DNA from: Callorhinchus milii
Lineage: Eukaryota
NCBI RefSeq assembly: GCF_018977255.1
Contig: NW_024704742.1
Location: 49,850,001-49,914,000 of the forward strand
Reading direction: 5' to 3'
Length of the DNA stretch: 64,000 nucleotides
In this document: piece after piece, positions 1-64,000 of the stretch
Numbering within the stretch: position 1 is the first letter of the stretch
Layout: each line of letters begins with the position of its first letter
Notes under the pieces: generated by a model
What the model was told of the DNA's origin: nothing
Database searches by the model: none
Seen by the model: only the letters and a program-made list of their open reading frames with translations
Program-made: the position numbers and the translations under genes

Positions 1-79
1 CAATTGGCTGCTGCGCTTCACCCACAAAATATACAGTATAAGGCGCTATATCAAATGCAAGGATTATTATTAATAATAA
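1..79 (+). mobile_element. 3' end of tRNA-derived SINE (internally deleted), ATT tail
   Basis: caattggctgctgcg...aaggcgctatatcaaatgcaaggattattatt matches the 3' half of the full copy at 5203-5582. Confidence 0.85.
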
Positions 80-227
80 CCCTATTTCCTTAAGATTCCC
101 CAAACTCTGCTCCTCTGATTTTTCCCCCAAAATGTCTTTATACCTATACTTTACGGTAGCGGTAAAGTGAGAGAGCACTGGCTTTACGGTAGATGTCATC
201 AAAAAGCATCATAAGGCATTGTAAATG

Positions 228-342
228 CCCTAAATCCCAAGAATTCCCAATGATTTTTCTCCTGGGTTGCTCACAGCAGTGTCCGGGAGATTAAACTTTA
301 ATTTCAGGAGACTCCAGGACAATCTGGGAGGGTTGGCAACCC
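228..342. mobile_element. end of non-autonomous hAT-like DNA transposon
   Basis: Ends in ggagggttggcaaccc, the reverse complement of a GGGTTGCCAAC-type hAT terminus, with ccgggaga/ccaggac subterminal motifs; the other end was not found. Confidence 0.5.
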
Positions 343-1764
343 AGCAGGCACTTAGCGGACGTTGGCACCCATGCCCAGATGTGGTGTTTTCCACAAGTGG
401 GTGCTGGCTGAGTGAACGAAAGAGAGTGGCCTGGGAGGATATGGTGAGGACCAACAGCTAACTCGTCACATTGGGTAATTCGTCACTGGATCCTTTTCTC
501 TTGGAGTGACGCGTTATCTGGAGTTTACTGTATTCCCTTCTCCAGAGGTTTTTGGGTCTCACACAGCACAGGAGTAATTCCTAGTATGTGGCAGGGAAGA
601 AAGGAAAATGATCAACTAAATTTGTGCCTTGTGTAATGCTTCCAGATTTGCTTATTGGGAACACATTTGTGCAGCCAGTCAACCTGTGCTGAAACTGCTC
701 AAACACTTACTAATTCTAATCATTCCATGCAAGTTTCCTAATCATGAAAAGAACGAAACTCCATACAATAGAAAGTCCATTAAATCCCCAAAGTACTTAT
801 ACGAGACTCAAGGCAATATAATAAACAATGGATACATTCCCAGCAGTTGAATAATCTCACATGGATGTATTGCTTCAAATCTACTGCCACAAATCTCCAA
901 TGCACAGAAATCTCAGTCAACAGGTAGGGTTATCTCTCAAGTTCAGGTTAATCATCGTCTCTGCTGAGTTTATGCCACTGTTTATGGATGGCAAAATCTG
1001 GCTTCTGTTGTTGCATCCACTGAGATTTTGGGGAACTGACAGCATTTCATTTGTTTGTGTTTTAAAAGGAAATTATCTCTGCCAGAGTTCAAGCTGCAGT
1101 AATTCCCTTCCCACAAAACATTTTCAAATAGACAGAGTCACATGATTGGGTCTATCGCTTCTGATCACTTATAATAGGAATCTTTGATTACAGGTCTTGT
1201 AATGGGCAATCCCTTTAAAATCAGGTAATGAAAAGGTGGCCATTATTAGCCATCACCACTTGATAGAACCCAATGTCAGGCAATTATCTGTTAAAAGTGT
1301 TATATCTATTTCAACACTTGTGGAAAACGTTTGAGTAGGCCTCAGAAATGTGTTATCTTGAGCAATACATTGTAGGGGAAAATTAAATGCTTTTGGCTGG
1401 GCCACATTGAGGGTAAAGGTAAGACAGGCCTTCTTGCTGTGTATCAATGTAGGTCAGCTTGTTCTCTGAAATGATGATCTGTCCCCTGTGTTTTCCTATA
1501 ACTTCAGTTCTTGACATTGCCTGTATGAATTTTGCTTTCCTTGCAGAAGTTCATGAAATGCAACCAGTCTGTTTAGACTCCCAGTTGCCTGCCCTTCAAG
1601 TTAGATTGGTGTTGCTCACTGATCGCAAGTTCTGAAAGCATTATTTTTTTTCTCTGTCAAGCAAAGGCAGAGGGTTGCTAGGGCTAGAGGGGGTTTACGC
1701 CTCATGCGCCCCACCTCCCCCCCAAATCTATCTACAGTCACTGTTTCCTTTTTTTGGACAGACG

Positions 1765-1865
1765 GGCGTCTGACACATGAGGAAACCCACATCATGCTTA
1801 AGAGTATCCAAACCAAACTGAGAATGCCATGCATCCCACCTACACAGTGAAGATTCCAAGGGGAG
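1765..1865 (+). repeat. fragment of unclassified old interspersed repeat (family X)
   Basis: gtctgacacatgaggaaacccacatcatgcttaagagtatccaaaccaaactgaga; similar motif at 23655, 36275, 55690(-), 60340(-), 63305. Confidence 0.7.
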
Positions 1866-2390
1866 CCGGGAAGGGAAAGCCCTGAGCTTTGAGGAGGACC
1901 ACAGTTTGTTGTTGTTGTCCTTGATTTGCTGATGAGCCTGACAGTCAAGTCAGTGGCTCACCTATCTTAAAAGGATCCAACCCTTTAACTGAGTTTTACT
2001 CAAGGAATATTTTCCCCCAAAGAATATTTCCACCCACTGCCAGTGCCGCCAAGTATACCTGGGCTTCAGCTTTTGAGCTATCTACCTGCAAAACTAATGT
2101 GTTCTGTCAAGAATCATCCCTGGTTGGTGATGGATGACTGGATAATCTAGATCTTCATCTTTGAAACAAAATGATTCAGTTCTGTCTGAGGAACAGAAGA
2201 CACAAAGATCATACGAGACTTCAAAAATGGTGTCGTAGGTGTCATTATCCTTCAGCTTAATTGGTCATTCACTTCATAGTTTATGGCACTTCGCTATGTG
2301 CAAAATGGCTATTGTGTTGCCTACAAATACAGTTACTACACTTGCGAAGTGTTTTCACATTTAGACTCTATCGAAAACAATACTTTAAGG

Positions 2391-2460
2391 CAGGGGTGTC
2401 CATCAGGCAGTCCTCGGGCCGCAACCGTCTTGTTCGATGATTTTGTCCGGCCCGCAAACC
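2391..2460 (+). mobile_element. hAT/Charlie-like transposon terminus
   Basis: caggggtgtcca...cgggccgcaaccg...ttttgtccggcccgc resembles Charlie-type TIR and subterminal GGCCCG repeats. Confidence 0.6.
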
Positions 2461-2483
2461 ATTTCTGACTTCAATGCGTTACC

Positions 2484-4240
2484 TCACAGCTGCAGTTTCA
2501 GCAGTGTGAGGGGTGAGGTAGTGCCGTAGTCTGGCGATGTTCCGGAGGTGATGGAAGGTGGTGCCAGTTGTGGCGCGGATGTGGGGAAGTAAGGACAACT
2601 CAGGGTCGAACAGAACACCGAGGTTCCTGACTGGCTTTGAGAGGTGGAGAGTGCAGCCTTGGATGCTGATGGTGTCGGCGCCTGAGGTGCGGAGGTGCTG
2701 ACGTGAGCCAATCAGGAGGGCCTCAGTTTTGTGTACGTTGAGCTGGAGAACGTTATCTCTCGTCCAGGACTCGATGTCGGACAGGCAGCTGTCAGGACAT
2801 CGGTGGTCGTGGAGTTGAGGGTAGAGGAGGAAAGGTAGCGTTGGGTGTCATCCGCATACATGTGGAAGTTAACCTCACCAAGGGGGAGCATATAGAGGGT
2901 GAAGAGGAGGGGACCGAGGACAGAGCCCTGAGGGACACCGCACGACACAGTGCGGGGGGTGGAGGAAAAGCCGTTTGTGGAAACAAAATGAAGACGGTAG
3001 GAGAGGTACGACCTAAAACACTCAAGGACAGGGCCTTGAAGGTTTAGGTGGGAGGACAAGTGGTGGAGGAGGATAGCATGGTCGACCATATCGAATGCTG
3101 CCGATAGGACGAGGAGGCAGAGGGAGCCCTGGTCGCAGATGGTCAAGATGTTATTGGTGACCTGGACCAGGGCGCTTTCTGTGCTATGGGCAGCACGGAA
3201 ACCCGATTGAAGGGGTTCGAATAACGCATGGATGGAGAGGAAAGAGCGCAGCTGGGAGGCGACAACTCTTTCAAGGACCTTGGACAGGAAGGGGAGGTTG
3301 GAGATGGGCCGGTAGCTTGATAGCTGCGATGCATCAAGGGAGGGTTTTTTCAAAGTGGGAGTGATGATGGCAGTTTTTAGGGGAATGGGAACAGAGCCAG
3401 AGGAGAGGGACAGGTTGATGATGTCTGTGATATATGCGGCAAGGAGGTGGAGCTGAGAGATAAGGGGTGGAGTGGGGATGGGGTCAAGGGAGCAGGTGGT
3501 GGGTTTCAGGGACAGGATGAGTTTGCTGACAGAGGGTGGGGAAACGGGTACAAAGGTGTGCAGGGAAGGATGGGTAGGAGTCGGAGTGTGGGAGGCAAGC
3601 GGTNGGGGGGTGGATGTAAGTTGGAGGGGGAGTGACCGCAGAGCGAATTCCCTTGATTTTGGATTCAAGGAAATCCAGCATCTCCTCGCAGTGAAGGTTG
3701 GAGGAGATGACCTGCACGGGGTGGCAGGGGGGACGGAGGAGTCGGGATGTGGTAGAAAACAGTAGCCTGGGGTTGTTCTTCGCCTCCAGGATTATCCTGG
3801 AGTAGAAGGACGACTTGGCCGAGGCTAGAGTGGAGCGTTAGATTTTGAGGAGGTCCAGCCAGATTTGTCGGTGGACCGTTAGGCCAGATTTGAGGGAGGT
3901 GCATTCAGCGGCCCACACCTGGCTCTTCAATGAGCGGAGGTGGGTGGTGAACCAGGGGGAGGAGCGAGAGTAGGAGACAGTACGGGAGGTGGTGGGGGCA
4001 AGAGTGTCGAGTGTGGAGGAGAGGGTGTTGTGGAGGAGGGTGGGAGGAGAAGAGGGGTCAGTGAGGGTTGAAGGCCAGAGGGAGAGGAGTTTAGAGGACT
4101 CCAAGGCAGCGGTTAGGGATTGTGGGGTTAACTTCTTCCAGGGGCGGTAGAAGATGGTGGTGGGTCTGGTGGAGGTGGGGAGGGGGGTGGAGGTGGTGAA
4201 GGAGATGAAGTGGTGATCGGTGATGCAGTGCAGAGAGTGA
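2484..4240 (-). mobile_element. L2-clade LINE ORF2 fragment with reverse transcriptase domain (degenerate, 3' end missing)
   Basis: ORF 2712-3668 has YRPISNLPFLSKVLERVV, QSGFR..HSTESAL, SAAFDMVDH, GVPQGSVLGPLLFTLY and YADDTQ; upstream frame has LDTLAP...SPWFT; frameshifts present. Confidence 0.95.
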
Positions 4241-4789
4241 AATGAAGAGGGGCGGAGCAGGAGATATCCTTCACTCTGCCCCTCCCCATCCCATTTGGCG
4301 CTGCCTCAAGCCTCGTACTACCTGGTGAGATGCAGCGAGCAGCAACATGAGTATTTTGCAATTCTAGATCGACACAACTCTGAGTCTCAGTAGAAAACGC
4401 AAGGTAGGTATGGAAAATAGAGGATTTCAGTGTAAGTGGGAAGTGGATTACTTGTTTATTGAAAGAAATGGAAAACCTTAGTGCCTTGTTTGCTTGCAAA
4501 TCATATCTGTGTTGAAGGAGTTCAGAGTTAGTTTTGCAATTATGGATTAATTTGTTTTGGTTTTATTGAACATTCTCTGTAGGGGCCTTCATATTGTGAA
4601 TGTTTTGTGTTGTGACTTTAATAAATTCAAAACAATGATGTATATATTTCCATTTTAGATTATCATCATTAAGTAATACAGTCAGACAATTTAAAACATA
4701 GAATTTCTGTATGATTCTTTTATGTTTCAGGCAAGCAAAAACAAAATATTGCTGATGCAGCCCATGGACATTTCTCAAATGTGGCATCC

Positions 4790-5080
4790 GGTCTTTGATA
4801 CCCAAAAGGTTGGACCACCGTACTTTAAGGTATTCAGATATGCCAGGGTAGCAGGACAAGTGGGTTTAGGTTCAGGATCGTGAAGGGTAATTTCACGTAA
4901 AGCATCAGGAAGTATTTATTGATCCAGAGGGTAATCAGCATCTGGAACAGACTACGAGGGAGGTTGACAGATCTGAGGATACAGGACTCATTTGAGAAAC
5001 ACCTTGATGCTGAATTGGAAGATGATAGAGATGGTATTCTGTAATTAGATAAATCAGCCCAAGGGCTGTTTTCATCCAAA
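4790..5080 (+). mobile_element. old CR1 LINE 3' fragment
   Basis: Degenerate translation FRIVKGNF..SIRKY..QRVISIWNRL, typical of the CR1 ORF2 C-terminus. Confidence 0.7.
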
Positions 5081-5202
5081 CCTCTATAGTGATTTCAACT
5101 TGCTGAGAAGTTGCTTGTAACGTCATGGAAAGTTATGTCAGAATTTGCAAGATCTCCAATTATTCATTGTCTATTCATTGCTTCTACACCACTCCACGCA
5201 TT

Positions 5203-5582
5203 TGTGGAGTCCTGTAGCTCAGTGGTTAGAGCGCTTGCCTCGCAAGCGAGAGAACTGGATTTGATTCCCGGCAGGGCAAAACGTTGGGCACGTTTCCTTA
5301 CTCCACAAACCTGTTTACCTAGCAGTAAGTAGGAACCTGGTTGTTAGTCGATTGGCAGATTGCTTTTCTAGGGGTAATAATTCCTTCAAATAAAAATAAT
5401 AATAAATTGGTCACTCAATCCAGGACTATTTATGGGACACTGCTGTGTGCAATTGGCTGCTGCTTTTCACCCACAAAATATACAGTCAATTCACTTGACA
5501 ATATATTCTGTGAAGTGCTTTGAGATGTCTCGAAAATGTGATAAGGCTCTAAATGAAATGCAAGGATTATCATTATTATTAT
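5203..5582 (+). mobile_element. full-length tRNA-derived SINE with L2-type tail
   Basis: Head gtggagtcctgtagctcagtggttagagc (A box), tRNA-like arm cttgcctcgcaagcgag, B-box-like gatttgattccc, tail ...aaatgcaaggattatcattatt; many copies in the window. Confidence 0.92.
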
Positions 5583-5717
5583 TTGCTATTGAATTTTGAG
5601 CTCTTACTTTTATAGGTAAAAATATGGGAACTGTTGTAGAAGGTTTAGTGCAGACTTTTAGAAATATTATGACTTGATAAGAAAGCACTTAAACCACATC
5701 ATCGTTCTTAACTACAG

Positions 5718-5836
5718 TGTATGTATGTATGTATGTATGGATGGATGGATGGATGGATGGATGCATGCATGCATGTATGTAAGGATGGATGGATGGATGG
5801 ATGGATGCATGCATGCATGCGTGTATGTATGTATGT
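5718..5836. repeat. compound tetranucleotide microsatellite (ATGT)n(ATGG)n(ATGC)n, two blocks
   Basis: Directly visible. Confidence 0.97.
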
Positions 5837-6360
5837 TAGGAAATATATACCTTCAGAATTCAACATTGTTGTTGCACAATGTTGTAATATACTTTCATTT
5901 TCCTTCCTCATGCTTGCTTCCATCAAATCCAACCTTAAGTGTTCCAAAATGAAACACTTTTCTGTTTGCTGTCAGTGAGAATCCTGTGTGAAATCTCAAT
6001 CAGTCCCTAGAGGCCGCAGATGTTCAGCAAGTGTTGTTCTGGAATTGGCACAAATTGGCTTTAAATTGGCAATGCAATTGACAAAAGGGTACTCCTCTGA
6101 GATTACATTACAAAACCAAAGATTCGAGGCAGGGCAAGGTGGGCTTTGCAGGAATCAGAACCAGAATTGTTATGCCTCATCTGTGAATGTTTGATGCTGA
6201 TATCAGGTGGCAAAAATAATAAATTGCATTTGTTATAATGCCTTATGAAATCATCGAAGAACGTCAAAAGAGTTTCACAGGATTTTCTGATAAGTGTAGT
6301 GACTGTGGATTTTATAAGCAAACACAGCATCCAACATATGCATTTCAATTTTTGTTTAAG

Positions 6361-6532
6361 GGATTATTACCCCCAGAAAAGCAATCTGCCAATCGAGAAA
6401 CAACCGGGTTCCTATTTACTGCTAGGTAAACAGAGGCGTGTGGAGTAAGGAAACTTGCTCAATGTTTTGCCCTGCTGGGAATCAAACCCTGGTCCATTCA
6501 CATTCGAGTTGACTGCTCTAACCACTAAGCTA
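6361..6532 (-). mobile_element. tRNA-SINE 5' half
   Basis: Reverse complement of the head and central part of 5203-5582. Confidence 0.85.
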
Positions 6533-6765
6533 TGTGGAGTGCTGTAGCTGAGTGGACAAGTTTCCACGCACCGCTGTTTACTCAATCCACGACTGTTTGA
6601 GGGACACTGCTGTGCACAATTGGCTGCTGGGTTTCGCCCACAAAATATACAGTCAATTCACTTTACAATATATCCTGTGAAGTGCTTTAAGACATCTCAA
6701 AGATGGGATAAGGTGCTATATCAAGGGCAAGGATTATTATTATTATTATTATAATTGTTATTATT
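6533..6765 (+). mobile_element. tRNA-SINE, internally deleted
   Basis: tgtggagtgctgtagctgagtgg head, then the 3' half and ATT tail. Confidence 0.85.
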
Positions 6766-6769
6766 AATC

Positions 6770-6962
6770 TACAAACAACCATGAAGTAAATGATCAATTT
6801 TATCTGGGAGATTGTTGGCTATGACATTAAAATCATTTTAAATAGTGCTATGGGAGTTTTGACATCCATCAAAACAGGCAGACAGGATCTTGGTTTACTG
6901 TTTCATCCAAAGGACAGCACCTCCGGCAATGCCTCGCTCCTGCGGCATTGTATTGGAATGTG
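6770..6962 (-). mobile_element. Deu-domain SINE fragment
   Basis: aatagtgctatgggagttttgacatccatc...catccaaaggacagcacctcc, reverse complement of the core at 21030-21150. Confidence 0.7.
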
Positions 6963-9900
6963 AAATGACATGAAAGGAACTGTAGCAAATTCAAGGGTTA
7001 TTATTTAAAGGAAACCAGGAGTCAACATTGCAGTAAAATCCAGAAATGATAATACCAATCTGTAACAGCTGGATCCTACCCACACATCCATTTTAGGACT
7101 GAGCTCAGCAGCCCTATCCCCACTGCGAGCAAATACATCTGTCAACCCATTGTAGCTAATAAAATAATGCGTAGTATAAATAATTACGAAAATCAATGAC
7201 AAGACTAAAAGGCTTCATGATGATTTTTGTAATACTTTCACAATGCACAATCATAATCAAGATTGTATTTCTTTTCTTATCATTTTGCATCAAAAATCAA
7301 TCATAGGCAAATCACTTGGACTTCCTTTACATTCTGATTATTTGGGTATAGACATAAGCATGGATTTGATTTCCTTCAAATAATAAATCTTTCAATTTGA
7401 TGTAGTGCCTTTCATGTCGGGAGGAAGTCTCGATGCCCTTCACAGGATATACTTAGTGTGTAGTGACTGTGTATTTTGAAGGCAATTTTAAAAAAATCTC
7501 TTCATATTGCACTTAGATTTAGGGTTTCTGATTTCACCACTGACAACATACAACATCTTTCAACCCCTACTCTAACAGTTCATGGTTTTTCAGTTATTTT
7601 CCATACTCAAGAACAATAGCTCTAATGACTTTAGTCATGACAACGTGACTTCTCAACTAGAATGTTCTTCTTTGTGGATGCAAAAGCCAATTCGTGATTA
7701 ATATTATTAATAATAATCATCCTTACATTTGGTATAGCACCTTTCACATTGGGAGGATGTACCAAAGTGCATCACAGGATATACTGTAAAGCAGTGACTT
7801 TTTTGCAGGGAAATATATTATTGGGCATTTGTCTTCCAATTGTAGCATTTACACAGGATTTTGGAGAAGTGTGCTTGGATCTAATAGGGTCAATTCAGTG
7901 GTATATTATCGTCTGTACCTGAATGAACTCAAAGTGCCCCCTCTCCCCATCCCATCCTCCTGACACTGATCTCAATGGCGTTGTAAAGCCAGATTGGCTG
8001 ACAGTCTATTGCTAAACAGAAATGATAATTGTTAATCTAAAGATGAGATTCAAATCGAACTGCATTCAATGGCGAAGGTGGCCCTAAACTGACCCCATTG
8101 TGTTTTTTATTGTCATTGGTTCACAGTCGTGGGTGTCAGCTGGACACGATTGGCAGCATGCTGTTCAATTAGCAGGTTGTAGTCTGATAAAAAATAAAAA
8201 CGGAGCAAGGCAGAGGGATTAAAGCAGGAAGTTCATTCCAGTGTCCTCTTTGCATAACACACCAGATCCCCATTACAGGTAGTTTGCCATCTGGAAGACC
8301 GAGTGATTGAATCACTCTAGAGATCTGTAGGCAGAATTAAGCAAATTCTGTTTACTTTATGCTTTGCATTTTGCCTGGACAGCACTGAGGTGATTCCTAC
8401 TTAACATAAGAAATGCTAGATGAAAAAAGACCAAGCTCCATCTAGTTTGCCTTCCACCTTCCTGGTGGCCGTATGCACATATATCCCAAACTACCAATGT
8501 ACTATATGTACTTACTGTTGGGCAAACAGAAGTGTGTGGAGTAAGGAAACATGCCTAAGGTTTTGACCTGCCTGGGAAGTTACCACATTAATTCCTTTCT
8601 CAGTAATTTACTATTTTTGGTTATGCCACTACAACTGGGCAGGTGAACCGTGGAGCTTCCCGAAAGAAAGGCCTGCTAGTCAACCTGTCCATTCTTATGT
8701 ATTTCCTACAATTCAAAAGCATCATTGGCAGATAACCAGGAGCATGCTTACGCCCTGCTATTGCTTGAGGAATGTTAGGTGAAGGTCATAAGGAAGGGGA
8801 AAGTCATTGTAAAGAAAAATACTTGAAGATCCTGTTTGTATTTTTTTAAAGTGAGTGGACAGCACATAATAAACAAAATTGAGCTTCAGGCTGCAGGTGG
8901 CCAGGATTTCAACGAACTGCACAGTGATCATGATAGTCAGACCTGTAGTACGCTTAGTGCCAAAAGCAAATCTTTAAATGTCACAGTTCACAGTGAACCA
9001 AATACATCCAAACAAAAATACTTCCCATAGGCCAAAATGCTATGTTGTTGCGAAGTGCTATTTTTTTCCCCAGCAACATGCTACTTTAAATAAGCATCAA
9101 ACAATATATGAGCAAAGAGTGCTATTTCCTCCTGTGGTTGTACCTTCAAAATGTTTTTGTATTGAAACAGTCACAGAACAGTCTTTGCTATGGCTTGTGT
9201 TGACCACCTTTCGAGAGCGCTGGCAGCCTACAGTGGAAGAACATAATCATAGTTATCAAATGTATTTTTTTAGTTTCAACTTGTACAGCAGTTACTATTC
9301 AGAACCTTGAACTTTCTGAAGAATTGGCACCTAAGCAGCCTCTTAAAACAAATCCTTGCATTTCATTTTGCACCTTATCACATCATTGAGATGTCTCAAA
9401 GTCTTTCACAGAATACACTAAACTTTGTAGTGCCATTTGTTAACACTTAATAAGCACACTGCTGGTCATATGTCATCTGAACTCTGAAAAGGGAGTTTTC
9501 TCCTGATTTCTTGGGCAATGCCTTTGTAATATAAAGTTCCCACACACTGAGGAATTAATTTTACCTATGACCATATAAGATCCATGAGTCAAAGTCTGTT
9601 ATATTGCTGTGCAAAAACACAATGGACAAAATGTGCCATTTTTTTATTCCAGCTTAAACTCAACTCTGAAGAATATCATAAAGTGGGACGGAATCCGATG
9701 TCTGTGGAAAAACCTGGAATGATTCTTGTTAGGCTGGACGTTTAGTCAGTGAGATTGAACATGGCAGCCGCAGATGCAGCATTGGTAGCAGCAGAAGAAA
9801 ATGTCATTCAATATTACAAGAAAATGCAATTAATGGGACCTTACAGTGCTTCACAAATGAGAACCAACATGGGCAAGAATCAGAAGTTGTACGAAATAAA

Positions 9901-10364
9901 AAACATTTCTGCAAAGTCCTTGGTTTCAGAGAATAGGTTTGTTGTCATTCTGATGTTCATTAAGCCAAGCTTATAAGACCTTGCACTCGGATATCTCATG
10001 AAGGGAGAAGTCATTAAAATTGATAAGAATCTGGCATATTGGACTCTGTCAATTCAAGCATTTTATCTGAACTATCTAGCCACTGTTGAGTTGATAAACA
10101 TGGCATGTTCCTTGTATTAGAAATAAGGAATTTGTGCTCAGTTTATTTTGCCTTCATTCTAGGTGGTGAAAATTGTGATTTGTGATATGTTAATTAACAC
10201 CAGTGTTATTTATCACTTGTGTTAATGATTGTTAAATGTAGTCAAGGAGGGAAGTTAATAATTAAAGATAGTCAGCAAACAAAGACCGATTTGCCCACTC
10301 CCCTAACATTATCACAATGGCTGTGAGTTATTCTTGCATTTTCAATCCACTAATCGTGGTATTG

Positions 10365-10716
10365 ATAATAATAATAATCTTTGAATATGATATAGCGCTT
10401 TATCACATTGTTGAAACGTCTCAAAGTACTTCACAGAATATATTGTAAAATGTAGCGACTGTGTATTTTGTGGGCGAAACACAGAAACCATTTGTGCACA
10501 GCATGGATTGAGGTAACCACATTTTTTTGAGGGATTATTACTGCCGGAAAGCAATCCGTCAATCGACTAACAAAAACAGCACCTTTCATGTTGGGAGGAC
10601 GTCCCCAGACACTAACAACCGGGTTCCTAGTTACTGCTAGGTAAACAGATCTGTGTGGAGAAAAGAAACTTGCCTAAGGTTTTACCCTGTCCAGTAATCG
10701 AACCCGGATCCTCTTG
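10365..10716 (-). mobile_element. tRNA-SINE with a short L2-tail piece inside (about 10575-10612)
   Basis: Reverse-complement match to 5203-5582, interrupted by cagcacctttcatgttgggaggacgtcccc. Confidence 0.8.
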
Positions 10717-10852
10717 TTTGATAGTGGTATTCCCCATTTTTTAATATAGTCAATATACGTCAATGAAAAGTTACACATTTAAAAGTGTTATTTTGTCATT
10801 CTATGTTTTTCTACAACAACTGAAAGGCACTCATAAACATAAATATTTAGTA

Positions 10853-11135
10853 ATGTTAAACCGAGGTCCCATATGCCTGTTCAGGTAGATGTTAAAGACC
10901 CATAACATTATTTCAAAAGGTAAGGAAGTTTGTACCAGTATCCTGGGCCAACAATCCCCCAAATAAAATTGATCATTCATTTTGTAGCTGTTTATTTGTG
11001 GATCATTGCTGTGTGCAAATTGGTTGCTATGCTTCACCAACAAATATACAGTCACAGCACCTTACAGTAAATTCTGGGACATTTCATTGATGTGATAAGG
11101 CACTATAACAATTGCAAGGCTTATTATGATATTAT
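10853..11135 (+). mobile_element. Deu-domain SINE 3' part
   Basis: atgttaaaccgaggtccc...ttcaggtagatgttaaagacccat...gtgataaggcactata. Confidence 0.75.
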
Positions 11136-13844
11136 TACAAACCCATTTTGCTTCATTGTTTTTTTGTCTGTCTTTTTATCAACAAGGTGAACAGAGCACT
11201 AGATGTACTTCAGAACAATTTGAATAAATCAAAAGAAGTTGTTCTAGTTATGTATGTAGATTATTGACAAAAACACATTTAGAAATTGTATGCAATCTCT
11301 GGTGTTTACCTTCAAAAAGAATATAGAGGAACAACAACAAATTGCATTTATATATTTATGCATTTATATAACACCTCTCAAGTCGGGAGGACATCCCAAG
11401 ACATTGACAATCAACAAGGGTGATTCCTGGATTTCAAGGTTTAAATCATGAGAGTCACACAGCTGAACCTGTTCTTTTTTGGAGGAAAAGAAATCGAGAA
11501 GTAAAGGACTTTAAAATAATGAGACGTAGATGTAAGCACGTTATTTGGCGTAAATCATGAGAGCAGAACAAAGGAACATAAAAAAGCAATTAACAAGCAT
11601 CAAGCAAGAGCACAGATTAAAAGTTTCTTCCCCCTTCCCTTTTAGAGTAGTTTATATTTAGAATAGATTTCCAGTAGAAGCAATTAATGAGCTGGATAAA
11701 TATTTAATAAAGATCAGAAATGAAGGTTACAAGGCTAAAGATAGCTTGAGACCATCAACTACTCAATGGAACTCAATGATGTGAGGTGCTGGGATTTTAG
11801 AAATAATAATAGCAGAAATGCCATTCAACAGAAAACGACTTAAACCAGATCTTAAGCATTTGGTGTTGACGAAGCCTGGTATGTTGACATTGAACTTGGA
11901 TGGCATATCACTAGCTGTTCTTACACAATACTAAAGACAGATGGGCATTGTACAGAAAATGAGGAAACATTGAGGCTTGTTTTGAGGCTTTGAGGGTATT
12001 ACTTTCACTTCTGAGTCAGAAGGTTGTGGGTTCAAGCTCCATATCAGGAATTGGAACTCATATAGCCTAAGCAAGTCCTGTCCAGATGCTTTTCAGATGT
12101 GGCCACTTCTACATTGATGAATCAACTTGTATTTTACATAAGAAATAGAATATAGACTGCAAAATCCCTCACTTTGCGTGACCCAATGTGTATGTTTCCT
12201 GTACATGTTATAGTGTGGCTTTATTATCATATATTGTGAATATGTCACATCAGCATCAAAACTCTGCTTAGTCCATGACTTTTTATGTTTGAGTTTCAGT
12301 TTATATTATGTGCTGTTCTGTATGTAGATAGATACTACAGTATTATCATTTCACTTGATTGATGGAAATTTTTTTTGGTGTTGACAATTTATTGTTTGTA
12401 GGATAATGCTATGGCAAATTGGCTGCCGCTTTTGCCCACAAAATATGTAGTCACTGCACTTTACAGCATATCACGTAAAGCTTTGGGACTCCATTCCAAA
12501 GGCACTGCTCAGAACACAAAAAATGCAATTATAAAATACTTAATTCTTGTTCTGCCCCATTAAATGAATCCTGCATGAAAAATTGATTCCTGTCTGTTAA
12601 TAGCTTTTGTGCCTGCTGCGAGTAACACTGATTTTCATAAAAAAAAACGACTCCCCTGTTGTGATTGTGCTGCAGATAATGACATAGTACCTTACTAAAT
12701 CCAATTAACAACTACAGTAATACTACGATTCTGCCATATCGATTTATAGTGAAATTGATAATGTGTATTTCTGCTGGCATTCAGTTAATCGCTTAAAAAC
12801 TTGAAATCTGAATTCCAAGTAGCCAATGCCAAACACAATTGGCACAATCTCAACTTGCACGGTGAAAGAAACATCTAAAGTTACACATTTATTATGTCTG
12901 AGCATATAATAATTGTGTTTGATGTGGAACATTATCACACTGAAATGTCTCAGACACTTCACACACACAGTGGGGTTGAAGATGTGGCATATCCAGACAG
13001 GAAGTCGATATGCTAAGTGAGACTTCGTCAGAGTTTGTGATAGAAATTACACCATGAACTGCTAAATTTGCTAAAAAAAAGTCATGAAAAAAATATGATC
13101 CTGTTTGCCATTGTCATTTTCCTTCCAAGCTTTTCGGGCCTTTTCTTGGAGTTTGTTTTTTTTTCTTTGGCAATTGTCCTGTATCTGGTCACAGCATTTA
13201 AATGCCATTATTGTATTTCTTTTCTCCCCTTGCAAGTAGTAGTTGTTTTGCAAGTAGTAGCCTTGGGACGTCCTCCCGACTTGAAGGCACAATACAAATG
13301 TAATCTTGTTGTCGTTGTTTTCATTGTAGTGAGATGTGTCACAGATGTGCAAAACAGCCAATGGTAAATATCAGCACCCTGCATTTATTAAACTCACTGA
13401 GAACAATAATTACAGCTTGCAAATATGTGTGTTTAGCAATTTTAAATGCAGTCTTTGTCTAACAATTACTTAAACAACACAACAAAGATTAATTCAACTT
13501 TTATGAAAAAAAATTCACATTCTATGTTTGTGCTTCATTTATAGATGACTTCAGACATTACTGTGGAAGACATCACTGATTTTGAACTCTTTCCCATCCA
13601 CATCTCTACACCTAAAAGGGAGAAAATCATTTTCTGTATTATATTCATGCAAAATATAATACATAATGATGCAATAATATTATCTGGCATGTAAATTATG
13701 CTACTGGGTTTTAGCTTTAGGAAGGTAAGATTTGAAAGCAGATGTGCCTTTAGCTGTCAGTCAGGTAGATGATAAAGTCTGTGTGAAAAAACCTACACAG
13801 GATAATGCAGAGAAAGCATAAGCAACATAAAAGCAACAATAATC

Positions 13845-14052
13845 GCTTTTCTGGGGGTAATAATTCCTTAAAAAAAAGTAATAATAATAATTTGGTCACT
13901 CAATCCATGACTTTGTGTGGAACACGGCTGTGCGCAATTGGCTGTCGTGTTTCACATACAAAATATACAGTCAATTCGCTTTACTGTATATTCTGTGATG
14001 TGCTTTGAGACATTACAAGGCGCGATGTCAAATGCAAGGATTATTTGTTATT
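13845..14052 (+). mobile_element. 5'-truncated tRNA-SINE
   Basis: cgcttttctgggggtaataattcc...caaatgcaaggatt. Confidence 0.85.
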
Positions 14053-15539
14053 AACAATAAATCTTCTGTATTAATAAAGTGAATGTACCTGTAATGCAAA
14101 TACATACCTCTATTCGCGGTAGGTATGTGCGGATACAGATTAGCATGAGAATTAAATTGGACTGAGAGGAAACTATAATGAGTAAGCATATTTCTCTGAG
14201 GGTTAAGGATAGCAGACATATTATTTATATAATGGTTATGAACTTCAGAGACTGCCTTTTGCAAAAGAAGAGTGAAATATTTAACCTACACGATGGTCTC
14301 TGAGAGCTATTGAGACTAGAGGATAGGAGAATACCAACAGAGCATTGTCAGAAGGAAATTGATTTGGGTAATTTTTTATATTTCATTGAAAATATCAAAG
14401 TACTGTTGAAACCATCATAAAAATAGCTAACATTTTCAATGGGATGCACCTTAAGAGGTTTTAACGATATGTCATAACATCTTATTTTAACTTTAACATC
14501 AATGGTAGTTTTGAACATCCTACCTTTAGAATGTCACCAATAGATCCTCTGATGGTATAAATAGTCTATAAAAGAATCACCTAATGAGAACCAGGCTATC
14601 GAGAGTTGGAGTTGGAGTTAGTTTGTTAGTTGTTAATTTGGATCCCCTGCCTATTAAGGGTGTACAGACAGGATTTTTCAAAGAGAAATCAATTGGGATT
14701 TTTCAAAGAGATACTTGTAAGTAAGCCTATGGAGAAAAGGCAAGGAAATTGGATTAAAAGATCTGTTTTGATCCAATAAACTGACAATACAGGTTCCTAT
14801 GTTCATATGGCCTTATTAAATTCTAAATCTATGCTGGCTACTTCTACGTCCATTCTCTACAGATGAGGGTACTGCAGATGTTTGGCATCTGCTCTGTAAG
14901 ATCCAGATCCATTGCCAGGATAACATTTATTGGTAAAGCTAGAGTGTTTATTGAGCTGCTAAATATATTATTAAGATCCTCACAAAATTTCTTGAGGATA
15001 CCAGCGTGTATTCATCTGGGCTGCTACCTTCTCCCTAACAATAATGCCACTCCTCCTTTCATATTTTTACAGCTTCAATCTTGCAAAATTGTTGTGAAAT
15101 ATATTTTCCCCTATTTTCAGTGAGTACACAGTTGGTGCATCAATAAACACTTCCAAAAAGTTTCAGGTAGTATTTAATTGGAAAGAGCATTGAAGGATAT
15201 AGCAAGTGAACGGTGTAAAATTCCCTTGTGACTCATTGGTTTCTGTGCTGTTCGCATTTGATGTGTGTATGTATGTGTGTAAGGGGGGTTGGGATATTTT
15301 GTGTATAGAAGGCACCAGGGCAGGATTTAATAAACAATAATCCTTGCATTTCATTTAGCACCTGATGACATCTCTAAGCGCTTCACAGGATTTTACTATA
15401 ATGGGCAGTGACTGTGTATTTTGTAGTACAATGCAGGACCCAATTTGTGCATAGCAATGTCCTACAAACAGCTATGAATTCAATGATCAATTATATCTGG
15501 GTGATTGTTGGTCACAATACTGGGAGAAACTTCTTAAAT

Positions 15540-15860
15540 AAAATAACACTGAGGACTAGGTAATTGTTCTATGAATAAAAACTTCATTGAGCAATATAAG
15601 GTGCTCCATGATGAAATAGGAAGTCCCATTAATACTTTTCATTGCCAAGGGTGGTATGTGTAATACTCACTGGAATATTTCCCCTCTAGAGTTTGTTGAC
15701 AGGTTGCTTTTAAGATAAGTAATGCAGTTTGTGTGGAATTTTCCGCTGGAGATTGAGGGTTGGATCACAGTTCACATTAGGGTCAGTATAGCATGTTATG
15801 CGCAAGAAACAGACTTGATGAGCTGAATGGACTTTCTCATTCCAAGATTTCTTATCATCT
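15540..15860 (+). mobile_element. old CR1 LINE 3' fragment
   Basis: gaggactaggg...aagggtggta...tggaat and a 3'UTR-like gagctgaatggactttctcattcc. Confidence 0.55.
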
Positions 15861-16293
15861 TAGTTTAAATTGCAGCTCTGAATGCTCCATCAGAAACAGA
15901 GCGTTGGCCCTTTTAAACTGTAATGCATTTACAGAGGGACCTCCTGATGTGAAAATAGCAATGCTACGGAAACATATTTTCATGCATCACCCCACCACCC
16001 ATCATCTTACTCTGCAGTTAACAGCAATGTAACACTTTGGAAAAATATGAAAAATTGCTGTAGGGTATATACTTCTGAAGATGGGACAGTTATTGTAATT
16101 CAAATTGGCCAATTTCAACAGAAAATAGATGTGAGAGTGTTGCTATGATTATTCCTGCCTTTTACTTTGCATTAACTGATAGCACTGAAACAGTACTTTT
16201 TTCAATACTCAATGGTAACAGAAAAAAGCAATTCCCAGAAACTAATTTTATGATTGCAATAAAGCTATTATCTAATGACAAATAATTCAATTG

Positions 16294-16348
16294 CGTGTGT
16301 GTGTGTGTGGTGGGTGGGGTTGGGGGGTGGGGGGAGGGGGGTTGGGGA
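16294..16348 (+). repeat. (GT)n followed by G-run tract
   Basis: gcgtgtgtgtgtgtgtggtgggtggggttggggggtggggggagggggttgggg. Confidence 0.9.
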
Positions 16349-19300
16349 TGCGGACTGGTGGCTGCCTATTTGCATCCTTAGTCTGATTAGTATATAGGAG
16401 AGAAAGTTCACGATTTCACGCACAACTTAAAAATCTGTTTGTGTGAAATCAGAAATTCAAATTGTATGTAAATAGCAAAATGTACATTTGTAGCCTCACT
16501 GGAGTTGACAATTTAGAAGTGAATATGTTTCATATATAATGTTCTATAATCTATTTAATCTAACCTGAATTAAAGTACATACAATCATGTGTTTTATAAC
16601 AGTCTGTAACTATGTAAAGGTGAGCTGCTTGGTAAAGTTAAAGCACTCCACAGTATTCAAAATGGCCTGGGAATCTCCAAATTGTGCAGCAAGATTGCTT
16701 TGTGATGTTTAGTTATAAGTAATGTGAATGTTAATCAACCACAATCATTTGTATCAGATTACGCAATGAAGAGGCATGCCTGATTGAGAAATACAAAGAC
16801 AACGGAGGAAGTCTCAGTACATTCCACCAGTTGTGCCATTTTCCAGGTTTTTTCACAAGGGGGTAACTCAAACACAAGCAACACTACAGACAACTGCTTG
16901 GAATACCATCTTCCCATCTTTCTTCTTATAAGGATTCCATTTTACTATATTTTGAACTCATTAATCTCCCATTCATTTTAGTTGAGACAAAATTATTGTC
17001 CATTATCAGCGTTTGCGAAATGGCAATTTTATCTGGGATCCAAATTGAAACATTAAAGGTACCAGGATTCAGTCTTTTCAAAATACATTTATATCCCCAC
17101 TGTATACATGCACTGATTTGGATGCAAAGGAACGCAAGGGATAATGTGCTTAACAGAAAGGTGTATTGCACCTCCTGGCCTTGAAGACAGAAGCACAGAG
17201 AGTCTTTTCAGATTTTGTTAGAATTGATGCAGGCGGGTTGTGTAGTAAATATACCACTGTGGAGAACCAGCATTACCAAAGCATGACAAATGCACCTAGT
17301 GTATTGCTCATCCTTATCAAACAAAAGACTTTTCATCCTTACTCCAAACTGCTTTTATTCAGCTATGCTGCATCTCATTCTCTACCGAGGGCCATTGACA
17401 ATTTGAACAGTTGAATAATCTTAAAAGCATATTCTTCACCCCAGCAGTTCAATCACCCATGCACACATTTGCCCAAACGCAGACCATTGAAACAGTTCCA
17501 AAGTATTCCACTAAACTCACTAGCAATTTGTCCAGTCTATGACAGATTTACTTTTTATTTCTCAGTGCCAATTAGCTTGACAATGTGATGGCAGTTCTGT
17601 GGTGTGTATTAATGTCCCCATGGGAGCTGGTTTGAGGCAACTTTAATCCATTGGAAAGACCTAAACTTGTGTTACTTTTCTTCGTCTCATTCTGGTATTC
17701 AACATTAATTCCTAGTTCAACTGGTGTCACATATCCTATCAACACAAATTTGCTTTTTTTAAGTCAGTTTCACAACAACAAATTTGAATTGCTCTATAAA
17801 TCATTTAGCTGGAATGTTTAACCAGCAAATGGGGACAAGCATTATTATGGGTGGTAATGTTCAGCCACACTGGAGTGTAAAATGTAATATTTACAAAATG
17901 GACTTATTGCTTTGTGATGTGCAGTTTGTGAAAGTTGGATTGTGAGGTTGGGGCAAAATTCTCAAATCATGAATTGTAAATCCACTCTGATAAAGTTCAA
18001 ATAAACAGGAAGGGAGCAAAATGGCCTCGCACAGCAGATGTCACAATGATCACAATTGTTCTAGTTTGCAAATATCGCAAATTAGATGTGCAGCCAAAGC
18101 TGGAGTGTTGAGAAGTTGCATCAATGGACAAATGCTTAGACCTATTGTCAATATTCTCAGTATTCCTACTCTTCAATCAGTCAATCTTTCAATTGAGAAA
18201 AACCAAAGAACATGCAAAAAAAAGTTGAATCCCCTTTGTTCTGCTCTTGTTCTTCTCTGTGCAGTGTTATCACTATGCAAAGGGTAAACTTAAACTGCAT
18301 ACATGAGGGAGAAGAAAGGGATGGGTAGGGGAGAGGGGATTATAAATGGTTCCCACTGGCACAGAGTAGTTGGGCCTATTGTCTTGTTTCAGTGCTGTAC
18401 AGTCTGTGCAATTCTATGTAAACTGATATCTGCTGTATTTTTGATGAATCGAATGTCTCTCTGGAACAAGTCTCTCGAAAGATCTCTGCAAAATTATTTC
18501 ATGGAGTTAAGCATAATTATTATCATACAGAGCACTGCACACACCTTAGCAGTCACCAGCACCAAATCTGCAGCTGCATACAGGGAGACGAGTGCCACAG
18601 TGTCTCATTGCCCAGTCCTATTGCTCAGTTGCTCTGGTGAGCTCTGTAACAGTTATTGTTATACATTGAGATATATAATATGTATTACATTGTTGACTGT
18701 TTATTGCTCTATGATATTACGTAATAATGTTATGTACTGTTATTTTCAAATGTATACATTTAAAGTGACCGACTCGTTATTTGACGATCCATTTGTTTTT
18801 TTGCTACCCACTGCATTACTGTGTTTGGTTTGATTCTGTGTAACTTGTACTTTTCTTTGAGTAAATTTAAAGAATGGCATGCTGCAATATATATTGAAAT
18901 GAAAAATCAATGTGTTCTATTAACTTCGGACGTGAGAATGATGTACATTGTTAATGTGCTGTGTTCCAACATTTATCTTGTCTTTGTCAGGCCCTTTTTC
19001 TTCCCTTTTGTGCTTTTATTCAACCAGTTGCTCTCCAAAGGAAGGAGTAAGGGCTGGTGAATGGCTGCATTGTCCTCTGTGGATTTACAGCGATCCAAAA
19101 AGCGTGTCACCTATGGCAGTGATATTTCCTGATGGATCCATTAGTGTCAGGGGTAGCTGTGGCTTAATGCTCTCATGTACTTGAACAGGGCTACTTGATA
19201 GCAGAAACTTGTCAAACTTTTTCATGACTTAAGCCATTCATGCCAGTTGCCCATCTAAAAGATGGATTGCCATGTTAATAGTAAAACACAAGAACTGATG

Positions 19301-19764
19301 CAGTTGCAGAATTCTAAGCTGCATGTCCACATGACAACACTGCAGATATCATTCATCCACAGATCTGTAATTCCATATAGCGACATCAACTGGAGCTGTC
19401 TCTTTGTGATGTTTATGTGCTGAATTTACTGAATCAGGTCTTCTAAAGCAAGTATTACGCCATAAAATAAAACATCAACTTTGCATGGTCCTCATTTATA
19501 CATTTATCCATAATTTACTCATCGCTTTCTACACCTCAACTGGTTACCCTCTTCTGCACAGTATCCTTGTTCTTTTTTTAATGTTGAATAACCAGTCTTC
19601 TGTGAAAGACCAATTGGCATTGCCATTGTTTGATTATTGGAGCATTTATTTTGTTTATAACCACTCGAGCACAATATTTACATTCTGTTCTATGTTTTGC
19701 TTTGTCGTTGGTTGATATTTTTTGCATTAATCGCTGAGACTTCTTATCTTAAGCCTGTATAGCT

Positions 19765-20230
19765 GGATACCCTATTGCACCCACCCTCACCCGGCTCCAC
19801 TAGCTTTCCATCCTTCAGAAGATAGAATTCAAAATCCTCATCCTCACCTTCAAGGCCCTCCACGGCCTTGCCCCCTCGCCGACATCTCTGACCTGCTAAC
19901 CCCCTATCAACCTGTCCGCTCCCTCCGCTTAGCAGGTTCAGCCTGCTCCATGTCTCCCGCCTGATCCACCCTACCATTGGGACCCGGGCATTCAGCCTCT
20001 CTGCCCCCATCCTTTGGAACTCCATCCCACAATCCCTTTGCCATGCTCCTTTCCCTTGCCTCCTTCAAGGTATGACTCAAGACCTTCCTTTTCGACCATG
20101 CCTTCAGCCACCCTTCAACTTCTCTGCCTTCCCTCACCCCAACACTTGGGTCCTGATCCCCGACTGTTCAGCGCTTTGGGACGTCCTCCCGACGTGAAAG
20201 GCGCTTTACAAATGTAATTTTGTTGTTGTG
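19765..20230 (+). mobile_element. 5'-truncated L2 LINE 3' end
   Basis: L2 ORF2 end (RIEFKIL..TFKALHGLAP) and tail agcgctttgggacgtcctcccgacgtgaaaggcgctttacaaatgtaattttgttgttg. Confidence 0.92.
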
Positions 20231-20429
20231 TTTTTTGTGTTGTATGGTCTGCTTTCTGTGGCAGTTCTGCCAATTTAGGGTCAGTTAACTGATTGCTATG
20301 TTATTTGATGTCTTGCATGCTTAAATAGTTGGAGCACACAATTTGAAGAGGCGGTACAACCTTAAACTTTTAATTCAAAGTGTATCTATAGGTTACTTTG
20401 GTTTGACAGTATAATAACCGTTACAGTAA

Positions 20430-20765
20430 CCTTTACATTTGAAACAGCACCTAATCATGTCATCGAGACAGGATTTTACTATAAAGTGTAGTGACTGTGT
20501 ATTTGTAGGCAAACACGGCAGTTAATTTGCCCAGATGACCCACAAACAGCCGTGAAGTGAATGATCAATTTTGCCTGGAGGTTTATTGGCCATGACACCC
20601 TCCTCTTTTTAAAGAGGGCCAAAGGTCTTCAGCATCCACCCGGTAAAGCAGATGGGACCTGCTTAGACCTCGGTTTAACATCTCTTCCATAGCATGGCAC
20701 CTCTGATGATGCAGCACTCCCCCAGCATTGCATTAGAATGCTTGCCTAGACTCAGTGAGCTCAGA
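20430..20765 (-). mobile_element. Deu-domain SINE
   Basis: cctcggtttaacatctc...ggcacctctgatgatgcagcactccc is the reverse complement of the core in 20915-21340. Confidence 0.8.
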
Positions 20766-20912
20766 TTCTCAACATACTTCGGAGTGAGATTGTTTGTATT
20801 GATAAAAGGATTACAATTGAGAATACATTGGTCACATTTCCTATCATGTCAGCACAAGAACACATTGTAAAATGGGTCATTTTTTTCCCATTAAATAATT
20901 AGGGTGTCAGAC

Positions 20913-21340
20913 TGGTAGCACTCTTGCCTCTGAGTCAAAAGATTGTGGGTTCAAGCCCCACCTTGGGACATTGAACTCAAAATCTAGGCTAACACTTCAA
21001 TGCAGGGCTGGGGGGGTGGGTGCTGCATTGTTGGAGGTGCCATCCTTCAGATGACATGTTGAACCAAGGTCAAACCTGCATGTTCAGGTGGATATTGAAG
21101 ATCCAATAACACTATTCGTAAAGAGAAGAATTTCTCCCGGTGTCCTGACCGACAATCCTTCAAATCCAAATTGGTCACTCACTTCATAGCAGTTTGTGGA
21201 ATATTGCTGTGTGTTAATTGAATGCTGCGTTTGCTACAAAATCCACAGTCCTTGTACGTCATAATAAAAATCCTGTGATATTCTAAAATACATCTCAATT
21301 ATGTGATAAGGCCTATATCAAATGCAAGGATTATTATCAT
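20913..21340 (+). mobile_element. near full-length Deu-domain SINE (SacSINE1/AmnSINE1-like)
   Basis: ggtagcactcttgcctctgagtcaaaagattgtgggttcaagcccc head; tgctgcattgttggaggtgcc...ttcaggtggatattgaagatcc core; L2-type tail. Confidence 0.85.
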
Positions 21341-23654
21341 AGATAAAATTGGTCATTCTTTTCTTGGCTGTTTACACAGCTGCATTTCCTACAGATACAC
21401 AGTCACTAAATTTTCTAATAAAATCCTGTGATGTGTTTTGAGACGTCTTGATGACATGATAAGACGCTATATCAAATGCTAGCATTAAGATTAAAATAAA
21501 TGCAAATTTATACCCTCTAACCCTTTGAGGGCAGCTCAATCCTTCTCCATTTATTCTCAACCATACGGCCTTCATCTCTAATATGCCATGGCATGACCTT
21601 ATTCAAATCTACTACTCTTAAGCAAGTTTTGACAGGAGGAGCAGTGGAAATGGACTTGTTCAATCGGTTTTATTTTGTCTGCTGTGAAATACTGATGTTC
21701 GACTTGGAAACAAATTCCTAAATTGGGGATTCCTATGGACTGTACCATTTGTGCCATGGCCGCAGGAAGGGGGTTTGGTGGCCTCTCCCAGTGTGTGACA
21801 ACACACAAACAAAATTTTTTTATAACTGGGAACTTAATCTGTTTTCTGTCTGTTTCTGTGTCATTTGAGAACAATGGTATTTGAGTGAAATAGACAAAAA
21901 TGCACAATAGTCTGTAGAATTATATCTCAACAGATCCATGAGGTAGGCGTCTCTGATGGATGTAAACAGCAGGCAGCTCCAAACATAAAAACAGCAGCCT
22001 CCACTTTCAGTGTAATCCCCTTTAGCTTTGCAGCTTTTTCCAAATCCAACCAAAAAGTAGCGGGGGCATGGCTTGAATTCTAATGTTTCTTTTGTCAGTG
22101 ATTAAAATTAATTGAAAGGATTAATAATTAATGCCTCCCACTTCATCAGACAGAGATGTAAGATACAAAATGTGGACTTCCATTTTCAAACCTTTAGTAT
22201 CTGAGCTTACATTTACAACATTTCCAGACAACCCCCCCAAGTACTGAATTGCCCAGTTCACACCAGGAATATTGGCAAACTTGTGTCTTTAGCCACATGC
22301 AACCCCAATGTCTGCTGTGACATACACAAAAAGTGAAGGGAAATCAGCTTAGAGCTCTGATAGAAAGGTATAACTACATTTCAACAGACTGGAGTAAGTT
22401 TATTTAATTTGCTTCCTAGTTGACATAGTATGTTAGTACATGAACCAATTCCCCATATGCCTAACTGTATCGGTTCCATTAAATAATATCCTTCGACTCT
22501 GGCTTAATGGTTAAATTTCTTATTTCAAATGTGTCTTCTGTAATATTTTATTTGATGAATCAACATCATATTGGTGAAGATGTTAGAGTAATATAATCCA
22601 TGAAAAGTAAGGGCTTATTTCAATGTACCTGTTCCAGTGATCCAACGATCACTGCTTGAAATGCCTTCAGACAACAGCTTGTTTTTTACCTTTGATTTTC
22701 TACATCGACCCATAAACAGTGGTGGCAGCGAGATGTCTAAGGGATTATCTGTACCATCCCTATTTACTGCAGCTATTCTGCTTAGTGTGGCAAAAAGCCA
22801 GCATAAAATTCTGCATTGTTACTTCCTTTCACTTGCTTTTCCCTTTAAATGGTGCACTAGACATATTTTACTGTACGCGATTTAAATTGTGTAGCCGAAG
22901 GACTAATAGGCATGCAGCACAGCACTGGCACAAAACGGCAAACATTGTTCAATATTTTAAGAACCTCCCAATATATGACTACAGTCTTTTCTTACAGTAG
23001 CTGACATCATGAGATAAAGGCTACTGTTTTGGTCCTGTTGGAAGCCTAGTGGGTATCTGTAGTATATAACTGAACCTGGCGAACCTGAAACTTCCAGAGT
23101 TAATACCTGTTCTGTGAAAAGTTGGCTGAACTCAGCCATGTCAGTACCGGTGCTATAATTGGCTTCAGTCTCTTTGAGCTGTGAAAGGGAAAATTACCCT
23201 GGGATTGCCCTCCTGATCACAACCGCCCTGCTGGAATTGTTCACATGTGGAAATTGGGTGACTGTGTAAAAGGGATCCACTGTGATGCCCCTCTTGATAG
23301 ACTATCTTGTTGAGACTCCCTGGTGACACTCCTGTAAGAAAAATGGTTACTCGACAAACTCCTGGTGGGAATTTGGCAGCTAATTTGTTTCTTATTATTT
23401 CTTAATGAAGTCATACCAACGTGGACAACATCTGGTCCTGGAATGACAATGCACGGATTTGTGGGATATCCAGTGGAATTAAATCTATTTTGTGAGCGGG
23501 ATTCCTGTGGCTCGATGGGAATTCTAATGGTATTTTCTGTCACTGAGATTCATTTAAGAAATACCACAAAAAAGATCCAGTTGATACAATATATTCAGCA
23601 ACCATGCAACAGCCACAGCAAGCAACAGAATGTGTTTCTTTGTGGTCAGTTGGA

Positions 23655-23880
23655 TGTTTGACACCTGGAGAAACCAATCACCATGCTCAAGAGTATCTAA
23701 ACCAGACTCTGAGTTACAAATATGCATGACACCCACACATGGAAATTAGCCTGTGTCTGGAATGCAATGTGCACTCTTTCCCTGGAGGGGCACACTCTAC
23801 TTAGTTAATTTTGGAGAGTCTTAGGCGCAGGTTGTCAAGAAGAAACGTTTGTGGACCTCAGAGAGTGTGTTGAATGAGAG
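23655..23880 (+). repeat. family X interspersed repeat copy
   Basis: gaaaccaatcaccatgctcaagagtatctaaaccagact...cctggaggggcacac. Confidence 0.75.
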
Positions 23881-24804
23881 CATTCCAGTTCAACAACCAT
23901 AGCAAATATATAGATGCTGCACATTCCCAGAATAAGTATTATGTTTCAGTTTATTATCTCAATGCAGAGAAGCGGCAACAATGAATAATGGAAATTATAC
24001 AGTTGATTTGTTGGCTGAGCAATACCGCTCCATATTTTATAACGAGCCAAGATCAAATTTGAAAATGAATCAACAAGTGACATCTTAAATCAATGGCAGT
24101 GGAGTTTGACTTTAACACTTTGCTTCCGATTTGAATCAACAATATCCACACTACAATTCTAGTTAACCTGCTTAAATTGGATAATTAGTCACAGTCTAGT
24201 GATTGAATGAATGCATCCATTTCATTTCCAACACAGAATTCACACAGCTACAAAGCATGTTCAGTCATGTCTTAGAGCATCTGCTGGATACCCTTCAACA
24301 ATGCATATGTAATTCTCCGCTTGTTTTCTTACATATTATCGTATAAGTGGTATATTTTGCGTCCCCAATATTTTTTGCTATAATAAAAATCCTTGCATTT
24401 TATATAACGACATTCACGTAAGGAAGACAACCAAACATTTCACATAACTTTTTAGTGAAGTGTAACGATTGTATATTTATAGGTGAAAACCTATATTTGT
24501 GCTCAGAATATTTGTCTGCAAAATTAATCGGGTGAGGAAATCCAGTATTGGAATCAAGAAATCAAAAACGAAATGGAATCAATAGAATGAATAAAAAAGT
24601 CAGTTTTCTGAAACGTTAACATCTAGTCTTCCAGAATTATTAAGATGGACTAATTTTATGAAGTGTTTGAGGTGTCACGGTCACCCCCTCTTTTACATAA
24701 CCTGTCTGTCTGATGTATGCGTTGGAAAGATTAATCTGTTGAAAGTATTTAATGTTTCTATTATTTAGTTTAAAGCATTGATTGCTTAAATGCGGTTATT
24801 CTCT

Positions 24805-25297
24805 GACCCGAATTCAAGATCCTCATCCACACCTACAAGGCCATTCACGGCCTTGCTCCCTCCTACCTCACCGACCTGCTATCCCCCTACCTACCTGCCC
24901 GTACCCTCCGTTCCTCTGGCTCCGGTCTGCTCCACATCCCCCGCCCCAACCACCCTACCATCGGTGGCCGGGCCTTCAGCCTCTCAGCCCCGAGGCTCTG
25001 TAACTCTATCCCCCAGTGCCTTCGCCGCCTCCTCCCTTTCCTCCTTCAAGGCCGGTCTCAAGACCTTTCTCTTTGACTGTGCCTTCAGCTCCCCACTCGA
25101 CTCTCTACCCCCTCCTCGCTCCCTCCCTTCCCTCCCCTCACCCTGACCATTTCCCCCCTTCTCGCTCCCTCCCTTCCCTCCCCTCACCCTGACCATTTCA
25201 CCCCTGCTCGGGTCCTGACCCAACTGTACAGCGCCTTGGGACGTCCTCCCGACGTGAAAGGCGCTCTATAAATGGAATCTTGTTGTTGTTGTTGTTG
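24805..25297 (+). mobile_element. 5'-truncated L2 3' end with a 46-bp tandem duplication in the 3' UTR
   Basis: L2 tail gggacgtcctcccgacgtgaaaggcgc...(ttg)n; ctcgctccctcccttccctcccctcaccctgaccattt starts at 25115 and again at 25161. Confidence 0.93.
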
Positions 25298-25989
25298 AAG
25301 TAACTGGTGCATCAATTACATCAAGTAATTGGTGCAAATACAATTACCATTGGGTACCCTAATTCGGGGAGGGGTTCAATGCTCATAAAAGAACAAGCGC
25401 CATGTGCTCTTGGTCAATTTTACTTGATAACATCAGAAAGGTACGTATCTTGACTAGCTAGAGGTACAAATCCTCTGAGTCAAGAGTTGGTTGAGTGCAC
25501 ATACATTAACCTCATATTTAATAGCCTGCTAGCTAGTCTTGTTAAAGTTGATTAGTTATTTGTGTAATGCATGGTTGTGTAATTCATTATTATTTGTCTA
25601 AATCACTTGAGGACTATTTCCAAGGAGTCTAGGATTCTGAACAAACCATAATAAAAAATACCGTTGAGTTTTCTTAACTGTGGTTCGTTCAAGCTCTCTG
25701 TTAATTTTCAATATAAGAGGGAGTAACAGAGGTCACAGAGTTATTCGAAAATAAACCTCTTGATTGACTGAAACTCCACAGTTTGCATCAATTGAAGATC
25801 AATCTGGTAGTACTTGTCGTTGTGAAACAAACTCAATTAGTAAGAAACACTTCAAGATAAGTTCTTGGACACATAAGTGAGAATTGATTACAGAGGCCAC
25901 CAGTACACTCTGTGAGTGGGGAGTGAGCCACATAATGGACATAAAAATTAAGGGTGTAGAATCATCTTAGGGGATATTTGGTACCATGA

Positions 25990-26091
25990 GTCATCCTGTA
26001 CAGGGCTGGTATTATCTTTATTATAAGTAACTGAAAGGTATGCCTTTCAGTTACTTATAATAAAGATAATACCAGCCCTGTACAGGATGAC
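25990..26091. repeat. 102-nt near-perfect palindrome (49-bp perfect arms, central tatg)
   Basis: gtcatcctgtacagggctggtattatctttattataagtaactgaaagg-tatg-cctttcagttacttataataaagataataccagccctgtacaggatgac. Confidence 0.97.
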
Positions 26092-26544
26092 AGGAAATTA
26101 TCACATTCATATGATTCTTTTTACTCAAATCCAAGGTCTACCTTCACTGAAAGGTGCACACTGTTTTCAGATATTTTTATGAATGCTTGAGCAGGCAGGC
26201 TCCATTGTATGATGTGAATGTGAAATATTTTTATTTGATTGTCCAATGATGTAACTGACAGAGAAGACTGGAGCCCACTGACTGTAATTAGTAAGCAAAA
26301 GTCAAAATTATCATCCATCACAACTGAGTTGCTTTAGCTCAAGGGTATGATTATAACAATTGTCTGTCAATTTCTGGAACCTAAGCATCCTCAATGGAAC
26401 CAACTGACTTGCACTAATCATTAAATACATAGTTTGGATTACCAAAGTGACATACTCATGCAGAAGTGCCTTTAGTTATTGTAAAACTTAAAATCTGTAC
26501 TTACCACAAAATATAGTCAATTCGCTTTTACAGTATATACCCGA

Positions 26545-26938
26545 GAACGGGTGGTGGGGGGGGGTGTTTGGGATCAGAGAGCAGGCAGGCTGGGGCTTTG
26601 AGTGTGGCCAAAGGCATGGTTGAAGAGGAAGGTCTTGAGGCATGCCTTGCAGGAGGCAGGGGAGGGAGCGAGGTGAAGGGAATGTGGGATGTAGTTCCAG
26701 AGGGTGATGGCAGAGAGGCTGAAGGCCCAACTGCCGATGGTGGGGTGGGACAGGCATGGGACATGGAGCAGGTCGGAGTTGGGCAATGTTGCAGAGGTGG
26801 GGGAAGGCAGAGTGGGTCATGGCACGCATGTGTGTGAGAAAAGATAGTTGAGGGTCGAACAAGACGCCTGGGTTCTTGACTGGCTTAGTGAAGTGGAGTG
26901 TGCATCCATGGATGCTGATGCTGCCAATGCCTGAGGAT
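26545..26938 (-). mobile_element. L2 fragment with internal deletion
   Basis: Minus-strand translations VKNPGVLFDPQLSF and WAFSLSAITLWN...LKTFLF. Confidence 0.88.
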
Positions 26939-27489
26939 GCAAGGATTATTATTATTACTATGGTGAATTCTAGCAAACAAAAGTAGATNAAAAATCATTG
27001 CATCATTGCAAGGCATTAGTTCCCTTTTGTGAACCTATTAGCTTCACACCCGAAGTACATAATACATCGTGTCAGCCGTCTTGCCCATCAATGATGACAT
27101 ATCCTAGATCCATTATGGAATTTAAAACATTCACAAATAATTAAAAGTAAAATACACAAACAAAATAAATCAAAGACATCTGAGTTTTAACATCTGACAT
27201 ACCTCACAACTAAAGCTGAAACCCTATGGAGGGCGGAGTTGGGGAGGCCGACAAGCAAGGAGTTGGCCTAGTCAAGCCTCGATGTAATGAAATCACAGAG
27301 GACATCCTTATCCATGCACTCTACACTTCCTGCCTTGATTTTTCCAATGCCCTCCTCAACGATCTCCCCAGCTCCATCATTCATAAATTTAAATTAATTC
27401 AAAACTCTGCCATCCATATCCTCACTCGTACTAAATCCCACAATTCCATTATCCTAGTTCTTGCTAGATCGAATTTAACAATATCAAAA

Positions 27490-28930
27490 TTATATTTGTA
27501 TAGCGTCTTTCACATCCACAGGATGTCCCAACGCGCTGGACAATCAGTGTTTCGGACTCAAGCTGCGGGTTCGGATGGAGGAGGGTGGAGAGCATGGAGG
27601 GAAGGAGGGTGATCAAAGGCACGGTTTGAAGAGGAGGGTCTTGAGATGGGTCTTGAAGCAGGCAACAGAGGGGGCAAATGATTTAGTCAAAATCTTGAAC
27701 TGTATCCTCTGTGCTTTCATGACATCAAGGCTTGACTAGGCCAACTCATTGCTTGTCGGCCTCCCCAACTCCGCCCTCCATAGGCTGCAGATCATCCAGA
27801 ACGCTCCCTCCCGCATCCTCTCCCGCACCAGGCTCCGTGACTCTATCACCCCCATCCTCGACTGACTCCACTGGTTTCCCATCACACAGAGGATACAGTT
27901 CAAGATCATGGTCCTCACCTGCAAAGGCCTCCATGGTCTTGCTCCCCCCTACTTCTGCGACCTCCTAACCCCCTATCATCCTGCTCTCTCGCTCAGTGGA
28001 CTCCAGCCTGCTTCACGTCCCCTGCCTCGCTCACCCCACCAGTGGCGGGCGGGCCTTCTGCCACTCTGCCTCCACCCTCTGGAGCTCCATCCCATAGTCC
28101 CTCTGCCTCGTCCCCTCCCTTGCCTCCTTCAAGACCATCTCAAGACCCTCCTCTTCGATCATGCTTTCGATCTCCCTGATTCCCCCCCCTGCCCTCCGCC
28201 CTCTCTGACCCCAACCTCCAGCTCAAGTCCAAAACTCTGTCTGTCCAGCACCTTGGGACATCCTCCCGACATGAAGGGTGCTATACAAATGTAATTTTGT
28301 TGTTGTTGTGTGATGGAAAGCCAGTGGATTCAAGCGAGGATAGGGATGATAGGGTCACTGAGCCTAGTGCGGGAGAAGGACATTGGCTGCAGAGTTCTGG
28401 ATGATCTGCAGCCTATGGAGGGAGGAGTTGGAGAAGCCAACAAGCAGGGATTTTGCATAGTTGAGCCTGGATATTATGAATGTATGTATGAGGATCTTGG
28501 CGGCCTGCGGTGTGAGACCATGGCGGAGCCGAGCAATGTTGAGGAGGTGAGGGAAGGCAGAGTGGGTCATGGCACGGATGTGGGTAGAAAGGACAGTTAA
28601 GGGCCAAACAAGATGCCAAGGTTCCAGACTGGCTCAGTGAGGAGGAGTGAGCATCCTTGGGCGGTGATCCTGTCAGAGCCTGAGGTGTGGAGGTGCTGAC
28701 GGGAGCCAATCAGGAGGGCCTCGGTCTTGTTGACGTTCAACTGTAGAAAGTTAGCTCTCATCCAGGACTTGATGTCTGACAGACATTCTGTCAGCACAGC
28801 AGTTGTCCTGGAGTCAAGGATGGAGGCAGAGAGATAGATTATAGAGTTGGGTGTCATCCTCATACATGTGGAAGGTGACCCCATGTCTGCAGATGATGTC
28901 ACCGAGAGGGAGCATATAGATAGTGAAGAT
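27490..28930 (-). mobile_element. L2 (RT C-terminus to tail), interrupted by an antisense L2 at 27714-28310
   Basis: DIKSWMRANFLQLNVNKTE; ttgaactgtatcctctgtg (to 27713) continues as tgatggaaagccagtgg (from 28311). Confidence 0.88.
27714..28310 (+). mobile_element. 5'-truncated L2 nested in an older antisense L2
   Basis: L2 ORF2 end plus tail gggacatcctcccgacatgaagggtgc...(ttg)n; tgtg at both junctions. Confidence 0.92.
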
Positions 28931-29268
28931 CCTCACATTCATGTACAAATCACTTAATGCCCTGACAACTCCCTACTTTTCTTGACTACTTACACCCCAT
29001 TCTTCACCCAGCTGGCTCCAGCCACCAGCATGTCCCTCGTCCCCTCCGCTCCACTGTCGGTGGCCATGCTTTCAGCCACTACTCCTTGTTACTCTGGAAC
29101 TGTCTGCCTTAATCCCTCCACCTTGCTTCCTTCTTATCTGTCTTCAGATTACACCTGAAGACCTTCTTTTTCGATCATGCCTTCGGTCAACTCCCCACTC
29201 TATCAGGCTCATTGTCAGTCTTTGTCACTGTTAAGTGTCTGAGGCGCTATGTAAATGCAAATTATTGA
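28930..29268 (+). mobile_element. older L2 3' fragment
   Basis: aagatcctcacattcatgtacaaatc...ctgaagacctt...ggcgctatgtaaatgcaa. Confidence 0.75.
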
Positions 29269-29400
29269 TGAGTTCAAATGGCATTGTTGAATGATTAGAA
29301 ATTTTCTCTCACTTTTGAAATCTTACAGTCAGCCATTATCTTCTCTATATTGCCGACAATCACAAACCTGTTGGACAAGATTGTAGCCCAGAACTATTTT

Positions 29401-29758
29401 ATAATAATAACGATAATATTTCTTGCATTTATAATAATAATAATAATAATCCTTGCATTTGATATAGCGCTTTTCACATCGGGAGGACGTCCCAAAGCGC
29501 TTCACAGAACACACTGTAAAGTGAATTGACTGTATATTTGTGGGCGAACGCGGCAGCCAATTGCGCACAGCAATGTCCCACAAACAGTCGTAGATTGAAA
29601 ATGACCAATTTATTATTGTTTTGGGTTTTGGAGGGATTATTATTAGGCTCTTTGTGGAGTAAGGAAACTTGCCCAAGGTTTCGCCCTCTGCCTGGAATTG
29701 AATTCAGGTCTCTCACTTGCAAAGCGAGTGCTCTAACCACTGAGCTACAGGACTCCAC
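29401..29758 (-). mobile_element. tRNA-SINE whose tail closely matches the local L2 tail
   Basis: Head ends tgagctacaggactccac; tail contains the reverse complement of gggacgtcctcccgatgtgaaaagcgc. Confidence 0.92.
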
Positions 29759-30899
29759 AGGACTTATGTCAGAAGGACGTCTCAAAGCACGTTAGAGGAT
29801 TTATTGTAATGAATGTGTATTTTGTAGGGAATTGCTTTTCTGTGTTTCTGAAATATTCAGACATAAGCTAAGTCCATTTTAACCTGAATTTCAACAGAAT
29901 GTATAAAATGAGCTATTTTAGGGGGTTCTACTCTGCAGGCCTCAGTGACAAAGGCAAATATGTCAGAAGTTTTTCAATAGGATGCTGATGTTGAAGCCAG
30001 GACATTCTTTAAAACTATGCTATCAGGAACATAGGACACATTTTCAAAGTGTTCCCATTTCAGCCATTTTCACATTTCAAAGCGCTACACAGAGTATACT
30101 GTAAAGTGCATTGACTGTATATTTGCGGGCAATATAGCTGTGTTAAGTGAATTAAATTTCATTTCTACACAACAATCAATCACATAATAAAGATAAAAAA
30201 AAAGCTGTGAGTGCTTTTAATTAAATGTTTTTAATAAAAACAAACCAGCAGTGAATCAAAAGTGTAATATGAAGCATGCCATGGGATCTTTAAAATCTAC
30301 TTGTACAGGCAGATGCAAACTCGGTTTAATGTCTCATCCAAAGACCTTCCACAGTCAGATACTTTCCTTAAATTATTCAAGCTGTACACTTATTTTGCCA
30401 GAGAGAAATAAATTCCGTTTGAAGTGTATGTTTGCTAAACGCAATGAAACCTGCACTTACAAGAAGTAATGTTGCTGAAAAATGGAAGACCGATTCACAC
30501 ACTGAAGCCACAAATCTGTGCACAGACTTTAAATATGGTCTCAGACAACATTTTGCCTGTCAACCTTTTGAGAGCTTAATGACAGCCCAGCATATATACT
30601 TCAAGTGAAAAAAACGTATTTCAGTTTCCTGAGACACAGCCATGGACCATGGAATGAATAGCACTTGTTTTAAAGCATCAGAACAAATTAAGCATGAAAT
30701 AGTATGGCGCACTTCATAGAGCCTACATGTTTTCAACATTGTAATTTCTATAAGTGTGAGATATTAAGTTTGGAACATCATTTCAAGTGTCATCTCATGC
30801 TGTTGCAAAGGTATTTAAATTGCATGGCAGGGCTGATGTTTAATGGACATATTTCTAAGGGGAAGTTTCTAGTTCTCAGGGAATTCATTACCTTTAATA

Positions 30900-31283
30900 T
30901 AACAATAATAATTCCTGCATTTCATATGGCGCCTTATCTAGTTGTTGAGACGTCTTAAAGCGCTTCACAGAATATAATGTAAAGTGAATTGACTGTATAT
31001 TTGTGGGTGAAATGCGGCAGCCAATTGCGCATAGCAATGCCCCACAAACAATCCTGGATTGAGTGACCTGTCTGTCTGTCTGTCTGTCCGTCTATTTAAA
31101 GGGTTTAATACCCATGTAAAGTGATCCGCCAATCGACTAACAACTGGGTTCAATCTTACTGCTAGGTAAACAGAGGTAAACAGAGTAAGGAAACTTGTCT
31201 AATGTTTCGCTCTGTCCTGGAATCGAACCCAAACCTCTCGCTTGTGAGATGAGTGCTCTAAACAATACTCTACAAGACTGCAC
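30900..31283 (-). mobile_element. tRNA-SINE with internal (CTGT)n
   Basis: Reverse-complement match to 5203-5582. Confidence 0.88.
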
Positions 31284-33784
31284 AGCATTGAGGTACATCT
31301 CTCAAAAGTTCAAAGGCAATGATTAGAACTTTCCTTATACAGAGGGTTGTTAGGATATAGAATGCAGTACCTGGAGTCATAGTTGAGGCAGAATCCATAT
31401 TAGCTTTCAAAAGGAAATAGGTAAATATCTAAAAAGGAGAAATGGGACTGTCACAAATGTTTTGATTCTGTGTGGCTTATGTCTACCGAATGTCCTCCTT
31501 CTTGGCCACTAACAATTTCAGTTACAGCCATCTTTGCTTAATCCAAACCTATTTTGTGACATGTATTATTTAAATAGACACAAAGATCACACTAATCCAA
31601 GCTAACATTATAAAACATCAGGAATCACTCTTCAGTCTCCGCAAAATAAGGAAGGAACTATATCAATATCTCATTCATTTATTTTTTCCAACTAAAAAAG
31701 CTTTTAAGAAGCTTTTACAAATATTACCATCTTATAAATTTATATGTACAGTTTTTAGAAGTGATAAGTAAACCATAGAAACAGGGAGTAGGCCATTCAG
31801 CCCCTCGAGTCAGTTCCGCCATTCTGTAAGATCGTGGCTGATCTGTACTTAATAATAATGTTAATAATCCTTGCATTTGATACAGTGCCTTATCACATTA
31901 TTGAGACATCTCAAAGTGCTCCACTGCCTGTGATTTCAGGGCAATTGGCAGGTTATCATCCACAATGAAATTAAGGTGTATTAAAGTTGCTCACATGTGC
32001 AGGGCAAAAGGCATTACAAACTCAATATTCGCTTCAGCAATGCAAAACTCCAATAAATTCAAATCATTAAATTCAAATGTCCTTGTTGCCAACACAGAGC
32101 TAAATGTCTGGAAGCTACGACCATTATTGAACCTCAAAGGTCCTTGAGTTCCATCCAAAACAGGCAGGTTCTAAAAGCTCAATACTGTTTATAATCTGCC
32201 TTCATTATATTAAACCACCAGTTTATTCCTCAATTATGAGTTCATAAAATATAAAAATAATCTTATAACTCATTCAGAAAGCACAACCTTAGTCTAGTCT
32301 GACAAGTTACATATCTCTGCTACTGGTAATTAATTTGCAACCGGTTTGACTTCAATTATCACAAGCAATATTCCACCCCCATCCCGTAACTCCAGTTGGC
32401 TAATGATTGCCGTCTGCAGTTTTGCAAAGGACTGGGTATGTGCCTCTTTTGAAGCAAATAGCAAATTTGTTATATAAATAGCAAATTCTAGTGATGGTTT
32501 TGGCTGTATCATCATGTTACCTTGAAACCATATTATGAATAAATTGATTTATATCAAATTAATACATATTTAGAACTACAAAACAAATAAAACCTTCTTG
32601 TCATAAAAAGTCACGTGGTATTTTACCAAACTTTTTTTTCAGTACATATATCACAGCTCACTAGTTCTGCATTTGATTGAAAGAGCCTATTAACAGTACA
32701 CTTAGCATGAATTAACATAGAGGTGCAAGTATGCTACAGTGATCAGCACAGCGAGGGATTAGGTGGAAAGATATGTTTGAGTTTATTATTGTCAAAACAC
32801 ACAGAATCAAGCAACACTCACAATTGCTATCAAAAATATTTTTTTTCTGCAGGTTGAGCTCTGCTTTAACAAGCTTGCAAACTGCAACATCCTGGAAATT
32901 TGGTCGAATGAAGCAACAAAAAAAATTCACGTGGCAAATGCATGTGACATAATTACTTCTGGAGTCATACTGAAAACCAGCTTCACATTTCTTACAATAT
33001 ATGTTATGTTAATAGCACATCCAATAATTTCTTTGTGATCAGACATGGGGGCACCTAAGAGATGTTAATTGTGCTTGTTAAACATCAAAGAAGATGCCAG
33101 TCATAAACAGCAGGTTATGTTGATTTTTTTCGCAAAGGAGCTACATAAGGAAGCTTTGAAGAATGCAGTTATAAACTATTTTACATTCTGTACACTTTCT
33201 GCCCCTGAAGACAGAGAATGTGTGTGGAATTTGAACAAAAGACTGAAATAATGTTCCTCGCGATGCCGTTTTTTTTTCGCCTTTTGTAAAATACCGCATA
33301 TTATTAAAATGCACATGAAAACTAAAAGTTGCTGTTGTTAATGGCAGCATTCATAGCAAGTAGCAAAAATGTAAATAAATAAATTGTAACTGCAATCTTA
33401 ATGTTAACTGCCTCGTGCATGACACATTTCCTTCCAGATGTCCTGTATTTAAGATGGCAACTATCCCTGAATATATTGTGTGCAACAAACACAGATAATG
33501 AAAGATTTTGAGGTTTAGCAAATTGTACGTTAAATGTACATTTGATACCCTGGTAAATTACTGACAAAGAAAGCAGCAAGCTGAACAAGGAAAAGTAGAA
33601 TGTGGAAAAATGAAGCCACAAAGTGAATGACCAATTTTATTGAGTGTATGTGGCCAGAACACTGGGAAAAACTCCCTTTTCTTTTCGAATAATACACGGG
33701 ATTCTTAACATCGCACAACAATTGTATCGCACATGTGGGAGAAGTATCCCCTTCAGCTGTTTACGCATTTTCGCGTTATCCTCA

Positions 33785-34122
33785 TGGAGTCCTGCAACTC
33801 AGTGGTTAGAGCACTCGCCTCGCAAGCGAGACACCTGGGTTCAATTCCCAGCAAGGAGAAATGTTGGGTAAGTTTCCTTACTCCACACACCTGTTTATCT
33901 CTAAGTAGGAAACCGGTTGTCAGTCGATTTCCGGGGGTAATAATTCCTTCAAAAAATAATAATAATAAATTGGTCACTTCAATCCACGACTGTTTGTGGG
34001 ACACTGCTGTGCAATTGGCTGCCACGATTCACCCACAAAATATACAGTTAACTCACTTCACAGTATATTCTGTGAAGTGCTTTGAGACGTCTCGTTGATG
34101 TGATAAGATGCTATATCAAATA
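33785..34122 (+). mobile_element. full-length tRNA-SINE
   Basis: tggagtcctgcaactcagtggttagagcactcgcctcgcaagcgag...gggttcaattccc. Confidence 0.92.
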
Positions 34123-34174
34123 ATATTAGAGTATATATCAAATCATATATGTCAAGGATTATTATTATAATATA

Positions 34175-34678
34175 TACTCTTGATATCTACCCTGTTCCAT
34201 GCAGCAGCCCCTATTCCTATCCATTCTACCAACCCTTTCAGACAAAGTCTGGCAGAGGTGCAATAATTATCATCAACAGTACCAGGCGGCCATTTCTCAT
34301 CTAGATCTTTCCCTCTATTCCTTTTATGCCAATCAGTCACTATTTGGGTAAACATGTGCAGGTACAGTCACACAAACTCTTGGCAAACATTGCTTTGTTA
34401 AATGATATCAGTACCAGCACAAACTCATAGCACACATTATGCCTTTGAATTCTCAAAGAAACTGGAAAGTCCAATTTATGTAGGCTGGTGGGTCTGAATA
34501 TGTGCAGGTTAAAATCAACTAACCCCCGGGTTATACCTGCAAGGTAGTTGTTTACATCACTCGTTCCTTCAACTGAGGACGATATTGACCATTTGTTATG
34601 TGTGTCTCTCTCCTTTGGTTTCTGCCGAAGCCAGGAGTCCCCAGATGAGTATTACTACCCACCCCCATGGTGATATAC
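34175..34678 (-). pseudogene. env: degenerate env-like region downstream of the integrase
   Basis: Acceptor cttgtttcccAG, then a hydrophobic signal-like ISPWGWVVILIWGLLASAET; Cys-rich middle with stops; GLVEWIGIGAAAWNRVDI is fusion-peptide-like. Confidence 0.6.
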
Positions 34679-34705
34679 CTGGGAAACAAGCATAGCATTT
34701 GTTAA

Positions 34706-35050
34706 TTACCAGTTATATACTGATACGTTTCCCGTTTTTAACTGGTTGATATCGAGCCAATGTGTCACCCTTCTCCCCTTCTTTCCCATATACTGAATCA
34801 AATACACAACAAGACTAGTTTTGTTCACAATTGGAAAAGGACCATTCCACTTGAGAATGAAAACGTGAACCTTTTTCCCATAATCCATCACCATTATTAT
34901 ATCACCAACTTCATATTCAAATGGTCGGACTTTATTATCAAAATACTTTTTTTTTTAGATTTTCCCAAATTTTGTGCCACATAATGATTTGTGGGCAGTA
35001 CATGTTCAATTATTTTTATCAACCAGGCTCTTCCTACTGCTCCCTGTCGC
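34706..35050 (-). pseudogene. pol: retroviral/LTR-element integrase C-terminus (GPF motif), frameshifted
   Basis: ...HYVAQNLGKSKK / frameshift in A-run / KYFDNKVRPFEYEVGDIIMVMDYGKKVHVFILKWNGPFPIVNKTSLVVYLIQ...HWLDINQLK. Confidence 0.85.
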
Positions 35051-36274
35051 AAAGGCAGCACTGTTATTGCTAACGTTTTAACATTCTTAAACATGCTTCC
35101 AGTTGCAAATACATTTCACTTAGATCAGCTTTTAATGACTGGCTAGCTTATTATATAATAATAATACTTGCATTTGATAAAGAACCTCATCACGAGTTTG
35201 AGATATCTCAAATCGTTTCACCAGGTTTTACTGTGAAGTGTAGCAACTATCTTTTTTAGGCGAAATGATGTTTAACATTTGTTGTGAAATTACATTAAAA
35301 TTCAGACATAAATTCAGACAAGAGGAATGGTACAGCTTTAACTTGCAAAATTAAGAAAAAAAACTTCAAAGCCATGTTTCCCAGGTAGTTTTTTTTTTAA
35401 ATCCAGGTGGATCTATTAAAATAATGATCTCCTGGAAAAAAACCAAAGGACATTTGAAAACCTCAAGTCTTTAAATAATGGAACACAATTCCATCTTAGT
35501 CATGGGTCGAGTGATCATCCCTACCTTGGCCATACACAAAAAATGTCTCATTTTACATGAGCAGAATAGATGAGAACTGACTGAGTTACCGAGCCAGTAA
35601 TCATCCTTCAGAAAATATTTCCTTTCTTCTATCAGATTTCTGGCCCATGTATCTAAAGCACGTGCATCATTGTTACAAGCTTGCATTCAGACAGAAATTA
35701 GTCAGCCCCTGAATAAAATACGATTCGGTTTTAAAATCTTTGTACAGCGTCTACAAACGCATGTCAAATTTGTTCATTTTTGATGAGGTTTCTTGAAATA
35801 CAAAATAAACAACAGTGTGAAATAGATCACTAAAATAGAAACATTTCTCCTGATAACTCTTTAGAAGTAGAGAAGTACAAGAAGTGATTACAGCATCTGT
35901 GCACTTAGTTTCTGCAGTTAATTAATTTTATAATGGGTGTGATTCAGTTTACCCGATCCGCCATATGCTTAGAGATCACATACCTGGAGGGCAGACCATC
36001 CTGATGATTTTCCGCATTCCTCAGGGAACCAGAGAAAACAACTATTTTTTTCCCCCAGCGAAATAATTATTGTTAAAACATGACGACCAAATGCTGTAGC
36101 TATTTTTGTTTTTGCAAGTGTTCCATCTCCTTCTCTATGGAATGATGGGCGATGTTGCCTAAGTCCCCACACACTTTCCAATATCTCACCCAGTAGACCA
36201 TTATGTATGTGAGTGTCAGCCAGCAAATGCCATCACAGACAAGACTGATCCTGGTTCTCATTCGGCATCCGCAA

Positions 36275-36735
36275 TGGTCTGATACATGCGGAAACCAATC
36301 ACCATGCTTAAGAATATCCAAACCAGACTGAGAGTTCCACCTATGAATGCAGCCTATCATGAAAATGTCCGTATCTATGTCGGTGTAGATAATTATTTGG
36401 GAGGACTAGTTTGCAGGGCTATGGGGAGAGAGCGGGAGAGTGGGATTAAATTAAATAGCTCTTTTAAAAGCGCTGGCACAGACACGATGGGCCGAATGGC
36501 CTCCTTCTGTGCTGTATAATTCTATGATTCTATGAAATAGAATACACATTCTTTACTTGGAGGGGCACACGCTGCTTACATTATTCCAGAGACCATTATG
36601 CACTGGTTGGTAAGAGGCAAGATTTGGAGACCTTTGAGTGTGTGTTGGGATTCTGTTGGTGCTTAACCAGAAAGAAACATATAGCTTGCCTTTTCAAGCA
36701 TGGCATGGCAAGCTTCCCTCTGGTTGTCCAGATAG
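36275..36735 (+). repeat. family X repeat interrupted by a CR1 3' end
   Basis: ggaaaccaatcaccatgcttaagaatatccaaaccagactgagag, resuming after 36536 with cttggaggggcacac. Confidence 0.75.
36384..36535 (+). mobile_element. CR1 LINE 3' UTR with (ATTCTATG)n tail
   Basis: gggctatggggagagagcggg...gatgggccgaatggcctccttctgtgctgtataattctatgattctatga. Confidence 0.92.
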
Positions 36736-39700
36736 GGATAAGGACTTTGCAGACTTATCTTGTGATAAGGCACTGTATCAAATGCAAGGATTATGCCCAT
36801 CCACATTTCTCAAACTAGTTTACCACATACCATTTGCGACTAAAGGGGTGACAATGTGATTTTTCATAATAGATTCAATAATTATTGACTGGTTTGGGAT
36901 CTAATCTCAAAACTAATGCGGATCCTATATTGATAACATGAATAATGCTAAATAAAACATTGTGATTGGAGAGTTTTCAATGTACTTTTCGGCCACATGA
37001 GATTTTTGTTTGTATGTTAAATACCTGTAATATAATCAAAATGTACTCATTTTTATACCTTTACAGGTTTTTGTATCAAAAATCTTGCCTCGATAAAAAT
37101 AGCACCTCTGCAAGACATGATTGCATTCCTATTCAAGCAAGCAGTAATTCTTGATAAACATTTTCCAAATCATTGTTAAACATAGTTATTTCTGTGAAGC
37201 GCTTTGAGATATCCTCCCGAAATAATAAGGCTCTTTACCAAATGCAAGAATTATTATTACTAGTATTGTCTCCAGCTATGTGCAATACAATTTTATATTT
37301 ATACTTGACAACACATTTCATTTTTGAAACCTGGTTCTGCAAGTCAAATTCAAACTTGTTTATGAACGAGCATCTCAACCAGGGGAGGGCAGCAGTGCTT
37401 CTCAGCTTGTCAAACTGCACTGTTAAGCTCTGAATATATATAGTAAGCAGATTGTGGTGATTTGTGCTTACGTTCAGATTCTGTTTTTACCTTTGTTTGG
37501 ACTGTAGAGAATTGCAAGAGTCCTTAAGACAAACATGGCTTAAAATAGCAAGCAGCAAACTGATGATCCAACAGGTGTCGTCACTTCCAACATTATTGGG
37601 TTCAAGCCCCACATCGCAACTTAGAACTCCCCTCAACATGAAGGGCGTTTTGCCAAATGTAAGGATTATTATTATCATAATGCTAATGTTATTTTGTAAA
37701 GAATAGCTTAATTGAAGAACTACTGCAATGATATTTAACTATAAAAGTGCTGATATGTGACAAAATGCAATGCCATTAAAAAGGATGTCAGTGTTGTTAA
37801 TTGACACGAGCTGGCATTATTAGTTGATTTATAAATTGATTGTAACAAGAATTAAAATGCTACATAATTTGTCCAGCACAGGAAGAATAGATTTGCTTGT
37901 ACTCACGAGAAATCAATGTTTATCTAATAATTTTGCAGTGTTGACACCTTGAAACAAGCAGTGTTAGCATGGATACAGCTCCTGACACATCCATGGACTA
38001 CCGGTATATTTTGAAGTAGACCACAAGTCTGAAGCAAGCACCTCTACTAACTGAAATACTGGACTTGAAAGAGCGCTCATTGGGAAAATGACAGGGCAAA
38101 TGATATTTGGTATCAGAAAAAGTGCCTCAGGTTGTATCATCCATCTTCGGCAGGGGACCCTATGTACATCACACCGACTCGCACAAATGTCTTGGACTGT
38201 TAGGCTGGTATATCATGCATCCAGTCAGCCGGGAATAAAACAAATAGTGACTCAGGCAAGGGAGATCTAAAAGATTCTGCTAGGCGGAATTCTCAAAAAA
38301 ATTTAATTTTACACAGCCACAGCTCACAAGTTTTGCACAAGGCCTATAACACTGTCATTATTCAGAAGTTAGTAGATGCAGAGCAGGGTGAGGCTACATC
38401 AATCCTCATCTTGTTTTTTATTTAAGGAATGTGACAGTGTTGACCACAATATAAGACAGAGATGGGTGCTTCTTTTGAACCTGTATGGGCTCAAAATTCC
38501 ACCTCGTCTTAGCTTGCAAACTAATTTTGTGTTAAAATTTAAACAAACAGAGAATTACAGAAAATTCTTCAATTCAGTCTGAAATTACATGTTGGTTTAA
38601 TAATAGTAATACTTATTGCATTTGATATAGTGCCTTATCATGCCAGAAGGACATCTGAAAGCGCTTCACTGGATTTACTGTGAAGTGGAGTGACTGTATA
38701 TTGGTAGGCAAACAGGGTTTTCCATAGTTGTTTTTCAAAAAAGAGAAATAGCTTTCAGATTAAAACTGAATTTACCTATTTTCCACAATTCTATACAATT
38801 TTTAATTTTAAGACAAAATGCTTTTAAGGCAAAGACTAAGTGATATTTTTGACCCAAGCTGCCTTAAGGGTTAAATTGGATAAATTAATTATCAGCGCAT
38901 TGTGCAGTGCTTGGAACGACCATGACTGTGTTACTAAATCATTGTAGCAGGACATGCCATTTTCTGAGCTGTTCATTCTTCAAAGCTTGTGGGCAATCTG
39001 TTAGTGAAATAAATGTTAGGAAAATAAGCTCTGTTGTCTGACATGCACATAGATGAGAGATGGAGCAGAGCTGTCAGAAACAAAATCACTCAGCTATGTA
39101 TGTGTTGTGCAATCAAGATTACAGATGTACTGAGTTTCATGAATTTATTCTGTGAATAAACACAATATAGTAGGAAGTAAAAGATGCAAAATAACTACTC
39201 ACACGATTTATACAACTAGTTTTAATCATTCCAATTGTTCTATCCTCTTATTGTTCCAACTGATATCAATGAAGAAGCAACAGCTGGATGAATTTACAGT
39301 TTAATTTTTCAAAATGGATATGAACAAAATAAAATGGATAGTCTAAAATGTGGTTGTGTTTGAAGCTCAACTCTTTTCCTGGAAAAAAGCAATAACTGAG
39401 TCCTTGCTATGAGCTGTTTTGTCACAGTGACAGTACAATTGATTTCAGTGGAACCTCCTTCACTGGTTTCCATGAATATAAATCACTCAGATTGGAAGAA
39501 AGAAACAGCTCAGTAAGTGTCAACAAAGTGCTTGCTTAACTGTAGAAAGTTAAAAAAAATAAAACAACCTCAGTTTAACAAATAATGGTAAACTCTGCAT
39601 TTGAGTCTTTGAATGGAAGAAGCAAGTTCCAGGTGATGGAATGGTTTGGGGCAGAGACAGCAGTGTGAATTCCATCACTAATATTGGATGATAATCAGAA

Positions 39701-39959
39701 TTTTGAGGTGCAGTCACAACAGTTGTTCTTTGACAACAATGTACAAGGTTGGTTTAAATACTATAGCCCTTTGTGGTGCTGCTTTATTCAGGATCTTGTG
39801 GCAGAAGGACAGCCTGAGCACTGAATATTGGACCACAGGACATTTCAGGAAGAGAAAAGGGGCTGTTTGGCTTATTTGTATTTTTATCACAGTGCAGAAC
39901 AGTTACATTGGATCTCACCCTTCCAAAATTTCCACCCACAGTGCCGTCTTCCCATTGGT

Positions 39960-41430
39960 AGTATCGAGCTGTTTTTTTTAACATGAGTCAGCATTCAGAC
40001 CATCTATCACTCTCTCTGGCAATCCTTTCCAGTCATTAATTACCCTCTGTGTAAAGAAATGCTTGCTGATCTCTATCCTGAAATTGCCTTTCACAACCCT
40101 GAACAAGTGCCTGCTTGTTCTACTGTCTTGGCAGAACATAATGTATTGCTCTGGGTTTACTTTCTCAATTCCATTTAGAATCTTATATACCTCTATAACT
40201 TTCTCCCTGAGACCTGCCTTCTGAAAGTTGAAGAGCTCTAGCTTATATAATAAAATAATAATAATCCTTCCATTGGATATGGGGCCTTATCGTGTCTTCG
40301 AGATGTCTGAGAGCAGATTGCAGAATATACTGTAAAGTGAATTGATTGTATATTTTGTGGACAAAACAGGGCAGCCAATTGCACACAGCAGTGTCCCACA
40401 AACAGTCATGGATTGAAGTGACCAATTTATTATTTTTTTGAAGGAATTATTATCCCCGGAAAAGCGATCTGCCAATCGACTAACAGCTGGGTTTCTACTT
40501 ACTCCTCGGTAAACAGAGGCTTGTAGAATAAGAAAACTTGCCCAACATTTCGCCCTGCAGGGATCGAACCCAGGTCTCCCGCTTGGGGGAGTTAAAGTGC
40601 TCTAACCACTGAGCTACATGACTCCACTTCTAGTCATTGCTCACAACTTATATCTCTAACACTGGAGGACATCATTGTTGTTGACCTCTGGACATTTCCT
40701 TTATGATGCAGCAACCAGAACTGTATCCAGTACACAGATGGCACCTATCCAGAGCACCATACACCTTGAGCGTGACTTCTGATGATGTAAACTCAATTGG
40801 TATAGAAATAGAGCCCAGGATTCTGTTTGCCTTGTTTATTGATATCTCACACAGTTTTGACATGAGTGAAAAATTAAATGACTCTTCCAATTATCCCCTT
40901 GGAAAGCTCTTTCCCATCTGAAAAGTATACATTGTTCATATGTCTAATTTTAGTATTCAGTTATTTGCACTTATCTGTATTGAACTTGTTTTGGCAGTGA
41001 TCTGTCCAGGTGAATACCCTATCAAGTTCTCTTTGGAAGACCTTTTCTGCCTCCTCTGATTCTTCAGTTCCCCCTAACTGGGTGCCATTTAAAAATGTAA
41101 CTACTGTGCACTGAGCTGAATATCCAAATCACTAATGTATACAAGGAACTGGAGGGGCTGCAACACAGACCCTTGAGGCACCCCACTTAATACATCACCT
41201 AATTTTGACCTTTCTCCGCTTTATCCTCTTCTTTCTTCCTTTTACCCAGTTACTAATCCATGTCCATTTTCTATCCTTGTAAGAGAGTCTTGCATGATAT
41301 TTTATCAAAGGCTTTTTGGAAGTCTAGGTACATTTCATTATATGGTTTCCCACAGTCAAACTGGGATGTCACCCCCTCAAAAGATTTTATGGGGTTGGTC
41401 AGGAAAGATCTATCACTTCTCAAGCTGTGC
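39960..41430 (-). mobile_element. degenerate CR1 LINE ORF2 3' portion, interrupted by a SINE
   Basis: Minus strand gives INKANRILGSI...VTLKVYGAL, and the plus-strand stretch gatattttatcaaaggctttttggaagtctaggtac reads YLDFQKAFDK on the minus strand. Confidence 0.85.
40245..40627 (-). mobile_element. full-length tRNA-SINE inserted in CR1
   Basis: Head ...ctctaaccactgagctacatgactccac; tctag on both flanks. Confidence 0.9.
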
Positions 41431-42019
41431 TGGAGTTATACAACCATAGAAATGCAGCGCAGAAGGAGGCCATTCAGGCCATTACACCCAAGATGTTGCC
41501 AGCTCTCTATTAGACCAAACTACACTAATCCCAACATCCTCCATCAGTCTAAGGGTTAAAACAGAAAACAGAAAAATTATTATTCTTCCACTTCAAATGT
41601 TATCCAGTTCTATTTTAAATATTATTGTTCCAGCCTTTAGAGTCACTGTTGACAAAGCATTTCATGTTCCAACAAGTCTCTACATGAAAATGTTTCTTCT
41701 AACTCCACTCTTCCTGAGCTTATGACCTCTATCTATCTTCTTTTAAAATCTGCAAGTTGAAGACCCCAAATAGATCTCCTCTTGAGATTCTCTGTTCAAG
41801 TGGAAACAGACTCATTTTTTGAGCCATATAATTTTGGACATAGCTTCTTATATACTGTACATTATGACAAGTAGAACTAGGCTTACTTGAGGGTTTCCAA
41901 TTTTATGTTCAGTGCAGTTTGGCCATGATTAGAAATCCAAAGAGCTGAAGGAAAAGATCTGAATTGCTATAGCCCCTCATCAAACTGAAATACTCCTCTT
42001 ACCTTACAATTATTACTGT

Positions 42020-42350
42020 CACAAGTAAAGACATTTTTCTAGACAAATATGGCAGCAATTTGTGCCAGCATGGCCCCACAAACAGCAATGAGAATGCTTA
42101 ATGGATTGTTGGTCAAAGTACCAGGAGAAACTCCCTTTTTCTATTAATGTCATGGGATCGCTAACATCCACCTGAAATCGGGCAGATGGCACCTTGTTTA
42201 AAAGTCTCATCTGAAAGACAATATCTTTGACAATGCAGGACTCCCACAATACTGTATTGAGTGTTAGCCCAGACTATGAGCTCAAATTCAAACACAGGTC
42301 TTGACTCTTTAAACATTTGATCCAGAGGTGAGAATGTCACCAAACAAGCC
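42020..42350 (-). mobile_element. Deu-domain SINE
   Basis: catgggatcgctaacatccacctgaa...tctcatctgaaagaca...gagtgttagcccagact. Confidence 0.75.
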
Positions 42351-42802
42351 AAACTAACAGTCGACACAATAGCTTGCATTTATTTAGCACCTTACAAATA
42401 AAGATACTCATCTAAAATAATTTACAAAATCTAATTGATCAAAAATGAAGTGAATTTCATTACCGATGCGCCAGGCTGACACAATGAATGTTGAGATGAA
42501 CTTCTGGAAATAAATAATAATGCAAATGTGTTGCCAAATATGGCAGCTAATCTGTGTCAGCAACTTCCCACAAACAAGGTCAAAAGAGTTAACCTGTAGA
42601 GTTGGATAGCCAATGTCACACACAACTTTATTATTATTGACCCAGACTTCTCAGGATTGATAATAATACGGTACACTTGTTGGAATATGATAACACGTAG
42701 AATGTTTTAAGACAGGAATGCATGAAAATTATAATCATTAAAGTTACTAACCTTGTTCATAGGAGTCAAAATGGCAGGAACAACCATTTTGTACTCAATC
42801 TA

Positions 42803-43192
42803 AAAACAAAATTACATTTATAGGGCACCTTTCACATTGGGAGGACGTCCCAAAGTGCTGAACAGTCAGGTGTCGGGGCCCGAGCATGGGGTGGGGTGGT
42901 TTAGGGGTGAGGAAAGGCAGAGAGGTGGGAGGGCGACCAAAGGCACGATCAAAGAGATGGGTCTTGAGACCGGCCTTGAAGGAGGCAAGGGAGGAAGCGA
43001 GGTGAAGGGACTGTGGGATGGAGTTCCAGAGTGTGGGGGTAGAGAGGCTGAAAGCCCGGCCACTGATGGTAGGGCGGGTCGGGCAGGAGACATGGAGCAG
43101 GCCAGAACCTGCTGAACGGAGGGAGCGGGCAGATTGGTAGGGAGTCAGCAGGTCAGAGAGGTAGGAGGGGGCAAAGCCATGGATGGCCTTAA
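42803..43192 (-). mobile_element. 5'-truncated L2 3' end
   Basis: aaacaaaattacatttatagggcacctttcacattgggaggacgtccc tail plus ORF2 end. Confidence 0.92.
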
Positions 43193-43260
43193 AAGCTGTT
43201 TTGTTTCAAGAAGAAATGGTCAGCGGAATGTTGGAGTAAGATAGCAAGAAGAGAGTAGGC

Positions 43261-43820
43261 TGTCACGAGCTCATAACACCAAGGTAGTCATACATTCCTT
43301 TAACAAAACTAAGAAATAAACCTCTCCTCCTGTAAACATCTTCCAATCCTACTAATTGTTTTCCCCAGTCGGAGACAGGCACTAGCCTTGGGAGGAAGAG
43401 AGCTGCCAGGCGCTGAGGATTAATACGCAAGATGCTCTGTATCAGAAGCCCCGGTTATCTTTGAAAAGGTGAAGTGTGGCGCCAGTCATACAGCACAAAC
43501 ATGGTAAGATCACGATTGGTCGAATGAGCAACACGTGCAAAGTCTGAGTACGTGGCAGGTCTCTGATTGGGGGAATTAAGGGGAAGACCCCTTAGGCCGT
43601 ATGGTATAACTAACCCAGCATTAAGCAAGCTTGCCAGCAGATCCAGCCAAGTGAAGACGTGCAGGGGCCGATACCGCTGACTGCACCAACACCGGTAGTA
43701 TAAGTTTGTTACTTTTTAATCTATCTGTTTTGTGTGTATTATCCTGATCAATAAATCTCGATTACACCTTTATTGGGTTGTCGGGTCATTATTCGAACCT
43801 GGGGATCGGAAATCCCAACA
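43261..43820 (+). mobile_element. 560-bp LTR (TGT...ACA)
   Basis: Starts tgtcac, ends cccaaca; reverse CCAAT boxes (43515, 43566), TATA-like tataac at 43605, AATAAA at 43750; PBS 3 nt downstream; 3' part repeated at 43995-44169. Confidence 0.88.
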
Positions 43821-43823
43821 AAT

Positions 43824-43841
43824 TGGCGACCACGAAGGGAC
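43824..43841 (+). promoter_or_regulatory. primer-binding site complementary to tRNA-Arg
   Basis: tggcgaccacgaagggac is the complement of the 3' end of vertebrate tRNA-Arg(TCG), ...GTCCCTTCGTGGTCG-CCA, recalled from memory. Confidence 0.85.
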
Positions 43842-43882
43842 TGACAAGTGATCGAGATTATTGCAATCAGTGATAAGGGGTA

Positions 43883-43990
43883 ATGGACAAAGTAAAGGAA
43901 AAACGCCTGAAAGAAGAGTTCAGAAAATGGGTACAAGAATATAAAGAGGAATTGCGTAACGAGACCGGCCAGGGGGCTGACAATTTAAAT
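43883..43990 (+). pseudogene. gag: probable gag N-terminus, truncated
   Basis: ATG about 40 nt after the PBS; MDKVKEKRLKEEFRKWVQEYKEELRNETGQGADNL, then runs into the second LTR; call is positional only. Confidence 0.5.
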
Positions 43991-43994
43991 AAGA

Positions 43995-44169
43995 GATGTG
44001 CAGGGGCTATAACTGCTGACTGTTCCAAAATCGGTAGCATATATTTTATTACATTGTATAAGCATTAATCTATCTGTTTTGCATGTATTATCCTGAACAA
44101 TAAATCTCTATTACAGCTTAATTGGATTGTTGGGTCATTATTCGGACCTTGGGATTGGAAATCCCAATA
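43995..44169 (+). mobile_element. partial second LTR (3' part), more diverged
   Basis: Aligns with 43656-43820 (taatctatctgttttg...ggaaatcccaa). Confidence 0.88.
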
Positions 44170-46679
44170 CACTATTTATCTTCCCAATGTCCAATTCTGC
44201 ACTTTACTGCCTGGATTGATTCAATCTTCATTTTTCTTTCAGATGGAGCCAGCTAACTATTCTGCAGAGAATATGGTCATCAGCAAAGTCAACACTGCAG
44301 CTTTTAATTCACAGAATTATTTAAAGAAGTGAGAAGTGAGATGAAGCCACACACACTTTATTGAGAGATCCCAGCATAAATTTTACGATAAAATGCATCC
44401 ATTTGGACTGATGCATGCATCCTTTCAATTTTGTCAAGAGTTCAGCAAATATGTGAACAGAAGCCAGAGCCTGGGGAAAGCAAGATAAAAGAGTAACTTA
44501 TTTACACTTGATGTTAACTTTTAGAATAGGTTGCCACCTAATTCAATAAAAACTGACTCACATAAAACATTTAAATCGGAAATCAACAGATCCCTGATTC
44601 AATAGCGAATTATATATTATGATTGGGTGCACTAGCTAGCTAGCAAATATAAAATGACAATTGTAGCTCTTCAATAGGACTGAAATGCAGGATTAGCAGG
44701 GTGAGATGAGTTGCCTTCAACTGTCCCACAGTTTTATCTTCTCTGCATTGCAGCGACTTTTCTTGTTTACTGTATAAAACTGCTCAATTAGTCGGTTCAT
44801 TCTCAAGTCCCAATTCAGTCAAGTTTATACTATCGGTGCTTATTTCACAAAGGAAAAGTTGTCAATTTGCTGTTTTGTACCTCAGTGTTCTTGTCTTTTT
44901 CCCCATTTGTCACTGTCTAGTTCCTTGCTTATTCTGCTATTCAGCACAGAATGTTCTACTCTAGTTTGTCCATAGAACATTCCTCATTAGGAAATTACAA
45001 GAAGAAAGTCAAATATTTCCTAAATGGAATAATTCCTACATTGAATGAAAATGCTTGGAAGCTATTTAATTACATTTATTGACAGCTTTCTGTATTAACT
45101 CCTTCAATTATAGGAAGGCTCTTTCTAACTCATTATTCACCTCTTCCATCACAGTCTGTTTGCTGTGTTTCAAACCAACAATCTTGATACCTTATTAGCA
45201 ACTTGAAGAAAGGTTCCACCAGAAAACTTGGTGTTTGTGCCAACAAAATCTTACATTAGTTTGATCCGGTCAAGTATAATATGAATAGAAGCTTTCTCCA
45301 CTCAATTGTATTTCAGGCTTAACATTCCATCTACCATTAATTTGACTTGAATAGAAGACTTTAAATTTAATTCAGATTTAATTTGTTTCATTATCCAAAG
45401 GTGTTTGTTTTTCAACCATGTCCAAGACTCAAAATAAAAGCTTTGCTATTAAGCATGATAGTATCAAAGGATCAATTAACTTTCACTAGAAAAAGCAATG
45501 TACTGTACCAACAACCTTTACCATTTCCTACTATCAACACAACAACAACTTGCATTTATATAGCACCCTTCACGCAGGGTAGGGTCCTGGAACACTGCAC
45601 CTAAGGGAGTCTAGTAGGTAGGATGTTTCTAATATTAATTGTCACTCTAATAAGTCCTTTTTTGTGAGCAGTAAATTATTTTAATCATATTTTACACACC
45701 CAGCTAATTGATGGACAAAGGGACAGTCATGTTTTTATGAGAATTTTTCGTCAGAAAGCTTTGGATTCTGAATTGATTGAGGGGCTCAAGAGTAAGAGAC
45801 ACACAACTAGACAGAACAGAGCAGAAACAAACGACAATGAGACAGACAGACAGCTGGTCAAACAGGGCAAGTCATACAGACAAGCCTGACAGAAAGATGT
45901 GTGGTAACTGAGCACAGGCTTTCAATCGCTCTAACTTTTTTTTAGCTTTAATTAGGAGGTATCAGAAATGTTACGGTGGCAGCCAAGTATTCAATGAAGT
46001 TGATTTTTGTTTCTTCAACAAAACTTATTCCTATCAATGTGAAGCAGAATTCAACAAGTGTTGGATTAGGATATGGAGAAAAGATGGGAAAATATAATTA
46101 AAAAGGTTGTATAGGCTTAATTTACCAGCCAAATGGTCCACTTTTCCTATGTTAACTGCCCTTGGAATGTAGCCTAGCATATGATTATGTACGTTGATAA
46201 CAGTTTTCCACTGACCCGAAACTCTCTGTGGAATAATTACATCAATAATTACACCAAAGTACGCCCAAATCCTGTCATTTGTTCATTGGTTGAAAAAATT
46301 AGGTAAGAGGAATATAGAAAAAGTTGTCCAATGGGTTCAACAAGCTTCTTCCATAACCCTTTATATTCTTAAATCCTAAGTATATATTCGGTCTCTTAGA
46401 GACTTCAATTGACTGTTCAGCCCCTTATACTACATTCCTCTAACAACAACAACAACCAATTCCATTTGTATAGCGCCCTTCACGTAGGGTAGCATCCCAA
46501 ACCACTTATCTAATAGAGGGAAGAGTTATTCCTATTTACTTTGCAATATGTCAATTCATTTTTATTATTGACCTCTATTTTATCCCTTCTTAGTTAGCAA
46601 TATGCTCACATTTGGTAGCCTCTCATCATAAGTAAGCTCTAAGTCCTTTCATACACAAAACTATTTACTCTTCTAATGA

Positions 46680-47290
46680 ACGACGACAACAAAATTACAT
46701 TTATATAGTGCCTTTCACGTTGGGAGGACATCCCAAGGCGCTGGACAGACAGAGTTTCGGACCCGAGCTGAGGATCAGGGTGGGGGAGGGGGGACGGCAG
46801 GGGTGATGCAGGGAGATCGAAAACACGGTCGAAAAGGAGGGTCTTTAGGTGGGTCTTGAAGGTGACGAGGGAGGAGACGAGATGGAGGGACTTCGGGATG
46901 GAGTTCCAGATGGTGGGTGCAGAGTGGCAGAAGGTCCGCCCGCCGATAGTGGGGCGAACAAGGCGGGGGACATGAAGCAGGCCGGAGCCCGCTGCGCGGA
47001 GGGAGCGAACAGGATGGTTGGGGGTTAGGAGGTCGGAGAGGTAGGGGGGAGCAAGGCTATGGAGGGTTTTGAAGGTAAGTACCAGGATTTTGAACTGTAT
47101 CCTCTGTGTGATGGGAAGCCAGTGGAGTTGGGCAAGAATGGGGAGATAGGGTCACGGAGCCTAATGCGGGAAAGGACACGGGCTTCAGAGTTCTGGATGA
47201 TCTGAGTCTGTGGAGGGAGGAGTTGGGGAGGCCGACAAGCAGGGAGTTTGCATAGTGGAGCCTCAATGTAATGAAGGTGCGTATGAGGCC
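46680..47290 (-). mobile_element. 5'-truncated L2 3' end
   Basis: acaacaaaattacatttatatagtgcctttcacgttgggaggacatccc tail; RLHYANSLLVGLP. Confidence 0.93.
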
Positions 47291-48379
47291 CAATTCCCTG
47301 CTCGTACCCTGGTAACTTGTCACCCAACCTGCTTAAAATTGGGGTGCCCAGATTGCAGATGAAGTCTAACCAGAGTTCTATATGATGGCAGTATAATTTG
47401 GTTTTATTCTCTATGAGCCTTTTGAATTCTTTTCTGTACCAAAAATCATCCTTTAATTCAATGTACCTGAAGCCCTAAATTGCTTTGTTTATCTACCATT
47501 CTTATTTCCAAAGTGCACTAGCTCATATATTTACTCCATTACATTTCATCTGGTGGTGATTAGACTAATCAAGCTGAAAAAAAATCTTCTGTTGGCTTGA
47601 TCTACATGTTCATGAATCTCATAATTTTCTGTGTATTAACAACATCACTGGGACAAATTTTACTGGCAATTATTTGCGAAGCCAATGTTCGCCTTATTTT
47701 TATTTGAGACAGTTATCAGCAAATTTATTTCTCTAGATGAATGCAAATTGCTAATTACCCAAGTAAACTGCTCAGTAAAGTTTCCATCACTGCTAATTTG
47801 ATGTTTCCAGTTGTATCATTAAGCCTGACAATGCAGTTACTGTATTTCTCTTGTTCCTCTCTGTTATCAATCATTTCAAGAACTACTTAACTGAATGAGA
47901 ATGTTAGATTTTGTTTTGCTCTCTGCAAACATGTATTTGAAATTTTCAAGAGCAAATAAATGTCTGACACGAGGGGGTTGAAAATCACTCAAACAAGAAA
48001 TTCATAGGGCAAATGGTGAAAATGCTTTGGGAATTAAAGTGAGTGTCCTCTAGGGAACCCCGTGTATGCCATGTTGATCCACTTGAGCAGAGTTCTCATG
48101 AATCAGCTTGATTTAGATGGAGTCCTCACAGGAGAGGCACTTTATGTTCAAGGTGCTTTTCCTGGCAGAAGGTACTATTTATACTGAAGGTTTCCTTGTT
48201 TGAATATATTTCAATCCTGAGATTCTGTGAGGAAAAGGCTTTTGAAGAATGTTTGTAGCGCATATAAAAAGCAGCTTTCAGTATTTAGAAGGGGACATAT
48301 TAATTTCTTTCATGTAATAGAAAAGTAATGAAAAATACCAATTGTCTAATGATTTTTAGTCTATTATCAGTTAGAATTA

Positions 48380-48850
48380 AAATGCCCACAATTAAATTGA
48401 CTGTATTGTTCTAATCTTGTATAACTCACTCGCAAGGCTACACTTAAGAGTATCATATGCAGTTTTGGGTACTCTCTTAAAAAGGATATCAAAACTTTGG
48501 AGCAGGCTCAGAAAAGAGCAACAAGAATGCATTCATAACTTAAGTTTTCAGTATATGAGAAGAGACTGACAGAGCTGAAGATTGAGAAGAGACATGATCC
48601 TCATTTTTAATAAAGATGAGAGGCATACATAAATGATTAAGCGCTCTGGGACGCTACCCTGAGTGAGGGCACTATATATATGCAAATCGTTATTGATGTA
48701 GAGTTAGGCAAGTTTGGACTTAGAAAAGAAATGGAGGATGTTGCCTTAAAATGAGAACTATATATTAGAAAACGTCTTCCCCTTGCCTTCCCCTTCACCA
48801 AGTAGTTGACACATAGAACAGACTCCCAACTAAAGCAATTAGATTGGTGT
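48380..48850 (+). mobile_element. old CR1 ORF2 3' fragment with an L2-type tail piece at about 48640-48695
   Basis: cacttaagagtatcatatgcagttttgg...ggagcaggctcagaaaagagcaacaagaatg (LEQAQKRATRM). Confidence 0.7.
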
Positions 48851-50039
48851 ATACTTTAAGAACAAAATGTTTGATGATGTAAGAATAGGTAGAGAATGAG
48901 AATAACAAATATACCATTGGAAACAATGATTTTTGTACTGCAAGATGGATAAGATATTGCATGACTTACATCCACATCTGAACCATGATCATGGGCATGT
49001 AGATAGTTCAGCATCTGGTTAGCATTATAAAATAACAAAAATAATCCTTGCACTTGATACAACAGCCTTTTATGTTGGGAGGATGTCTCAAAGCACATCA
49101 CTTTGCTGTTCCTTGCTTGTTTTGTAAACCAACTGCATATGTTACTGTACTATACTGTAATGTTACATTAATCTATTTATTTATATCTCTGCCTACAAAA
49201 TGAGGATTACTATATTCTTCAAACATGGGTCATTATCTTTCTAGACGGATTCCCCCACTCCTGGATTGTGTCCAACTGTCTCTCATGCTTTCTTTTTTTA
49301 GTTCCACATCCTAGCTCCAAACATTTGCATAGTGCATCGCATGACATCAGAGAGAGTATATGTTTTTTTAAAAAACGGTGAGATTTACAAGGGGTTTGAT
49401 AGGAAAAAAATGAAGAAAAAACAAACCAAACAAAATAGGTTTTGTAAAATGCATGGAATGTCGCAGGTGCTGTGTGCACAGATGAGAACATCCAGGAGAG
49501 CTGTGCTAGTTCAATCTGCCTGAGGGTGTGTAAGTATACAGTCATGCTGGATCTAAGGAGTTGTTTTAGAAGACGCAAGAGATAGTTTCTGGCAGGAAGG
49601 ACTGTACTTTCTGTTGACACAGGCTTAATAGAAAGGCTAGCAATTACTGACTATTGATTTTTGTTCTTGGCTTAATCTTCACTGCATAGTAAGTAACAAA
49701 TTAACATGGTGGGTCAACATGTTATGTTGTTTAAACACCTAGTGTAACAGAAAAACCTGTAGCTAAAATTATTTTTGAAAGGTGAATCACAGAACACCAG
49801 AAGCCATTTGCAGTCCATTGTTTCTGTACTATCTTTGAAATTTCAGCCTTCAATGCAACATTTGGCGTAAAAAATATTAAATGGGATTGAAAAATTAAAC
49901 CCAAAACATTACTTTAGAATGCATCACAGCAATAGAAGAAGAGGACATAGTTTTAGAGTTGCAAAGGCCAATTTCAAGACAGTTGCCAGAATATTTTTCT
50001 TTACTCAGATAATAAACTTAACTGTGCAATCTTCTCAAA

Positions 50040-50394
50040 CCTTGCCAGCCCACCCACTCCCTCCATTCGGCAGGCATTGGCCTGTTACACGTCCCTTACC
50101 TGCCCAACACACCATCAGTGTGCAAGCTTTCAGCCTATTTGCCCTACTCTCTGGAACTCCATCTCATAGTCCCTTTGCTGCACCCCTTCACTTGCCTTGT
50201 TCAAGGTCTGTCTCAAGACCTTCCTCTTTTACAGTTCTTTCGGCCATCTCCCCACCCTGCCTCCCACCCGTGCGCTCCTTGGCCTCCGCCCCTCATGAAT
50301 CAAAATCCCAGTCCCAGATGTTAAACCTTGATTGTCCAGCACCTTGGATATCCTCCCAATGTGAAAGGTGCTATATTAATACAATATGTTGTTG
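50040..50394 (+). mobile_element. older L2 3' end
   Basis: gctttcagcc...ctctggaactcc...tctcaagaccttcctcttt; tail ggatatcctcccaatgtgaaaggtgc. Confidence 0.85.
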
Positions 50395-50916
50395 CACATT
50401 TATATCGTGCCTTCCATATCGGGAGGACATCCCAAAGTACTTAGCAATCCCGGCTTGTTATCCAGTCTGGGGATAGGAGTTGAAGAATGTAATTTACATG
50501 ATGAACTAATGACAGAAATCAAACATTCTAAACTAGCATTCGTCAGCATGTCTTGCAAGATATTTTCAGTTTGTTAACAGCCAGTAAACACCGGGTGAGG
50601 GAATCAATCTCTGCTCTGGATCAGCATAATTGCTAGATTGAATAGGGGTGCAGCATTAGACTCAGTTTAACATTTCTTCCAATAAGATAGGAGGTTTTAT
50701 TCTTTGAAATGAACATGGAAAATACATTGCTGTGATAGTATGTTTCCCTACAATAGTGGTAACATTAATTTTCAAGTTAGAAAGGAATCCATTACTGCAT
50801 GAATAGTACAAAAACTGGAAAAGTTAGTAGTGGAAACAAACATTGAAGAACCTGGAAGGTGGAGGTATATAAAATAAATGTATTATTATTGATGCATTAC
50901 TAACTAATAAATATTA

Positions 50917-51284
50917 GTGGAGTCCTGTAGCTCAGTGGTTAGAGCACTCATCACAATAGTGAGAGACTTGTGTTCGATTCCCCACAGGCCAAAATGTTGA
51001 GCAAGTTTCCTTACTCCACAGGCCTGTTTACCTAGCAGTAAGTAGGAACCCGGCTGTTAGTCGAGTGGTGGGTCACTTTTCTGGGAATAATAATCCTTCA
51101 AAGAAAATAATAATTTGACCACTCAATCCACGACTGTTTGTGGGACACTGCTGTGTTCAATTGGCTGCCATGTTTCGCCCACAAATGTACAGTCAGTTCA
51201 CTTTGCAGTATATTCGGTGAAGCGTTTTGAGATGTCTAGAAGACATGAAAACCGCCATATCAAATGCAAGGATTATTATTATTA
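50917..51284 (+). mobile_element. full-length tRNA-SINE
   Basis: gtggagtcctgtagctcagtggttagagc; B box gttcgattccc; ATT tail. Confidence 0.92.
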
Positions 51285-51729
51285 CTTTGTAACTATCTTG
51301 CCATGTTCCTGGCATCATATCAGGGGAAATGATAAATTGAAAATGTAACATGACAGGTGATGGAGGTCATGAGATGGACCTTGAACGAGGTGAGGCTATT
51401 GTTGTCACGTACACTGTGAACTAAAGGCAGAAATCAACCATCTTAAACCAGCATTTGTAAACATGTCCACATCAGCACCTCATGCTGCTGAGATGGAGGG
51501 TTTATTTTTAGGAGGTTTTTAAAACCCAGGCTGTGCTATCATGTGGCTCTTAAGCACACCAGTTGTACCTTAATAATGCAAAACAGTGTATTACAGTATA
51601 TTCTGTGAAACACTTTGAGAAGTCTCAAAGACGTGATAAGGTGCTATATCAAATGCAAGGATTATTATTATTAAAACCGGGCTGTCCATTTTGACTGTCT
51701 GATCATCACCTAGATTATAATAATCAACA

Positions 51730-52160
51730 TTAATAATCCTTACATTTTATACAGTGCCTTTCATGTTGGGAGGACATTTCAAAGTGCTGCATGGATACAC
51801 TGTAAAGTGGAGTGACTGAGTATTTGTAGGTAAATGCAGAAGCCCATCTGTGCACAGCAATGTCTCACAAATAGAAATGAAGTGTATGACCTCTTCTCTT
51901 TAATTTGGGACATTGTTGGCCAGGACACTGAGGGAAACTCCTTTCCTCTTAAAATAGTGCTATAGGATTTTTAAAGTCCACCTGAATAGAATCATAGAAT
52001 ATTACAGCCATTCAGCCCATTGTGTCTCTGTCGGCTCTTTGGAAGAGCTACCCAATCAGTCCCAATACCCCGCTCTTTCCCCTTAGCCTTGCAAATTTAT
52101 AGAATAGGTAGATGGGATTTCAATTTAACATCTCATCCAAAGGACGGCATTGCCGGCATT
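51730..52160 (-). mobile_element. Deu-domain SINE interrupted by a CR1 3' end (51990-52101)
   Basis: gtccacctgaatag | CR1 atcatagaat...gccattcagcccat | gaataggtagatggg...tttaacatctcatccaaaggacggca. Confidence 0.8.
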
Positions 52161-52454
52161 GTCGGTAAAGTGGAGTGACTGTATGTTTTGTGGGCAAAAG
52201 TGTTTTGTTGGTTATTAAATAAGAAAAAAGCTATTCAAAGAATTCATTATTTAGATGCTAAACAATGACAGAATCACCCTTGGCTCAAAATTACAGAACA
52301 ATACAATTTACAACAACAACTTGCATTCATGTAGCACCCTTCATGCAGGGTATTGTCCCAGAGCGCTTGGTTTACACTTATATTGCACGTTTCACATCTG
52401 GAGAACATATTAAAGTGCTTGACAAGTTCCATTCAGTCTGTAAGATCATATTGT

Positions 52455-52692
52455 GTTAAAAAATTAAAATTGTGCAGAATTATGAACATTTCTCAACTTT
52501 TGTCTTAAAATTAAGTTTGCACAGATTTAGATTCTCAGATTCATCTTACTCTGGAAGATAGTTGATTTTAAGAACTGCATAGGACACACCTTTGTTTAAG
52601 ACTTCATTTAAAGAAATGTCCACAATTCTGCACAATCTTTAATTTTAAGCTAAATGTTACGGATACACTAACACTAGGTGGAATTTCAGACC
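52455..52692. mobile_element. MITE-like element with long inverted repeats
   Basis: ttaaaaaattaaaattgtgcagaattatgaacatttct pairs with agaaatgtccacaattctgcacaatctttaattttaa; related sequence at 38488-38572 and 38780-38815. Confidence 0.7.
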
Positions 52693-55284
52693 ATTTGTAA
52701 GTTATATCATATTTTTTGAAGGTTCTATTTTGATGTTGGAGAACAACAAATCAATTGAAATACTTGTACTATGAACCTGCCTAATTAACTTCTCTGCCCA
52801 TTATTGCAGCTCAAATCCTACTGGGGTTGCAGTTTACACACAATTAAAACCGATTGTTGCAATGGATGTTTCTTAGTCACAGCTAGATGGAGTTGTTAAT
52901 TATTCAGAACCAGAATAATGAGTTTGTTAGTAATAAACAACACTGGGATTTTGAACTCATTGTCCGGGGTGACAATACAGTGAAGTGCTGGGAGTGTGCG
53001 ACATGTTTAAAGGTTTTATCCTTCAGTTGAGCCATTAAACCAAGATCTTATCTGTCTATTCATGTGTACATTAAAGATCCCATGGCCAATCTAGTATTAC
53101 TCCTGCAATTCCCATGTGTGTGTGTGAGATGACTAGATTAGATGAAATAGGTTCTTTCTTTTTATATAATTCATTATCTATTATTATTAAATGGAAAATG
53201 TGGAGAACTCTGCATGCTCTCAAAATTCCGGTAATCAAAGCTGATCCATTTTTTCAATAATATTAAAGAATCATCTCTTGACCAATAACATTAAAATGAT
53301 TAAAGCCTATCTATCATTTTAACTTCAATTTTTTTAAAAATCTGCTACCATAGAAATTGATCTATATTGTAGCCACTGCATTCATTCATTTCCTGAAGCC
53401 TGCTTTATACTACACTTTTAGCATTTATATTAACAATGCACTTTAAAAGGTATAAGTGCTTTAGAACATTAAACATAATTGCAATAATAAACCATTGAAA
53501 AGTGCCTAGACATGAAACAGTGCCTGAAATTCTGTTTGTATAACAAAACAGAATTCCTCCATTTCTAACCATTGGAAAAAACATACTGTCTACTTAAGGT
53601 GAGATAGAAATTTTATCTGTGTCTAGATTTACTGTACTTTGTAGCATTTCAGAGCATCCAGTCCCCTTAGCCCAATTACCATAGTAACGATTTGGCTCTC
53701 ATTTCGAAATCTCCTCTCAGTCTGTTCTCTTACTCCTCTGGCTCCTTTTTGAACTTTAAACATCTCACTCTCTATCATTTCTCTTATCACTTCTTTAATA
53801 TCTTCATTGCCTACTGCTCTTCAAAATCACTCAATGCCTTTACTCTGCCCTACCCTTCCTCAGGTTCTGCAGCATCTCCTCATCTTGCAGGATTTTAACC
53901 TCTACTTCAACCTTGCTGTCTCAGTTCCACTGAATGCTCTGTTTTCATCGTTGACCTCAACCCCACCCTTCACATGAACTTCCCAACTCACACTCACAGA
54001 CATACTATTTGTCCTGGTCATCACTCAAGGTCTCTCCATCTCTGATAAAGCAAGCTCAGAACATTCGTCAGCTGTTATAATCCCTTTCCCACAATCGAGT
54101 CCTCCACCATTTCCTTCTGCCTTGGGAGAAAATACTGCTAACTTCTACACAAAACTCTCAAGTCTTATGAAGTCCTTCTACTCTGGCCCTCTACTCGTCA
54201 TGATCTCAACACATCTATTGAGTTACTCAATAGCTTCCTCACCTTTATTCTCTACTAATTGCACTTACAATTCTCTGTGTGTAAAAAAACTCTTAAGCTA
54301 TTCTTTTGCTCTTCTTATGACTATCTTATAACTATGTCTTCTAGTCACTGACTTCCCTACAAGTGATAATAGATTCTCTCTATTTACTCTGTCAAAGTCC
54401 TTCATAATTTACTATACCTCTATCAAGTCCCCTCTCAATATCCTTTGCACCAAAGAAAACACAACCAACTTCACCGTCTCTCCTCATAACTATCTGAAAT
54501 TAGACTGGTGAGGCAGTATACACAGTTTCCAAACTGTGTTTTAAAATAAAGTAGGGTAAAGTTAAGATTAGCCTTCTTGGACTTCCACCAATTTGTGCAA
54601 ATTAAAATATCAAATCCCATCAAAAGGCTCTAGTGGAGAGGCTATAACCTGTACATCTTTGGACTTGGGCACAATGTCAATCAGTCTAACTGGCAAAATC
54701 TGCTGTACAAAACGTTAAAAATTACTAACTGAATAGTCAAATTGGATCCAACACATTGCCTCCTGGGTTTTCCCATTGTGAGCCCTTGCTTCAACTGAGC
54801 ATGAATGTGTTGCTGGGCGTCCTCCCAACTGCATCTAGTGGTGTATCGTATTGTAGTTGAGACAAACCCCAGGCTGTCAAAGTGGAGTGAATTACTATGA
54901 ATTACAATTACAGTACTATGAAACAGACAAATTTGAAAAGAAAACATGTAACAAAATTTCCACATGTAAATGGCATGCAAATGTGGAGCTATTAGTCTGG
55001 TTTGGGTATAGTTAAGCACGATGATGGGTTTCCACAAGCATTAGACATTTGGCTGAACAGAAATCTCCAAATCGAATTTCCCATTTCTAGCCAAATGGCA
55101 ATGGCAAAGGCAACACAACAGAATGAAGCAGAATAACACTTAACCCATAAAATTAATAAAAATTCATTCACAATATGTAAACCAGCTATATCTGTACACC
55201 AGATTTTCGACTCCTTGGTAGCACTCTCACTCTGGGTCAAAAGGAAGTTTAACCGCCCAGGCAAAATGCAATATCAATGTCAAT

Positions 55285-55460
55285 ATCATATTCAAGACTG
55301 AGATCGATAGATTTTTAAAAACTAAAGGGATTAAGAGATATGGGGATAGGGCAGGTAAATGGAATTATATTAGAAGATCAGCCATGATCTTGTTAAATGG
55401 CGGGGCAGGCTCCAGGGGCCAAATGGCCTTCTAATGCTCCTATTTCTTATGTTCTTATGT
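55285..55460 (+). mobile_element. CR1 3' end with (TTCTTATG)n tail
   Basis: ttcaagactgagatcgatagattttt...gatcagccatgatct...cctatttcttatgttcttatgt. Confidence 0.9.
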
Positions 55461-55690
55461 AAGCTACGTGGTATTAGCTGGTTCGACTCCAGCACTACCC
55501 CAACACAAACTCTGGGGTCCCCAAGCCTTTCCGGAATTAGGTAAGCAGGATACGTCCCTCCAGGGAGAGATTGTTCATTCCATCCAACAATCTATCTCTG
55601 GGATTTCCATGTGCAGGTGGATGCAAGCAAATCTCACTTTGGTTTGGATACTCTTTAACATGGTGATGGGTTTCTGTATGTGTCAGATCC
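55461..55690 (-). repeat. family X repeat copy
   Basis: ggtttggatactctttaacatggtgatgggtttctgtatgtgtcaga is the reverse complement of the family X core. Confidence 0.75.
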
Positions 55691-57734
55691 AAACAAAGGC
55701 TGCCAGAAACATTTCCTTTTGAACATCTCATCTGCCTTTGGTCATGTGGCCTCCCCTTATAATTTTCAGAGTGTTCCACTTGATATTTCTCTCTGAATTA
55801 CTGTATCACAAGCTACCAGTTGGGAAATATCACTTTGCATTTCAGTGAAGCCGTTTGCTTAAAAAGAGCAGTGTATTCTTTTGAAGGATGTATCAGTCCT
55901 GTAAAACATATTTTTCTATATTAATGTAATGACAGTATCATTTTTTTGCTTTCCTGGTGCTGTGTCGACAATCAATGGCAGTCTGAAAACAGTTTTAATT
56001 GTTATATAGATATAATAAAGTGATATAGATATAACATATTCAGCATTTCTGAATTGGGTTCAGAGGAATAGCTAGGAACCCAGCCAACATAATTTAAGTG
56101 GCTTTATTTGAACTGATATTTATATTCACCACACGTGCTGTCTAGTCTTCACTTTACTTAAAAAGTGTAAAATAGGTAGATGTAACTCTAAATGTAATTG
56201 GCTTCCTAAAGATGTAACCCTGAATGAGGGCACTGAAATCCTCATCCTAACTGAAGCCTGGCTCACTGACTGTGACAACTTCCTTATTCCCATATCCATC
56301 ATGCTGCTATCACTAATTTCCCTGCTTTGTTCATTTATACATCATTCTTTGGTCAGTCCCCATACTTACATTAGAAAACAGGAACCTAGGATGCCATTCA
56401 GCCCATCCAGTCTGTTTTTGAGCATCTCACCTTCTGCCAATTCTTGGAGATCCATTATTCATTATCCACTGCGTGCCTTATGAAACAGCTTTGGAGTCCA
56501 ATTAGTCAAGGGATTGATGGATTTTTAAAGTCACCCTATTTTTGTTTCGAGTTTATTTTTAATTGTGCTCTTGTATCTTTAAATAAATCATGTACAGAGG
56601 GATAAAATTATCCTGCCAGTAAATTCCAACATTCGCATAGGGAATCGCTTCCTTGGCGAGATGCACAGCACCTGATAAGGCCAATTAAGGCATAGCTCAA
56701 AATGTACTTCTTTGACCGTGCATTCAGTCATCTTTCCCCTCCTCACACCCTTTGCCAGCTCGGGTGCCCAGCCAATAATATTAAGCGCTTAGACGTCCTC
56801 CTGACAAGAAACGTGCTATATAAATGTAAATTGTAATGTATTATATCACATATGACCAGATCATTTTAAAATGTTAAATAAGAAAACTCAAAATGTGGTC
56901 TTGAAACACAAACCCGTTGTTTAATTCAAATCCCACGTACATAATAAGACTTTTAAAAAATAAAATGTCATATTTTGACAGTGATGCAGGACATTTGATT
57001 CTTGGTAATCCAGTGAGGTGAACATGCATCAATAGTATATCTTATCTGCTCTAGACCCTGCTTTGCATTTATATTCAGATTTTGCTGAATTTTGAATTCA
57101 AAGCAACATTTTGAAGAATCCCTTAAATCCTTTTTATTTTGTCCTAACTGAACTGGAAGCACTAAGTTTCATTGCATTCTCTGAACTCTACTCCTGCTTC
57201 AATAAGGACACTTCCCTAATTGAATCAACATTGTTACTCCTCCCAGATAAGAACAATAATAATCCATGCATTTGATTTTGCACCTTATCACGTCATCGAG
57301 ACGTGCCAAAGTACTTCACAGAATATACTGTAAAGTGAATTGACTGTATATTTTGTAAGAGAAACACGGCAGCCAATTGAACACAGCAGTATCTCACAAA
57401 CAGTCGTGGATTGTGCACTGTTCTTGTTAGCAGCAGGTTTCTTTCCTCACACAGGCAGCTACTGGTTACCTTGCCAATGTTTCTTTCTACTCCTGTCTAC
57501 TCCTACTCTTACCTTTCTATTGTCAACATAATTAGCATTACAAAATGTCTAATTCAACACGATAATTTTGAGACACCTACATACCCAGTAATCGTGCTGA
57601 AAGCGCAAGGATTTTTGTTCACATTAAAAATTTCTTATTGAAATTATGTTATAAACATGTTCCATTTAAGAAACTCTTTCCTGTTCTTATGGACCATTTG
57701 TTATGTATTGAGATGTAACCCACGTATGATTTAA

Positions 57735-59370
57735 TCATACGGATGGGCAGCTGCCTCTGCCTAGCTGTCTACTACCCCCTCCCCATCTCCCCCTCTCACC
57801 CCGGCCCCTTCCCATACCTCCCTCCAGACTTTCGAACCTGTCTCCCACTCCTCTCTCATCACCACCATAACCCACAAGAAACCGACCACCAGCTCCCTCG
57901 ACCCCATCCCTACCCCTCTCCTTACCTCCCAGCTCCACCCCCTTGCCCCTCTACTCACAGACATCATAAACTTCTCCCTGTCCAATGGTACTGTTCAGAC
58001 CCCATTAAAAATCGCCTTGATCACTCCAATGCTTAAAAAACCTTCCCTGGACCCATCACTGCTCTCAAACTACTACCCCATCAACCTCCCTTTCCTCTCC
58101 AAGGTCCTGGAATGAGTTGTTGCTTCTCAGCTTCTCTCCTTCCTCTCCGGTCACTCCCTTCTCAAACCCCTCCAATCGGGTTTCTGTACCGCCCACAGCA
58201 CAGAAACAGCCCTGGTCAAAGTGACAAATGACATTCTGTCCATCTGCGACCAGGGCTCCCTCTGCCTCCTCGTCCTCCTTGAACTCTCTGCTGCCTTTGA
58301 CACTGTTGGCCACTTTATCCTCATCCACCGTCTCTCCTCTCACCTCAACCTTCACGGTTCTGCCCCTTTTGGTGACATCATCGCAGACATGGGGTCAACT
58401 TCCACATGTATGCGGATGACACCCAATTCCATCTCTCTGCCTCCACACTTGATTCTAGGACCACTGCTGTGCTGATAGAATGTTTGTCAGACATCAAGCC
58501 CTGGATGAGAGCTAACTTTCTTCAGTTGAACGTCAACAAGACTGAGATCCTCCTAATTGGTCCCATCAGCGCCTCCACATCTCAGGCACTGACAGCATCA
58601 TTATCTCCATCTTACTAAGCTAGTGCGGAACCTTGGCATCTTGTTTGACCCTCAACTATCCTTTCTACCCCACATCCTCGCCATGACCCGCTCTGCCTTC
58701 CCCCACCTCCACAACATCGCCCGGCTCTGCCACTGTCTCACATCGCAGGCCAACAAAACCCTCATTCACACATTCATAACATCCAGGCTTGACTATGCAA
58801 ACTCCCTGCTTGTTGGCCTCCCAACTCCTCCCTCCATAGGCTGCAGATCATCCAGAACTCTGCAACCTGTGTTATCTTCCGCACCAGGCTCCGTGACCCT
58901 ATAATAATAATAATCCTTGCATTTGATAAGCGCTTTTTCACATCTTCTCGCCATCTCAAAGCGCTTCACAGAATAGACTGTAAAGTGAATTGACCGTATA
59001 TTTGTGGGCGACCCCATCAACCCCATCCTTGTTGGACTCCACTGGCCTCCCATCACACAGAGGATACAGTTCAAGATTCTGGTCCTCACTTTCAATGCCC
59101 TCCATGGCCTTACTCCCCCCCACCTCTGCAACCTCCTAACCCCCTACCATCCTGCCCGCTCCCTCTGCTCAGTGTGCTCCGGTCTGCTTCACATCCCCTG
59201 CCTCGCCCACCCCACCATTGGCAGGCGGGCCTTCTGCCACTTTGCCCCCACCCTCTGGAACTCTATCCCGCAGTCCCTCCACCTTGCCCCCTCCCTTGCT
59301 TCCTTCAAGACCCATCTCAAGACCCTCCTTTTCAACTGTGCTTTTGATCACCCTGCTTTCCCCCCAGATT
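57735..59370 (+). mobile_element. L2 LINE ORF2 fragment with RT, internally deleted, carrying a nested SINE
   Basis: LELSAAFDTV, MYADDTQ, DIKPWMRANFLQLNVNKTE, SRLDYANSLLVGLP, RIQFKILVLTF. Confidence 0.95.
58903..59009 (-). mobile_element. 5'-truncated SINE inserted into L2
   Basis: SINE tail flanked by gaccctat (58895-58902) and gaccccat (59010-59017). Confidence 0.88.
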
Positions 59371-60094
59371 GATAAGAAATTGAAGTGTGAAAGGGGAAAA
59401 CGATATGGGAGGAAATTACTACAAAGACTGTAACTTACTGGTCAAAAGAACAGGGCATGAGTATCAAACACATTTAACAACAACGGAGACAATTTAGAGA
59501 TATATAAAGAAGAAATTTGTTGTGAAAAGGTGGGCATTCACTCACTCCCACCTCATCTAAGCACTGACCATTTCTATTCCCCCAATGAGACGGTCTGCTT
59601 GCTAAAGACTAACAAGGGTTCATTGTTATCGTCACTGATAGAAACAAAACAAAAGTTAATTGCAAATTGAAAGCAAACAATTGCAATAACTTAGTTGGTG
59701 ACATGAGTCAAGTAACTGTCATGAATTGTCATGGAACTGAGGTTAGGAGGTGGTTCTTCACTCAGAGGGTTGTGAAGATGCAGAATGCTCTACACTAGAA
59801 AGCTGTAGTGACAGAATTAATATAGATCAATATTTGTTGAAAGAAAGGTACTTCAGATTTTACAGTTTCTTTCGGGTGTGGGAGGATTAGGTGTCAAGGT
59901 GATGGATTCTCAGAATCAAGTCAATGCTGTTTAATAGTAATCTGGTTCCTGAGCCAGGCAGGTTTTCCAGGCAGGTATTCCAGGCTACTGTCAGCCTACT
60001 GTTGTATCAGCCAACCTGTCTTATCGGCAGGACTTAGCGATCACAGGGATTTTTCCCACTCAGCTCCTAATATCCCTGCAAGCCAAAGCCCTAA

Positions 60095-60341
60095 AGTGTC
60101 TTGCCAGACACTGCTTTCAATGGGAAGCTCTAAAGTTTCTGCTAGTTGAACTTCAGCAGAACCACAATCTCCGAAGCTTTGACTCTCACAAAATTGTGCC
60201 TAATACTCTTTGGAATTAGGGAAGCAGTGTGCATATTCCATTCCAGACTACATGTAAATTTTCACGCAGCATTGTTGGCATACACATATATGATTCGATA
60301 CATTTGAACATGATGATGACATTCCACATGTGTCAGACACC
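60095..60341 (-). repeat. family X repeat copy, diverged
   Basis: gatacatttgaacatgatgatgacattccacatgtgtcagacac. Confidence 0.6.
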
Positions 60342-62144
60342 CAGCAACAAAATCTATAAAATGCATTGAAGCTGGAAGCTCAAACACATAGGTATGCTGA
60401 ACTGATGGCAAATTCAATGTGAGCATTTATATGTAATAATTCCTGAAAGTATGAAATCAGTATCAACACCTTATCAAACATTTAATTTAAGATGAATCAT
60501 ATTAACTATTTTTACATGTCAACAAATTCCGACACATTTGCTGGCAAGGTCTGTTGTAAAACCATATTGATTTAGACTTTCTGCCTTTTCGCTCTCAGTA
60601 ATTGTACTTGAATGAATTCATTTCATAAGACCTACATTAGTTCTAAATACAGCTGGAAGCTAATTGGACTATAGATGCATTAGTTATTTTCCAGTCTTTT
60701 GGATAGAAAGCTGTGCCCAGTGATCTGTAGAACATTTTTACCACAGTAATCCTAAGTGTACTGTGATTTGTTTAAGTACGCTGAGATGTATTTTTTCAAT
60801 CCTGCTGTTTTACAAATATTTCAGTAATATTAGAGTTTCAATAGTAATTTCATCACCAACATCATGAAAATTGATAGATCCAAACAGGGCAAAAAATTGA
60901 AAGCTATGCTATTCTATTCCTCCACTTCTATCCCATTTATATTTCCTTTGAGGTCCTAATAGTTAGCTACAAATATAATTTTTATTTCTCTTAATTCCCA
61001 TTGTAATTCATTGTTTGACTTTTTTCTCTTTTCGTCCTCCACTATAACTTAATATCTGTTCCTTGACTATTATTGTTTAATACCCTTCTTCCTCTGCTTT
61101 AGCTTTTTTAAAAGATATTTCTGTTTTGATGTATTTGATGTATTTAAGTGATTGCTGACTAATTTGCATCAACCCCAGTAAGTTTATTTTTTCCCCTATG
61201 ATTTCTCAATTTAATCTTTCCAATCTGATCCTTGTGCTCAAACATCCACAGCATTGCATAGCATGACTTTCAACTCCCGACATGGGGTTTGCGGAGAGAA
61301 GGTTACCAGAAGAACTAGACTGATACTCCTACTTTAAGTATAAAAACATGAGAAATTTGGTCCCAGATGTTTAGAAGGTTCTCTGAACCTTCTGTGGATA
61401 CAATTTTGTTCTTTGTTTTTGGACCTTTTCTTCCCTTCAATCCTGCCATCTCTTTAATCCGCACACCGATTTTATCTGAAAGTCTTTTCAATCTTACCTC
61501 CTTGGATAACACAGTGCAATATATGGTATTTCTTACAGACTTATAAACACCCACTGTTGAAGCTGCAGTGTGCTGTATACATCCCTGAGATTTACTTAAA
61601 CGATGATTTAAATATCCTAGGTTCAGCATGCCTCAGAGCCGCTGGAAACGTGATGTCTTGTCTTAATTGGCTTCAAACATCAAATAAGTGTCTTAATTGC
61701 TTTATTGAACTGTGTTTTTTGTAAGGCAACTTGGAACATTTTGTTATGTTTAAAGAGGTGAAATGTCCCTACCTCTGAAGCTCTAAATTTCCGCTTGTCA
61801 TTATTCATTTTTAAATTTTATATGAAGAAAGATAATTGATCCTAAGAAGTGTTCCAGCAATAGCTTTATAATGGTTTCCTTCCTTTTCTGAACGATCTCC
61901 TATTCCTGTTTCACTGGAAGTCAGCATACATGTATAATTGGTAATTAATAATTTCCCTGTTCCTGAAGTTGGTTTTATCTGCTCAGGTAATTACATGTCT
62001 TTTTTTTTCTTTTGTCCCTGTGGATGATAGCAATTTCCAGTTGTTCATTTCCTTCTCTTGGCGTCACAAGTTTTTACTCAACTCGATTCAGACCTTCTGA
62101 TCTCTGAGGTCAAAATTCTTGCTGGAAAGTGACAAATAAACAAA

Positions 62145-62495
62145 TAAATTACGTTTGTATAGCATAATGGGAGAATGTCCCAAGGTGCTGGACAGTCAGG
62201 GATTTGCATCCGAACAGGGGGTTGGGATCAGGAGGGGTGGAGGAAAGGGAGGGTGGGGGTAAAAGGTTGACCAAAGATGCAATCAAAGAGGAAGCTCTTG
62301 AGAGAGTCGTTGAAGGAGGCAGGGGCGGGGAGGGAGGTGAAGGGACTGTGGGATAGATTTTGAACTCTATCCTCTTGGGGATGGGGAGCCCGTGGAGTCA
62401 GGCGAGGATGGGGTGATAGGGTCACAGATCTTGGTGTGGGAGAGAACAAGAGATGCAGAATTCTGAATAATCTGCAGCTTGTTGAGGGAAGAAGT
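62145..62495 (-). mobile_element. L2 3' end, internally deleted
   Basis: Tail aaattacgtttgtatagc...gtcccaaggtgctg; LKSFLFD. Confidence 0.85.
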
Positions 62496-62611
62496 ACACT
62501 TCCCTCCACACTACACTGGACACAGTTGACTAATGGTGCATTCATAACAGTTAAATATAAACCTTGCATTTCATACAGGATTTTTCACATCAGGAAGACA
62601 ATCCACCATTC

Positions 62612-62810
62612 GAATGAGCTGTTAACCGAGGTCTTGTCTGCCTGTTCAGGAGGAGGTTAAAGATCCCTCGACACTATTCGAAAAGAGAAGGGAGATTCTC
62701 CTGGTGTCTTGGCCAACAATTCCCCAAAGTAAAATTGGACATTCTCTACATGGCTGTTTGTGGGACATTGTTGTGTGCAAATTGACTGCCACGTTTGCCA
62801 ACAAATACAA
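62612..62810 (+). mobile_element. Deu-domain SINE fragment
   Basis: gttaaccgaggtcttgtctgcctgttcagg...aaagatccc...ctcctggtgtcttggccaacaatt. Confidence 0.75.
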
Positions 62811-62829
62811 TATAATACAAAATGATAGG

Positions 62830-63306
62830 TTGTAGGCAGAAAGACTGAAGGCCCAACTGCCGATGGTGGAGCCAGCCAGTCAGGGGACGTGGGGCAGGCT
62901 GGAACCTACTGAGCAGAGGGAGCAGCCTGATTGATATGGGATCAGCAGGTCGCAGAGTTAGAGAGGAGCAAGGCCGTGGAGGACCTTGAAGGCAAGGACG
63001 AGGATTTTGAACTCTATCTTCTGGGTGATGGGGAGCCAGTGGAGCGAGCCAGATGAAGGTTGGGGTGATGGGGTCATGGAGCCTGGTATGGGAAAGGACA
63101 CAAGTTGCAGAATTCTGGATGATCTGCAGCTTGTGGAGGGAAGAGTTGGGAAGCAGAGAGTTGGCGTAGTCGAGCCTAGATGTGATGAATAATGGAAGAG
63201 GATTTCAACGGCCTGAGGGTTGAGGCAGTAGCGGAGTCGGGCGATGTTGCAGAGGTGTGGAAGGCAGAGCGGGTCATGGCAAGGATGTGGAGTAGAAAGG
63301 ACAGTT
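62830..63306 (-). mobile_element. L2 ORF2 3' fragment
   Basis: gaccttgaaggcaaggacgaggattttgaactctatc...gcgtagtcgagcctagatgtg. Confidence 0.88.
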
Positions 63307-63715
63307 ACACATGTAGAAACCTATCACCATATTAAGGGAATCCAAACCACATTGAGAGTTCTATGCATCCCACCTACACATAGAAATCCCTGTATATTGG
63401 AATGGAAGCATTCTCTCTCCCGAGATAGCTACATCTTGCTTACCTAATACTAGAGAATTTGAATTCTGACAAAGGGTCATGGACCCGAAACGTTGACTCA
63501 CTTTCCTTTCTCCATAGATGCTGCCTGACCTGCTGAGTTTTCCCAGCTCTCTCTGTTTTTGTACCAGAGAATATTAGGCTGGCAAGAACCAAAGCTTGGG
63601 GTCACCAGAGTTTGTATTGGGAGTACTGCTAGAGTTAACCAGCTAAAATCGTGCAGCTTGCCATTGAAAGCATTACGTGGCAAGCTTCCCGCTGCTTCTC
63701 CAGCCAGAACCTAGT
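63307..63715 (+). repeat. family X repeat interrupted by a Penelope-like end
   Basis: cacatgtagaaacctatcaccatattaagggaatccaaacc...; the 3' part gcttgccattgaaagcattacgtggcaagcttccc matches 36684-36718. Confidence 0.7.
63459..63565 (+). mobile_element. Penelope-like element terminal fragment
   Basis: tctgacaaagggtcatggacccgaaacgttgac...gatgctgcctgacctgctgag; flanked by agagaat on both sides. Confidence 0.75.
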
Positions 63716-64000
63716 ATTTAGACAACCCAGCATTCTCATAGCAGGCGTCTTGCAGAGTTCACTGTAACAAGCAATCCAGCTACCCTGAAGTGCTGCATGT
63801 TAGCTTAAATTGAAAAACACTGAAGTCGTTTTCAGCAACAGCACTTCTTAACAGAATATGATACTATTATTTACCCTGGAAAAGTGCAATTTTAAAATTA
63901 GTGGACATAATAAAATTTGATTTCTGGGACCATTTATCAACTGTAATAAAATTAGTCTATCAACAATTTGTTTGTTTATTAAACTCAAGTTGACCCGTTT

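Follow-up and report, generated by a model that had tools for sequence, protein, structure and literature searches.

A probable SnRV-like endogenous retrovirus relic with a pol-env junction in the elephant shark genome

SnRV and its described relatives

The snakehead retrovirus (SnRV), whose original description, including that of its spliced leader, reportedly goes back to Hart et al. in 1996, makes its envelope from a spliced mRNA. The SnRV sequence was retrieved with a published primer as a record of 10,688 nt (L003). In this sequence the leader ATG lies at position 180, the donor at 221 and the acceptor at 6182-6183, in agreement with what the preliminary description of the locus reported below had stated about SnRV env. 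The leader holds the Met and the hydrophobic core, the intron is in phase 2, and the spliced product of 14 + 1116 = 1130 residues is as long as BFVD entry Q88282, to which it is 100% identical. A length of 10,688 nt is also given for GenBank U26458.1 (SnRV) in PMC12193657.

The SnRV envelope contains neither an ISD nor a CX6CC motif. Between its upstream furin-like site and the fusion peptide lie 453 nt, or 151 residues, and a further ~350 residues separate the fusion peptide from the membrane anchor. Read from the primary sequence, this layout suggests that gamma-type Env is a less close parallel than the F-type fusogens. Of 7999 scored candidates in the protein collection, the only match to the envelope was its own entry; it had no relevant Pfam hit and was matched by no second viral contig. 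A single-sequence AlphaFold model of env-ORF residues 475-990 (L003 7553-9100) was poor (pLDDT 36), and the 100% self-hit was the only meaningful result of the fold search. By the protein, Pfam and viral-contig searches, the SnRV envelope is nearly an orphan.

For the elephant shark, SnRV-like endogenous retroviruses (ERVs) as well as numerous short fragments of ERVs have already been published, and Han 2015 places CmiERV scaffold 2 (lineage I) with SnRV, in a tree that shows no lokiretrovirus among its listed taxa (PMC4422223). By eye, CmiERV scaffold 2 looks mosaic, as its integrase resembles that of Loki and its env is of gamma type, and its tree predates the lokiretroviruses. The combination of a class III, SnRV-related pol with a gamma-type env is known and has been attributed to recombination (10.1101/2021.11.23.469661). 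In insect ERVs, env exons are spliced to short upstream exons that supply the start (PMC12992720). Since SnRV-like shark ERVs have been published and spliced env leaders are known, the basic finding presented here is an ordinary one.

The relic, its setting and its integrase end

The locus was analyzed within a stretch of 64,000 nucleotides of Callorhinchus milii DNA (the window). The pol-env relic, which the preliminary description had placed correctly, covers ~860 bp on the minus strand (35046-34188) and is sandwiched between two SINE pieces. Its upstream boundary is a SINE 3' piece (35148-35265, no strand assigned) recognized by repeat comparison within the window, while downstream a plus-strand SINE copy with a degenerate tail (33785-34188), 73-86% identical to its sister copies in the window (14-27% diverged), truncates env directly past the fusion peptide. 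The repeat tail at 34153-34188 is matched by other, unrelated contigs. Over 34122-34188 the tail is longer than in the sister copies and shows an apparent internal duplication. No LTR-like repeat was found in the 64-kb window or in the matching contigs, the locus contains no RT, tether or RNase H region, PBS, gag or accessory ORFs, and the window contains no further env. Comparison of the flanks beyond the SINEs with SnRV revealed no continuation of env or pol (scores 37 and 36, nulls 33-50).

No second copy of the relic was present in the window, and at 80% likeness runs X1 and X4, whose contigs show presence and not absence, yielded only one 37-nt piece. In this piece a 114-nt X4 contig aligns with the integrase end over 37 nt (34873-34909) and shows 6 differences, which may reflect a distant second copy or chance. 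Of 24 listed runs, four (X1, X4, X9 and X10) were compared with the window. In run X1 a single contig contains the whole stretch and differs by one substitution, without indels, and in run X4 it is covered by two contigs with two substitutions and no indels; either run may be the source of this DNA. Because the X1 and X4 contigs cover the stretch without indels, the frame breaks of the relic are not assembly errors. Runs X9 and X10, which we guessed to be RNA, gave contigs without cover of the unique part and without joints, and are silent on expression and splicing.

The window is 28% self-repeated and contains copies that are presumably of the LINE and SINE classes. One repeat family (D4) is identical, by eye, at 34 of 40 positions to a repeat end within a published elephant-shark ERV, which tentatively suggests a cartilaginous-fish host. 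Low-copy repeat pieces at 36277-36731, with LINE-type RNase H/RT-like words in minus frames, represent a separate decayed element, and this region did not match SnRV pol. Two LINE-like fragments 54 kb apart form a long inverted pair (I4/I5; 3106-3507 and 57878-58276; 76-82% alike), and LINE 3' pieces of this kind are numerous in the window. A compound tetranucleotide microsatellite is located at 5702-5849 (D1). Of the 86 non-repeat ORFs of at least 72 codons elsewhere in the window, 83 were scanned together and had no Pfam hit, the other three having been covered by the Pfam scan that included the integrase end; an intronic position of the relic, between short host exons, is conceivable. What remains at the locus is dead: it has lost both ends beside SINE copies, has broken frames and is now without function.

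On the pol side, the minus-strand frame 34954-34706 corresponds to an integrase C-terminal GPY/F (SH3-like) domain with GPF at 34843-34835 and the pol stop at 34708-34706, which bears out the earlier report of a GPF integrase C-terminus ending at 34706. The A-run 34955-34946 breaks the frame, but the homology continues upstream of it to ~35046. This segment (34954-35046, minus strand, separate frame) corresponds to the helix preceding the C-terminal domain; aligned without gaps, it shares 10/31 residues with CmiERV scaffold 2 and 7/31 with Loki-Bsp (by eye). Pfam returned Integrase_p58_C with E=4.2e-4, below the Pfam cut-off. In the ESM Atlas the best hits reached 0.95 and the nearest named family was SH3_Tf2-1 at 0.94 (13% of members), with a recognition value of 2227, slightly below the guide of 2300.

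These Pfam and Atlas matches identify a retroelement integrase end and no more. As Integrase_p58_C and SH3_Tf2-1 are generic to Gypsy-type integrases, they would also suit an element in which a plain Gypsy integrase without env precedes non-coding DNA with chance peptides, as would the whole-env alignment to SnRV, which was not significant. However, such an element is highly improbable: the acceptor, the signal-like peptide and the post-furin match described below are correctly ordered and spaced, each of them being rare in the window, and no LTR-like repeat lies 3' of the integrase. The preliminary description had named best hits to env-less Gypsy elements with the 3' LTR at this position as evidence against its proposal; what follows the integrase here is a series of env-like features and no LTR-like repeat.

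Aligned with SnRV pol, the integrase end scored 52, a value reached by 0/300 shuffles (mean 32.4, max 49). Identities to individual elements were counted by eye from sequences in paper supplements and the SnRV record L003. CmiERV scaffold 2 shared 43/101 residues with one 2-residue gap (33/70), Loki-Bsp 34/101 (27/70), Loki-Lch 27/70, and SnRV 16/70, lower than Loki; the epsilon-like CmiERV scaffold 324 shared ~10/70, and pattern-picked chance matches in prokaryote- or phage-like contigs reached 22-23/70. Among the elements compared, the integrase end is, on these residue counts, closest to the SnRV-clade CmiERV scaffold 2, with a modest lead over Loki. When the integrase and fusion pieces were used as queries in word-based protein searches, 9 and 4 candidates were returned, none of them significant. 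Four candidates from viral and metagenome scans were rejected as chance, two as pattern matches of 13-14 residues (L001, L002) and two lying within long prokaryote- or phage-like ORFs (L005, L006).

Derivation from another class III lineage, e.g., the shark foamy-like ERVs, would be compatible with the frequent pol/env recombination in anamniote ERVs (10.1101/2021.11.23.469661) and with the statement, in the available text of PMC5512871, that no gene besides pol was detected in the shark foamy-like ERVs. We regard this derivation as very unlikely, as a PDB sequence search with the integrase end matched none of the solved retroviral integrases, not even those of foamy viruses, at E<10, and the best by-eye integrase match among the SnRV, CmiERV and Loki elements compared is an SnRV-clade ERV.

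Acceptor, signal-peptide-like frame and fusion peptide

Directly past pol, a pyrimidine tract with CAG|G (34705-34679, minus strand) forms a candidate env splice acceptor, for which like tracts are found in CmiERV scaffold 2, directly past its pol stop, and in SnRV. Its AG at 34680-34679 lies 25 nt past the pol stop, exactly as had been estimated beforehand. When acceptors were scored by pyrimidine count, YAG|G and AG-free zone, 49 of the 8042 AGs in the window were equally good, corresponding to ~2% per 60 nt. The distance from the conserved integrase W to the acceptor is 80 nt here and 38 nt in SnRV.

Past the acceptor AG follow GT and then, in phase 1, ISPWGWVVILIWGLLASAET from 34676, whose first 18 codons (34676-34623, minus strand) resemble a signal peptide with a hydrophobic core and an AxA end. 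A hydrophobic core with AxA of this quality occurs at 1 site in 128 kb, with the threshold fixed at the observed value after the fact, and the 18 codons 3' of the acceptor have the length of a complete putative signal peptide. The frame stops at 34598-34596 and contains no in-frame ATG back to the preceding stop at 34715-34713. The phase-1 peptide with an in-frame stop was thus described correctly in the preliminary description, and so was the missing in-frame ATG, but not the absence of any ATG upstream, as ATGs are located at 34698, 34693 and 34668, each in a frame other than that of ISPWGWVVILIWGLLASAET.

We lean towards the reading that an env start of its own was present and was lost by decay, which explains the missing ATG equally well because the relatives carry a Met and the copy is single and broken. 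The other reading to be taken seriously, although it is not the one that we favor, is that an ATG was missing from the env exon from the outset and that a leader exon upstream of gag supplied the Met through a phase-1 join. This reading agrees with the lack of an in-frame ATG in the ISPWGWVVILIWGLLASAET frame and with the use of such a spliced leader by SnRV, the closest env relative, and the insect ERVs (PMC12992720) set a precedent for a leader that gives little beyond the Met. In SnRV, however, the hydrophobic core sits in the leader and the intron is in phase 2, whereas here the core lies past a phase-1 acceptor and the whole putative signal peptide is already present in the 18 codons behind it. 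Moreover, an own Met is found in 16/16 of the Loki env N-termini compared (supplement of PMC7947760) and at the corresponding place in the env of the shark ERV CmiERV scaffold 2, and the copy is decayed, with several frame breaks and a truncating SINE that is 14-27% diverged from its sisters. Because a full signal peptide follows the phase-1 acceptor and the relatives have their own Met, an env that was ATG-less by design does not reach even chances in our assessment. Any other source of the env start codon is most improbable. With a single damaged copy, loss by decay is only slightly the more probable of the two readings.

Downstream of the signal-peptide-like frame, a 103-codon open stretch in another frame (34651-34343, minus strand) probably represents part of the env surface region, although it had no Pfam hit and no significant match to SnRV env. 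It is followed by an env stretch (34367-34236, minus strand) in the same frame as the fusion peptide, leading up to a degenerate cleavage site at 34250-34236, where the RLCLK ahead of the fusion peptide is not a canonical R-x-[KR]-R. The second peptide of the preliminary description, GLVEWIGIGAAAWNRVDI, begins at 34235, 441 nt past the start of ISPWGWVVILIWGLLASAET, against the ~440 nt given there.

Its first 15 residues (34235-34191, minus strand) form a putative SnRV-type fusion peptide, identical at 8/15 positions to SnRV env-ORF 626-640, directly behind the last furin site. When the SnRV post-furin 15-mer, one of 14 R-x-x-R sites tried, was compared with the 127,906 15-mers that the window yields in six frames, GLVEWIGIGAAAWNR ranked first (score 32, next 20), and in the reverse test the SnRV post-furin site was the best among the SnRV env 15-mers for the relic peptide (32, next 17), so that the two are reciprocal best matches. 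The last residues of GLVEWIGIGAAAWNRVDI, VDI, touch the repeat tail 34153-34188. Since that tail is matched by other contigs, only the 15-mer is safely viral. For the whole env stretch, an unanchored, frameshift-aware alignment to SnRV env scored 34 (null mean 29, max 45, n=238), and tblastx gave nothing at E<0.01. The signal/fusion frame, with its stops written as X, had 0 hits when 1.84 billion representatives were scanned with HMMER, PDB sequence searches gave chance matches only, and the ESM Atlas returned for the fusion piece only leads below 0.9. The predicted env assignment rests on one 15-mer.

The signal frame could also be a product of chance, the true env frame at 34648 being an overlapping one that reads SSGDSW and matches behind the upstream furin site of SnRV. 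The motif is identical at 5/6 positions to SnRV env-ORF 480-485, is unique in the window and lies about as far from the fusion peptide as in SnRV. Yet it was picked post hoc from 1134 positions, its local score of 34-35 falls inside the null, two stops precede it in frame, and there is no DNA likeness, so that we give this frame only a slight chance and retain the signal-peptide-like frame as the probable beginning of env.

Origin from a lokiretrovirus fragment was considered as well, as the integrase end is identical to Loki-Bsp and Loki-Lch at 27/70 positions (by eye) and Loki env likewise opens with a signal peptide shortly after pol. We judge such an origin to be very unlikely. The GP-x-x-G motif found past the signal peptide in 15/16 of the Loki env compared is absent from all three frames of the relic. 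The Loki fusion peptides differ, with 3/15 identical residues in Loki-Bsp and 1/15 in Loki-Pma (by eye), and their distance from the start is ~100 residues versus ~147 here. In addition, lokiretroviruses are not reported from cartilaginous fish in the available text of PMC7947760.

Classification and comparison with known systems

Most likely, the relic is a single-copy, env-bearing, SnRV-like (class III-related) ERV and neither a plain Gypsy element nor a lokiretrovirus, a classification drawn from integrase and env features. We assign it to the SnRV-like ERVs because its integrase is nearest to an SnRV-clade ERV, the fusion 15-mer matches SnRV and the Loki env motifs are absent. Of the original proposal, an env-bearing SnRV-like or lokiretrovirus-like element other than plain Gypsy, the env, the exclusion of plain Gypsy and the SnRV likeness (integrase, fusion peptide and place of the acceptor) therefore stand, but the lokiretrovirus does not.

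In the parent virus, pol would have ended at 34706 and, as the layout and general retrovirus biology suggest, env would have been read from a singly spliced subgenomic RNA entering the acceptor 34680-34679. Env would then have begun with a signal peptide leading into the secretory path, followed by ~130 residues of surface subunit, and a furin-like protease would have cut ~147 codons on, exposing the SnRV-type fusion peptide. Later, both ends were lost next to the SINE copies and the frames were broken.

The distance from the acceptor to the fusion peptide is 443 nt here (~147-148 codons) versus 1822 nt (~607 codons) in SnRV. As these 443 nt are close to the 453 nt between the upstream furin site and the fusion peptide of SnRV, our results suggest that a compact env core is common to SnRV and the relic. 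More tentatively, the relic may belong to an undescribed SnRV-related lineage of cartilaginous fish with a compact SnRV-type env consisting of a signal peptide, ~130-150 residues, a cleavage site and a fusion peptide. The N-terminal part of ~460 residues in SnRV would then be a later addition, shark SnRV-clade viruses would have had env of two unrelated types, each placed behind an acceptor at the pol end that both share, and the leader exon would have given the start only. If true, the novelty would lie in the compact SnRV-type env, in which ~148 codons separate the acceptor from the fusion peptide, compared with ~607 in SnRV; the literature searched, largely without subscription papers, contains no description of such an env. 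A fossil that has the same fusion peptide but only a quarter of the surface length would show which core of the SnRV envelope is conserved and would make it easier to find natural relatives that are intact.

Under the leader reading, the relic would share with the insect errantiviruses (PMC12992720) an env exon whose start comes, by splicing, from a short exon upstream, but those elements have a Gypsy pol and a baculovirus-type F env. The lokiretroviruses (Wang and Han, PMC7947760), as presented in the available text and supplement, have a related integrase end (27/70) and likewise a short N-terminal env part running from signal peptide to cleavage site to fusion peptide. They differ in their own Met, the GP-x-x-G motif, another fusion peptide after RXKR and ~100 residues before cleavage. 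CmiERV lineage I (scaffold 2) of the elephant shark has the closest integrase end (43/101), with YGKK and NQLKT common to both, and a pyrimidine-CAG|G acceptor-like tract directly past the pol stop, whereas its env is of gamma type (ISD and CX6CC by eye), with its own ATG and another fusion peptide.

SnRV differs from the relic in that its integrase end is only 16/70 identical, its acceptor lies inside pol with an intron in phase 2 and the hydrophobic core in the leader, its acceptor is 1822 nt instead of 443 nt from the fusion peptide, and its surface subunit gives no significant match. Both, however, have a GPY/F integrase end, an env acceptor shortly past the same integrase motif, and a fusion peptide, identical at 8/15 positions, directly behind the cleavage site.
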